NCBI RefSeq assembly: GCF_004010195.1
Contig: NC_057718.1
Coordinates: 67,831,872 to 67,895,871 of the forward strand
Direction: 5' to 3'
Length of the DNA stretch: 64,000 nucleotides
DNA from: Chiloscyllium plagiosum
Lineage: Eukaryota
The notes below the pieces were generated by a model. The model had not been told where the DNA came from. It made no database searches and was given only the letters and a program-made list of their open reading frames with translations. The position numbers and the translations under genes are program-made. Of the stretch, positions 1-64,000 are shown piece by piece. The first letter of the stretch is position 1; each line of letters begins with the position of its first letter.

Positions 1-111
1 AGCCCTGAGACCATCTTGGTGGAGGATGAATGTGTAAACGATTGCACATCCTTGATAATGAGATGGTGGCTGGAGATGTTGAGCAGCATTGGGCTTGGCT
101 ATGTTCTCTTA

Positions 112-1615
112 GAGTCATAGAGGTATATAGCACGGGAGCAGATCCTTCAGTCCAACTCATCCATGCTGACCAGATATCTTAAATTAATCTAGACCCATTT
201 GTCAGCATTTGGCCCATATCCCCCTAAATCATTCCTATTCATATAGCCATCCAGATGCCTTTTCAATGTTGTATTTGTACCTACTTCCACCACTACTTCT
301 GGCAGCTCATTCCATACACATACCACCCTCTGCATGAAAAGATTGCCCCTTTTAAGTCTTCCCCCTCTCTCCTTAAACCTATGGCCTTCTAGTTTTGGAC
401 TCCCCAAACTGGTGCAAAAGACCTTGGCTATTCATGCTATCCATGTCCCTTTGGGATTTTATGAACCTCTATAAGATAACCCTTCAGCCTTCGACACTCC
501 AGAGAAAATAGCCCCAGCCAATTCAGCCTCTTCCTAAAGCTCAAACCCTCCAAACCTGATAACACTAAATCTTTTCTAAACCAATTCAAGTTTGATAACA
601 TCTTTCCAATATCAGGGAGACCAGTATTGAATGCAGTACTCCAAAAGTGGTGTCACCAATGTCCTGTACAGCCACAGCGTGACCTCCTAACTCCATACTT
701 CATGCACTAACCAACAAAGGCAAGTGTACCAAATGCCTTCTTCACCACTGTCTACCTGCAACTCCGCTTTCAAAGATCTATGAATCTGCACCCCAAGGTC
801 TTTTTGTTCGGCAAGATTCCCCAGTACTATACCACTAATTTTATAATTTCTGCCCTGATTTGCCATACCAAAATGCAGCATCTCATTTATCTAAATTAAA
901 CCCCATCTGTCAATCCTTGGCCCATTCGCCCATCTGATCAAGGTTCCCGTTGTACTCTGAGGAACCTTCTTCGCTGTCCACTACACTATCAATTTTGGTA
1001 TCACCTGCAAACTTACTAACCAAGCCTCCTATATGCACATCCAAATCATTTATATAAATGACGATAAGCAGCGGACTAAGCACCGATCCGTGTGGCACAC
1101 CGCTGGTCACAGGCCTTCAGTCTGAAAAGCAACCCTTCACCATTACACTCTGCATCTTACCTTTTGAGCCTATTTTGCATACAAATGGATAGCTCTCCCT
1201 GTAATCCATATGATCTAAGCTTTCTAACCAAGCTACCATGTGGAACCTTGTTGAGCGCTTTACTGGAGTCCACATACATAAAGTCCACCATTCTGCATTC
1301 ATCAATCAACTTTGTTACTTCTTTAAAAAGCTCAGTCAAGTTGATGAGACATGAGTTCCCACACACAAAGCCATGTTGACTATCCCTAATCAGTCTTTGC
1401 CTTTCCAAATACATGTAAATCCTATCCCTCCACTTGCCCACTACTGATGTCAGGCTCACCTGTTTATAGTTCCCTGGCTTTTCCTTACCACCTTTCTTAA
1501 ATAGTGGCACCACATTAGCTAACCTCCAGTCATCTGGCACCACACCTGTGACTATAGATGATACAAATATCTCAGCAAGGGCCGCAGCAATCATTTCCCT
1601 AGCTTCCCCCAGAGT
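112..1615 (-). mobile_element. CR1 LINE, 5'-truncated, RT and 3' UTR, frameshifted
   Basis: ORFs 1157-1594, 910-1110, 687-881 and 189-407 give CR1 RT motifs (DWRLANVVPLFKKG, QHGF, SGVPHGSVL, SKFAGDTK, RVVCVWNELP). 3' tail (ctatgactcta) at about 112-120. Confidence 0.92.
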
Positions 1616-2380
1616 TCACATTGTTTACTGAGATTCATGTATCAAGTATGATAATGGACAGTTAAGTGAACTGAAAAATTGTCCAAACATTCCAAAATGG
1701 AAGTGAATGTGGTAAGGGTCTTTTCTTGGGTAATATTTTGAAATTAAGAAGAGAACAGTGAGCTTTGAGTAGTTTGTTCATTTTCAGTGATGCTTACGTT
1801 GTACATTTTATGGATGATAACTAAAACTGGTGCATCTAGCTGTTTTCTTTTACTGCTTCAAGTTATCTAAATCCTATACAGGACAGTATTCTCTTCTAAT
1901 TGCCATCAAAAATAATCACATTCTATCATTGCTGAAGAAATAAAGTAAATAGTTATGATCTCTGCTTTCCTGGATGCAGTCAACAATTTTGAAGAATCAT
2001 CCATAATATCTGTAAAGACATTTCTCTAGCAGTTATGCACCATTTGCATTGTCATTACTGTCATTTATGATTGCCCAGAGCTTTCCAGTCCCTTGTGTTG
2101 TAACCACTTAGAGCTCAGAAGTGTGAACATATTGAGTTGGTTGGTTGTAGGGAGAATTAAATTTCTGATTTCAGTGTAGACCACTGATGAGGAACAGCAA
2201 GGCCTTGCAGTAAGATGCATTCCAAGGGAAGCCATATTAGTCCAACACTGTACTAACCTAATGATATGCTTCTTATAGTCAGTATTAAGTTGAAGGCATG
2301 GGTGATTCACAATTTTAATACTTTTAAGAACTTTTAATAACCGTTAAACATTCTATTAAATTTGTAATCACTTTTAAACA

Positions 2381-2791
2381 GGGAGAAAGCAAGGATTGTA
2401 AACGCTGGAGATCAGAGTCGAGTGTATGGTGCTGGAAGAGCACAGCAGGTCAGGCAGCAGCTGAGAAGCAGGAGAATTTGGGCATAAATCCTTCATCGGA
2501 AATGAGGTTTATGGGCCGGGTGAGGCTGAGGGCTGGGGGGAAAGTAGTTAAGGATGCAGTAGATAGCTGAAGGTGGGGGAGAAAGTGATAGGTCAGAGAG
2601 GAGGGTGGAGCGGATTGATGGGAAAGACAATGGACAGGTTAAGAGGGCGGTGCCGAGTTGAAGTGAGGATTGGGATAAGGTTGTGGGAGGGGAAATGAGA
2701 AAACTGGTGAAATCTACATGATCCCGTGTGGTTGCAGGGTCCCAAGGTAGAAGCTGAGGTGTTCTTCCTCAAGGCATCGGGTGGCTTGGGT
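2381..2791 (-). mobile_element. Penelope-like element 3' fragment (family A pseudo-LTR plus end of GIY-YIG region)
   Basis: Same sequence family as 50321-50710. Flanked by ttttaaaca at 2372-2380 and 2792-2800 (putative TSD). Confidence 0.75.
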
Positions 2792-3057
2792 TTTTAAACA
2801 CTCATGCAAACTCTTAATCTCCTTTTAACAGATTTTGACCACACAGCAACTGCCCCAGGTAACATCTTGGGCAAACTGCCTTGGTTTTCAATCAAAGGAA
2901 AGAATAAGCAATGTTTCCTCAAAAGAAATTCAGAGCATATCTCTCACAAGTAGCATAAATCATAATCAGAATTCGACCCTGAAGCCGACATGATTGAATG
3001 GTTGCAAAAATCAGTTAATTTCAGTACATTTTGTTCGAAGGCAACATTGGCATCACA

Positions 3058-3152
3058 TACAAAAACAGGAATTGCTGGAGAAGCTCAGCAGGTCTGGCAG
3101 AAAATGTAGGAAGAAAGTTAATACTTTGAGTTTGGTGCCTCTTCATCAGAAT
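3058..3152 (-). mobile_element. Short PLE pseudo-LTR remnant (family D) with decayed hammerhead
   Basis: aaaaacaggaattgctggagaagctcagcaggtctggcag...ctcttcatcagaa; related to 46190-46400. Confidence 0.55.
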
Positions 3153-3224
3153 TCATTTGCTAAAGATTAATTTTTGGAGGAGGTAACAAGGAAGTTAGAC
3201 AAAGGAGGAGGTGCTATGGGCCAT

Positions 3225-3508
3225 CAACAGCAGCAGAACTCCAGCACAATCTGCAAACTCATGGCCATCCCCCATTCAACCATTATCATCAAGCCAAGAG
3301 CTGAACCCTGATTCAAAGGAGAATACACGAGGGCAAGACAGGAGCGGTAGCAGGCATACCTAAAAATGAGGTGTCGACCTGGTGAAGCTACTAAACAGAA
3401 CTACTTGGTGCCAAGCAGCATAAACATCTAGTGATAGACAGAGCTAAACAATGCTGCAATCAACAGATCAGATCTGACCTCTGCACTCCTGCCACATCTA
3501 GATAATGG
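3225..3508 (+). mobile_element. Fragment of a non-LTR retrotransposon (CR1-group/Zenon-like)
   Basis: Decayed coding-like sequence, probably the same family as 7775-8215; family assignment tentative. Confidence 0.4.
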
Positions 3509-3509
3509 A

Positions 3510-3899
3510 CATCAACTAGCCACAAAACAACATGACCCACTCTCACTAGTATCCTTACACACAGATGAGGAAGGACACCACTCCAACTGGGATAACACAT
3601 CCATCCTAGGACAAGCTAAACAGAGAGACACATGAGATTCCTCGAGGCATGGCATTCCAACTGGAGCACTATCAATAAACACATCGACTTGGACTCCATT
3701 TACCACCCTCTGAGAAAAAGAACAGGAAATAACATCACCACATGAAATGACATCACCAACCCAAGGAAACCCAAACACATAATTAGAAAGCAGATCACTC
3801 ACACCAGTGCTTCACCGGAGGCTCACTCATTGTTACCTAGTATGGTGACAAAATGTCTGAAGATGAACCTTCCAGCTCAGCGAGCAAACGTACATCCAA
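3510..3899 (+). mobile_element. Poseidon-like PLE 3' end (GIY-YIG C-terminus plus pseudo-LTR)
   Basis: Reads HQLATKQHDPLSLVSLHTDEEGHHSNWDNTSILGQAKQR..FLEAWHS..INKHIDLD, paralogous to the reverse complement of 4620-4810. Degenerate hammerhead near 3827-3858. Confidence 0.8.
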
Positions 3900-4459
3900 G
3901 CAGATATGTTGAATGCATTGCCCTCATGTGCATTCCTGGTCAACTGTTCAAAACATTCAATCAACTTGGTCAGACATGACCTCCCCTCAGCAAAACCCCA
4001 TGCAGACTGTTCTTGATTAAGCCATATATGTACAAGTACATATTAATTCTGTCCCTCAGATTGACTTTCAAAGATTTCCCCGAACCCTGAGATTGGAGTG
4101 ACTGGCCTGTAGTTTCCTGGTTTAATTCCTTGCTCCCTTCTTGAATAATGGTACTCTCCTGTGGCTGGAAAGGAAATGAAAATTGTTGCTAGCATCCCTA
4201 ATATTTCCTTTCTTGCCTCACTCAAAAGCCTGGGAGACATTTCATCCACTCCTGGAGGTCTATCCATTTTTAAGCTTGCCAGACATTTCAGAACATCTCC
4301 TTTGTCTGTACTATATTTTCAAACTATGTCACAGAGCTGCTCCCTTATTTCTAAGCCCACATCATCCCTCACAGTGGCGAACACTGACACAAAGTATTAG
4401 TAATTTAGAACCCTACCTTATATCCACTATCTCCAGACGCAAATTACCACTGTGATCCT

Positions 4460-5912
4460 GTTCGCCGAGCTGGGAATTTGTGTTGCAGACATTTCGTCCC
4501 CTGTCTAAGTGACATCCTCAGTGCTTGGGAGCTTCCTGAGAAGCGCTTCTGTGATCTTTCCTCCGGCATTTGTAGTGGTTTGAATCTGCCACTTCCAGCT
4601 GTCCGCTGCAGTGGCCGGTATATAGGGTCCAGTTCGATGTGCTTATTGATTGAATCTGTGGATGAGTGCCATGCCTCTAGGAATTCCCTGGCTGTTCTCT
4701 CTTTGGCTTGTCCTATAATAGTAGTGTTGTCCCAGTCAAACTCATGTTGCTTGTCATCTGCGTGTGTGACTACTAAGGATAGCTGGTCATGTCGTTTCGT
4801 GGCTAGTTAGTGTTCATGGATGCGGATCGTTAGCTGGCTCCCTGTTTGTCCTATGTAGTGTTTTGTGCAGTCCTTGCATGGGATTTTGTACACTACATTG
4901 GTTTTGCTCATGCTGGGTATCGGGTCCTTCGTTCTGGTGAGTTGTTGTCTGAGAGTGGCTGTTGGTTTGTGTGCTGTTATGAGTCCTAGTGGTCGCAGGT
5001 GGCCCTTTTGAACAGTGTCTTGATGCAACTTCGTTTGTGTGTGTTGGGGTGGTTGCTTTCGTAGTTCAGGACTTGGTCTGTGTGTGTGGCTTTCCTGTAT
5101 ACCTTTGTGGTGAATTCTCCATTCGGTGTTCTCTGTTCCATCACGTCTCGGAATGGGAGTTGGTTATCCTTTTCTTCCTCTCTAGTGAATCGGATTCCTG
5201 TGAGCGCGGCGTTGATGATCCGGTGTGTGTTCTCTATTTCTGTGTTTTTAATGATTACAAAGGTGTCATCCACATATCTGACCCAGAGTTTGGGTTGAAT
5301 TTGCGGTAAGATTGTTTGTTCTAATCTTTGCATTACCGCTTCTGCTTATGAGTCCAGAGATGGGTGAGCCCATGGGTGTGCCATTGATTTGTTCATATAT
5401 TTGGTTGCTGAATGTGAAGTGTGTTGTGAGGCACAGGTCCAGTAGTTTGAGTATGCCGTCTTTGTTGATAGGTTCAACGTCCTGTTGTCTGTTCTTTATG
5501 TCCAGCAGGTTGGCTATTGTTTCTCTGGCTAGGGTTTTGTCGATAGAGGTGAACAGTGCCATTACATTGAATGAGACCATGGTTTCTTCCGTGTCTATGT
5601 GTATAATTCTGATGATGTCCAAGAATTCCTGTGTTGATTGTATAGAGGCATAGCACTCATCCACAGATTCAATCAATAAGCACATCGAACTGGACCCAAT
5701 ATACCGACCACTGCAACGGACAGCTGGAACTGACGACCGGAAGCAGCAGATTCAAACCAGTACAAATGCCGGAGGAAAGATCATAGAAGCGCTTCACAGG
5801 AGGCTCCCAAGCACTGAGGATGTCACCTGGACAGGGGACGAAACATCTGCAACACAAATTCCCAGCTCGGCGAACAGAACCACAACAACGAGCACCCGAG
5901 CTACAAACTTTG
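4460..5912 (-). mobile_element. Poseidon-type Penelope-like retroelement (RT plus GIY-YIG), 5'-truncated with inverted pseudo-LTRs
   Basis: RT motifs (MVSFNVMALFTSI, QINGTPMGSPIS, WVRYVDDTF, VYRKATHT) and GIY-YIG (NVVYKIPCKDCTKHYIGQTG). About 220-bp inverted repeat (4458-4679 versus 5643-5878). 15-bp direct repeat taccactgtgatcct at 4445-4459 and 5913-5927. Confidence 0.93.
5811..5850 (+). ncRNA. Minimal type I hammerhead ribozyme motif in PLE pseudo-LTR (family B)
   Basis: gca CUGAGGA u GUC-a-CC uggaca GG-g-GAC GAAA caUC ugc: both core boxes, stem II and a 3-bp stem I are present. Stem III reads CAUC rather than CGUC (likely CpG decay). Confidence 0.65.
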
Positions 5913-7172
5913 TACCACTGTGATCCTTAAAAGGCCCTATTCCTTCCTTAGTTATCTTTTTGTCCTTAATGTACCTGTAACATAAATTGGGATCTTTCTT
6001 GATCTTATCAGCCATTATACTTTCATGCCTCCTTTTGCTCCGCTAATTTTCTTTCTAAGTCAATTTTCATGACTTTCAAGAAATGGCTGCATTTGCACTT
6101 TTGAAGCAAAATTAAACTTGCCACAGAAAGTCAAGACTGGCTTTTAATGTTGTGGGAGCTTTTTAAGGATAAGAATTAGGCTCTTTCTGGATCCTCCTGA
6201 TTGAAACAAATAAATAAACTTTCAGACCTATCTTAAATTTAAGAATTCTTTCTTTTTCTTGTTTCACATCTCTCAATTCTTCTCCCCACTTTTTTTCAGC
6301 ATGTACTATTTTGTTAAACATTTTTCCTTATTTTTCAATTATGGAAATAAATTGTTTCTCCGGCATTCATGAAAATCTTCAGTATCTTGTTAATCTCCAT
6401 TGTGAAGTTGTCAGATGTAAATTCCAGGAATTCTCTAGGCATAAACTTGTGTTGAAGAGTGAGGAAAAATTATCTATTTTAGAGGACCCACTTCAGCAAA
6501 TTCTGGCCTATTAGAAGTTAGGAAGTAGTGTGTTGTTACTTGAATGGAGAAATAAATTTCTGTCATTTTAAAAAAAAATATTGCTGACAAGAATGAAAGC
6601 TTTAGTAACAGAAGCTTTGAAAATTGGTGCCCTTTTAACTGGCAGTATTTATTTGTGTTTGTGTAAACACTTTTAAAATATATTAACTCCTTTTCAATGT
6701 GTGATTTTTGAGAATTTGTAAGTATAATTTATAATGAAGTATGAAGAGTAAAAGGTTTTGAGAGACAGTTATGCTGCTACTTTTATGTCAGCCTTGGTAG
6801 AACGGTGGAAATGCAATGCAAAGTCAGAACTTGCTCATTTTGTTTGCCCATTGTAAAGCTGTCTAGCTTTCACTTCTATTATCATGGTATGGAGAGATAT
6901 TAAAGGAAATCTCAGACATGTGTTGGTTTTAGACATTGCGGTTAATCCCTTACAACCTCCTGGGCTACACAGTGGGAGGTTATTGTGCTGAGTGAAATAG
7001 TGTCTAGCAATAGAAGATAATCACTTTGTCTGCTTTTGTAACCCTCTAGTTGAATTGTTTCCCTCTGCTGGTTATCTCATTACATTGCTAACCTTATGCC
7101 CCATTGGCTTCCCATGACTCACGCTCACAACTAAACAGAGCCTTTTTGTAAAAATGAGTTTTGTTTACGCAG

Positions 7173-7283
7173 GATATATCTCAGGAAGGCTATGGAGCTC
7201 GCACTGTGCCGCCATTGACACCTAGCAAGCCCAACCATGAAGATTTGAACTTGTTACAGCAGGAAAGACCATCAAGTTTGCCT
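7173..7283 (+). CDS. ARID1B: Internal coding exon of ARID1B (SWI/SNF BAF250b subunit), 37 aa [37 protein letters not shown]
   Basis: Acceptor ttttgtttacgcAG (7171-7172), donor GTAAGT (7284-7289), 111 bp open frame, phase 0/0. The peptide matches the recalled human ARID1B segment [37 protein letters not shown], which precedes DLSGSIDDLPTG. Not in the supplied ORF track (too short). Confidence 0.93.
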
Positions 7284-7774
7284 GTAAGTGACTCATGATG
7301 ATGTTTTTTGTAATACAATTGAAGTTCACCATTTACAGCTGCTGTTAAAAATTTGATATTCTTTAGATCATAGCATGTTCAGCATGGAAGGAGTCTATTT
7401 GTTTCATCACACCTATGCCAGGGCTATTTGAAAGAGTTTTACAATTAGCCCCACTCCCCTGATTTTTCACCATAACCTTACAAATTTTCCTCTTTCATAT
7501 GTTTGCATCCAACTCCCCATTGAATTTGCCATTGACTCTACCAACAGTATTCTTCTAGGCAGTGCATTTTCAGATGATCAGGTCACAAGCAACCAGGCCA
7601 GACATACTATCTTCCTGTGACTACAACACAAGTGGGAGAAAATGTGAAAAATTTCCTTGTGAACGCAAATATATCTTCCTTAGTAAATGTTTATCCTTGT
7701 CTGTAGTTCTTTTGCCAAATTATTACAAATCTATGCAGTCTTTTTATGAACCCTTCTACTACTCGAAACCGTGT

Positions 7775-8215
7775 AGTCAAAGAGAAACAACACTCGAGAA
7801 GCTTGACACCATCCAGGACAAAGCAACATGCTTGATTGGGACCACATCCACTGCCCCCGCTACCGATGTTCAGTAGCAGCAATGTGTACCACCTACAAGA
7901 TGTACTGCAGAAAATCACCAAAGATTGTCAGACAGTACCTTCCAAACCCATAACCACTTCAATCTAGAAGGACAAGGGCAACAGGGACTGTACATGGGAA
8001 CACCACTACCATCACATTCTCCTCCAAGCCACACACCATCCTGACTTGGAAATATGTTGTCATTCCTTGACCGTTGCTGGATCAATATCCTGGAATTCCC
8101 TCCTTAATGGCATTGTGGACTGCAGCTCACTACCACCTTCTCAAGGGCAACTAGGAATGGGCAATAATTGTTGGTCAGCCAGTGACCCCCACATCCCACA
8201 AAAAAAATGAACAAA
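7775..8215 (+). mobile_element. 3' end of a non-LTR retrotransposon (CR1-group/Zenon-like) with A-rich tail
   Basis: TTLEKLDTIQDKATCLIG RT C-terminal motif, tggaattccctcc, 3' UTR and poly-A. Related fragment at about 41170-41320. Confidence 0.65.
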
Positions 8216-8651
8216 TGAAAAAGAAATCAAAAACTCTAAAAAAATGTAAACCTTTACTTTAAAGCTATACTTGTTCCTCTGCTTTGAGGAGAACTGTGTT
8301 TTTATCTTCAGGTGGGCATCACGGGAAGGCAGTTATTTATTGTCTATCCTTAATTCAGAAGGCAAAAGCAGGAAAACTTGGAAAGAAATAAATTAATTGT
8401 ATTGATCTTTGATTTTGAAGTATAAATTGCAAGTCAGACCACTCTGCTTGAATGGATAGTTTCAGGATTTTGACGCAGTGAAACAACAGGAGTATTGTTC
8501 AAAGTTAGGATGATATATAACTTGGAGGAGTTCTTGCAGGTTGTCATGTTCCCATGTAGAATTATAGAATTCCGACAGTGAGTTCAAGGTTGAGATATTT
8601 TCTGCAAAATTTCCAGCCTCGGACCTTCTCTTGTAGCCACTGTAATTAGGT

Positions 8652-8748
8652 CTGGATTAGAGTGGTGCTGGAAAAGCACAGCAGGTCGGGCAACATCCCA
8701 GGAGCAGGAAAATCGATGTTTCGGCCAAAAGCCCTTCATCAGGAATCA
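8652..8748 (-). mobile_element. Mini PLE-derived element (family A) with hammerhead core
   Basis: TSD gtaattaggt at 8642-8651 and 8749-8758. Reverse complement contains CUGAUGA a GGGC uuuu GGCC GAAA caUC. Confidence 0.8.
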
Positions 8749-9035
8749 GTAATTAGGTGGCTGTTCAAGTTCAGTTTCTGAACACTGGTGACCCCTAGCT
8801 TGCTAATATTTGTGATTTCAGAAATGGTTATGCTGTTGAATGTCAAGATCAAATAGTAAGCTACTATCTTGTTGAAAGAAGTCAGTTTTTGATATGGATA
8901 TGGCACGCATGTTGCTTGCCACATAGCAGTCCAAGCCTGAATGTTTTCCACATCTTGCATGTTGAGCCGTAACTGCCTGTTTGCCTGTTGAATTATGAAT
9001 AATAGTTGGCATGTGTGCAGTCATAAGTGAACACT

Positions 9036-9830
9036 GAGAGTCACAGAAGTTTACAGCATGGAATAAGGTTCTTTGGACCATTGAGTCTGTGTCTGTCAAA
9101 TGCAATTATTTAACTATCTGAATCCTATCTTTCCACACTTGGCTCCTAATCTTGTTATACCATGGCACACAAGTGCACATCAAAAACTATTTAACTGTTG
9201 TGAGGGTTCTGCCTCTACTACTCTTGCAGGCAGAGAGTTCCAGATTCCTACCACCATCTGGATGAAAAAAGAATTTCCTTTCAACTCCAGCCCCTTACCT
9301 TGAATCTATGTCCATGGTTATCGATTCCTCAACTATGGAGAATGGTTCTTTTCTGTCTACCCTATTTACGTTGGTCATAATTTTATGCATCTCCTCAGTC
9401 TCTTTTGCTCCAAAGAAAACAATTCAATCTCTTTTCATAATTAAAACTCTAGCCCGGGCTACATCCTGTAAATTTCCTCTGCATCCTCTGTCGCACAATC
9501 ACATTCCTTCAATATGTGAATTCCAGAATTTGCTCTCAGAACTCTACCTGTGGCCTAGCCGATGTTTTATACAGTTCCAGCAAAACCTTTGTACTGTTAA
9601 ACTTTATACCTCAACTAGTAAAAGGAAGGTATCCCTTCTGCCATATTAACCACTTTATCTAGTTGTACTGCTACCTTAATGGATCAATGGGCATGAACAC
9701 AGATCCCTCTGATCTTTGGTGTTTCCCAAGGTCCTTCCATTTATTGTGTCTTCCCTTGCCTTGTTCGTTCTCCCCAAGTGTATCACCTCAGCTTATCCAG
9801 ATTGAATTCTGTTTGCCACTGATCCACTTC
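9036..9830 (-). mobile_element. Decayed CR1 3' portion nested in an older LINE remnant (about 8300-10960)
   Basis: CR1-type 3' tail and UTR at about 9036-9300 followed by degenerate RT C-terminal sequence. Confidence 0.6.
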
Positions 9831-10624
9831 TGACCTTATGGTGAAGCAGTTAACAATGTTGTGGCAGTGTGTCTTTGGTCTGAATTTATGAGCTTCTCAA
9901 CAGCAGCAACCATCTTCCTTTGTGGTAGGAATGACTACAGCCTTTGAAGGACAATTCAGTTTGCTCTTGCAAGTTGGGGCAGGGCAGATACAGTGGACAC
10001 ACCAATTTGAGCTGTTAGATTGGTCCTGATCATTTTCCATTTACCCTGACATAATGGAGGAGTTGTCAGTGTGAAGATAAGCTTTATCTCTGGAAGGGCT
10101 GTGAACTGTCCATTTCTGTCTTTACTGCCATGACAGATGGATCTATGAGAAGTAAGTTTATAGCCAGAAGGTCCAGTAGGTTTTTTCTTTTGTTGATTCT
10201 CTCACTACTTTTTGCTGGTGAGGTCTTCAGATCTCAGCCAGTTCAGTCAAGTAGTGGTGATACCAACCATTCTTTGTGATGGACTTTGAAGTTCTCCAAC
10301 CATTGTGCATTCTGTGCTTTTACTATTCTCAGTGCTTCATCCAAGTTCTGTTTAACATGGAGGAGCTCTTATTCATCAGCTGAGGCACTGCAGTATAATT
10401 AATCCGATTTCCTTGCTCGTATTTGGCCACATGTGAAAGGCATATTATGGGCTACCAGGGCTAGTCCATCCTGACTCTGTGGCATCTGTGTTGGATCCCT
10501 CTGGGGTGGACCTGGATATGTCCAGGGATAGTGTTGGAGAAGTCTGCAGCATTGGCTGTGAGGTAGGACTTAACTAGAATGACTGACTGTGTTAATTTCT
10601 GTAAGACAGCACTCTCAGTTTTGA

Positions 10625-10719
10625 GCTGAAAATGTATTGCTGGAAAAGCGCAACAGGTCAGGCAGCATCCAAGGAACAGGAGAATCGACGTTTCGGGCAT
10701 AAGCCCATCTTCAGGAAGA
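10625..10719 (-). mobile_element. Mini PLE-derived element (family A) with intact hammerhead core
   Basis: Perfect 15-bp TSD cactctcagttttga at 10610-10624 and 10720-10734. Reverse complement contains CUGAAGA u GGGC uuau GCCC GAAA CGUC. Confidence 0.88.
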
Positions 10720-12199
10720 CACTCTCAGTTTTGACACAAGATGCCAAATATTTATAAGGAGGACTGCAAGGTTGAATGAAAATGATGTGCTTTTTTATGT
10801 TCATTCTTAGTTTGATTGCTGAAGATACCTCTGATTTTTATTGATTTTCATCTTTCAGTAGTGGTTAGATGCAACTGAGTGGCTTCCTAAGCCAATTAAA
10901 AGTCAACTACAGGTACATTGCTGTAGTTCTAGAACTACACGTAGATCAGCCAGGTTAAACATACCTGCCCCTAAACTTTAACATAAATAGCTATAATTTA
11001 TTCTTTGTAGTTCTCAATTTGGGAAAGAAACAAAATTATAATAGAAAAGTTATTGGATCTTTGAATACCAAATGTGATTTAGAGTTGTTTTTTTTTGTAA
11101 TGGCCAATTTGTGATAAGACATTCGATTTCTGTTCCTGTGGACTTTGGAGATTCCATATCGTAACAGCAGGTTTGCTGTGTAGAGCAGGAGACTTATAAA
11201 TACCTACTCTGATGTTAGACCAGATACATAGGGTGGGTTTATACTCTGAGGTGTAACTGAGAGCAGAGATGGGAGGGCCCAGAATTTCCTGGCAACTGTC
11301 TGTCGTAAAGAACCAACATACTCTTCGCTTTTTTTCTGGAGTCTAGACTGGGAGGGAGGGTGGAATCTGGATGTCTACCTACTGTAGGTATATGGAGTCT
11401 ACTAAGAAGCTTATTAAAGCCTTGTTTGTCCAACTGGGATCTTTAGTCAGCAGGTAGGCTCCTGGAGTCATCAGAGAAAGGTGGTGACCTTCTCATGGCC
11501 ATGCAGACTCTTGCATGGTTTTAAAAAGTCTGGGTGTCATTTATAACCATAGGGACCTTCTTTGCTTTTATAAACTGAGAGGGTTGCTACAGCTTGAGAT
11601 GCTGTCATTCCCAAAATGGAAAGGCAGGTGACACTTCCTTGAGTACCACAGATACTACCGCTGGATCTCCAACATTGAAAACTGACCTACTGTCTTTAAT
11701 TGGATAATAAGAAATATGTTTTAAAATCCTGTTTGATGACTATTCCTTAAATGCTCTGAAGTTAAGACCCAACTATGAACTTGCCATCTGGATCCTAACC
11801 CCAAATTACAATCCATGTTTTGGTTTGATAAAAGGGATACTTTATGATCTGCTTGATTGTTTGGAAGGGTATGTTTCCAATCCATTCAGGAATTGATCTA
11901 CAATTGAGTCTTTCTAGATTAGTTGAATTAAGGTTTTGACATTAGAAAGAAAGCAATGTATGTGCAAATTAAACAAGAAATATTTAAATTCCTAGTTTAA
12001 AATGTTTCCATTATTTTGTGAGGTTGCTTGTATATTGCCCTGTACAGATAGATGAAGGCAAGTTGGTGAGCTTAGTGGCAGGTACTAAATGGTGCAAGTT
12101 GTTGAGCTTTCCTCCAGTAAGGAATTTGGGACCATTATGTTACTGTAATTGCTTCTACCAAAGCTCTTGTCATATTTGCCGCATACAGATTAAGATTTT

Positions 12200-13160
12200 T
12201 GTTAACAAAATATTATCAATTTCAAATTTAAAAGTACCATTTGATCTGCTATCAATCACTAGTTGAAAAAGAGAATGTTTTCTAAATGCTTTTTGTAAAT
12301 GTTCTGAATTTTTCTCCTGAAAATTTCATTTTTATTTGCTGTAACTTTGAGATTCATACCCTATGGTAGACTCTCCAAACAGCAGAAATATGCTTTTCCA
12401 ATCTGTTCACTTTAATATTGTGAAACGTTTTGATCCAATCTCACTTCACCTTCTAAATTTCAGGGATTACACCCCTAGGCTGGATAATTTGTCCTCCCAA
12501 TTTCATGTTTGTGTTGATGTGTCATGCTTGTAAATTTTCTGTTACACTGTTTTTCAAATTGAAGTTCACAAAACTTCAGATACCTTCCAAACAGGCTTGA
12601 AAGCATGGTTGCTGCCCCTTTATATTCTAGTCTTCTAGATATCAAGGCCAGCAATCCATCAACATTTTAGATTATTCTGGTGCATGACATTTTTATGATC
12701 AGTATATTTACATTCCATCATTAAAGTGGCTAATAAAGACAGTGAATAATTGAGGCTGCAGCACAGATCTGTGAGGGACACCAGTAGTCACATTCTGCTG
12801 ATTAAAATGCCTACTATAATTGCTCTCTGACTCCTGCAGCTCAGCCAGTTTCCACGGCAGGTCAACAATTTGCCTTCTCACCTAATTGCTTCAGCTTTAG
12901 CTAGAGGTTTATGGTTGACTTGAAGTTAACATGAATAGCATCCATAGACACTACATTAGTTACTACTACAAAAAAATGATCACTTTATCGAGCATGACCT
13001 ATCTTTATAAATCCATTTTCACTCTTTTTGACTGGCTGAAAATTTTCAAAGTGTTCATTCACCCTATCATTAATTTTTGACTAACAATTTCCAGCAATAG
13101 AGGATGGTTTAAGTGATTTGGAATTCCCTGCATTTCCCCTCCTACCATTCATGAACAGCA
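12200..13160 (-). mobile_element. Highly decayed CR1 RT region
   Basis: Degenerate similarity to the other minus-strand CR1 copies; no long ORF. Confidence 0.5.
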
Positions 13161-13751
13161 TAGTGACACAAGTAATTTTCTAACCGAAAGAAAAATATTT
13201 TACAGCTGCTGTCATCAAACCTGTGCATTTCTGGTATCTCTTTTACTAATAGATTAGGGAAGGGGCAGAAAATGAATACATTTTGCTGTTGCTCATAGCA
13301 GATTGTTTAGTCTCAGTAGCAGGTTTATAGTGGCACAATTTTCATTCAGCTGCGAAATAAAGTCATAGAACCCTTTAGTTAGAAGTAGCATCCAAAATGC
13401 ACTTCTGTAATTTTAGGATTTAGTTTGTTTTAAACATTTAGAATAAACATATACAATTAATTTTATTCCAAAGGTACTTGGTCCGTATGTTTAAAATGGA
13501 ATGTCCGCAAAATTTGTGCACGTGTCCATGAATGTTCTGTATCATTCTGCGCACAACAAACTGTACGAAAAGAATATTGCAGTTTTTGAAATGATACAGA
13601 ATAGACAAATTAGAATGATGGAGGGATTGGATCATAAGGATCAATTATAGAAATTAATAATCTTCATTAGACCAGCCTGTCGCTGGCTAATGTGCTTATA
13701 TTATGGGTTTGTGTTGCATAGATTGGAGGATACATATAAAAGAATGCATAT

Positions 13752-14060
13752 ATTAGATTACGTACAGTGTGGAAACAGGCCCTTCGGCCCAACAAGTCCA
13801 CACCGACCCACCGAAGCGCAACCCACCCATTCTCGTACATTTACCCCTTTACCTAACACTACGGGCAATTTAGCATGGCCAATTCACCTGACGTGCACAT
13901 CTTTGGACTGTGGGAGGAAACCGGCGCACCCGGAGGAAACCCATGCAGACACGGGGAGAATGTGCAAACTCCACACAGTCAGCCGCCTGAGTCGGGAATT
14001 GAACCCGGGTCTCTGGCGCTGTGAGGCAGCAGTGCTAACCACTGTGCCACCGTGCTGCCC
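13752..14060 (-). mobile_element. HE1-type tRNA-derived V-SINE
   Basis: Reverse complement: A-box (ggtggcacagtggttagc), B-box (ggttcaattccc), V-domain (gtgtggagtttgcacattctccccgtgtctgc..ggtttcctcc), CR1-like 3' tail ending in taatctaat. Confidence 0.92.
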
Positions 14061-14789
14061 ACAAATATATATTTATCATGATAGTTAACAAGAGGCAGCA
14101 TCATGAGGAATTGTTTTTATTGTTTATGCAGTGGGTAGTGATGTAAACTGTGCTTTGTTAATTCTGTCTTTTCTTAAAAAAAAATCAAGTATTCCTGAGG
14201 CTGAAGTGTTTGAAGAATTCCTAGTATTGGTTTTTAGTGAACCAGTTATTTCTATGGATAGAATACTTATGGTTTGGTGGGAGGTGTGATTGAAAAGCCA
14301 AACTAATATAAGCTGTAAGGTTTCATTGTGCTCTCTTATTGTGACACTAAATGAAAATACAGCACAAAAGTCTACTATAATGCTGCTTTATACAGCATGA
14401 TAGCATTTATATGATGGCTGTATCCAGAAACTGTACGCTGTGAACAATGTTTCTTTAAATGGGTTAAATTGGTTATTGTGGCATGGTTGACTTCCTGCTT
14501 CTAGCTGGGCAAGGACAAATCAGCTAGGATCTGAGTTAACAGGTCTGTTAAGAAATGGGATTTTTGAGAAATGGGTTCATAGATTGAATCAATTAGTGAT
14601 CCTTTGCTATTCACATGCATGTAAGTGAGCTACAAGGGATTTGCTCAATCTGGCAGAGCAGCTCGGAGGAGAACACACACAGTCTGATCTCTTCGTGAGC
14701 TGCAATTCTAACTCCCCAAACTACTCTGTTGCCAACCTTTCCACCTAGTGGGCTAATCTTTTTAATTTCTCCTCTTCCAACTCCATCTT

Positions 14790-15300
14790 CTTAGTACTGG
14801 CAAAAGTGGACTGGAAGCAGATATTTAATGGTAAATTAGTGCCAGAGCATTGAGAGGCATTCAAAGAGATGGAAGTTTTAGCACAAACATGTTTTCTTTA
14901 AGAGTGGATCTCCGAATCGGGACTTGCCTAAGTGTCACAGAGCATGCAGAGTATGAAAAGATTTTTAGAAGGCAAGCTTATTACTGATCATTAATATGTA
15001 AAGAGTAAAAGGGTATTTAAAGAAAGATTACTGCTGTTTGGAAACCAAAAAAAAAGTTCTGTTCAGTTGGAAGATGTGGCCATGTTTTTTTTTAAATGAA
15101 TACTTCACTTTGTTTTTCACAAAAATAGGAAACAGAGTAGCCATTGGAATTGAAGAGGAAGGGGTAGCCTAAATGATTGCAGGCCAGTCAGCTGAATCTC
15201 TGTGGTCAGCAGTTTATTGGAAAAAACACTGAAAAGAAGAATATTCATTTTGTTGAAAGGCGCAAATTAATCAAGAGCAGTCAGTGTGGATATTTTAATA
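14790..15300 (+). mobile_element. Very old CR1 fragment
   Basis: Degenerate ORF2 tether-region similarity (aatgaatacttc..tgtttttcac, ccagtcagc, agtcagtgtgga). Confidence 0.4.
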
Positions 15301-15884
15301 ATGTATTTTTGTCAAATTTGTGAAACACCTTGGGTTTTTTAATGCTAAAAACACTATAAAATATCAATTGTTGTCCTCTTGTTCCTGACAACTGTGTGAA
15401 ATTGTCATTTTTAATCTGTAACCATTGTCTTCAGTCAAATGTCAATTTAGCTGATTCTGCAGTTAGGTTTCAATTGTAATTGTGAGTGCTCATTTTAGAT
15501 GTCAGAATATCTGATCTAAACAAAGTTGAGGTGTAGAAAAACAAATCACTGTAGCGCCATTAAATTTGTGGTGATATTTTGACTATTCTAAAGAAAGGAA
15601 CAATGAAACTAACTTGTTGTGGAAATCTGACTATTCTGGCTGTGAAAAATTGCCATTCCTCCTCGTCCCCTCCCCCTACCCTGTATGCTGTCTGACACAG
15701 GCAAATCCTGATTTGGGAGATCCACTCAAAGAAAACATGTTTGTGCTGGACCTTCCATCTTTTTGAATGCCTCACGATGCTCTGACATTAGGTCCAGTGG
15801 TTTTGTGTGCGTAGCAGTATCTATGAATATAGAATTCAACTGTTTGTGGTGAACTGAATTCAAGTGAATACCTGACTACCGCAT

Positions 15885-16240
15885 TTGTGGTCACCAACTA
15901 TAGGACGGATGTGGAGGCTTTGGAGATGGTGCAAAAGAGGTTTACCGGAATGTTGCCTTAATTGGGGTGTATTGGTTATAAAGAGAGGTTGAACTAACTT
16001 GGATTGTTATCTCTAGAACCTCAGAGACTGAAGGTGACCTTATGCAAGTATATAAAATTATGGAGGCCGCGGATGGATAGTTGGAGTCTTTTTCCCAGGG
16101 TAGAAGTGTCATAGGTTTAAGGAAATGCTTAAAGGAGATGTGCAAGGCAAGTTTTTTTTTAAAAAGAGGGCGGTAGATACCCGGAATGTGTGCCACAGAA
16201 AATGGTAGAAGCTGATGTGAAAGCAGTGTTTGAGGCATTT
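15885..16240 (+). mobile_element. CR1 3' fragment
   Basis: tggtcacc..tataggacggatgtggaggctttggagatggtgcaaaagaggtttacc (WSP.YR.DVEALE.VQKRFT). Confidence 0.7.
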
Positions 16241-17700
16241 CAAAGCTCATCTCTGCTCTTAATGTTGAATGTCTTTGTGAGCTCTCTGAAAATTGTGCTC
16301 AGATTTTTGTTTTTCTCTCAGCAGCCTGAATGCACGTTTGTACCATATCTGTGGTGCCTCTGTTTGAAACTAAGCTTACTCTCTGGGAGATTTTCTCTTC
16401 CACAATGGTAAGCACAGTCTTGCTCAGTATTCTAGCCAAGCTCTTCCTAACAGTAGAAAGGAGAGCAATCCCACAGGAGTGGAGCAATCTGAGTTTTCTC
16501 ATTTGTTTTGTATAAAGTGATGGTAACAATGTTACAAAGATGCTTGGCAATACTGTCCTGTTCTTAGCAGGCCATGAAACTTCAAAGGCTTGGTATATTT
16601 TGTATGGTCACCTTGATACAAGGATTCAGATGCAATTGCCTTGACTGACAGGCCTTTGTTCCTCTTCATCTGATCAAGAGTGGTCACTGTTTCCTTCAGA
16701 GTTAGGTTGTCAACCAGTTATTTTCTGTTGTCAGATGTAGTTGACAGCAGTGTCATGCACTGTGCACTTGACACCTAAGACTTTTCATGAAATGTTCTGA
16801 CCAGTAGTCCAGAATGGACTTTGTTGGTGTGAAGTGTCTAACCACTAAGGGTCTTGCTCCTCAGGGTGTTTTTTTTGTTTCATATATAACCAGCACACAA
16901 GTATGTCAGCAGTGGAAAACCTGCCATTTCATCATTTTGAATGTTCCTCAGTTAAAATCCCTACATTAAAGGGCGCTGTATAAATGATGGCAGGCTGTCT
17001 TTTTCTTTTGGCTGATGAGCTGATCATTTTCAGGCCTCAGATTTTCTTGTCATTTTCATTAAACCAATCCTTGTTTTTCTTGATATTGAATCTAATGACC
17101 TTGTTGCGAGTATCCAGTTCTGCAGCTTTTATGTTCCTGGATTTCCTCTGAAGTAGAATCACCAGTGAGATCAGGGTGTTCCAGTCTAGTGTGTAAGGTT
17201 GATTGATATGTATCTTTGCAAATCTGTTCTTGTGCTTTGACTTGAAATGGAAGTTTAGTTTTGATTAGACAAGCTGGTGGTCTGCATTGTCAGGATTGGG
17301 TGCACTCCAGTATACATGTGTCCGTTAGGTTACATAGGTGCTGTTAGGAGGGGCATTTTGGATGAATTCACTGAGATCTGTTTAGATTATTATCTTGTCA
17401 GCTAGGTGAGTATTCATGTTTGGAACATAATGAGATGAGCTGATGGCAGTTCTATACTCATTGATCTTGAAGGGGAAAGGCACAGGGAAATGAGATAGGA
17501 ATGACCAACTGATAGCTTTGAAAGTTTAGTGAGGATGGTTTTCTTCACCATGAAACCAACACCAAAGAGATGTTCACTTTGAGGTCTACCTGTCCAACAA
17601 AGAGTGCGGCCTCTAATGTGTTTCATCAGGCTGCCTTGCTCCAAGAAATAGTCTTTATTTAGGGTTGCTATCTATGCTGGTTAGCACATGAGCCAGCAGG
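16240..17700 (-). mobile_element. RTE (BovB/Expander-like) LINE remnant, EN plus start of RT
   Basis: ORF 17414-17644 (EQGSL....TLCWTGRP..HLFGVGFMVK) and ORF 16299-16550 (GIALLSTVRKSLARIL..NRGTTDMV) are degenerate RTE-clade motifs. Confidence 0.75.
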
Positions 17701-17729
17701 ATATGTGAAATAACTGCACAGAAGCTGAT

Positions 17730-18445
17730 ATCCTGTCACCAAGTCACCCATTACTTGTGCACAGCGTATGGGCTCTGACCAGCCAGCTTAAAGCCAGTTC
17801 CTAGACTGAGGAGATATCCTGAATCTCCTGTTTATTTTTTTCTCTAATCTCCTGTTTGTGTTGGTCAGCCGGGGCTCCCTGATTGGCATTCCTGCTATCA
17901 GTCTGGCCACATGCCACCCCTAGGTGAGAGAGACTGTTTACTTCAGGGGACGATGTTTGGTGTTAAAATCACAGATATGGCTCTGCACAGGTACAAGGCG
18001 AATTGATGCAAGGTCAAGGCCCAGCACATAGTTCGGGTAGGTGAGGCGGTCCTGAACAAACATGTAGATCACCTGAAAGCACCTACTGTGCAAGCAAGGC
18101 AGGAGCAAAACATACCTGGCCCCTCAGAACAGTCAGAAACCATGGATTCTTCCCCCCCAACTAGCAAAGAGAAAACCTCAGAGTCCAAGATGGATGCAGT
18201 CTTGATATCATTACAGCCGTAAGAGGAGGAAGAAGCTTACCCAAGATGCTCTGGGTGCAAGAGACAGGTTACAGTCCCGTGGCAAAAATGTTGCAGAAGA
18301 AGCTACGAGAGAAGGAACAGGACTATATTCCCATACTTAAATGGGGGAGGGATGTAGTGATTGGAACTGGGGTCAGGTGGATCTCATTGACTGAGATCTT
18401 GATTGGGATTGTTATCCTGGGCCAATCAGGGAGCCCGTGCACCGA
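17730..18445. mobile_element. Gypsy LTR retrotransposon remnant: integrase C-terminus, PPT and partial LTR, plus an inverted LTR piece
   Basis: On + about 17940-18080 ends ..VRVGEAVLNKHVDHLK. Polypurine tract gggggaggga at 18343-18352 followed by TG. gccaatcagggagccc (18421-18436) is inverted at 17872-17887. Confidence 0.6.
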
Positions 18446-18838
18446 AAAGAAGTGTTTTTGGTCATTGAACGGACAAAGAAGAGTTAGAGGCAGATATTTT
18501 CCAATTCAGCTTGAGAGTATGTTGTATAAAATCTTCAAAAAGAAATATTGCCATAGATATAAAGTTCACTTTGGGTGGACTCATTAGGATAATTGTTATG
18601 GTTACTGTTCATCTTGGCCTAAGTGCTGGAAATCACTTGTTCATGTCTTGGAACTGTAAGGGAGGACCCTTGCATCATTGTAAAGGGAGGACCCGTTTAA
18701 GACTGGAACAAAGAGTGTTCTACAAATTGCACAACTAGGCAGGTATAGCTTGCATCCATTGGGGTTTCTACAGCATTACCTTTTGTTTGGAGGAATAATG
18801 ACTGAATTTAAAGGTGAGGTTGGTGAATGCAAACTCAA

Positions 18839-18973
18839 ATGTCAACAGTGTGGTGCTGTAAAAGCCCATCAGGTCAGGCAGCATCCGAGGAGCAGGAGAT
18901 TCGACATTTCGGGCATAAATTCTTTATCAGGAACGACTCTGATCTCCAGCGTCTGCAGTCCTCACTTTCTCCC
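18839..18973 (-). mobile_element. Mini PLE-derived element (family A) with inverted terminal extension
   Basis: 13-bp TSD aatgcaaactcaa at 18826-18838 and 18974-18986. Confidence 0.85.
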
Positions 18974-19129
18974 AATGCAAACTCAAGTTCATCCATGCAG
19001 ATAAGGGTGAGTGGATGGAGACTGGTGTGCCTCTTCAGCATTTCAAATTATTCTAGCCCCCACCTTTTCTTTTGGGAAGGCAATAACTGCCAACAATGAT
19101 TTAACTTAAACGATTTACATCTTTGAATC

Positions 19130-19402
19130 TGTCTTTTGTTTTGTTTCTTGTCTTGTTACTATTCCCCTTTGTTTTGCACTATCATTTTTGTCTTTTAAAC
19201 TTTCTTTCCTTTCTCTTTCATTTGTCCCTTCTCCCTGTGTTCCTGCCTCTCCTTCATTTAAACTGGTTGGGAGTGAAATTGCAATGAAAGGTCATTGATC
19301 TGAAATGTTAACGCTGTTTCTCTCTTTGCAGATGGTGCCATACCTGCTGAGCATTTCCTATTTTGATTTCAGGTTTTCAGCATCCATAGTATTTTGTTTT
19401 TT
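19130..19402 (+). mobile_element. Old PLE pseudo-LTR remnant (family D-like)
   Basis: tgaaaggtcattgatctgaaatgttaac..ctctctttgcagatg..cctgctgagcatttcc; related to 46290-46395. Confidence 0.5.
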
Positions 19403-20588
19403 TATGGTGAAATAGCCATCTATTTACAGTACATATAGAATTGAATGTCACAAATCAACACATTGGGAAGTTGGGGATAGTCAGCATTTTGCCTATTCTG
19501 GATAACAATTCAGCTCAAGGCAGGTTTTAATGACAAGATTAGTATCTTCTGTAGACTTTATTTAGGCAGTAATTTAAGGTTGTGGCTAATTTTAATACAG
19601 CAATGGTTTAAAGAGCCACCTTCGTATTAAATTCAAGTGAAAAAAGTTGTTTATATGGAATAATGCCAATCAGTTATTTTAATTGAAAATACATCCTTTT
19701 TTAATTTAAAAAAATGTGTTTTTCTTCTTTGCATACCCAAAATGATCACTGGCCCACTTTGATTACAGCTTTATGGTCTTCAGACCTGACATTTGCCAGT
19801 GTTAGTTAGTCTGTCTCAGTTAGAACTCAAGATGGAAAGAAATAACTGCACATCTGTCATTCTTTATGGTGTAATAGCTTTCCACTGTTTAAGAACAGAG
19901 CCAGGAGCCAGATGTTTATAGTGATTATCAAGAGCACTTGGATGTTTTGTATTCGACTTACCAAATGATAGGAATTTCAGAAACTGCATTAAAGTCCAGG
20001 AAATGACTGCCTGTTGTGTTTTCTTAGAGTGTGAATAGTGATTGACTGTATAGTTCAAGCTTTGTTCTTTTGGGTAGAGAATTGCACTATGTTGTCATGA
20101 GTATTTTAAAATGCAATGCTGTTTTTACCTTTTCAATTCAAGCACTGAGTAAAAAGAATTACTCCTGCCATTGGCTCAATATGTTTTTCATGCTTTATAA
20201 ATTCAATCTTAGTTTCAAATTGTTAAGTATTTTGGTGGGTGTCACTAAATAATAGATTTGATTTTGATTGAAAATTGCTTTAATGCACACTTCTTTCTAT
20301 AATTTGCTTGGGGAGTCCTTAGTTCAACAAAAGAGAGTGAGAGGTTAAAATCCACTTTAATGTTGTTTCTCAGCAGCCTGCCTTGATATGCGGATATTTT
20401 CTTCTCTGAAATACAATATTTGTACATCTTTTCATTGTAGTGAATATGCAAAGGTTTGCCTTTTACAGAAATATGAAGGAAATTTCTCATTCTCAAACTT
20501 CACTGAACCACATTTTCTGCAACTTATTGTCCGTTGTGAGACAGAAAATTGTAAATCCAATGATCCATTTTCTCTGATTAAAACAGGG

Positions 20589-20811
20589 TATAATCAGTTC
20601 TGCTGTAACACAGTAGTTGCTGTCTTGTGCAATCCCGTGTTATAAGAAAATTGCATAACAGCAGTACCATTTAAAGTAATGGGGCTGGAATCACGTTATA
20701 ACCAACATATGCTTTAAAATTTCACATTTTAGAAACAAGGTGCCCAATTCGTCAATCATGTTTTAGTGAATTCTTGTTAACAAAATACGGGTTACAGCAG
20801 AACAACCTGTA
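20589..20811. mobile_element. Tc1/mariner (Tigger/pogo-like) MITE
   Basis: Imperfect TIRs (gttctgctgtaac / gttacagcagaac..ctgTA). Homologous copies at 35643-35835 and 41419-41640. Confidence 0.7.
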
Positions 20812-21164
20812 ATTTTCTTCAACATTGGCTATGCTTAGAACAGTATATGATAATGCAATGTTAATCAAGAATGATTTAGATGAATAATTAATGGTTACCA
20901 TTTGCAAAGATTAGAATATGAACCGTTTATTTGCTGTTCAATTACATATTGTGTGCGTGGACTGCAAAGTAATGTATTCAGATGAAAATTATCTTTATTA
21001 CAGTTTTGGTGGAAGGAGCTTCCATTTAAACATGCAGGATGGGATATTGCAATTAGATAAACACCAAACTTGTAAGAATGAGTATGTGTTTGTTGGTGGA
21101 ATGGTATTTGCCATTGAGAGTGGACCTATACCACAAGTAAATAAATTTATAACAGTTTTGTTTA

Positions 21165-21280
21165 TTTCCTAAGCAACCTGTTTAAAATTGTTAAGACACA
21201 TCTCTAGAGTGGGTGGGACTTGAACTCAGGCCTCCTGGCCCAGAGGTAGGGACAGTACCCCAACACCACAAGAATCGCCC
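21165..21280 (-). mobile_element. Short tRNA-derived SINE
   Basis: Reverse complement has an A-box-like head and B-box gagttcaagtccc. A related decayed copy lies at about 56825-56932. Confidence 0.6.
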
Positions 21281-21289
21281 ATAATTCCT

Positions 21290-21762
21290 AACTGAAATGG
21301 GAATAGGTTGAAGAAGTTGAACTATAAGGAGAGACTAAAAAGGCTTGGATTGTTTTCTTTGCAGCAGAGAAGACTTGTTTGGGGGGGTGGGGGGGAGGGG
21401 TGGAGAAGGAAGCATGATTGAAGTGTATAAGATTATGAATGATATGCACAAAGTAAATAGAGAGTATCTGTTTCTCTTGGGAATAGTTTAGAGTAAGGGG
21501 CAGGAGTTTGAGAGGGAATTTGGGGAAAAACGTTTTGACTAATCGGGTGGTGGGAATCTGGAATGCCCTGCCTGATAAAGTAGTGAAGGCCAGAAACCTT
21601 GCAGCTTTTTCAAAAAATAAATTGGATGACCATTTCAGATGACATAACATTCAAGGATATGGGACAATTGCAGGAAATTGGGATTAGTGCACATTTAGTG
21701 GTAGTTATGTCAGTGCACACTCAATTGGCTGAAGGGCCTTTCCTGCATTCTATGAATCTATA
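21290..21762 (+). mobile_element. CR1 3' end
   Basis: cgggtggtgggaatctggaatgccctgcctg (RVVGIWNALP) and tail ttctatgaatcta. Confidence 0.75.
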
Positions 21763-22489
21763 AAATAGATACTTTTAATCAACTTGATCAGACATGTTAT
21801 GACACATGTCTGTCCCACTAAGTGGGATACCTGCTTTTAAGCTGAATAGCATTATTATTCATGTGTGACATTCCAGATTCCCACCACTGCTGAATGAAAA
21901 AGTTTTTCCACAAATCCTCTCTGAAACTCCTGCCCCTTACTCGCAAACTATGCTGCTCTTGTGATTGACCCTCAACCAAGGGAAACAGCTAGTCTCTATT
22001 CACATATGTGACACCACTATTTCCAGTCAAAATGTAAGTGATTGGATAGTTATCCTAATCATGCCTAGACTGCACTGTTGTATATGACTGGAATTAATTT
22101 TATAGTAATAATTTATATATAGCTATATTCCATAATTTCAATCCTAAAGCTTGAAACTCCTGGTATTTTGATAATCAGTAATTCTGTTTTCATCAGCATG
22201 GAGTTCTGCTTATGTAGTTTGCAGAAGCTGTTTTTAATCAGACACTGCAGATTCTTTTTGTATTGTAGACTATTTGCTGTATTTCTGAATAAATATAGTT
22301 TGCTATAAATCCAGCCCAGTCTCCAATTTATTGGCTGACACAGTATAGTTTGTTGATAGACTTATTGGTGTCAATTGATATTTTGAGTAGCAGAGGAAAC
22401 AATTAAAATCATGTCTACTTCACATTGCATAATTGTGTATATTCGCAGGTGTGTGTTGAAAGATACTGGGGAGGGCTACTGTTAGTACC

Positions 22490-22652
22490 TCAGATGCATA
22501 GAGATGTACAGGACGGAAACAGACCCTTCGGTCCAACTTGTCCACATCGACCAGATATCCTAAATTAATCTAATTCCATTTGACAGCATTTGGCCTGTAT
22601 CCCTCTAAATCCTTCCTGTTCATAAACCCATCCAGGTGCCTTTTAAATATTA
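22490..22652 (-). mobile_element. CR1 3' UTR fragment
   Basis: Reverse complement resembles 27280-27438. Confidence 0.75.
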
Positions 22653-22786
22653 AAATTCCCACAACACCACGTTATACTCCAACAGGTTTATTTGGACAAA
22701 AAGCTTTCAGAGTGCTGCTCCTTCATGAGGAAGCAAGGAGCAGTGCTCCGAAAGCTTGTACTTTCAAATAAACCTGTTGGACTATA
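22653..22786. mobile_element. Fold-back mini PLE element (family C)
   Basis: ttatactccaacaggtttatttgg..agctttcagagtgctgctcctt inverted as aaggagcagtgctccgaaagct..caaataaacctgttggactataa. Confidence 0.75.
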
Positions 22787-22915
22787 AGAGTTGAAAAATG
22801 TGGTGCTGGAAAAGCACAGCAGGCCAGGCAGCATCCGAGGAGCAGGAGAATCGACGTTTCGGGCATAAGCCCTTCTTCAGGAAGGGCTTATGCCCGAAAC
22901 GTCGATTCTGCTGCC
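22787..22915 (-). mobile_element. Fold-back mini PLE element (family A) with intact antisense hammerhead core (22853-22880)
   Basis: Perfect 29-bp inverted repeat, 22847-22875 versus 22881-22909. Reverse complement reads CUGAAGA a GGGC uuau GCCC GAAA CGUC. Confidence 0.85.
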
Positions 22916-23378
22916 AGTTCTGTTTGTAAATGGTAGCTCATTCATCTTTTGGAAAAAGATTAGTATGTGTGGCAATAATTTAAAAAATGTAAGTGTTTTG
23001 AAAGTAGACTCAAAGTTTGCAGTTCGCAAACTTGCAATTGAAGTTAAACTAAAGTCAAGCAATAATATTCTGCTGTGAATAGCATTGGTTGGAAGCAAGA
23101 AAAACTGTATCATCTAATTCTTCCTTTTTAAATTTTTGGAACTAAAAATTCAAATATTTAACTTGATTAATTGATCTTACATATAGTATTTGTAGAAGGA
23201 GCCTTGGGACAGTCACAGCTGCATTTCATTGTAGACTAGAAAGTGTTCACAATATTCGTGAATTGTTATTTGCTCCAAGTGCTCACACAGGAATGTGCCT
23301 TCCCAAAAAAAAGGAAGAAGTTAAACAGAAGTAATGATTTCTAAACTGCAAAAGTTCAAAAGGGCTGACAGTTGAACT

Positions 23379-23696
23379 GATTAGATTAGATTCCTTACAG
23401 TGTGGAAACAGGTCCTTCAGCCCAACAAGTCCACACCGACCCTCCTAAGAGTAACCCACCCAGACCCATTTCCCTCTGACTAATGCACCAAACACTATGG
23501 ACAATCTAGCATGGCCAATTCACCTGACCTGCACATTTTTGGACTGTGGGAGGAAACTGGAGGACCTGGAGGAAACCTGCGCAGACACTGGCAGAATGTG
23601 AAAAATCCACACAGACAGTCTCCCAAGGTTGGAATTGAACCTGGGTCCCTGATGTTGTGTGGCAGCAGTGCTAACCACTGAGCCACTGTCCCGCTC
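23379..23696 (-). mobile_element. HE1-type V-SINE
   Basis: Same architecture as 13752-14060, with a (gatta)n tail. Confidence 0.88.
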
Positions 23697-23799
23697 CTAG
23701 GCAGGGGTAAATGCTATTTATCATACTAAAGATTATAGGAACTGTACCACCTAAGAATTAACTACTATGTTCATAAGATGGTTGGTATGTTAATATGTT

Positions 23800-26700
23800 A
23801 GTGTTGAAATATGGTGTTGGCAAAAGCACTGCAGGTCAGGCAGCATCCAGGGAGCAGGAGAGTCGACGTTTTGGGATAAGCCCTTCAGCCAGAATGTGAA
23901 GGGGGAAGGGGGCTGTGAGATAGATAGGGGGGTGGGAGTGGGACTGGGGTAAAGGTGGATTGGATAGCAGTCGGTGGATGCAGGTGGGAGGTGATTGTGA
24001 TAGATCAGTGGGGAGGATGGAGCAGATAGGTGGGAAGAAAGATGGATAGGTAGGTCAGGTCAAGAGGTCGGTGCTGGGTTGGACCTGGAATGGAGTGGGG
24101 AGACTTGCAAACTGGTGGTCAGTGTTGATGCCATGTAGTTGTAGGGTGCCGAGGCAGAAGATGAGGCATTCTTCCTCCTGTTGGCGGGTGGTTTTGATTT
24201 GGTGATGGAGGAGGGCCAGGATTTGCATGTCCTTGGGAGAGTGTGAGGGGGAGTTGAAGTGGTTGGCCACAGCGCAATGCGTACTGACCAGAGATGTTCT
24301 CTGAACAGCTCCACAAGTTGGTGCTTGAACTCCGTGATGTAGAGGAGGCTACATCAAAAGCAACGGATGCAATAAATGAGGTGGAAGGATATGCAGGAAA
24401 AGGGGTGCTGGATTTGAAATGATATTTTCGGGCCTTGGATGGAGGTGAGGGGGGAAATGTGGGTACAGGTTTTGTACTTCATGCAGTGGGGGGGAATAAG
24501 TGCCGGATTTAGAGGGTGGGTTGGTGAGAGCGTGGACCTAACGAGGGAGTCACAAAGGGAATGGTCTCTGTGAAATGCAGATAGGGGTAGGGAGGGAAAT
24601 ATATTTTTGGTGGTGGAGTCTGACTTAAGCTGATGAAAATGGCAAAAGATAATGCGCTGTATCTGGAGATTAGTGAGCTGGAATGTGAGGACCGGGGATT
24701 CTATCCTTGTTGTGGTTGGGGAGGTGGGGTTCGAGGACGGAGGTGCAGGAAGAAGAGGAGATGTGATGGAGGGCATTATTGATCACATGGGAAGGGAAAT
24801 TGCAGTCCTGGAAATAGTAGGGCAACTGGGATGTAGTGGAGTGGAATTGCTCCTCCTGGGAGCAGATTTGGCAAAGGAATTGGGAGTCAGGGATTGCAGT
24901 TTTATAGGAGGTAAAGTTGGAGGAGGTGTAGTCAAGGTAGCTGTGGGAGGATGTTAGTTTGAAATAATCAAGGATGGGCAGGACTGGCAGCTTAATGTTC
25001 CAGGATGCAAATGCTGTAGGGGGGATAAAAAGGGAGGCAAGAGGGGTGGGGGAGTGGCATTTTTGATAAGGGATCGCATTACAGCTGTGCTGAGGGAGGA
25101 TATTCCTGGAAATACATCCAGGGAAGGTATTTGGGTGGAGCTGAGAAATAAGTAAGGGATGATCACCTTATTGGGATTGTATTATAGATCCCCTAATAGT
25201 CAGAGGGAAATTGAGAAACAAATTTGTAAGGCAATCTCAGCTAACTGTAAGAATAATAGGGTGGTTATGGTAGGGGATTTTAACTTTCCAGGTATAGACT
25301 GGGGCTGCCAAAGTGTTAAGAGTTTAGATGGAGAGGAATTTGTTAAGTGTGTACAAGAAGATTTTCTGATTCAGTATGTGGATGTACCTACCAGAGAAGG
25401 TGCAAAACTTGACCTACTCTTCGGCAGAGCAAGTGACTGAGGTGTCAATGGGGGAGCACTTTAGGGTCAGCGACCACAATTCTATTAGATTTAGAATAGT
25501 GATGGAAAAGGATAGACCAGATCTAAAAGTTGAAGTTCTAAATTGGAGAAGGCGAATTTTGATGGTATTAGGCAAGAACTTTCAAAAGCTGATTGGGGGC
25601 AGATGTTCGCAGGTAAAGGGACAGCTGGAAAATAGGAAGCCTTCAGAAATGAGATAACAAGAATCCAGAAGAAGTATATTGCTGTTAGGGTGAAAGGAAA
25701 GGCTGGTAGGTATAGGGAATGCTGGATGGCTAAAGAAATTGAAGGTTTGGTTAAGAAAAAGAAGGAAGCATATGTCAGGTATAGACAGGATAGATCGAGT
25801 GAATCCTTAGAGTATAAAGGAAGTAGGAGTATACTTAAGAGGGAAATCAGGAGGGCAAAAAGGGGATATGAGATAGCTTTGACAAGTAGAGTTAAGGAGA
25901 ATCCAAAGAGTTTTTACAAATACATTAAGGACAAAAGGATTACGAGGGAGAGAATAGGGCCCCTCAAAGATCAGCAAGGTGGCCTTTGTGTGGAGCCACA
26001 GAAAATGGGGGAGATACTAAACGAGTATTTTGCATCAATATTTACTGTGGAAAAGTATATGGACGATATAGAAAGTAGCGAAAAAGATGGTGACTCCTTG
26101 CAAAATGTCCAAATTACAGAGGAGGACGTGCTGGATATCTTGAAATACATAAAGGTAGATAAATCCCCAGGACCCGATCAGGTGTACACTAGAACTCTGT
26201 GGGAAGCTAGAGAAGTGATTGCTGGACCTCTTGCTGAGATATTTGTATCATCGATAGTCACAGGTGAGGTGCCAGAAGACTGGAAGTTGGCTAACGAGGT
26301 GCCACTGTTTAAGGGTGGTAAAGACAAGCCAGGGAACTATAGACCAGTGAGCCTGATGTCAGTGGTGGACAAGTTGTTGGAGGGAATCCTGAGGGACAGG
26401 ATATATATGTATTTGGAAAGGCACGGACTGATTAGGGATAGTCAACACGGCTTTGTGCGTGGGAAATCATGTCTCACAAACTTGATTGAGTTTTTTGAAG
26501 AAGTAACAAAGAAGATTGATGAGGGCAGAGTGGTAGATGTGATCTATATTGGCTTCAGTAAGGCGTTTGACAAGGTTCCCCATGGGATACTGGTGAGCAC
26601 GGTTAGATCTCACGGAATAAAGGGAGAACTAGCCATTTGGATACAGAACTGACTCAAAGGTAGAAGACTGAGGGTGGTGGTGGAGGGTTGTTTTTCAGAC

Positions 26701-27645
26701 TGGAGGCCTGTGGCCATTGGAGTACCACAAGGGTCGGTGCTGGGTCCTCTACCTTTTGTCATTTATATAAATGATCTGGATGCGGGCATAAGAGGTACAG
26801 ATAGTAAGTTTGCAGATGACACCAAAATTGGAGGTGTAGTGGACAGCGAAGAGGGTTACCTCCGATTACAACAGCATCTTGACCAGATGGGCCAATGGGT
26901 GCTGCATTTTGAGAAAGCAAATCTTAGCAGGACTTATACACTTAATGGTAAGATCCTAGGGAGTATTGCTGAACAAAGAGACCTTGGAGTGCAGGTTCAT
27001 AGCTACTTGAAAGTGGAGTCGCAGGTAGATAGGATAGTGAAGAAGGCGTTTGGCATGCTTTCCCCTATTGGTCAAAGTATTGAGTACAAGAGTTGGGAGG
27101 TCATGTTGCGGCTGTACAGGGCATTGGTTAGGCCACTGTTGGAATATTGCGTGCAATTCTGGTTTAGGGTGAGAGGGGAAAGCTATAAAAGAGACCTAAG
27201 GGGCAACTTTTTCACACAAAGGGTGGTGCATGTATGGAATGATCTGCCAGAGGATGTGGTGGAGACTGGTACAATTGCAACATTTAAAAGGCATCTGGAT
27301 GCGTACGTGAATAGGAAGGGTTTGGAGGGATATGTGCCGGGTGCTGACAGGTTGGACTAGATTGGGTTGGGATATCTATTTGACATGGATGGGTTGGACC
27401 TAAGGGTCTGTTTCCATGCTGTACATCTCTATGACTCTAAATGGCCGTGTTGAGTTGGTCACCAGAGACAGACGGGTCCAGGAAGGGGAGGGAGGTGTCA
27501 GAGATGGTCCATGTGAACTTGAGGTCAGGGTGGAAGCTATTGGTGAAGTTGATGAGCTGTTCAACCTCCTCATGGGAGCACGAGGTGGCGCCAATGCAGT
27601 CATCAATGTAGCGCAGGAAAAGGTGGAGATGGTGGCGTTGCTAGT
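23800..27645 (-). mobile_element. Neptune-like PLE (family A), 23800-24965 plus 27440-27645, split by a CR1 insertion
   Basis: ORFs 24354-24776 (CMKYKTCTH, HLIYCIRC) and 24055-24270 (ANHFNSPSH..EEECLIFCLGTLQ). The sequence resumes at about 27440 with RT-region sequence. Confidence 0.82.
24968..27438 (+). mobile_element. Relatively young CR1 LINE, most of ORF2 (APE endonuclease plus RT), disrupted
   Basis: ORFs 25159-25440 (GLYYRSPN, VMVGDFNFP), 25690-26652 and 26674-27360 ([17 protein letters not shown]). Stops, frameshifts and an internal deletion near 27160. Tail ctctatgactcta. Confidence 0.95.
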
Positions 27646-28097
27646 TATTTGAATATATGTTTATCTAACCATATGCATCACAGGAAATGATGTAATGTCA
27701 TGTGTCCTAGTCATGCACAGTCAATATTTGTAAATAAAGTTTACTTTCCAGCCTTGTGATGGTGGTCTATCATGTCTTGCATTGGTTGCCTTGGCAGGGT
27801 TGTGTGGTGTTGTGGTTGCTGTTCTCCTGAAGGCTGGGCAGTTTGCTGCAAATTATTTGAGGTTTGGTTATTTGAAGGTGTGAAGTAGAGGTATAGGCCA
27901 ATGTTGTCTACCTCATATGATGCAGGAAAGGATGTCCCGAGATATGGTATATTGGCGTGTTCGTTGGAACACTACAGAAACAGATAAATGGGCACTGTCC
28001 AAGAATCACCAGGCAAGAGTGTTGCCTCCCAGTCAGGGAACACTTCAGCAGTCAAGGACTTTCAGCCTCTGATCTTCAGGTAAGCGTCCTCCAAGGC

Positions 28098-29883
28098 GTC
28101 AGTCTTCACAGTGGAAGACATGAGTGGTATCCCAAAACTTCGAGAGTGAGGGGCAGAGCTGAGTATGGTGGCCATCACCAAGGAGAAGGTGCTAGAAAAA
28201 CTGAAAGGTATGAAAGTGGATAAATCACCTGGACCAGGTGGACTACACCCTAGAGTTCTAAGGGAGATAGCTGAAGAAATAGTGGAGGCATTAGTGGAGA
28301 TAGTGAATTTTCAGGATTCGCTAGAGTCCGGGAGGGTCCCATAGGACTGGAAAATCAAACGTGACACCCCTGTTTAAAAAGAGAGTAAGGCAAAAGATGG
28401 AAAATTACAGATAGATTGGCCTGACTTCCATTGTGAAGGATGAAATTTCTGAAATACTTGAAAGTGTATAGTAAAATAGGGCAAAGTCAGCATGGTTTCA
28501 TCAAGGGGAGGCCATGCCTGACAAACCTGCTCAAATTGTGTGAGGAAGTAACGAGCAGGTTAGACTAAGGAGAGCCAATGCATGTTATCTACCTGGACTT
28601 AGAGACCACCTTTGACAAGGTGCCGCATAGCAGGCTACTGAGTAAGATAACAGCTCACGATGTTAGAGGCAAGATGCTCGCATGGATAGAAGTTTGGCTG
28701 TCTGGCAGAAAGCAGAGAGTGGGTGTAAAAAAACTCTTTCTCAGGATGGCAGCCAATGGTGGTGTTCCGCAAGGCTCAGTTTTGAGACCACACCTTTTCA
28801 CTTTATGCATTAATAAGCTAGATGAAGGAACTGAGGGCATTCTGGCTAAGTTTGCAGATGATACAAAGATAGGTAGAGGGAAAGGTAGCATTGAGGCGGG
28901 GAGGCTGCAGAAGGATTTGGACAGGTTAGGAGAGTGGGCAAAAAAGTGGCAGAAGGAGTACAATGTGGCAAAGTATGAGGTTGTGGAATTTGGTAGGAGG
29001 AATAGAGGCATGGATTATTCACTAAATAGGGAGAAAATTCAGAAGTTTGAAGTGCAAAGAGATTTGGGAGTTCTAGTGCAGGATTCTCTCAGGAAAACCT
29101 GCAGGTTGAGTCAGTTGTTAGGTGAAAAATGTGATGCTGGAAAAACACAGCAGGCCAGGCAGCATCCGAGGAGCAGCTGAATCAATGTTTTGGGCATAAG
29201 CCCTTCTTCCAACCTCACTTTCTCCTGAGTGAGTTGTGAGGAAAGCAAATGCAATGATGCCATTTATTTTGAGCGGACTTGAATATAAAAGCAGGGATGT
29301 ACTTATGAGGCTCTGTAAGGCTCTGGTCAGGCCACATTTGGAAAATTCTGGGCGGTTTTGCACCTCATATCTCAGGAAGGATATACTGGCCTTGGAGCAT
29401 GCTCAGAGGAGGTTCACAAGAATTGTCCCAAAAATGAAAAGCTTAACATATGAGGAACATTTGGGGACTCTGGGTCTATACTGAATTGAGTTCAGAAGGA
29501 TAAGGAGGGATCTAATTTGAAACATAGATAATACTGAATAGCCTGTACAGAGTGGATGTTCGGAAGATGTTTCCATTGATAGGAGAGACTCGGACTCGAG
29601 GGCGCAGCCTTAGAATAAAGGGAAGACCTTTTAGAATGGAGATAAGGAGAAACTTCTTCAGTTAGAGTGTGGTGAATCTATGGAATTCATTGCTACATAA
29701 GCCTGTGGAGGCTAGGTCATTGAGTATAGTTAAGACTGTGATAGGTTCTTGAGCATCAAGGGGTTCAAGGGACAGGTAGAAAGTGGGAGAATGGGTTTGA
29801 GAAACTTATCAGCCATGATTGAATTGCAGGTTCAATGGGCTGAATGGCCTAATTTCTGCTCCACTGTCTTATGGTCTTATGAT
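28098..29883 (+). mobile_element. CR1 LINE (second subfamily), RT and 3' UTR
   Basis: ORF 28578-29180 ([22 protein letters not shown]) and 29236-29484. Tail tcttatggtcttatg. Confidence 0.9.
29123..29225 (-). mobile_element. Mini PLE-derived element (family A) inserted in a CR1
   Basis: 16-bp TSD with 2 mismatches: tgagtcagttgttagg (29107-29122) and tgagtgagttgtgagg (29226-29241). Confidence 0.8.
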
Positions 29884-31050
29884 TTAAGGCAGTCTTCGAG
29901 ATACCTAACAACACAAAATCACCAAGCAGAAACTGATAGCCAAGTTCGGTACCCATGGGGATGGCCTTCACTGCGCTCTTAGGTTCATGGCACATTTGGG
30001 TTCATGATGCATGTAACCCCATCATACTGTTCTATGTTTGGATAATCTTCCTTACTGTTCTGTTTTGACACTATCACCTTGATAACTTGTTATGATTGCT
30101 CTACCTTAATTAGTTTGTACAGTTTTGGATCATTTGTGACTTTGGTTAGACCCTTGATTAGCTTCCACAACATGTACACAGAAGTGTCTGATATCCCAGA
30201 TAAATTCAAATTGCAAATAGAGTTATGTTTCTCAGACCTCAAAATCTGTTATACTTATGTTATTCCAGCTATTTGGTTTGTCTCTAGCACCATCTTATGA
30301 TGGATTATTTTGTAGTTATCTGTCTACCTTAATTAATCAGATCATACGTCATCCCTTCACTTGCTGTTCAGCTGTTGACACTTTACTCTCACTGTTTGAC
30401 ACTTTTGATCACCTGCAAAGATTTATTCTTCAGCCTGTCTACGCTCCACTCACACCATCTGTACTATATTTGACACTGAATTACCTGGAATTATTTTGCA
30501 ATTATCTCTCCATTTATAAATTCTGTGCCTGTGTTCTTCCCTCCACTTCACCTGACAAAAGAGCAGCACTCCAAAAGCTTGTGATTTCAAATAAAACTGT
30601 TGGACTATAACCTGTTGTAATGTGACTTCTGATTCTCAATGCACTAGTCTAAGATCCTAGATAATGCAACTTGGGGGCACAACACTGGTGAATTGGCAGC
30701 ATTAACAAACAGCTTCACCAGAGTGTTGTATTTGGGTGATACCTTTGAATTGGGGTTTATTGTAACGTATGAGTTAAGACCTAGAATAATTAGAGCATAT
30801 TCTGAATTTGTCCTGCTTTGGCAGAACAAAATCATTTGCAGCCCTAGCTGGAGAGACCACCGTTTGGGTGAAGATTTATTTTCTTTTCAGCTGTTATATA
30901 CTTAAACATCATTAGCCAACTTGTTACCAGAACATCTCCCATATTCAAACTTAAAGCCCATGCTCCAGCAGCGTAGTCTCATCAGCATTGCTGTTAACTG
31001 CAAGTCAGAGGGTTATTCCAGGAGATGAATAGAATTAAAAGGCTGATATT

Positions 31051-32200
31051 ATGGCAGGTAGCTTCCCCAAGATGTACAGAGAAGTGGCTGATGTCCAAGA
31101 TAAATTTAAGCTGCAAATGGAGTTATGCTTCTCAGACCTCAAAGTTGTAGCAGTGAGAAATTGGTAATTAAACTAACAGTTGCTGCAGGAAATGACTGGC
31201 TGCACAGGATGTACATCTGTAGTTTCTCAGACTTTGAACAGAAGGGTCCTGCAAGATTATGACTGAGGACTGCAGATGCTGGAAATCAGAGTCTAGATTA
31301 GAGTGGTTCTGGAAAAGCACAACAGGTCAGGCAGCTTCCGAGGAGCAGGAAAATCGATATTTCGGGCAAAAGCCCTTCATCAGGAAATTCCTGATTTTCC
31401 TGCTCCTCAGATGCTGCCTGACCTGCTGTGCTTTTCCAGCACCACTCCTGTAGGATTATGGTCAGTATCAGAAATATGCTTGATGTGGAAGCAAATTTTA
31501 GAAAATGTTGCCTAGAACTCGTGCAATATAGGCAGAAAATTAATGAATGCGTAGATGATTTTGTTATCTCATGTAGCAAGACATAAAAGAACACAATATC
31601 ATGAATGGAGAACTCTCAGAATGCATTATGGAGTCTGTCATTACATCTACTGACATAGAGGTACCTGTAGAAAGATGTCTAGGAAAAACCAAGGGTAAAG
31701 AGAAGATGCTACAAGATGAATGTAAAAACAAAGCCATTATATCTGTTAGCCTTGGAGTCTGTAATGCCTATTGGTGTGATATGCAGGATAGCCAAACAAA
31801 ATGAGGTGAGTAGTAATTGCAGGTCTTTCTCAAACTGCAGAAATGCCTGATGTGTGCAAGGCCTGTGTATTTAGAGGACACAAGGCGAATCGCATAAAGT
31901 CCATTAGCAAGAATATAGGGAGAAGGAACTGCAGATAATGTAATAGCAAAAATACAGCAACCAGAGGTGAAAGCTGGAAAAATCTACCACAGAAGCGCCA
32001 AGCTATCCATGATATGGTAGAGCACTTGACCAAACTGGATGAGCTGGATCAAAGTGTAGATACTTTAAACACACAGCTGTTTCATATCATCACCCTCGTG
32101 GACAGGTTAATTCTGTAATGTTTATTACCTTTGCAACACTGCAGATTGTTTGCCCAATTAAGGTTCGGAGATATCCATGAAGAATTTTTCATTAAGGTGA
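31051..32200 (+). mobile_element. Decayed Gypsy-type gag remnant
   Basis: MAGSFPKMYREVADVQDKFKLQMELCFSDLK, ELSECIMESVITST, and a degenerate Zn knuckle CKACVFRGH at 31855-31881. Confidence 0.5.
31262..31445. mobile_element. Fold-back mini PLE element (family A)
   Basis: Inverted arms. TSD tcctgcaagattatg (31247-31261) and tcctgtaggattatg (31446-31460). Confidence 0.85.
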
Positions 32201-34630
32201 AGAATGACATAGTTGATTCCGAGTCTAGGGTCCTGAATCTAATTAGAGGAAACTATGATGGTATAAGACACAAGCTGGCTATGATAATTTGTGGAGTATT
32301 ACTTTAAAGTGATATCAGTGGATAAGCAATGGCGAACATTTAAAGAATATATAGAGGAATTGCAAAAATTCATTCTTGTCTGACACAAAAATGAAATGGG
32401 AAAAGTGGCCTGGTCATGCTAACCAGGAAAATTAAGAAATTTTGTTTGGACCTGAGGTAGATTGGAGAAAAAGAGCAGTAAACCTGAGGCTTAGAAGCAC
32501 AGGAGAACAAACAAATTTATTAAGAGGGAAAAAATAGAATAAGAGAGTGAGCTTGTGGGGAATATGCAGACTGATTCTAAAAGCTTCTATAGGCATCTGA
32601 AGAGAAGATTAGTAAAGATAAATATAGGCAGCTTACGATCAGAAACAGGGAAAGTTAGAATGGAGAGCAAAGAGATGACAGATGAATTAAATATTCATTT
32701 TGGTTCACAAAGGAGATATATTTAATATCTTTTTAAAAATGTTGGGGAATATATCTAGTGTAAGAGGGGAGCTGAAGAAAATATTAGTGGCGAAATGGCA
32801 TTCGGAAAATTGATGGGATTAAAGGCTAACTACCCCAGGGCCAAACCATCTGCAGCCCAGAGTGCTTAAGGAGGTGGTCCTCAAAATAGTGGATGTATTG
32901 GTCATTTTTCAAGATTCTATGGACTGTTAAATAGTTCCCATGAATTAGAGTGTAGCTTAAGTAACCTCACTATTTTAAAAAAAGGTAGAGAGAAAGCAGG
33001 GAACTATAGCCTAACATCAGTCATAGGAAAAATGCTAGAGTCCATTATAAAAGATAATAGCAGAGCCCTTGGAAAACATTGCCAGGGTTAGATGGGCGTC
33101 ATGGATTTTTGAAAGGGAAATAACGCTTAACAAGTCTATTAGTGTTTTTTGAGGATGTAACTAGTAGAGGTGATAAGGGAGAACTAGTGAATGTGGTTTA
33201 CTTGGACTTTTAGAAGGCCTTTGACAAGAGTTAGCGTGTAAATTAAAGCTTGTGGAATTGGAGGTAGTGTACTCTCGTATGAGGTATGAAAGGGTAATTT
33301 TCTAAGTGGCAGCCAGTTACCAGTGAGTTACCACAGAGATCAGTGCTTGGATCCCAGTTGTTCAAAAGATATATTAGCGATTTTAGATGAGGGAACTAAA
33401 TGTAATAGCTCCATGTTTGCAAATGACACAAAACTGGATGGGAAGGTGAACCGCGAGGAAGATGCAGAGATGCTTCAGTGTGATTCGGAGAAATTTAAAT
33501 CAGTGGGCAAATGCATGACAAATGAAGTATAGTGTGGATAGTTGTGAGGTTATTCATTTTGATCTCAAAAACAAGCAGATTATGATCTGAACAATGAAAG
33601 GTTGCGAAAGGTGACAGTGCATCAAGACCTGGGTGTCCTTTCAGCATCAGTTGCTGAAAGTTAGCATGTAGGTGGGGTAGTCAAATGGTACGTTGGCCTT
33701 CACAGTGAGTGGATTTGAGTGCAGAGCAGGGATGTTTTCTCTCAATTGTATAGGACCTTGGTGAGACCACACGTGGAATATTCTGAGAGGTTTTGGTATA
33801 CTTATCTGAGAAGGATTAGATTAGATTAGATTACTTACAGTGTGGAAACAGGCCCTTCGGCCCAACAAGTCCACACCGACCCGACGAAGTGTAACCCACC
33901 CAGACCCATTCTCCTACATTTATCCCTTCACCTAACACTATGGGCAATTCAGCATGGCCAATTCACCTAACCTGCACATTTTTGGATTGTGGGAGGAAAC
34001 CCGGAGGAAACCCACGCAGACACGGGGAGAATGTGCAAACTCCACACAGAGAGTCGCCTGAGGTGGGAATTTAACCCGGGTCTCTGGCGCTGTGAGGCAG
34101 CAGTGCTAACCACTGTGCCACCGTGCCGTGTTCAGGCCGTGGAAGGGATGCACTGAAAGATTACCACATCGATTCCTGGGATGGCAGGATTGATATACGA
34201 AGAGAGATTGGATTGGTTAGGATTGTCTTCACTGGAGTTTAGAAGAATGAGGTGAAGCAAGTAGAAACCTATAAACCTATAAGACTATACAGGTTAAACA
34301 CAAAAGGATGTTCCCATTGACCAAGGAGTCCAGAACCAGGTATCACTGATAAAGTATATAGGTAGGCCATTTAGGTCTGAGATGAGGAGAAATGTCTTGC
34401 CCCAAAGAGTGGTGAGTCTGTGGAATTCTCTGTCACAGAAAGTGGTTGAGACCAAAGTATTGAATGTTTATAAGAAATAGATAGGTATAGTTAATAGGAC
34501 TAAGGGGACCAAAGAGTACAGGGCAAAAACAAGAACAGGGTACGAAATTAGATGATCAGCCACAATCAAGTTGAATGGTGGAGTTGGCTCGAAGGTCTGA
34601 ATAGCCTTCTCCTATTCCTTTTGTTTCTAA
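32200..34630 (+). mobile_element. Old CR1 LINE, decayed ORF2, interrupted by a V-SINE
   Basis: SMFANDTKLDG and other degenerate RT motifs, plus a CR1-type 3' UTR. Confidence 0.8.
33814..34128 (-). mobile_element. HE1-type V-SINE nested in a CR1
   Basis: Full SINE architecture. The CR1 reading (YLRR..) continues across it. Confidence 0.9.
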
Positions 34631-35642
34631 CAGCGCGTGAAGAATGAGGTAGATACAAAAGCTAGCACTCTCTGTATCCTTGAGAGTGTATAACGGTATT
34701 GAGAGAGAGGGGAATCAGTGGATTAATCCACCAGGCTAAAGGTCATGGGCTAGAATGGACTGCCAATACATTTTTTCGATACCTTAAACCTACAATGCAG
34801 TGGAATGGATTCAACCTTATTCTGGGCAGGCATTTTATGAAGTGGACCTGTAAAGACGAACCTTAGTAGTTTTTCACCTTAAAGAAGGGTATGTCGTTAT
34901 CTCATTGGCCCTTAGTCAACCAGTAATTTTCATTTCCTTTATGTAAATTTCTGGTTTCTTTTTGAGAACCTCAATGAAACCTGTCTCTTGCACTCTTTCA
35001 GTTTGTTCCTGGTCGTAATCTTTCACCATGCAAAATGTGTTCCCTCATACCACCTTCACCGATCACTTTAAATCTGTGAGCTCTTGACTCTTATCCCTTT
35101 CTTCGAAGAGAACAGTTTCCATCTGTTCACTGTCTCTCAAACATTTGTGATTTTGAATGCCAATCAAATCTCCTCTGAACTGCGCTGTTATAAGAACAAC
35201 ACCAGCTTCTCCAATCTATCCACCCAACTGAAGTCCTTCATCCCTGGAGCGATTCTAATAAATCCTGTCTACACCCCCCCTTAAACCCTTCATATCTTTC
35301 CTCAAGTGCCATGTCCGGAATTGGACAAAATGCTTAGTTGTGGCTGAGCCAGTGCTTTATAAAACTTCCTAGTTTTTGGACAATATGCCTCTGTTAATGT
35401 GTATATATTGAAATCCTTCTAATCCTGTTGCCCTCTTAAATTTTACTCTTTAGTTTAAAATGCCTCCCCTTGTGGAGAAATGCATCATATCACACATCCC
35501 TGCATTGTATACCATTTTACGAACCTGCATATGTGGCCTTGACGTCTGTCAGCATCCTTCTTACTGTTTGCTACTTCGGGCGTGGAACAAAAATGCTCCT
35601 AATACTGATTTCTGGGAAACATCATATATACCTTGTGTGTGC

Positions 35643-35835
35643 ATTTAGTTCTGCTATAATGCAGTACTTCCATTCTTGTGCAATTCCCTACTATAAAAAA
35701 ATAGTGTAATAGCAGCACCATTTAAACTGGAATCACATTATAACCAATACACGTTTGGAAAGTGTCCCCAATTTGTCAATCATGTTATTGCGAATTTGTG
35801 TTAACGAAATTAGTGTTATATCAGAATGACCTGTA
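35643..35835. mobile_element. Tigger-like MITE copy
   Basis: Homologous to 20589-20811; ends gttatatcagaatgacctgTA. Confidence 0.65.
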
Positions 35836-37002
35836 ATTGTCAATGACAGAGAAAAAAATTGCTTGACTGATCAAAGTTGGGAGTCACACGAGTCCTTAAG
35901 TCACATGTTGCTGATTGTTATTCTTTGCTATTAAAACAGATATTCAATTGGTAAATGAATGCTGAATGTCTTATCAAGCTTTTGCATGAAAGATTGTCAT
36001 AACCTATCAGAGCAGACAAGCTAATAGTTTTGTGAATATTCCCAATGCTGCAGTAACTGAAAGTTAAATCTGTACAATATTTCTTCGATTGGGGTATGTT
36101 GATGTCTATATATAATAAAACTATGTGCAATAGGTTAACTCACTTTGTAGTGGAAACGAGTGTGAAATTTAGTAATGGCCATGTTACTAATTTAGAATCA
36201 TAGTGCCTTCAAGTGTTCCTTTAACTGCAGCCGAAATTTGTTTCCCAAGTGGCATCTACTAGTCCTAAGTATTATCATATTCTTGCTGTACTTTGGCGCT
36301 ATATTTGACTGATGAAGTGCTGGCATTACGTCTGAATTAAATGTTAACTGTACTCGAACAGTTCAGTTTTGACTCCTCTGACTCACTGGATAATTAGGCT
36401 GCCTATCATATGGTCCCATGGCGTACAGGTTCAGAGTTCCCAGGTTTAGTCCCTGGTCTGATAAATTAGCTGATGTCAATTGTTGAAAGTATAGAGACAT
36501 AACAGTTTGAATGAGCACTTTTTGTCATGAGATTAGGGCAAATTTTGAAATCCTACAACATAAGAGGGGGTAATTTATCCTATAGAGTCTGCATCAGCTG
36601 TTTCAGAGCAATCCAGTTAGTCCTATTCACCTGCTTTTTTCCCATATTCTAGCAAATTTTCTCCAGATGTTTATACTAATTCCTCTACTATTGGATTTAT
36701 ATCCAATTCCAAATTCTAACCACTTGACAATCACCTTAAATTTTTATCCTATTATTAGTGACCCTTTGATTATTGAAAACGGCTTGTTATTTTTCTTCTA
36801 TCTGAGGATCATGAAAGATCATGATTTAAATGCCTCTATCAATTTTTCTCTTAGGTGAACAATCCCAGCTGCTATCTGTTATCCATGCAACTAATAGACA
36901 CAATATTCCATCTGAACTGAATAGTATATATTATTTAATATAGCTTTATATAGTATTCCTTTATTTATAAGGCCCAGGATATCATGGCTACTATGATTCT
37001 AT

Positions 37003-37190
37003 GGCGAAAGTGAGGACTGCAGATGCTGGAGATTAGAGTCGAGAGTGTGGTGCTGGAGAATCGTAGTTTCGGGCAAAAACCCTTCATCAGGAAGCCCTTC
37101 CTGATGAACAGCTTTTTCCTGAAATGTTGAATCTCCTGCACCTCGGATGCTGCCTGACTTGCTGTGCTTTTCCAGCACCACATGCTCGAC
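37003..37190. mobile_element. Fold-back mini PLE element (family A)
   Basis: ttcatcaggaag ... cttcctgatgaa inverted centre with inverted arms (gtggtgctgga / tccagcaccac). Confidence 0.8.
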
Positions 37191-37204
37191 TATGACCATA
37201 TACT

Positions 37205-37420
37205 TTAGATTAGATTAGATTAGATTACTTTACAGTGTGGAATTCATCTGACCTGCACATCTTTGGACTGTGGGAGGAAACCGGAGCACCCGGAGGAAAC
37301 CCACGCAGACACGGGGAGAATGTGCAAACTCCACACAGTCAGTCGCCTGAGGTGGGAATTGAACCCGGGTCTCTGGCACTGTGAGGCAGCAGCGCTAGCC
37401 ACTGTGCCACCGTGCCGCCC
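37205..37420 (-). mobile_element. HE1-type V-SINE with internal deletion
   Basis: Tail joined directly to the V-domain (acagtgtgg|aattcatctgacc); about 110 bp missing relative to 13752-14060. Confidence 0.88.
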
Positions 37421-38503
37421 AAAATTCAATAAGTCAGTCAACTTATTAACTGAACTGTCATCTTCATGTATGTGTGTACGTATACTTCCTCTTCTTGCAT
37501 GCCTTTCAGAATTTTACCATTAACCTGTAGTGTCTCTTTATTCTTCAGATCAAAACGTACCTTCTTTTCTTCGGCACTAAATTTTATCTTCAATGCATCC
37601 ATGCATTCTGTATTTCTACTCTCTACCGAAATCCTATTACTATCTTCTTCACTGTTACTAGACTTCAAAGTTGCATCAATTTAAAAGTTTTACACTTGCA
37701 GTCCCAAGTCCAAGTCATCATTTGCATCCGCAACAACAATGGTTCTGGTCTAAACTTAGAGAAAATTTCTCTGCAGTCTGGAAAAAGTCAATCGCCACAA
37801 CTATATTTCGACTCCTTTCTGATTTTTTATATCTAGATTGTTACTTTTCATATCATGGGCTGCAATTTTGCCAGAAAGCCGAATATATGGTAGTTCACAC
37901 ATACGGATTTGCAAGAAAATATTGATAATAATAGCTGCAGTACCCTACTCTACTCTCTGTAATGTTATTAAAAAAAACAGCATGGCACAATGCAGTTAAC
38001 ATTGGTTACAGAATGAATATTTCATGCTGAATCATAGGTGCTACCGAAGCATTATCTTCTCTTGTGATTTGTATGAGTGAGAACTTTAAAATTTTAGGCA
38101 TTATTGGATGGGGAGCCAGTAAAAGTCAATAAGCACAGGGGTTATTTAAGATTAGGACAGTAAAACTTTGGATGGATATAAGTTTATGTAGGGTAGAGAT
38201 GGAAGGCCTGGCAGGAAGCTTTGGAATAGTCAGGTCTAGAGGTAGAACTGAGAGACGAATGAGTCCAGCAATGTTATGAAGATGGTGGTAGTCTTGGTGC
38301 ATCTATGTGGTTGGAAGTATAATTCTAAGTCAACCATAACATCAAGGTTACTAATAGCCTTATTCAGTTAAGGCAGTTACTAAGATGGAAATGATGGGTA
38401 GGAAATTTGTGATGTAGTTCCAAGGCAGTGGTTATAGACGACTTAGTTCAACGATATCTCATTCAATATTGGATGTCAGATAAGCAGTGTGACCAATCAG
38501 ACA

Positions 38504-38697
38504 AAGTCAGAAGTCACATGGCACCAGATTATAGTCTAACAGGTTTATTTGAATCACAAGCTTTCGGAGCACTGCTCCTTGTCAGGTGAAGTCTCTGAAA
38601 GCCTGTGATTTCAAATAAACCTGTAGGACTATAACCTGGAGTTGTGTGACTTCTGACTTTGTCCATCCCAGTCCAACACCGGCATCTCCACATCACA
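38504..38697. mobile_element. Fold-back mini PLE element (family C)
   Basis: Inverted arms (aagtcagaagtcac..ttatagtc.aacaggtttatttgaa / ttcaaataaacctgtaggactataa..gtgacttctgactt). TSD aatcagaca at 38495-38503 and 38698-38706. Confidence 0.8.
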
Positions 38698-38789
38698 AAT
38701 CAGACAGTTGAAGAAGTATAAAGAGGTATTAAGAGCGAGTGAGATAGAACAGAATAACAGCATGTAAGTATGCAGAGAAGAGTTTTCAA

Positions 38790-41000
38790 ATGGTGTCACC
38801 CACGATAGAAAGTGAGGCAAGAGAGATGGGAGAGTGGCATTTTAGCTGTACTTAGGGAGGATGCTCCTGGAAATACATCCAGGGAAGTTATTTGGGTGGA
38901 ACTGAGAAATAAGAAAGGGATGATCACCTTATTGGGATTGTATCATAGAGCCCTTTAAAGCCAGTGGGAAATTGAGAAATTTGTAAGGAGATCTCAGCTA
39001 TCTGTAAGAATAATAGGGTGGTTATGGTAGGGGATTTTAACTTTCCAAGCATAGACTGGGACAGCCATAGTTGTGGTTCTTTTTGCCGAGCTGGCAATTT
39101 GTGTCGCAGACATTTCGTCCCCTGTCTAGGTGATATCCTCAGTGCTTGGGAGCCTCCTGTGAAGCGCTTCTGTGATGTTTCCTCCGGCATTTATAGGGGT
39201 TTGAATCTGCCGCTTCCGGCAGTTCCAGCTGTCCGCTGCAGTGGTCGGTATATTGGGTCCAGGTCGATGTGCTTATTGATTGAATCTGTGGATGAATGCC
39301 ATGCCTCTAGGAATTCCCTGGCTGTTCTCTGTTTGACTTGTCCTATAATAGTAGAGTTGTCCCAGTGCGTGTGTGGCTACTAAGGATAGCTGGTCGTGTC
39401 GTTGCGTGGCTAGTTAGTGTTCATGGATGCGGATCGTTAGCTGTCTTCCTGTTAGTCACCTTGGGGCCAGCAGCCATAGTTCTATTGGTTTTAAAATAGT
39501 GATGGAAAAGGATAGACCAGATCTAAAATGTTGAAGTTCTACATTGGAGGAAGGCTAATTTTGCCGGTATTAGGCAAGAGCTTTTAAAAGCTGACTGGGT
39601 GCAGATGTTCACAGGTAAAATGACGGCTGGAAAATGGGAAGCCTTCAGAAATGAGATAATGAGAATCCAGAGATTCTCTTTAGGGTGAAAGGAAAGGCTG
39701 GTAGGTGTAGGGAATGCTGGATGACTAGAGGAATTGAGGGTTTGGTTAAGAAGAAGAAGGAAGCATATCTCGGGTATGGACAGGATAGATCGAGTGAATC
39801 CTTAGAGTATTCAGGCAGTAGGAGTATACTTAAGAGGGAAATCAGGAGGGCAAAAAGGAACATGAGATAGCTTTGGCAAATAGGGTTAAGGAGAATCAAA
39901 AGGACTTTTACAAACTCATTAAGGATCAAAGAGGAACTAAGGAGAGAATAAGGCCCCTCAAAGATCAGCAAGGCGGCCTTTGTGTGGAACCGCAAGAGAT
40001 AGGGGAGATACTAAACAAATACTTTGCATCAGTGGTCTGAGACCAGTGGAGTGCCACAAGGATCGGTGCTGAGTTCACTACTTTTCATCATTTATATAAA
40101 TGATTTGGATGTGAGCATAAGAGGTATAGTTAGTAAGTTTGCAGATGACACCAAAATTGGAGGTTAGTGGACGGCGAAGAAGGTTACCTCAGAGTACAAT
40201 GGGATCTTGATCAGATGGGCCAATGAGCTGAGGAGTGGCAGATGGAGTTTAATTAAATGCGAGATATTGCATTTTGGGAAAGCAAATCTTAGCAGGATTT
40301 GTACACTTAATGGTCAGGTCCTGGAGAGTGTTGCTGAACAGAGAGACCTTGGAGTGCAGGTTCATAGTTCCTTGAAAGTAGAGTCGCAGGTAGATAGGAT
40401 AGTGAAAAAGGTGTTTGGTATGTTTTCCTCTATTGATCAGAATATTGAGTTTAGGAGTTGGGAGGTCATGTTTCATCTATACAGGACGTTAGTTAGGCCA
40501 CTTTTGGAATATTGCATGCCATTCTAGTCTCCTTCCTATTCGAAGGATGTTGTGAAATTTGAAAGGGTTCAGAAAAGATTTACAAGGCTGTTGCCAGGGT
40601 TAGAGGATTTGAGCTATAGGGAGAGTTTGAACAGGCTAGGGCTGTTTTCCCTGGATCATCGGGGGCTGAGGGGTGACCTTATAAAATCATGAGGGGTATG
40701 GATAGGATAAGTGGACAAAATCTTTTCTGTGGGGTGGGGGAGTCCAGAATTAGAGGGCATAGGTTTTGGGTGAGGGGAAAGCTATAAAAGAGACCTAAGG
40801 GGCAACCTTTTCACAGAAAGGATGGTGCATGTATGGAATGATCTGCCAGAGGAAGTGGTGGAGGCTGGTACAATTGCAACATTTAAAAGGCATCTGGGTG
40901 GGTACATGAATAGGAAGGGTTTGGAGGGATATAGGCCGGGTGCTGGCAAGTGGGACTAGATTAGGTTGGGATATCTGGCCGACATGGACGAGTTGGACCG
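38790..41000 (+). mobile_element. CR1 LINE with internal deletions and a nested PLE
   Basis: Same subfamily as 24968-27438 (VMVGDFNFP, MKGKAGR, RPLLEYC). The central RT part is deleted near 40035. Confidence 0.9.
39069..39455 (-). mobile_element. Poseidon-type PLE 3' fragment with pseudo-LTR hammerhead (family B)
   Basis: Highly similar to 4458-4845. Confidence 0.88.
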
Positions 41001-41418
41001 TCCAATTTTGGTAACAGAGGATTTAGAGAAATTAAAGATATTCAGGTAGTGTCACTTTGATTTTTTGGAAGAGAAATCCCATTTGACTGACTTATTGAAT
41101 TTTTTGAAGAAGTAACATGTTTTGTGGTTAAAAGGGAATGAGTGGATGTATTGCACTTAGACATCATTCTATGATGAACATTCTAGAACTCCCATCTTAG
41201 CATTCTGGGTTGTCACAAAACCCCAAGGACTGTAATGATTCAAGAAGGCAGCTCACCACCGCCACCTCTTGGGGAAGGGCAATAAATGTTGGCCACATCT
41301 AATGAACAAATAACAAAAATTGGATGGTATCACATCAAAGATTATCATGGAATGTAAAGGTAGGGAAGTTATGCTCAGTTATGTAGGGCATTGGTGAGCC
41401 ATCATCCAGCAAGTTATG

Positions 41419-41640
41419 TACAGTTGGTTCTGCTATAATGCATGTTTTGTCAACACAAATTGGCTTTTAGGCGATTGAAGAACTTAAACTGTTATTTGTA
41501 GAACGGAAACTTTCCTTACCTGTATTGGGCATAATGCTATTTTAGCCCCATTAGTTTAGATGGCGCAACTATTGCGTGATTCTCTAATAATGCAAAATTG
41601 CATCAGACTGGAACTATCGCACTATATCAGATCAACTTAT
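41419..41640. mobile_element. Tigger-like MITE copy inserted in a decayed CR1 (about 41000-42130)
   Basis: Starts TAcagttggttctgctataa; opposite orientation to 20589-20811. Confidence 0.6.
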
Positions 41641-42575
41641 TCAAAGAAGGTTGGATATGCATTGGAAACAATACAAAAAAAAGGCTTATTGTGTTCAGAA
41701 TGTGCAGGTCCTGCGATGAGTAAAGATTTGACAGGCTAAGCTTGTATCTTCTTGTTTTTACAGGGTAAGAGGCAACTTCATTTCAACTATAAGATCAAGC
41801 CAGTCTTTGCGTGATACATGCAGAAAGGCTATGGGAAGATGTAGGAGGAATTGCTTTTTAAAAATGAGTATCAGTCATTTAAGACCAATGATGTGAATTT
41901 TTTTCTCCTGGGGGTGGTAAATGTTTGGAACCTCTTCCTCCAAAGGCAATGGAAGTAGTCTTTGAATCTTTTTAAGGCAGAGGTAGACAGACTCTTGATA
42001 AGCAAAGGTTAAAAGATTACCAGGGGAAAATGGGGATGTGGAGTTATCAGATCAGCCATGATCTTATTGAATAGTGGATCAGACTCAAGAGGCCAAGTGA
42101 CCCAATCCTTTACAATATGTACATCTGTATGAATGGTGAACAGCTTTTAGTAATCAATACTTGCATAATAATACTTTGTGATCTCTTTGTACTTCTAAAT
42201 AATTAGCTGTTCATCAAAGATGTTCAATTCTGTGGCCCTTGGACTTGAGTGACAGACTAAGGTTATATCCATGGAACGTTTCGGGTGAGAAAAGTACTAG
42301 GTCTGCTGAGGATAAGGTATAATGGATGGTAAAGGGGGTATGATTTATTAAATCAGTAGCTGCTGGATAGTTGGGAACTTGAGAGTACATTGGTAATTGT
42401 TTTAAGATACATTTTTCCAGGGACAGAGGCAGGACTTGGGGAATAAGGGGAAATCGATAGAGTGCAGTACAAGGATGTGATCAGATTTCCATATCAATAG
42501 TGCAAGTGATACGGTAGTGAGGGCATGTGAGACAGGATTCAGCAAGTGGCCATGTGTAGGACTGTTTGTATGAAA

Positions 42576-45570
42576 TCATAGAGTCCTACAGCACGGAGAT
42601 AGGCTCTTTGGCATGCCTCTCATGATCTTATACACTATTATTAGATGATTAGGGGGTTAGATAGGGTTGACAGTGTGAACCTTTTCCCGCGTATGGAGTC
42701 GGGTATTACAAGGGGGCATAGCTTTAAATTAAGGGGGGGTAGATATAGGACTGAAGTTAGGGGTAGGTTCTTCACTCAGCGAGTCGTAAGTTCATGGAAT
42801 GCCCTGCCAGCAGCAGTGGTGGACTCTCCCTCTTTATGGGCATTTAAGCGGGCATTGGATAGGTATATGGAGGATAGTGGGTTAGTATAGGTTAGGTGGG
42901 CTTGGATCGGCGCAACATCGAGGGCCAAAGGGCCTGTACTGCGCTGTATTCTTCTATGTTCTATGTATAAGATCCCTACTCAGTCTCCTATGCTCTAAAG
43001 AAAGAAAGTCGAAGCTTGTCCAACCTCTCCCTATAACTCAGACCCTTGAGTCCTGGCAACATCTTGTAAATTTCTTCTGCACTCTTTCCAGTTTAATAAC
43101 ATCTTTCCTATATCAAAACTGAACACAATACTCCAAGTGTGGCCTCAGCAATGTCTTGTACAACTGCAATATAACTTTCCGACTTCGATACTCAATGCCT
43201 GACTCATGAAGGCCAGTGTGCCAAAAAACCCCTTCATTGCTCTGTCTACCTGTGGCTGTACTTCCAGAAAACAGTGCACCTGAACTCCACATTCCCTGTA
43301 TTCTACTACACTCCTTAAGGCCCTACCATTCACCATGAAACTCCTACCTTGATTTGACTTTCCAAAAGACAACAACTCTCACTTATCTATATTAAACTCC
43401 ATTTTCCATTTCTTGGCCCACTTCCCCAGCTGATCAAGGGCCTGCTGCAATTTCTGATAAAACTTCCTCACTGTCCACATTTTAATGTTATCTGCAAACT
43501 TACTAATCATGCCTTGTACATTCTCATCCAAGTCATTGATATAGATAACAAACAGCAATAAGCTCTACACCAACCCCTGAGGCACTCCATTGGTCACAGG
43601 CCTCCAGTCCGACAAGCATCCTTCCACTATTGCCATCTGCTTTATTCCATCAAGCTAATTATGTTTCCAATTAGCTTGCTCCCCCTGGATTCCATGCAAT
43701 CTAACCTTCCAGAGCAGCCTACCACATGGAACCTTATCAAAGGCCCTACTGAAGTTCATATAGACTATGTCTACCACCCTGTCTTCATAAACCTTCTTCG
43801 TCACTTCATCAAAGAGCTCAACCAAATTTGTGAGGCATGATCTCCCACACACAAAACCATGCTGACTGTTCCTAATCAAACCTTTTCTTTCCAAATATAT
43901 GTATATAGCTTATCTGTCAGAATCTTCTCAAGTAACATACCTACCACAGAAGTTAGGCTTGCTGGCCTATAGTTCCCAGGATTTTCTTTGCAGCCCTTAA
44001 ATAAGGGCATAACATTTGCTACCCTCTAGTCTTCTGGGACCTCGCCCATGGCTAACAGTAGTGCAAAAGTATTAGCCAGGGCCCCTATCATTTCTTCTCT
44101 TGCATCTTAGTGTTCTTGGATATATCTGGTCAGGAACAGGAGATTTATCCACCTTCCAACATTCAGTATCTCTTCTACTGTGAAATGGACTGTCTCCAAG
44201 ATATCACCACTAACTTCACAAATTCACAAGTCTTCATGTCTTTCTGCACAGGCGTAAACACAGAGGAAAAATATTCATTGAGGACCTCTCCCATCTCCTG
44301 CGGTTCTACACGTACATGTCCACTTTGGTCCTTGAGGGGTCTTATTCTCTCTCTAGTTATTCTATTTCCTTTGATATACTTAAAGATCCTCTTTGGATTC
44401 ACCATAATCATCTCAGCCAAGGCTATCTTGTGCCCCCTTTTCACCCTCCTGATTTCTTTCTTCAGTAAACTCCTGTATCCCCTTTATATCCCCAGGGATT
44501 CCCTTGATCCTGAGCTGCCTATCTGAGCCATGCCTCCTCTTTTTTTCTGGTCAGAGCCTCAATGTCTCTTGAGATCCAGGGTTCCGAATTCCTGCCAAAC
44601 TTGCCCTTCACCCTCACCAGAATATATTGATCTTGAACTCTAGCTATCTCACTTTTGAAGGCCTCCCACTTGCAAGAAGTCCCTTTGCCAGCAAACAACC
44701 TATTCCAATCAACCCCTGCAAGCTCCTGTCGAATTCTTTCAAAATTCACCTTGCTCCAATTTAGAAATTGAACCTGTGGACCAGTTTTGTCCCTCTCCAT
44801 AACTGGTCACTGGTTCCAAAGTGCTCCCCGACTGTCATCTCATTCACCTGTTCTGCCCTATTTCCCAAAAATAGGTCAAATTTTGCCCCTTCCTGTTCGA
44901 GGAAACTTTCCCGAATGCACTTAACAAATTCCATCCCATTTAAGCCCTTAACACTATAGCAGTCCCAGTCTATGTTAGGAAAATTAAAATCCCCTATTAT
45001 GACAACCCTATTGCTCTTACTGGTCTTCTCAGTCTCTCTGCACATTGTTCCTCTAATTCCTGTTGAGTATTTGGGGGCCTATAGTACAATCCCAATAATG
45101 TCACCGTCCCCTTCTTATTTCTTAGCTTCACCTACCAAGCCTCGCCGGATGTTTCTTCAGTTAGTTCATGTCTGATGATTGCTGTGATACTTGTCATAAT
45201 CAAATATGCAAACCCCCTGTCCCCCTCTTTCCACCATCTCTGGTCTAACTAAAGCACCTGTACCCTGGCACATTAAGCTGCCAGTCCTGTCCCCCTCTCA
45301 GCCATGTTTCTGTGATAATTCTAACATCCCAGTCCCACTTCCCTATCTATGCTCCGGGTTCATCATTCTTACTTCTCAGTCCTCTTGCATTGAAATAGAT
45401 GCAATTTAATCCAACAGACATTCCTCACTCCTTGTCGTGTTCCAGCCTGACCTATCTCTTCAACTTACTATTTCTGATTATTGTATCTCCTTCTAACCTG
45501 CACTAGCCTTCCTGCTGTTGAAGCTCCCCCCCCCCCCCCGCACCATCAATCTAGTTTAAACCATCCCTGT
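42576..45570 (-). mobile_element. CR1 LINE, near full-length decayed ORF2
   Basis: Minus-strand ORFs 44761-45045 (VIIGDFNFP), 44519-44800, 44175-44444, 43655-43894 (SQHGF..AFDKVP) and 43145-43375. Confidence 0.9.
42643..42966 (+). mobile_element. Young CR1 3' end (third subfamily)
   Basis: Uninterrupted C-terminal ORF MIRGLDRVD..TRGHSFKL..FFTQRVVSSWNALP, CpG-rich, (ttctatg)n tail. Confidence 0.9.
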
Positions 45571-46189
45571 AGCAGTAGCCAATCTGGCTTCCAAACGTGG
45601 TCCTGGGCATGTGTAAAGAACATTGTGCAGACAAAGATCAGAAGTTGGTTAGATTCAAGATTGTTATAGAAATGGACAACGATGAGCCTGATTTTTTTTT
45701 TAATAAGATCAGATATGGTTTGGCCAGGGTGGACTGGGAACAGATACTTTCAAGTTAATCTGCCCAAACAGTGGGGCACATTCAGGAAAGAAATTTGGAG
45801 AGTACAAGGCCATTATCTTCCAATTTAAAAAAGGATGGGACCATCAAATCCTGTGAGCCCCAGATATTAAAGGATATACAGAGTGGAATTAAGAGAAAAG
45901 AGGAGGCTAATGGTTAATGTCAAAACAGTATAAATCCTACAGGAATATAGAATAGGAAAGAGAGAACGTAAAAAGGAAATTAGGAGAGCTAAAAGGAGAT
46001 ATGAAAGGATACTGGCAGGTGAAATAAAGAACTATCCTAAGTTGTTGTACAGGTACATTAAGGGTAAAAGAATATCTCTGGGAAAAGGTACAGCCCATTA
46101 AAGACCACCAGTAATTTATGCATGGAGCTAAAGCATACAGGTAAGGTTCTTAATGAATATTTTGTATTGGTGTTCACTAGGGAAAGAGG

Positions 46190-46400
46190 GCAAAACAAAA
46201 ACATAAATTGCTGGAAAAACTCAGCAAGTCTGACAACATTTGTGGACAGAAAGCAGAGTTGACATTTTGGGGCCATTGACCTTGAAAACTGGACCGAAAA
46301 CGTTAACTCTGCTTTCTGTTCACAGGTGTTACCAGACCTGCTGAGTTTTTTTAGCAATTTCTGTTTTTGTTTCTGATTTCCAGCATCCATAGTTCTTTTT
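46190..46400. mobile_element. Fold-back mini PLE element (family D)
   Basis: aaattgctggaaaaactcagcaagtctg..cagaaagcagagttgac inverted as gttaactctgctttctg..ccagacctgctgagttttt..gcaattt. Confidence 0.75.
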
Positions 46401-47326
46401 TTTTAGAGAGGCGGGTGATATAGGTATGGAATCAGGGAGAAGCACTCTGATACGATTAAAGAAATTAGCATAGACAGAGAAGAAGTTCTGACAAACTGAA
46501 AAGTAGGCATGTCTAGGGCCAGATGAAATGTATCCCAGGTTGTTGAGTGAGACAAAGGAGAAAATAGCAGGGGCATTTGCAAAAATTTTCAGTTCCTCTT
46601 TGGTCACAGGAAAGGACCTAGAGGACACCCAGTGTAGTACCGTACTTCCAGAAGGAAGCAAGAAATCAACCAGGAAACTACAATACAATCACTGTAACCT
46701 TGGTGGTGGGGAAACTATTATAAGCAATTCTGAGGGACACAATTAATCTGTATTTGGAGAGACTGGGATTAATCAAGAACAGTCAACATGCTTTTGTTAA
46801 GGGGAGGTCACGTCTGACCAACTTGATTGAATTTTTTGAAGAGGTGACCAGAGGAGGGCAATGTGTTTGATGTGTTTCACTTGGACTTCAGCAAGGCTTT
46901 TGATAAGATCCTGAATGGGAAACTGATAGCAAAAGTAAGAACCTATGAGATCCAAGGAAATTTGGTAAATTTAATTCATAATTGATTTGCACGAAGCAGA
47001 TGATGATGATGGTTGAGAGCTGTTTTTGTGTCCAGTGAGAAATGTTAGTGTTGGGATGCTTGCTGTTTGTGTTGTGTATAAATGATTTAGACTTGAATCT
47101 AGGTGAGTTCACAGGTGATACAAAAATTGACGGGGTGCTTAATAATGAGGATAGCGTTAGACCACAAGAGGATCTAGATGGGCCGATCAGTGACAATTTG
47201 AATTCAATCTGGATAAATGTGATAAGATGCACGTTGGCAGGACAAACAAAGCAAGAGAGTATGTGATGACAGTAGTACCCTAGGGAGAACAGAAGAACAG
47301 TGATTAAGAAGGCATATGGTGCACAC

Positions 47327-47425
47327 ATTCTTGATGAAGGGCGTATGCCCGAAATGTCAATTCTCCTGTTCTTCGGATGCTGCCTGACCTGCTGTGCTTT
47401 TCCAGCACTACACTCTTCGACTCTG
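47327..47425 (+). mobile_element. Mini PLE-derived element (family A), sense strand, hammerhead core mutated
   Basis: uUGAUGA a GGGC guau GCCC GAAA uGUC: C3 is changed to U. Confidence 0.8.
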
Positions 47426-47699
47426 ACATATGATATACTTGCCTTTATTAGCCTAAGCATAGAGTTTAGGAACAGGAAGGATATGTTGGAACGGTATAAA
47501 ACATTGGTTACGGCATAGCTAGAGTAATTTTATCAGTTGTGGAATCCACATTTGCAAGAGAGTTGTGATAGCACTGGTGAGAGTGCATCTTGAACAGTCG
47601 GCAGGTTTTAACCATGGACCATGCCATCCTCCTTCAAAGCCCCTGCTTGATCTCCAGTTGCAAGAGCCTGACCATGTCTCATTCCATTCTTACCTATCT

Positions 47700-48590
47700 A
47701 GACATGGCTAGAGTACCTTTTCCACTCCTGCACTGTTTTGTCTAGTTTCCCAAGGATCTATCCCTGGACCCTCCAATTTCTCATATGCATGTTGTCCCTT
47801 GGCATCATCAGCTGGATGCTTTTTTCTTTGCATGCATCCTGGTGACACTCAGCTCTATCATACCACAGCTCTTTAACTCTTCTACTGGATATCTGACATC
47901 TATTTCTGGATGAGCTGAAATTTACTCTAAGTATTAAGAAGATCAAAACATAAGCCCTGTTCTATACTTCACAGCTACAGGCTCTATTCCTCCTCTTAGT
48001 AATTGACTGACACTATGTTAGTCTAGTTGAAAACTTGGTGTCATATTTGACCTGAAAACAAGCTTCTGACCTAATACACTCATTTTAACTAAGGTTGTCT
48101 GTTTCGATGTCCCTAAAAACATCACCAGACTTTGCCTCTGTTTTTCTGCTGTTAGAACCCTCATATGCAGATCATACAAAAATCTGTTCTTGTTTGAACT
48201 TGTAACTCATCCCATTCATCCAGCATCTCTGTCCTTACTAACTTATTGGCTCCCATTTAGGGACTGCATATTTTAAATTTTTCATCTTTGTTTCCAAAAT
48301 TCTTTATAGCTTCTCACTTTTCTGCAGTCTCCTTCAGTCCGAAAGCCCTCCATGATATCAATGTTCATCTGAGCATCCCAATTTATATTACTTCACAACT
48401 GGTGGCTAAACACTAAGCTGTTAAATCATCCATCTAAGTATCTCTGCCTCTTTTGCTCACTTCCCCTTTAAAATCTCTGACCAAACTGTTGGTCATCTGA
48501 TCGAATATCTCTTATGTGATTTAGTGTTGTCTGAAGTGCCTTTGAGTATTTTACTACATTGAATGCTATAAACGTTATCATTGTTGTTAG
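47700..48590 (+). mobile_element. Decayed L2-like LINE 3' part
   Basis: Degenerate HITP.L..L.WLP..RI.FKI motif at about 48205-48300 and an L2-type 3' end. Further likely L2 remnants on - at about 38050-38490, 49780-50200 and 63390-63600. Confidence 0.55.
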
Positions 48591-50380
48591 ATAATGTACT
48601 CACATTGTCAAACTGGGAAGTGGTGATGGGTTTGGCAGTTACAATGGTATCGGTCAGCAGCTGGTTCCATAGGTAGAGCAGGGCTTTCAAGTCTGAGAAC
48701 AGCTTATAGCCAGTCTGCAGTAATAGAGGGGGAATACCTTGCTATCTTTAAAAATACTCTTCCATCAAGGACAGATGTGGACTTAAACTCAGTTGGGCTG
48801 AGATTCCCACGTGCTTGCATGGTCTTCATAGAAATGGCCAATTAATTGGAGGTACCTTTTGAAGCATCCATAAGTTTACAACCTCATGAGGGCTGAAGTC
48901 AATGTTTGTCATGTGGAAGGCAACCTTTCTTTCCTCTGTGGCCCTATCATTGTAAGACAGTTTAATCCTGCAGAGCCCTAGTCTACTAACAGAAAGCTAC
49001 CTCCATATGGCTTTTGGGCTTGGTACACAGTACATAGAGGGAGCCTTCTCAACTGGGTAGGTAGCACTTGCATTTGATAAGCTGTATCCAGAAAGATCTC
49101 CTGAAGCCAGGAAAATATAAGACCACTGACCTGACACTGACTTTTTGTATTTTCTTCCTTGTCCCATTCCTCTGTCCCCTCTTCTCCATGGATCTCTGTA
49201 AATGTCTGTGCAGAGTTTCAAAAATTGCAGGACAACAAACCTTTTCTGTGATGCTGGTTGGAGTTGCAACTTGGAAACCTGTATAATTGGAAATTACCCT
49301 GTATTTCTGATTCAGTCAGTGTAAACAACATATGAATCGTTTGCAATAAATCATGCTGGAAGTACTTGGTTCCAAGTACTTCCAATTCTAAGAAGCAGGA
49401 TGCAGGGAGACTGAATTGCCAAGGAAATTAGATTGAGTGATTGTAATATCATTGTGTTCAAATTAAAGCATTTTGAGGATATACACATAACCCAGAAATA
49501 TGAATCAGCTTTTTGCATTTAACTCTTTGCTTGCTTGCAATTTTGCACCAAATGATAAGCTTTTAGTTGACTCGGTATAGCAATTGAAATTGTATAACAA
49601 CCCAGGCAAAAGTATTTAATTCTGCCTTCGCCACTCACAAGAACAATCACAAAATCGAGAGTGGTGGGAGTGTAGTATTTTTAAAGATAAAAAGGGATCA
49701 TCAGTACGACAGAGCTTCAGGTTTGTAAAGAGGATACCTTTTGACTTTTCCCCCCAACAGAATTAGAGTTGTTTGATAATATGACTTGTTTCCCGAGCAG
49801 CTGAGCATTTGCAGTTTTTATTTCTACATTTATGTAGAGTCTTTGTCGTGGTCAAACATACCACAGCAACTTCAGAAATAATTTTTAAACAAATATTGGC
49901 ACTAACCAACTGATGGAGATATATTAGGGGAAATAACCCAAAGCTTAGACAGAAAGGTAAGCTTTAAGGAATAAATTAGGGAGGTGTAGCCAGAGAATGC
50001 CAGAACTTTGAACTTACAGTTTTGGCAGCAAAGCCATATTTGCCAACAGTGCTGTTAAATTCAGTAATAGATATGATGCCAGAATTAAATGAGTACAGAG
50101 CTTAAGGGCTGGCGAAGGCCGCAGAGATCGGAAGAGTGAATTCATGGAGGAATTTGAAAGCAATGGTAGAGAAGGTAGAAATAGGTGATAACAGCATGTA
50201 AGTTAACTTTTCTCCACTGTTGAAACTATCATTTCAAATCTGATTTGAGTTTTATTGAGGTTGAAGTGCAGAATCTGTTAAATATTTGGTCATCTCTTAG
50301 TTGGGGAATGGTAGCATAGTTGAAAATGTGTTGCTGGAAAAGCGCAGCACGTCAGGCAGCATCCAAGGAGCAGGAGAATC

Positions 50381-50408
50381 GACGTTTCGGGCATGAGCCC
50401 TTCTTCAG
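50381..50408 (-). ncRNA. Minimal hammerhead ribozyme core (family A)
   Basis: CUGAAGA a GGGC ucau GCCC GAAA CGUC; self-complementary ACGU stem III, weak stem I. Confidence 0.7.
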
Positions 50409-51616
50409 GAATGAGGAAAGTGTGCCAAGCAGGCTAAGATAAAAGGTAGGGAGGAGGGACTTGGGGGAGGGGTGTTGGAAATGCAATAGGTGGGAGGAGG
50501 TTAAGGTGAGGGTGATAGGCCGGATTGGGGTGGGGGCGGAGAGGTCAGGAAGAAGATTGCAGGTTAGGAAGGTGGTGCTGAGTTCGAGGGTTGGGATTGA
50601 GACAAGGTGGGGGGAGGGGAAATGAGGAAACTGGAGAAATCTGAGTTCATCCCTTGTGGTTGGAGGGTTCCTAGGCGGAAGTTGAGGCACTCTTCCTCCA
50701 GCCGTCATGTTGCTATGGTCTGGCGATGGAGGGGTCCAAGGACCTGCATGTCCTTGGTGAGTGGGAGGGGGAGTTGAAGTGTTGAGCCACGTGGTGGTTG
50801 GGTTGGTTGGTCTCAGAGGTGTTCTCTGAAACGTTCCGCACGTAGGCGGCCTGTCTCCCCAATATAGAGGAGGCACATCCGGTGCAGCGGATGCAGTAAA
50901 TGTTGTGTGTGGAGGTGCAGGTGAATTTGTGGCGGATATGAAAAGATGCCTTGGAGGCAAGTAAGGGGGGAGGTGTGGGCGCAAGTTTTGCATTTCTTGC
51001 GGTTGCAGGGGAAGGTGCCGGGAGTGGAGGTTGGGTTGGTGGGGGGTGTGGACCTGACGAGGGAGTCACAGAGGGAGTGGTCTTTTCGGAACGCTGATAG
51101 GGGAGGGGAGGGAAATCTATCCCTGGTGGTGGGGTCCGTTTGGAGGTTTGCGGAAATGACAACGGATGATACGATGTATATGGAGGTTGGTGGGGTGGTA
51201 GGTGAGGAGCAGTGGGGTTCTGTCCTGGTGGCGATTGGAGGGGCGAGGCTCAAGGGCGGAGGAGCGGGAAGTGGAGGAGATGCGGTGGACAGCATCATCG
51301 ACCACGTCTTGGGGGAAATTGCGGCCTTTGAAGAAGGAGGCCATCTAGGTTGTTCGGTATTGGAACTGGTCCTCCTGGGAGCAGATGCGGCGGAGACGAA
51401 GGAATTGGGAATATGGGATGGCGTTTTTACAGGGGGCAGGGTGGGAGGAGGTGTAGTCTAGGTAGCTGTGGGAGTCGGTCGGTTAGGGGTGAACTCCAGA
51501 TTTCTTCAGTTTCCTCATTTCCCCTCCCCCTACTTTGTCTCAGTCCCAACCCTCGAACTCAGCACCGCCTTCCTAACCTGCAATCTTCTTCCTGACCTCT
51601 CCCCCCCCACCCCCCC

Positions 51617-51782
51617 NNNNNNNNNNNNNNNNNNNNNNNNNNNNNNNNNNNNNNNNNNNNNNNNNNNNNNNNNNNNNNNNNNNNNNNNNNNNNNNNNNNN
51701 NNNNNNNNNNNNNNNNNNNNNNNNNNNNNNNNNNNNNNNNNNNNNNNNNNNNNNNNNNNNNNNNNNNNNNNNNNNNNNNNNN
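51617..51782. other. Assembly gap (166 N)
   Basis: Run of n inside the inverted pseudo-LTR. Confidence 1.
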
Positions 51783-51857
51783 CCTGACCTGCTGCGCTTT
51801 TCCAGCACCACATTTTCAACTCTGATCTCCAGCATCTGCAGTCCTCACTTTCTTCAG

Positions 51858-52165
51858 TGGTAGCATAGTGGTTAGCACTGCTGCCTCACAGCACCAGGGA
51901 CCCGGGTTTGATTCCAACCTTGGGTGACTATTTGTGTGGCGTTTCATGTTCTTCCCCTGGTTGCATGGGTTTTTGCTAGATGCTCTGGTTTTCTTCCACA
52001 GTCCAAAGATGTCCAGGTTAGGTTGAATGGCCTTGCTAAATTGCCCTGTGATGTTTACGGAGAAGGGCACGGGGGCTGCATCTGGGTTGAATGCTCTCTG
52101 GAGTCGGTGCAGATTTGATGGGCCAAATGACCTTGTTCCACACTGTAGGGATTTGATGAGATGAG
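51858..52165 (+). mobile_element. HE1-type V-SINE whose head (about 50303-50320) was split by the PLE insertion
   Basis: tggtagcatagtggttagcactgctgcctcacagc..ccgggtttgattcc, V-domain and CR1-like tail. Confidence 0.85.
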
Positions 52166-55100
52166 TCTCGTTCTTTCTTTGTTCCCACTGCAAATGTTGC
52201 TGTTTCTATAACTATATTGCCAGTTTTGCAGCTGCTGTCAACATTTATTCCTCAACTGACACCATTAAATAGATTATCTGTTTGTTTATTTCATTGATAT
52301 TTACCATATTGTGTGCTGTAGTTTGCTGATGTTTTTCTGCATTAGAAAAGTGACTACAAAGCACTGGTTTTGCTGTAGAACATCTTTTGGTCATGTTGAG
52401 ATCATGAATGATGTTATTAAATGAAAAGAACTTATACATAGGTTAAATTGAAAGTGCTGTTAGCCCTAAAGGCATTGGTCCAAAAGTCCTATTTAAATGT
52501 AGGTCTCTGTTCGAGGTAGAGAGAAAATCCAATATTTGTTCCAATTGATAGCCAGCCTGGATACCTTTTTTGTAAGTTTTAAAAGCATTAATGAACACAG
52601 TTGGGCTTGGCTTGTTAGTTAAAAATAAAGGTAAAGTGAGCATCTTCTGATGCCATGAACAAATGACCAAAAGTAAACTTTGGTGACTCTTTACAGATAA
52701 CATTAATGTAATTTCCCAGCAAGCATGATCCTGACATCATCTGTGATCTAGTCATGTACATCCAGCATTAATATGAAAGAAACTGTAGCTATTTCTCCCT
52801 TTGCTCCAATTCGTATGCAGAGCACAAAATCCAATTTTCTAAACAACTGATACTACTTTTACTGAGATCAATAATTTCAGCACACTGTATGTAGGCCTTC
52901 ATAGTCTGGATAACCAAGTTGTTAAAGTTGCTGAGTTGACATTCTCTTAAACTGCTATTATAATTCCCTAAAATATTATTATATTCAGTTCTACACAATG
53001 CTACATAACAGTAGTCACTTATGTTTATGTTGCAAGCTAAAATGTAATGTTTGCATTTTAGAAACTCAACATTTGTGATGATGACCTCACGCTACTAAAG
53101 TGCTGCAAGTCATTACCACTGGTATATGCTGATGGAGAGCATTCAGCATTAAATCCATAGTAAAAATAATGTTTGCTTATCTTCTAATATGCTCTATTTA
53201 GTTGGTGATTTAAATTTAGGTTGAATTTCATAAATGTCCAGTTGCTGCAATTCGCAATGTTTAATATTGATGTGTTTGCCTGTCCTTCTGATCTAATAGC
53301 ACCAGTGCTAGCGCAATACTATATTTGTCAAATATTCCTTGGTATGTAGAACCGAAAATAAATTAGTACAAACAAGGTTCTTACTGGATTTTAATGTTTT
53401 AATTTGTGTGTAGCCACTTTGTATGTCTTGCATGGAATAGTTCCTGAGTGAAATCTACATGTAGGCTGGTTAGTTTTACAGAATTAATTTTGTATTTAAA
53501 AAGAGGGTTATATTTATTCAAGTGAATTAAATGAAGTAAGCAAAAATGATTATATGGGTTAGTGTGAATTTGTGATCACATATTCTATGATATTTGTAGG
53601 GGAAAATACAGTTGGGGGATTTTGAATATACAGTAATTTTTTAGAAGGTATCACTCAACTCTGAACAAAATAGTATTTTGTAGATAAGTGATTTGCTTTT
53701 CAGTATTGAGAGATTAGTGGTGAAGACTGAACAGAAATAAAGTCTGAAAATATTGGTAACTGAGTGAAATGAACTCATGTAATTTGCAGTTGCTTGTTTT
53801 GTTGATTTCTGGTCTCCATTCTCCCCTTCTGTTGCTGTAAGCCCTGATGAGCAGAAAGCTGGCACTAAAGCTTTGCCTACTGCGGTGGGGCATTGAACTG
53901 GGATTCCCCATCTGTCAGGCCTGTGCTTTTTATAAAGACTGCAACAGCTGGCCATGTTTTATACTAACGCATTCATATAATTTCTGTTTCAGAAATGTGT
54001 GTAATTTTATTTTACAGTGTAGGACTTTGGAGAAAATAAGTATGATTCTTTCTACTAGTGGTAAAAGATGTTTTGTGAGGACCTTGAGAATGCTGATTCT
54101 TCTATTTGCTTAAACCTTTGAAGAACATCATTTGAAACATTTGCAATTTAGTCTAATTGCATTACAACTCTTTCTCTTTCAATCTATTGAACTCTCAGTC
54201 ACATGGGACCATAGAATGTAGGAGAAAGCTGACAGCCTGATGTAAGCATATCTACCACAGGTCTGACATCCCAGTCAGAGTAGAAAGGCTCAAAGGAGGA
54301 ACTAACACAATATTTTTAATAAAATTGAATCAGAATAGATTATGTTAATACTATGTCACCTTCAGCTGTCTTTTGTGTTTTAGTTTAAAATTATCTACAG
54401 TAGAGCACTGTGTCCAAACAAGTGTAAAGCACAATTGCTGTAAAGCAAAGTCAAACTTGCTAGTTTGCTTGTTGGTAAAAGGCACAGAATAGCTGCTGGA
54501 GTTGGTACTTGCTGCTGACACTTTTTAATAAAAAGAGCAGTAGTATCAAAGTAAGCCAGGCCTGTTGTATTATTTCTGTCAATGTTTTCCTGTACTGTTT
54601 GAGGAAATTTAAAAACTTTAATTGTCTTTTGTATTAAGGAGCTTTGATGTGTTTTAATTGAATGAGTGTTAGTACAGTTGCATGTGGTATCCACAAGGAC
54701 TACAAATTGACAGAATACACTGGGCCCTTTATCCACAAGCTATATTAGCACAAACATACATAATATGTCTGAATCAGTGCAGCCAAGTAGTGGTGTCACT
54801 AATTTATTATGATTGACAAGAATAAAGCATTATCCAGCATCATAACAAGAAATGGTAGCAATAGGAAAAGAAGGATTCTGCAAGTAACTGATTTAATGCT
54901 GTCGATTTTGTTCTTTAATTAGTTTCAATTGACTGCTTTGAGTTGCCCTCGATTTGGGAGGCCTGTGAGGAGCAGTTAATTGAAGCTGTACAGGTGTACA
55001 GCTTTATTGTAATGGAATGAATTCATACTTACTAAAATTCATTAAAAATAATTGCAAAAAGAGCAGAAGACATACAATAGGTCATGGCTAAACGGATAGC

Positions 55101-57784
55101 TGTCCATGGTAGATACATATGGTGCTGAATTACACTGGATTCACATGTACCTAAGATTCAGCATGCTGATCAAGTCCAGTCGGTAGCCTTGTCAAACTGA
55201 CCTCATGGCCAGCTTTCTAGGTGGGGATTACTTTGGGTAGATAGACTTTGTGAGCCATGGGAAACGATTGCAGATGCTTGGGCATAAAGTGATTTCAGAC
55301 ACAACTCATACATTATGCTTCCTCACTCTTTAGACTAATTTAATTTGATACCCCTCAGATTGCAATGATATCTGGGTGGTAATTATGCCAAAGCTCCAGG
55401 CCAGTGATTCTAAGCAGCTAATTGTTTGCTACTTACTGCTAAGTGCTGCAACTAGTTAATTTTGGCTGTTTCAGTTGTATTACATTTTGCCAATTCTTCA
55501 GACAATTACCATGTGACAATTGAGTATTCTATCAACTTGCAGTGGAGAGCTTGGCTAACACCATAAACCATCACTTCAACAAACATAACAATAATTATAT
55601 TTTATAAATTGTTATGCTGCTACCAAATCCTATTTTTTTTTTAAACAAAATATGTTGAGCAGTTAGCTTTCAATGCTATTTTTGAGTGCAATTAGTGATA
55701 GCCATGTCTAAGGAAAGCCACATTAGAACTTGGGATTTTGCAGTAAAGAAAGCACTTTGTATCCATGTGGCACCTTTGGCAATAGCAAAACACCCCAAAG
55801 CAGTCCTCAATGGTATAAAGAAAAAAAGTAGGTTATGTGAGCAAAGGGGTCAGCGGTAGGACACTCACCCTACTCAGAATACTGACCTCCAACAACCACA
55901 ACCATTTTCCTATCTGCCAGTTATGACTCCAACCCACGAAGAGTTTGCTGCCTGATCGTCATTGATTCCAGTTTTGCTCAGGCACAGATTCCCCAATTTG
56001 CTTGATTTTTCAGACCCAGGCTGATAGAAAGCAGTGACTAAGTATCTGTACTTTATAATAATTACTATTTATTACAAATAAAAAGGCTCCAGTTACAGGT
56101 GAACGGCTATAAACCATCGGCTTTTGCACTGCTACTTAAAACTCTTATTCCCTTTATAAATGTGCCCTTAAACACATTCTGACATACATAGATGCGAAAA
56201 CAATACATGGATGGAGGGAAAACTGGAAAAGCTGTTCAGTGGGCTTTGTTCACAAGGTCTGTTGAGTTGATTCTTGCTGATTGTTCATATTGAACAAAAT
56301 AAAAGTCAAATTCACTTTGAGTTTCCTACTCAATCATAAACCCCTAATTTTCTTTGAGAACAGTGCTTACAAACTGTAAGGGATGAGTTTCTGGCTCATC
56401 AAGGAAAGTGCATTCCAAATGATAGCTAGTCAGACTCCTACAAACCTCTGAAATTACGAAGGCATCTTCAACTCTGAGCCTATTTTAAATAATGAAAGTT
56501 GACTCAACTATTTTTGGTTACCTGTGTTATTTTCAAGGAAGGCATTTTATGTTTCCAACAATACAGCCCGAACTTGAGCAGATTGGAGGAAGGAATACGT
56601 TTGAAATTATCTCCAGAGGACTATAACAATTATCATTGTGTATGAGTACATTGGTAATTTTGACATTATTTATGCTATTTAACTTCAGTGCAGTCTTCAC
56701 TTCTGGGTGAATGGGCCAGTTTTCTTCAGTTCTCATTTGGCGCATTATATATTTTCTAAACTAAAGTATACGTTTAGAAAACCAGAAATTACTTTTAAAA
56801 ATATTTGGACTTGTATAAGCTTATAAAAATGGTCATCTGCTCAGACATGTTTTAACATACTTCTTGGCAAATGAGACTTGAAGACCTTCTGACCCTGAGA
56901 TAAGGACACGGTCACTATGTCACAAGAGTCCTGTACTTAGCTTAGAGTTTAGTATGTACTATGCACCATTATATATATTTTTTGTTAAGTATTTGCTTTG
57001 TTAAGAAAAAGGAAAACTGTCTTGATAACCTGTTTAAACTGGTGATGTTGAGGCACCGATGATTTTAACATCAACTTATTTATATAGAAGAATGCAGTGT
57101 TCTCCTCCACCACCACTAAACCAGATTGACAACAAGGCCATTGGGCAGGAGTCGTAGTTTAAGTCGAGAGGCTTTGTCTGGAACATTTGACATAGTTCCT
57201 GGCAAGCAATGAGGCAAGAAGTGTTAATCAGCATTACAGCAGATTAAAGTTCTGGTCATAATCAGTGTAACACAGTGCATTGGGTTGATGTGCTGGAAAT
57301 TCTAGTAGATGGAAGTGGGGGCATTGCTGTGACTGGGTCCAATTGCCTGTCTGGAATCATTGCAGGGGGTATCTTGCCATAATTAGTGTGAGATGGTGTT
57401 GGAAACCTTATCAAAATGGGGGGAAAGGGGCCATCAGGGGAATGCTGGTTCTTGAGAGATCAAGTGTTCTCTTGTGAGAACACGAAATAGGAGCAAAAAT
57501 AGGTGATGTCTACTCGAGAAAGTAGTCCATCATTCAATAAGATCATAGCTGACATTTAACCTAAATTCTGCTTTTCTGCCTGACATCCACTTCCTTTGAG
57601 TCCTCTATACCCCAAACATCTTTCTACCTCAACATTGAATGTACTCAACAAGCGAGCATTGACAGCCAACCAGGGTGGAGAATTCTAAATATTTGCAGCC
57701 CTCTGAGTGAAGAGATTCCTTCTCATCTCAATCTTAAATGATCAACTCCTTAACCTGAGATTATATCTCTTCTTGTTGCACTCT

Positions 57785-60720
57785 TCAGGCAGGTAAACAA
57801 GCTTGGGTACGTCAGGTTCCAAGAGATCAATTGTGTTAGGGGATTCTCTAGTCCGAGGTATAGACAGACGTTTCTGTGGCCAGCAGCGAAAAATCAGAAC
57901 GGTGTGTTGCTTCCCTGGTGCCAGGATCAAGGATGTCTCAGAGAGGGTGCTGAATGTTCTCAAAGGGGAGAGGGGCCAGCAAGAGGTCATTGTCCACATT
58001 GGAACCAACAACACAGAAAGGGAATAGGTTTAGAGTCTGAAGGGAGATTACAGAGAGTTAGGCAGCAATTTAAAAAGGAGGTCCTCAAGAGTAATAATAT
58101 CTGGATTACTCCCGGTGCTACGAGCAGTGAGGGCAGGAATAGGAGGATAGAGCAGATGAATGCATGGCTGAGGAGCTGGTGGATGGGAGAAGGATTCACA
58201 TTTTTGGATCATTGGAATCTCTTTTGGGGTAGAAAAGTGACCTGTACAAGAAGGACGGATTGCATCTAAATTGGAAGGGGACTAATGTACTGGCAGGGAG
58301 ATTTGCTAGAGCTGCTCCGGAGGATTTAAACTAGTGAGGTGGGGTGGGGGGCACCCAGGGAAATAGTGAGGAAAGAGATCAATCTGAGACTGGGACAGTT
58401 GAGAACAGAAGAGAGTCAAACAGTCAGGACAGGCAGGGACAAGGTAGGACTAATAAATTAAACTGCATTTAATTCAATGCAAGGGGCCTAACAGGGAAGG
58501 CAGATGAACTCAGGGCATGGTTGGAAACATGGGACTAGGATGTCATAGCAATTACAGAAACATGGCTCAGGGATGGGCAGGACTGGCAGCTTAATGTTTC
58601 ATGATACAAATGCTACAGGAAGGATAGAAAGGGAGGCAAGAAAGGAGGAGGATAAGGGATAGCATTACAGCTGTGCTGAGGGAGGATATTCCTGGAAATA
58701 CATCCAGGGAAGTTATTTGGGTGGAGCTGAGAAATGAGAAAGGGATGATCACCTTACTGGGATTGTGTTATAGACCTCCTAATAGTCAGTGGGAAATTGA
58801 GAAACAAATTTGTAAGGAGATCTCAGCTATCTGTAAGCATAATAGGGTGATTATGGTAGGGGATTTTAACTTTCCAAACATAGACTGGGACTGCCATAGT
58901 GTTAAGGATTTAGATGGAGAGGAATTTGTTAAGTGAGTACAAGATAATTTTCTGATTCAGTATGTGCATGTACCTACTAAAGAAGGTGCAAAACTTGACC
59001 TACTCTTAGGAAATAAGGCAGGGCAGGTGACTGAAGTGTCAGTGGGGGGAGCACTTTGGGGCCAGCGACCATAATTCTATTAGATTTAAAATAGTGATCT
59101 TTAGTCATCCAGCATTCCCTATGCCTACCAGTCTTTCACCCTAACAGGAATATACTTTCTCTGGATTCTCGTTATCTCAATTCTGAAGACTTCCCATTTT
59201 CCAGCCGCCCCTTTACCTATGAACATCTGCCCCCAATCAGCTTTCGAAAGTTCTTGCCTAATACCATCAAAATTGGCCTTTCTCCAATTTAGAACTTCAA
59301 CTTTTAGATCTGGTCTATCCTTTTTCATGTCTTGAAACGCATAAAGGTGGATAAATCCCCAGGACCTGATCAGGTGTACCCGAGAACTCTGTGGGAAGCT
59401 AGAGAAGTGATTGCTAGGCCTCTTGCTGAGATATTTATATCAGCGATAGTCACAGGTGAGGTGCCGGAAGACTGGAGGTTGGCTAATGTGGTGCCACTGT
59501 TTAAGAAGGGTGGTAAGGACAAGCCAGGGAACTATAGACCAGTGAGCCTGACATCGGTGGTTGGAGGGTATCCTGAGGGACAGGATGTACATGTATTTGG
59601 AAAGGGAAGGACTGATTAGGGATAGTCAACATGGATTTGTGCGTAGGAAATCATGTCTCACAAACTTGGTTGAGTTTTTTGAAGAAGTAACAAAGAAGAT
59701 TGATGAGGGCAGAGTAGTAGATGTGACCTATATGGACTTCAGTAAGGTGTTCGACAAGGTTCCCTATGGGAGACTGATTAGCAAGGTTAGATCTCATGGA
59801 ATACAGGGAAAACTAGCCATTTGGATACAGAACTGGCTCAAAGGTAGAAGACAGAGGGTGGTGGTGGAGGGCTGTTTTTCAGACTAGAGGCCTGTGACCA
59901 GTGGAGTGCCACAAGGTTCGGGGCTGGGTCCTCTACTTTTTGTCATTTACATAAATGATTCGGATGTAAGCAGAAGTGGTACAGTTAGTAGGTTTGCAGA
60001 TGACACCAAAATTGGAGGTGTAGTGGACAGCGAAGAGGGTTACCTCCGATTACAACAGGATATTGACCAGATGGGCCAATGGGCTGAGAAGTGACAGATG
60101 AGGTTTAATTCAATAAATGCGAGGTGCTGCATTTTGGGAAAGCAAATCTTAACAGGACTTATACACTTAATGGTAAGGTCCGAGGGAGTGTTGCTGAACA
60201 AAGAGACCTTTGAATGCAGGTTCACAGCTCCTTGAAAGTGGAGTCGCAGGTAGATAGGATAGTGAAGAAGGTGTTTGGTATGCTTTCCTTTATTGGTCAG
60301 AGTATTGAGTACAGGAGTTGGGAGGTCATGTTGCAGCTGTAGAGGACATTGGTTAGGCCCTTCTCAATGCACTCGCCAGGGTGACCTTATAGAGGTTTAC
60401 AAAATTATGAGGGGCATGGATAGGGAAAATAGACAAAGTCTTTTCCCTGGGGTCAGGGAGTCCAGATCTAGAGGGCATAGGTTTAGGGTGAGAGGGGAAA
60501 GGTATAAAAGGGACCGAAGGGGCAACTGTTTCACACAGAGGGTGGTACATGAATGCAATGAGCTGCCAGAAGAAGTGGTGGCAGCTGGTACAATTACAAC
60601 ATTGGAGGGATATGGGCCTGGTGCTGGTAGGTGGGACTAGATTGGTTTGGGATTTCTGATCGGCGTGGACAGGTTGGACTGAAGGGTCTGTTTCCCACCT
60701 GTACATCTCTATGACTCTGT
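57785..60720 (+). mobile_element. CR1 LINE with ORF1 esterase (SGNH/GDSL-like) region and ORF2; internal inversion and deletions; inserted in an older minus-strand CR1 (about 57475-57785 and 60725-60900)
   Basis: IVLGDSLVRG..CFPGARIKDV..VIVHIGTN (ORF1); GLCYRPPN, GDFNFP, GVPQGS, RFADDTK (ORF2). Tail ctctatgactct. Confidence 0.93.
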
Positions 60721-63700
60721 GCAGTCAGGCGTCCTGTGAATCATTTTTGTTTTCATTGAAATCACCTCTAATTCTTCTAACTTCAAAAGAATATAGGCCC
60801 ATTCTACTTGACTACTCATCACAGACCATTCTTCTCATCCCAAGAATCAATCTAGTAAAATTCAATCTGTACCACTCCAAGGTAAGGACATAATTGAACA
60901 AAATCGAGAGACAACTCTGTAGCACTCTAGGTGTACTCTCTCCTGCCCGAAGGAAACCATGAAAATAATGGAAAAAATTACATATCTTGTCAAAGATTTT
61001 TTATCTTGTAGTCGAAGATAATTGACAATGCCAATTCAAGGGGGAAAAAATGGCATTTACACTGCATGAAGGGATGTTGACAAGTGGATACTGATTTGTA
61101 GAGGCATTACTGTGGATAATGAACCTGTCAGTGGTTTTTGGCAGTTAACTATCAAGCTTTATTTAAATTTTAAACCAGGCAGATCAACTCTGTCAAGGTA
61201 TTACCTAAGAAATGAATTAGCGAATAGTTGTCAGCTATTTTGTTGCATTGAAACAGGCGCAGTATGTGTATATGTTATTTCTGTTTACAAGGACCTGAGC
61301 CTGTGTATTAATACATATAGCTTTCCATACATGAGAGTGTCTTATACAGCCGGCATGACTTATTATTCTGAATTGACCAAGAGCAAAATTCATTGCACGT
61401 TCAGGATTATCCATCAATGCTGCCCAATTGCAGAATCATTTCTAATGTCAGAAGCTTTGCAAGTTTTGATTGCACTGGCTGGTTGGGTATGGTCAGAGTT
61501 TTGCTTATTGCAAACAGCCAAAGGGGCATGATCCACTAGTCTTTGGGATGTATGGTCTACACAACTAGCAGCACACTGACACTGAAATGCAGATAGCACA
61601 TTACTCATCTTGTTATAAGCAGTGTACTTTTATGGCTTGGCAGCAGCTTCCTATTAATGCTGCATGCTTGTGAATTGTCATGATACGTGTAAGACCAGAA
61701 GTTTTGAGAGAATGTATATTTCTTCCTCTGATACTCCCAAGTTCTGAGAAAAATGAAAAAAATTATTTCAGCTCATCTTCTAAACCTCTACTGATTCCCA
61801 GCAGATTTGATGCTGGCATTCCTGACATTTTCACACCACCTGCCCTGGTTGATATTGCAGATCTGATCATGGTGACATCTTCGGACCAAATCTACATATA
61901 TATATAAAAAAGGACACTCCTTCCTTCATGCAGGTAGTTTGGTCAAAGGCGCAGGTTAATGTTGGAACGTGATGAGATGGAGTGGGTAAATTACTTTGGT
62001 TGCTTTAACTACTTCACCCTCATCTGATATCTTCCGGGTGAAGACAATAAAATCAGACTCAACAGAGTCTTTTACAGAGCTTCAGTTAGATCATTATACT
62101 CTACTTGCCATTGTGACTTTCTTCCTGCTCCAAAAGAGTATTTGCTGTGACCATCTCTTCAACCAATCATATGAATTGAAGGGCCAATCTTATTATCATC
62201 CCTTCGAATGTTATCAAGTGATTTTCTGCATTAACACTGACTTCATCTTCCTCTTTTCAATCTTGGGGAAAATCACTTGTTATCTTTAACAACATTGTTT
62301 TGAATATGTCTGGAATGGAAGATTTAGAATTGGAACTGCCTTTATTTCATACATTAACTGAGTGCACAGAAACCTAATAGAATTGCTAGTGAAACTCTCC
62401 TGACATTTCCATTAACAAGCTAGAACAAGGTTTAGTTTCCCCAGGCAGTGTCAAATTAGCTGTTCTCAATTTGGACAGTCTTGAAGGAGACTGCTGCAAT
62501 TGATTCAAAATTTCAGTTAGGAATCCCCTTCAGTACTATTCCACCAACCTGGCACATGCATGGATGCTAAGTCAGGGATGAGTCTAACTGTGATTGTGAT
62601 GCCCTCAAAAATCTGCAAGGGCTATGTACTGCACGGAGAATGGCAACTTACATGAGATTCTGAAAGAGCACTGATACTGAGCAGCTTGACAAAGAAAGGG
62701 AGTCAGGGAGAAATGACCAAAATAAACTTACTACTGGCATTTTCCTGTGGATGTGCAGGCATTTGAAGCTTTTTTTACACCCAGGTGCCTTTGCTGTGCA
62801 AAAGGGAGTAAGTTTCCATATTCAGAGGAAGGATCCATTTAGTAGATAAACCAGCCAAAATTGTCTTTGATACTTGTTTATTATTTGAAGTTCAGTTATT
62901 TTGGTTCTACTTTTTCAAAAAAGTCAGTTTTTAGAAAATGTTGGTTTTGTCGTCCCTTAGGTTTCAGATAAAGTAATTTGGATTATATTTTAGATCCAAT
63001 TTTCTTCCCTTTGCGCCCAAATCAGGAGTTATTTGATTCAAATAAGGTTTATCAGGGCCTTTTCTCCTGTTTTGATGTCCATCATTCCTGTCTGTTCACA
63101 GATCCCAGCAGATATATAATGAATTAGAAATACTAGTTGATAAACAAAGTCTTGTCTCTGAAGGAGAATATGCTTGTATTGCTGTTTGAGACTTCTGCAT
63201 CTTGCAGTTGGCAATCATAAACAGAGAGGAAGCTATATGAATAGAATTCAATTTTAAAGTATTAAGTTTATTTAAGGCCTTTAAGAAATATTTGTATAAA
63301 TTTTCTGAAGCAGTAGTTGATGCGTAAAAGGGCGGAAATAAAATTATCAAGGCAGTGTCACAGTTCAAAATAATTTTAAAGATTTAAAAAGAATAACATT
63401 ATAATCGGCCCTTAAAACATCCCAAGGTGTAATCAGCCAAAAACGGACACTGTGCTAAATAATATATCCCAGGTGATCAAAAGCTTGGTAATAAAGATAA
63501 TTTCCAAGAGGAATTAAAAGAAGAAAAAATTGGAACAGGGAATTTTATGGAACATAAGGCTGAGGCGACTGAGAGGATATAAATGTCAGGAGTAATGTGA
63601 AAGGAAGAGGGCAGAAGGGCAAAGGTGAAAGAATAAAAAATTTAGGATAAAGACTATTGTGAGATGTGTCTGGACATAGTTACAAATACATTTAAAAGAA

Positions 63701-64000
63701 TATATTATTTAAAATTAGATTTAGGAGACTGATGCTGAAATATGACAGACTATAAAGTTGAGAATTATCCAGAGCCTACATTGGAACCAAATAGCGATGA
63801 TAATTCCAGAAAAGAGAGAAGCAGCTATGTTTCAAATGAAAAGAGAGCTATCACCAATATCATTCATTCTGCTATTGTCATGTTTTCTGCTCAAAGACAG
63901 GTCAAATCCAAAGCGTCATGACTGGGCAAATTATCAGCTCCTGAAACTTCAGAGCACACTCCACACTTATGCCACCAATCTGATCCTCACTCCAGCAGTC

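Follow-up and report, generated by a model that had tools for sequence, protein, structure and literature searches.

A short hammerhead-bearing terminal-repeat insert in Chiloscyllium plagiosum as a probable run-off copy of a Neptune-type PLE

Introduction

Solo hammerheads of the minimal type I form were found by descriptors and reported by Cervera and De la Pena 2014 (PMC4209133), mostly as single dispersed motifs with some opposite-strand pairs, and were ascribed to truncated Penelope-like elements (PLEs). As monomers, published minimal hammerheads showed no cleavage, and their cleavage as dimers or in the presence of protein was weak (PMC4209133, PMC11167929). The usual PLE layout comprises a pseudo-LTR (pLTR), an optional tail of 30-40 bp at one end and an adjacent inverted, 5'-truncated copy, and rotifer solo pLTRs that have no target-site duplication (TSD) were ascribed to recombination or deletion (PMC3846280, PMC8557442). 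In two other PLEs, the transcription start site (TSS) and an internal promoter lie within the pLTR (PMC2377424, PMC8557442). In the anole PLE, Anolis Poseidon PAc (Frangieh et al. 2024, PMC11167929), reverse transcription begins internally, at a pair of neighboring sites on either side of the tail, and requires the first 172 nt of the ORF, downstream of the start sites; 5' truncation of the template shortens the product, and uncut RNA is the main template. Non-LTR retrozymes are defined by head-to-tail hammerhead tandems and circular RNA (PMC7229834, bioRxiv 10.64898/2026.07.22.740005).

The 95-bp insert described here shares with the hammerheads of PMC4209133 the minimal type I form with an extra base after position 9, the G10.1-C11.1 pair, the palindromic 15.2/16.2 positions and the lack of helix III, but its helix II has 4 bp, compared with 7-8 in the schistosome families. 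The covered parts of that paper hold no mapped insertion ends or TSDs, whereas a two-base 5' hotspot was mapped here. Like published PLE insertions (PMC3846280, PMC8557442), the inserts of this locus have TSDs, head-to-head arms and a tail on one arm; their TSDs measure 12-16 bp versus 8-10 in the rotifer examples, and, unlike those insertions, the units are only 95-190 bp long with a fixed 5' start. The likeness to PAc (PMC11167929) lies in two 3' end points bounding the tail and, on the reading that we prefer, in a hammerhead uncut in the template and a product bounded by the template 5' end. PAc differs in being of Poseidon type, in that the text of that paper reports no genomic 5' hotspot, and in its ATT nick preference, which is not evident here. 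With non-LTR retrozymes, the inserts share a type I hammerhead, the lack of an ORF, a relation to pLTRs and an occurrence as dispersed monomers (PMC7229834, bioRxiv 10.64898/2026.07.22.740005). Solo minimal hammerheads of truncated PLEs, opposite-strand pairs, tails and inverted pLTRs are already in print.

Results

A 95-bp insert with a perfect target-site duplication

The window is the whole 64,000-nt stretch of Chiloscyllium plagiosum DNA that was analyzed, and coordinates are positions in it. The focal insert has the following parts.

10610 to 10624, plus strand: target-site duplication, left copy, 15 bp, identical to the right copy
10625 to 10719, minus strand: tailless pseudo-LTR end of a family-A PLE, a 95-bp insert (by sequence comparison)
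10687 to 10714, minus strand: minimal type I hammerhead core (strict pattern)
10715 to 10719, minus strand: 5' end of the focal insert, with parent homology from 10717 (+2, counted from the parent's initiator-like A)
10720 to 10734, plus strand: target-site duplication, right copy, 15 bp, identical to the left copy

The initial annotation had described a stand-alone 95-bp insert with a perfect 15-bp TSD and had traced it to the pseudo-LTR of a PLE, and both statements were borne out. The 15-mer that bounds 10625-10719 occurs only twice in the 64-kb window, and the longest word common to the 30-nt flanks of about 2,980 random 95-nt spans was 10. Over 93 nt the insert shares 92.5% identity with the terminus of its presumptive parent, the long copy at 50321. 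On the 3' side it stops (10625) at the inner end point that lacks a tail, as do 50321 and the arms 22787L and 29123L, and at its 5' end the two bases 10718-10719 have no parental match. The last 2 nt of the 10610-10624 duplication also match the parent's tail-side continuation, possibly as a priming microhomology. No tRNA, 5S or 7SL head was seen in the 95 bp (Rfam), and a 23-nt motif had 0 matches in the metagenome, genome and viral contigs searched. Judged from sequence comparison, the insert arose by retrotransposition as a 95-base copy of a Neptune-type PLE's terminal repeat; taken singly, it is an ordinary and probably inert PLE stub.

The parent element

The long copy that served as reference has the following parts.

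50309 to 51869, no single strand: long family-A insertion, reference parent, with a 12-bp TSD (50309-50320/51858-51869)
50321 to about 51484, minus strand: parent minus arm, with a tailless pLTR, a 3' UTR and a broken RT-thumb/linker/GIY-YIG coding part
50409 to 50415, minus strand: initiator-like motif in the parent, with A 50412 as +1 and T 50411 as +2
51485 to 51857, plus strand: parent plus arm with tail, with an N gap inside the inverted arm

The coding part of the parent matched P0001, a PLE polyprotein annotated from Chiloscyllium punctatum, with an E value of 2e-27 among 8,000 scored candidates, and the match of the parent arm with this polyprotein reached 8e-80 by tblastn. A Cys (CxxC) linker is present in both the 50321 arm and P0001, and the 50321 arm has GIY-YIG-like motifs. 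Because a CxxC linker between RT and nuclease marks the Neptune/Nematis type (PMC8557442), the element can be placed in that type. The sequence features point to an endonuclease-positive PLE of presumptive Neptune type, the linker being shared by Neptune and Nematis, as the parent of the 10625 insert; the linkage of PLE RT and GIY-YIG is known from the contiguous 50321 coding part, not from the stub. The hammerhead lies on the same strand as the parent ORF. Eight translated pieces, the frameshifted parent pieces included, gave no PLE domain in Pfam, and the only RVT_1 match fell on the unrelated 25636 ORF. The RNA reads included 347 with tail-like loose ends at 50321. The long PLE was inserted at the edge of a dispersed repeat of ∼300 bp (50309-52151; copies at 13749, 23379, 33819, and 37241), presumably SINE-like, and isolated PLE RT-like fragments occur on the minus strand at 27440-27625 and 18691-18801.

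The hammerhead core

An intact minimal type I hammerhead core had been proposed on the minus strand and was confirmed: the strict pattern matched three times in the window (10687, 22853, and 50381), compared with 0.00 matches expected by chance. From 10714 to 10687 the core reads CUGAAGA-U-GGGC/UUAU/GCCC-GAAACGUC, the parts being CUGAAGA (10714-10708), the extra U (10707), helix II (10706-10695) and GAAACGUC (10694-10687), and from the standard hammerhead rule we take the predicted cut to lie between 10687 and 10686. Both core boxes are intact in 3 of the 12 family-A arms scored (10625, 22787L, and 50321). The 10625 copy has the min-HHR features, namely the CUGANGA and GAAA-NUH boxes, helix II and the palindromic 15.2/16.2 positions; its helix I consists of 2 adjacent pairs only, below the min-HHR criterion of 4-5 bp, and that of the parent has 3 pairs with a U-U mismatch. 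A monomer folded into the hammerhead shape is less stable than the best fold by 5.7 kcal/mol (by 11 when 12 nt of flank are included), helix III depends on a partner, with an ACGU duplex worth only −1.7 kcal/mol, and the stub folds no better than shuffled sequences (z −1.49). Self-cleavage by the predicted hammerhead of this copy is doubtful on these models.

No hammerhead family was matched by Rfam at E ≤ 1 across the whole window, in agreement with the descriptor-based discovery of minimal forms (PMC4209133). Six matches were obtained, all to sub-threshold microRNA models, and four of them fall on PLE hairpins (including 22852-22906, 31321-31425, and 46195-46370); PLE hairpin inserts inside host transcripts would give long hairpin RNA. 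A relaxed hammerhead descriptor proved overly permissive and passed over the strict matches, and it served solely as a pointer to family D (see below). At 10625-10717, 22788-22883, 29123-29209, and 50319-50412, the CUGA box was predicted to base-pair with the tailless 3' end, and such pairing would be expected to close the stub and sequester the core. It was dropped as a mechanism on finding it in 4 of 11 arms, all of the young subfamily, with the older arms lacking it.

Other inserts in the window

The remaining family-A inserts were delimited as follows.

8640 to 8758, minus strand: second single-arm 95-bp stub, of an older subfamily, starting at +1, with a 12-bp TSD
18826 to 18988, no single strand: two-arm insert, a tailless arm from +2 head-to-head with a tail-only arm, with a 15-bp TSD
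22788 to 22914, no single strand: tailless arm from +2 with an intact core and a short inverted arm, abutting a family-B hairpin
29107 to 29241, no single strand: two-arm insert, a tailless arm from +8 and 14 nt of tail end, with a 16-bp TSD
31247 to 31460, no single strand: two-arm insert, a tailed arm from +2 and a tailless arm that resumes at the cleavage site, with a 15-bp TSD
37006 to 37193, no single strand: two-arm insert, both arms from +2, one of them tailed, with no clear TSD
47311 to 47437, plus strand: single-arm stub starting at about +1, with a possible decayed TSD

Similar inserts with their own TSDs had been listed at 8652, 18839, 29123, 31262, and 38504. All five duplications hold, at 12-16 bp with one or two mismatches (length/mismatches: 8640, 12 bp/1; 18826, 15/1; 29107, 16/2; 31247, 15/2; 38492, 12/1). 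At 47327, which had been described as having no clear TSD, a decayed 12-bp duplication with 3 mismatches may be present, and none was found around 22788-22914. The likeness of the named sites to the focal stub stood in part: 8652, and probably 47327, are single-arm, but the seven others (18839, 29123, 31262, 37003, 22787, 38504, and 46190) are two-arm, head-to-head inserts. Two of these, 38504 and 46190, do bear hammerheads but belong to other families (B and C, respectively).

The tail, read by eye, is on exactly one arm in all seven two-arm inserts whose outer ends can both be seen (18839, 29123, 31262, 37003, 50319, 38504 of family B, and 46190 of family C); 22787 and 22654, each with one end lost, were left out of this count. 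Tailed arms run 35-40 nt past the inner tailless end point, and at 18839 the two arms together tile the stretch from +2 to the tail end once.

Hammerhead stubs or hairpins of family B occupy 22654-22787, 30545-30632, and 38504-38694, and the parent ORF of this family was not seen in the window; the 38504 copy is flanked by a 12-bp TSD and bears its tail on a single arm. The start of two family-B arms falls on one common base, 7 nt before the CUGA box. The family-A hairpin within 22654-22914 directly abuts a family-B hairpin and seems to truncate its right arm, an arrangement that may reflect a nested insertion plus deletion. Family C is older (3052-3130, 19290-19400, and 46193-46395) and has the stub or hairpin layout and a tail resembling that of family A; its copies start near their CUGA box. 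PLE-like copies of family D, which we take to be of Poseidon type, lie at 4451-4914, 5269-5886, and 39072-39457 and have a longer helix II, with a PLE RT-like fragment at 5269-5751. In contrast to families A-C, all three family-D copies run well past their hammerhead.

Kinship of short and long copies

The initial annotation had suggested a non-autonomous ribozyme-SINE population, and this was not borne out. When 11 family-A arms were placed in a tree built on 97 columns, a weak one with 6 of 8 inner branches open, the focal copy was sister to the long copy 50321 with support of 89/91; it is 76-87% identical to the seven other short arms, compared with 92.5% to 50321. The short or long state changes three times on this tree, and a single clade of the eight short arms was rejected (p-AU 0.0118, 97 columns). 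The case for a separate ribozyme-SINE or retrozyme is weak on account of these two results, and the ends of the copies are off the cleavage site. The pair 8652 and 31262L has no long relative in the window, and masters within subfamilies are compatible with the 11-row, 97-column tree; a separate mobile family of short copies is weakly supported. The alternative of ordinary truncation came out divided, in that short copies are interspersed with long ones but the breakpoints are far from random.

A two-base hotspot for 5' ends

Clustering of family-A ends a few nucleotides upstream of the CUGA box had also been noted and was upheld. Among the 12 family-A arms that reach +2, eight stop at +1/+2 (10625, 8652, 18839L, 22787L, 31262L, 37003L, 37003R, and 47327) and four run on; six of the eight start at +2, not +1. 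Under a constant hazard, with one hazard fitted to 17 family-A arms whose lengths were assigned by hand, P was 9e-15, or 6e-12 after multiplication by 600 for the post hoc choice of site. The hotspot lies 4 nt before the CUGA box and 31-32 nt before the cleavage site, and the short copies begin at the equivalents of parent positions 50412/50411, which are also the first bases of helix I. A strong RT stop at the ribozyme had been offered as an explanation. There is indeed a stop, but its position, at an initiator-like A, is 5' of the entire hammerhead fold, and for that reason a template 5' end fits better than a structural pause.

Three collections, X9 (DNA contigs, one related species), X2, and X21 (RNA reads), were mapped to 50293-51492 at 82% likeness; the counts for X9 and X2 are incomplete and hence lower bounds, and depth is not copy number. 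In X9 the two largest piles of loose ends among those listed were at 50412 (at least 512) and 50411 (at least 417); these loose ends had a median of 255 letters and an agreement of 0.30-0.31, which indicates unrelated flanks. X21 had 213 loose ends at 50412 (agreement 0.4) and a depth of 1508 in 50373-50412 versus 254 in the next bin. Over the same bin edge, depth, which is not a measure of copy number, fell from 12.4M to 3.3M in X9. In X2 the step was only from 3.0M to 1.7M, and piles at 50411/50412 were absent among the rows listed. Part of the drop in depth is due to subfamilies with diverging bodies (159 reads at 50403). Most of the mapped X21 reads (92%) continue into unlike sequence, that is, host transcripts, and this collection, being polyA single-cell, is unable to show RNA starts; no pile of starts or ends was seen among the rows listed.

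The initiator consensus is YYANWYY, and +1 is the A of a match to it in the parent; all three long copies match there, and the consensus matches 1.3% of positions. A DPE is expected at +28 to +32, and the parent gave no fit to its consensus there. The loose consensus at 50412 begins with C in X9 (G on the RNA strand) and with A in X21, so that an untemplated, cap-derived G before +1 is hinted at by X9 and not by X21. In the literature covered, we found no earlier description of a base-precise 5' hotspot at helix I.

Discussion

We consider that the stub probably arose as a run-off product, by internal initiation of the RT near the 5' end of the PLE mRNA and copying to the transcription start. 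The PLE enzyme would nick the target, and its RT would begin internally, about 95 bases from the 5' end of the element's own RNA, and would leave the template at that fixed end, which is the predicted transcription start; the hotspot would then be the capped RNA 5' end. The hammerhead would be carried along uncut and would not set the end. The main 5' end lies upstream of the cut site, implying an uncut template, like that of the anole PLE. With the mRNA starting in the upstream pLTR, the first RT start would fall about 95 nt from the cap, giving the length of the stub. Longer copies may be made from tandem or read-through transcripts when the RT starts at a repeat further downstream, and a tailless stub, lacking the downstream binding region, would probably be a dead end.

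In support of run-off we count the TSD, the identity to the parent end, the strand of the ORF, the two-base 5' hotspot and the tail on one arm, together with the initiator-like match in all three long copies, the common start base of two family-B arms and the position of the TSS within the pLTR of two other PLEs (PMC2377424, PMC8557442). Retroviral minus-strand strong-stop DNA is likewise a short cDNA, begun internally and extended as far as the RNA 5' end; unlike it, the run-off product here would be target-primed and integrated. In L1 twin priming, two primers give rise to an inverted arm, and the two arms at 18839 resemble this, as an analogy of mechanism only. The two tail end points correspond to the two internal RT starts of the anole PLE (PMC11167929), but those RT-start data come from the Poseidon element PAc and the focal element is of Neptune type. 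Counted against run-off are the six of eight arms at +2, the split hint of a cap G, the passage of all three family-D copies beyond the hammerhead, the weak X2 step, the commonness of YYANWYY, the lack of a DPE fit and the X21 reads at 50412 that enter flanks. The Drosophila virilis element also speaks against it, its TSS not being at the hammerhead and an intron ending at helix I (PMC4209133, PMC2377424). A fuller proposal would hold that Neptune PLEs of cartilaginous fish start transcription at the first base of helix I, that most of what they integrate is a run-off cDNA of 95-130 nt resembling strong-stop DNA, that the stubs map the TSS and two RT starts to the base, that both target strands prime on the RNA at these two starts and so yield one-tailed hairpins, and that pseudo-LTRs are regenerated in this way; this combination is tentative and less likely than not.

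The 5' end could instead have been made on a longer RNA, by pausing or fold-back of the RT after the hammerhead or by a GIY-YIG cut at ATT, which we regard as unlikely. Head-to-head junctions do occur at the hotspot, both in the window copies and in X9 inversion joints that link 50411/50412 to 50367-50378, and no RNA-start pile was listed for X21, a polyA single-cell run unable to show starts. A hairpin would be expected to stall an RT at its 3' base; the stop observed is 5' of the whole fold, and the stub folds no better than shuffles. For the anole nuclease, 5'-ATT-3' is the preferred sequence at the ORF-pLTR junction of that element (PMC11167929), and the sequence from +1 also opens with ATT, but ATT was near only 3 of 16 inferred nick sites, compared with a background of 14%, and a nick preference for ATT was rejected as support.

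It is improbable that the short copies descend from dedicated non-autonomous masters, that is, solo pLTRs with their own internal promoter, at least one per subfamily, mobilized in trans like SINEs. The uniform 95 bp at 10625 and 8652, each with its own TSD, would suit such masters, as would the pLTR depth several-fold above body depth in X9 and X21, the absence from the window of a long relative of 8652 and 31262L, and the action of rotifer pLTRs in trans (PMC3846280). They are opposed by the rejection of one short-copy clade, by the long copy being the nearest relative of the focal copy, and by the stubs themselves, which when tailless lack the downstream RNA needed by the anole enzyme and have mostly lost the +1 base.

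A retrozyme, in which the hammerhead cuts the RNA and cleaved or circularized monomers serve as templates, is very unlikely. The core boxes of the 10625 copy are intact, a minor set of junctions falls 2 nt beyond the cut site, at 50378, and the cut site is also where arm 31262R resumes; but the main 5' end precedes that site by 31-32 nt, helix I and the monomer fold are as poor as described above, and no head-to-tail tandem was seen among the family-A matches in the window, which leaves the inserts outside the definition of a retrozyme. The minor recurrent inversion junction 0-2 nt past the cut site was observed at 50378-50380 and 31387-31400. The 50378-50380 joints could be copies of cleaved RNA or could reflect microhomology between the two helix I strands, and those at 50378 could also be a deletion within the palindrome. 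Random 5' truncation, which is typical of PLEs (PMC8557442) and fits the interspersion of short and long arms on the tree, or a recombination-derived solo repeat hardly deserves credence, as the two-base hotspot contradicts truncation, if it holds on the full assembly, and recombination between repeats leaves the inverted tail-only arms unexplained.

Run-off from an internal start bears on how PLE pseudo-LTRs, tails and inverted arms form and on the role of the hammerhead (PMC2377424, PMC8557442). Read in this way, the stubs would be an abundant, base-precise product that predicts the transcription start and in whose template the ribozyme stays uncut, and with run-off no new non-autonomous family would be needed to account for solo hammerheads in such huge numbers.
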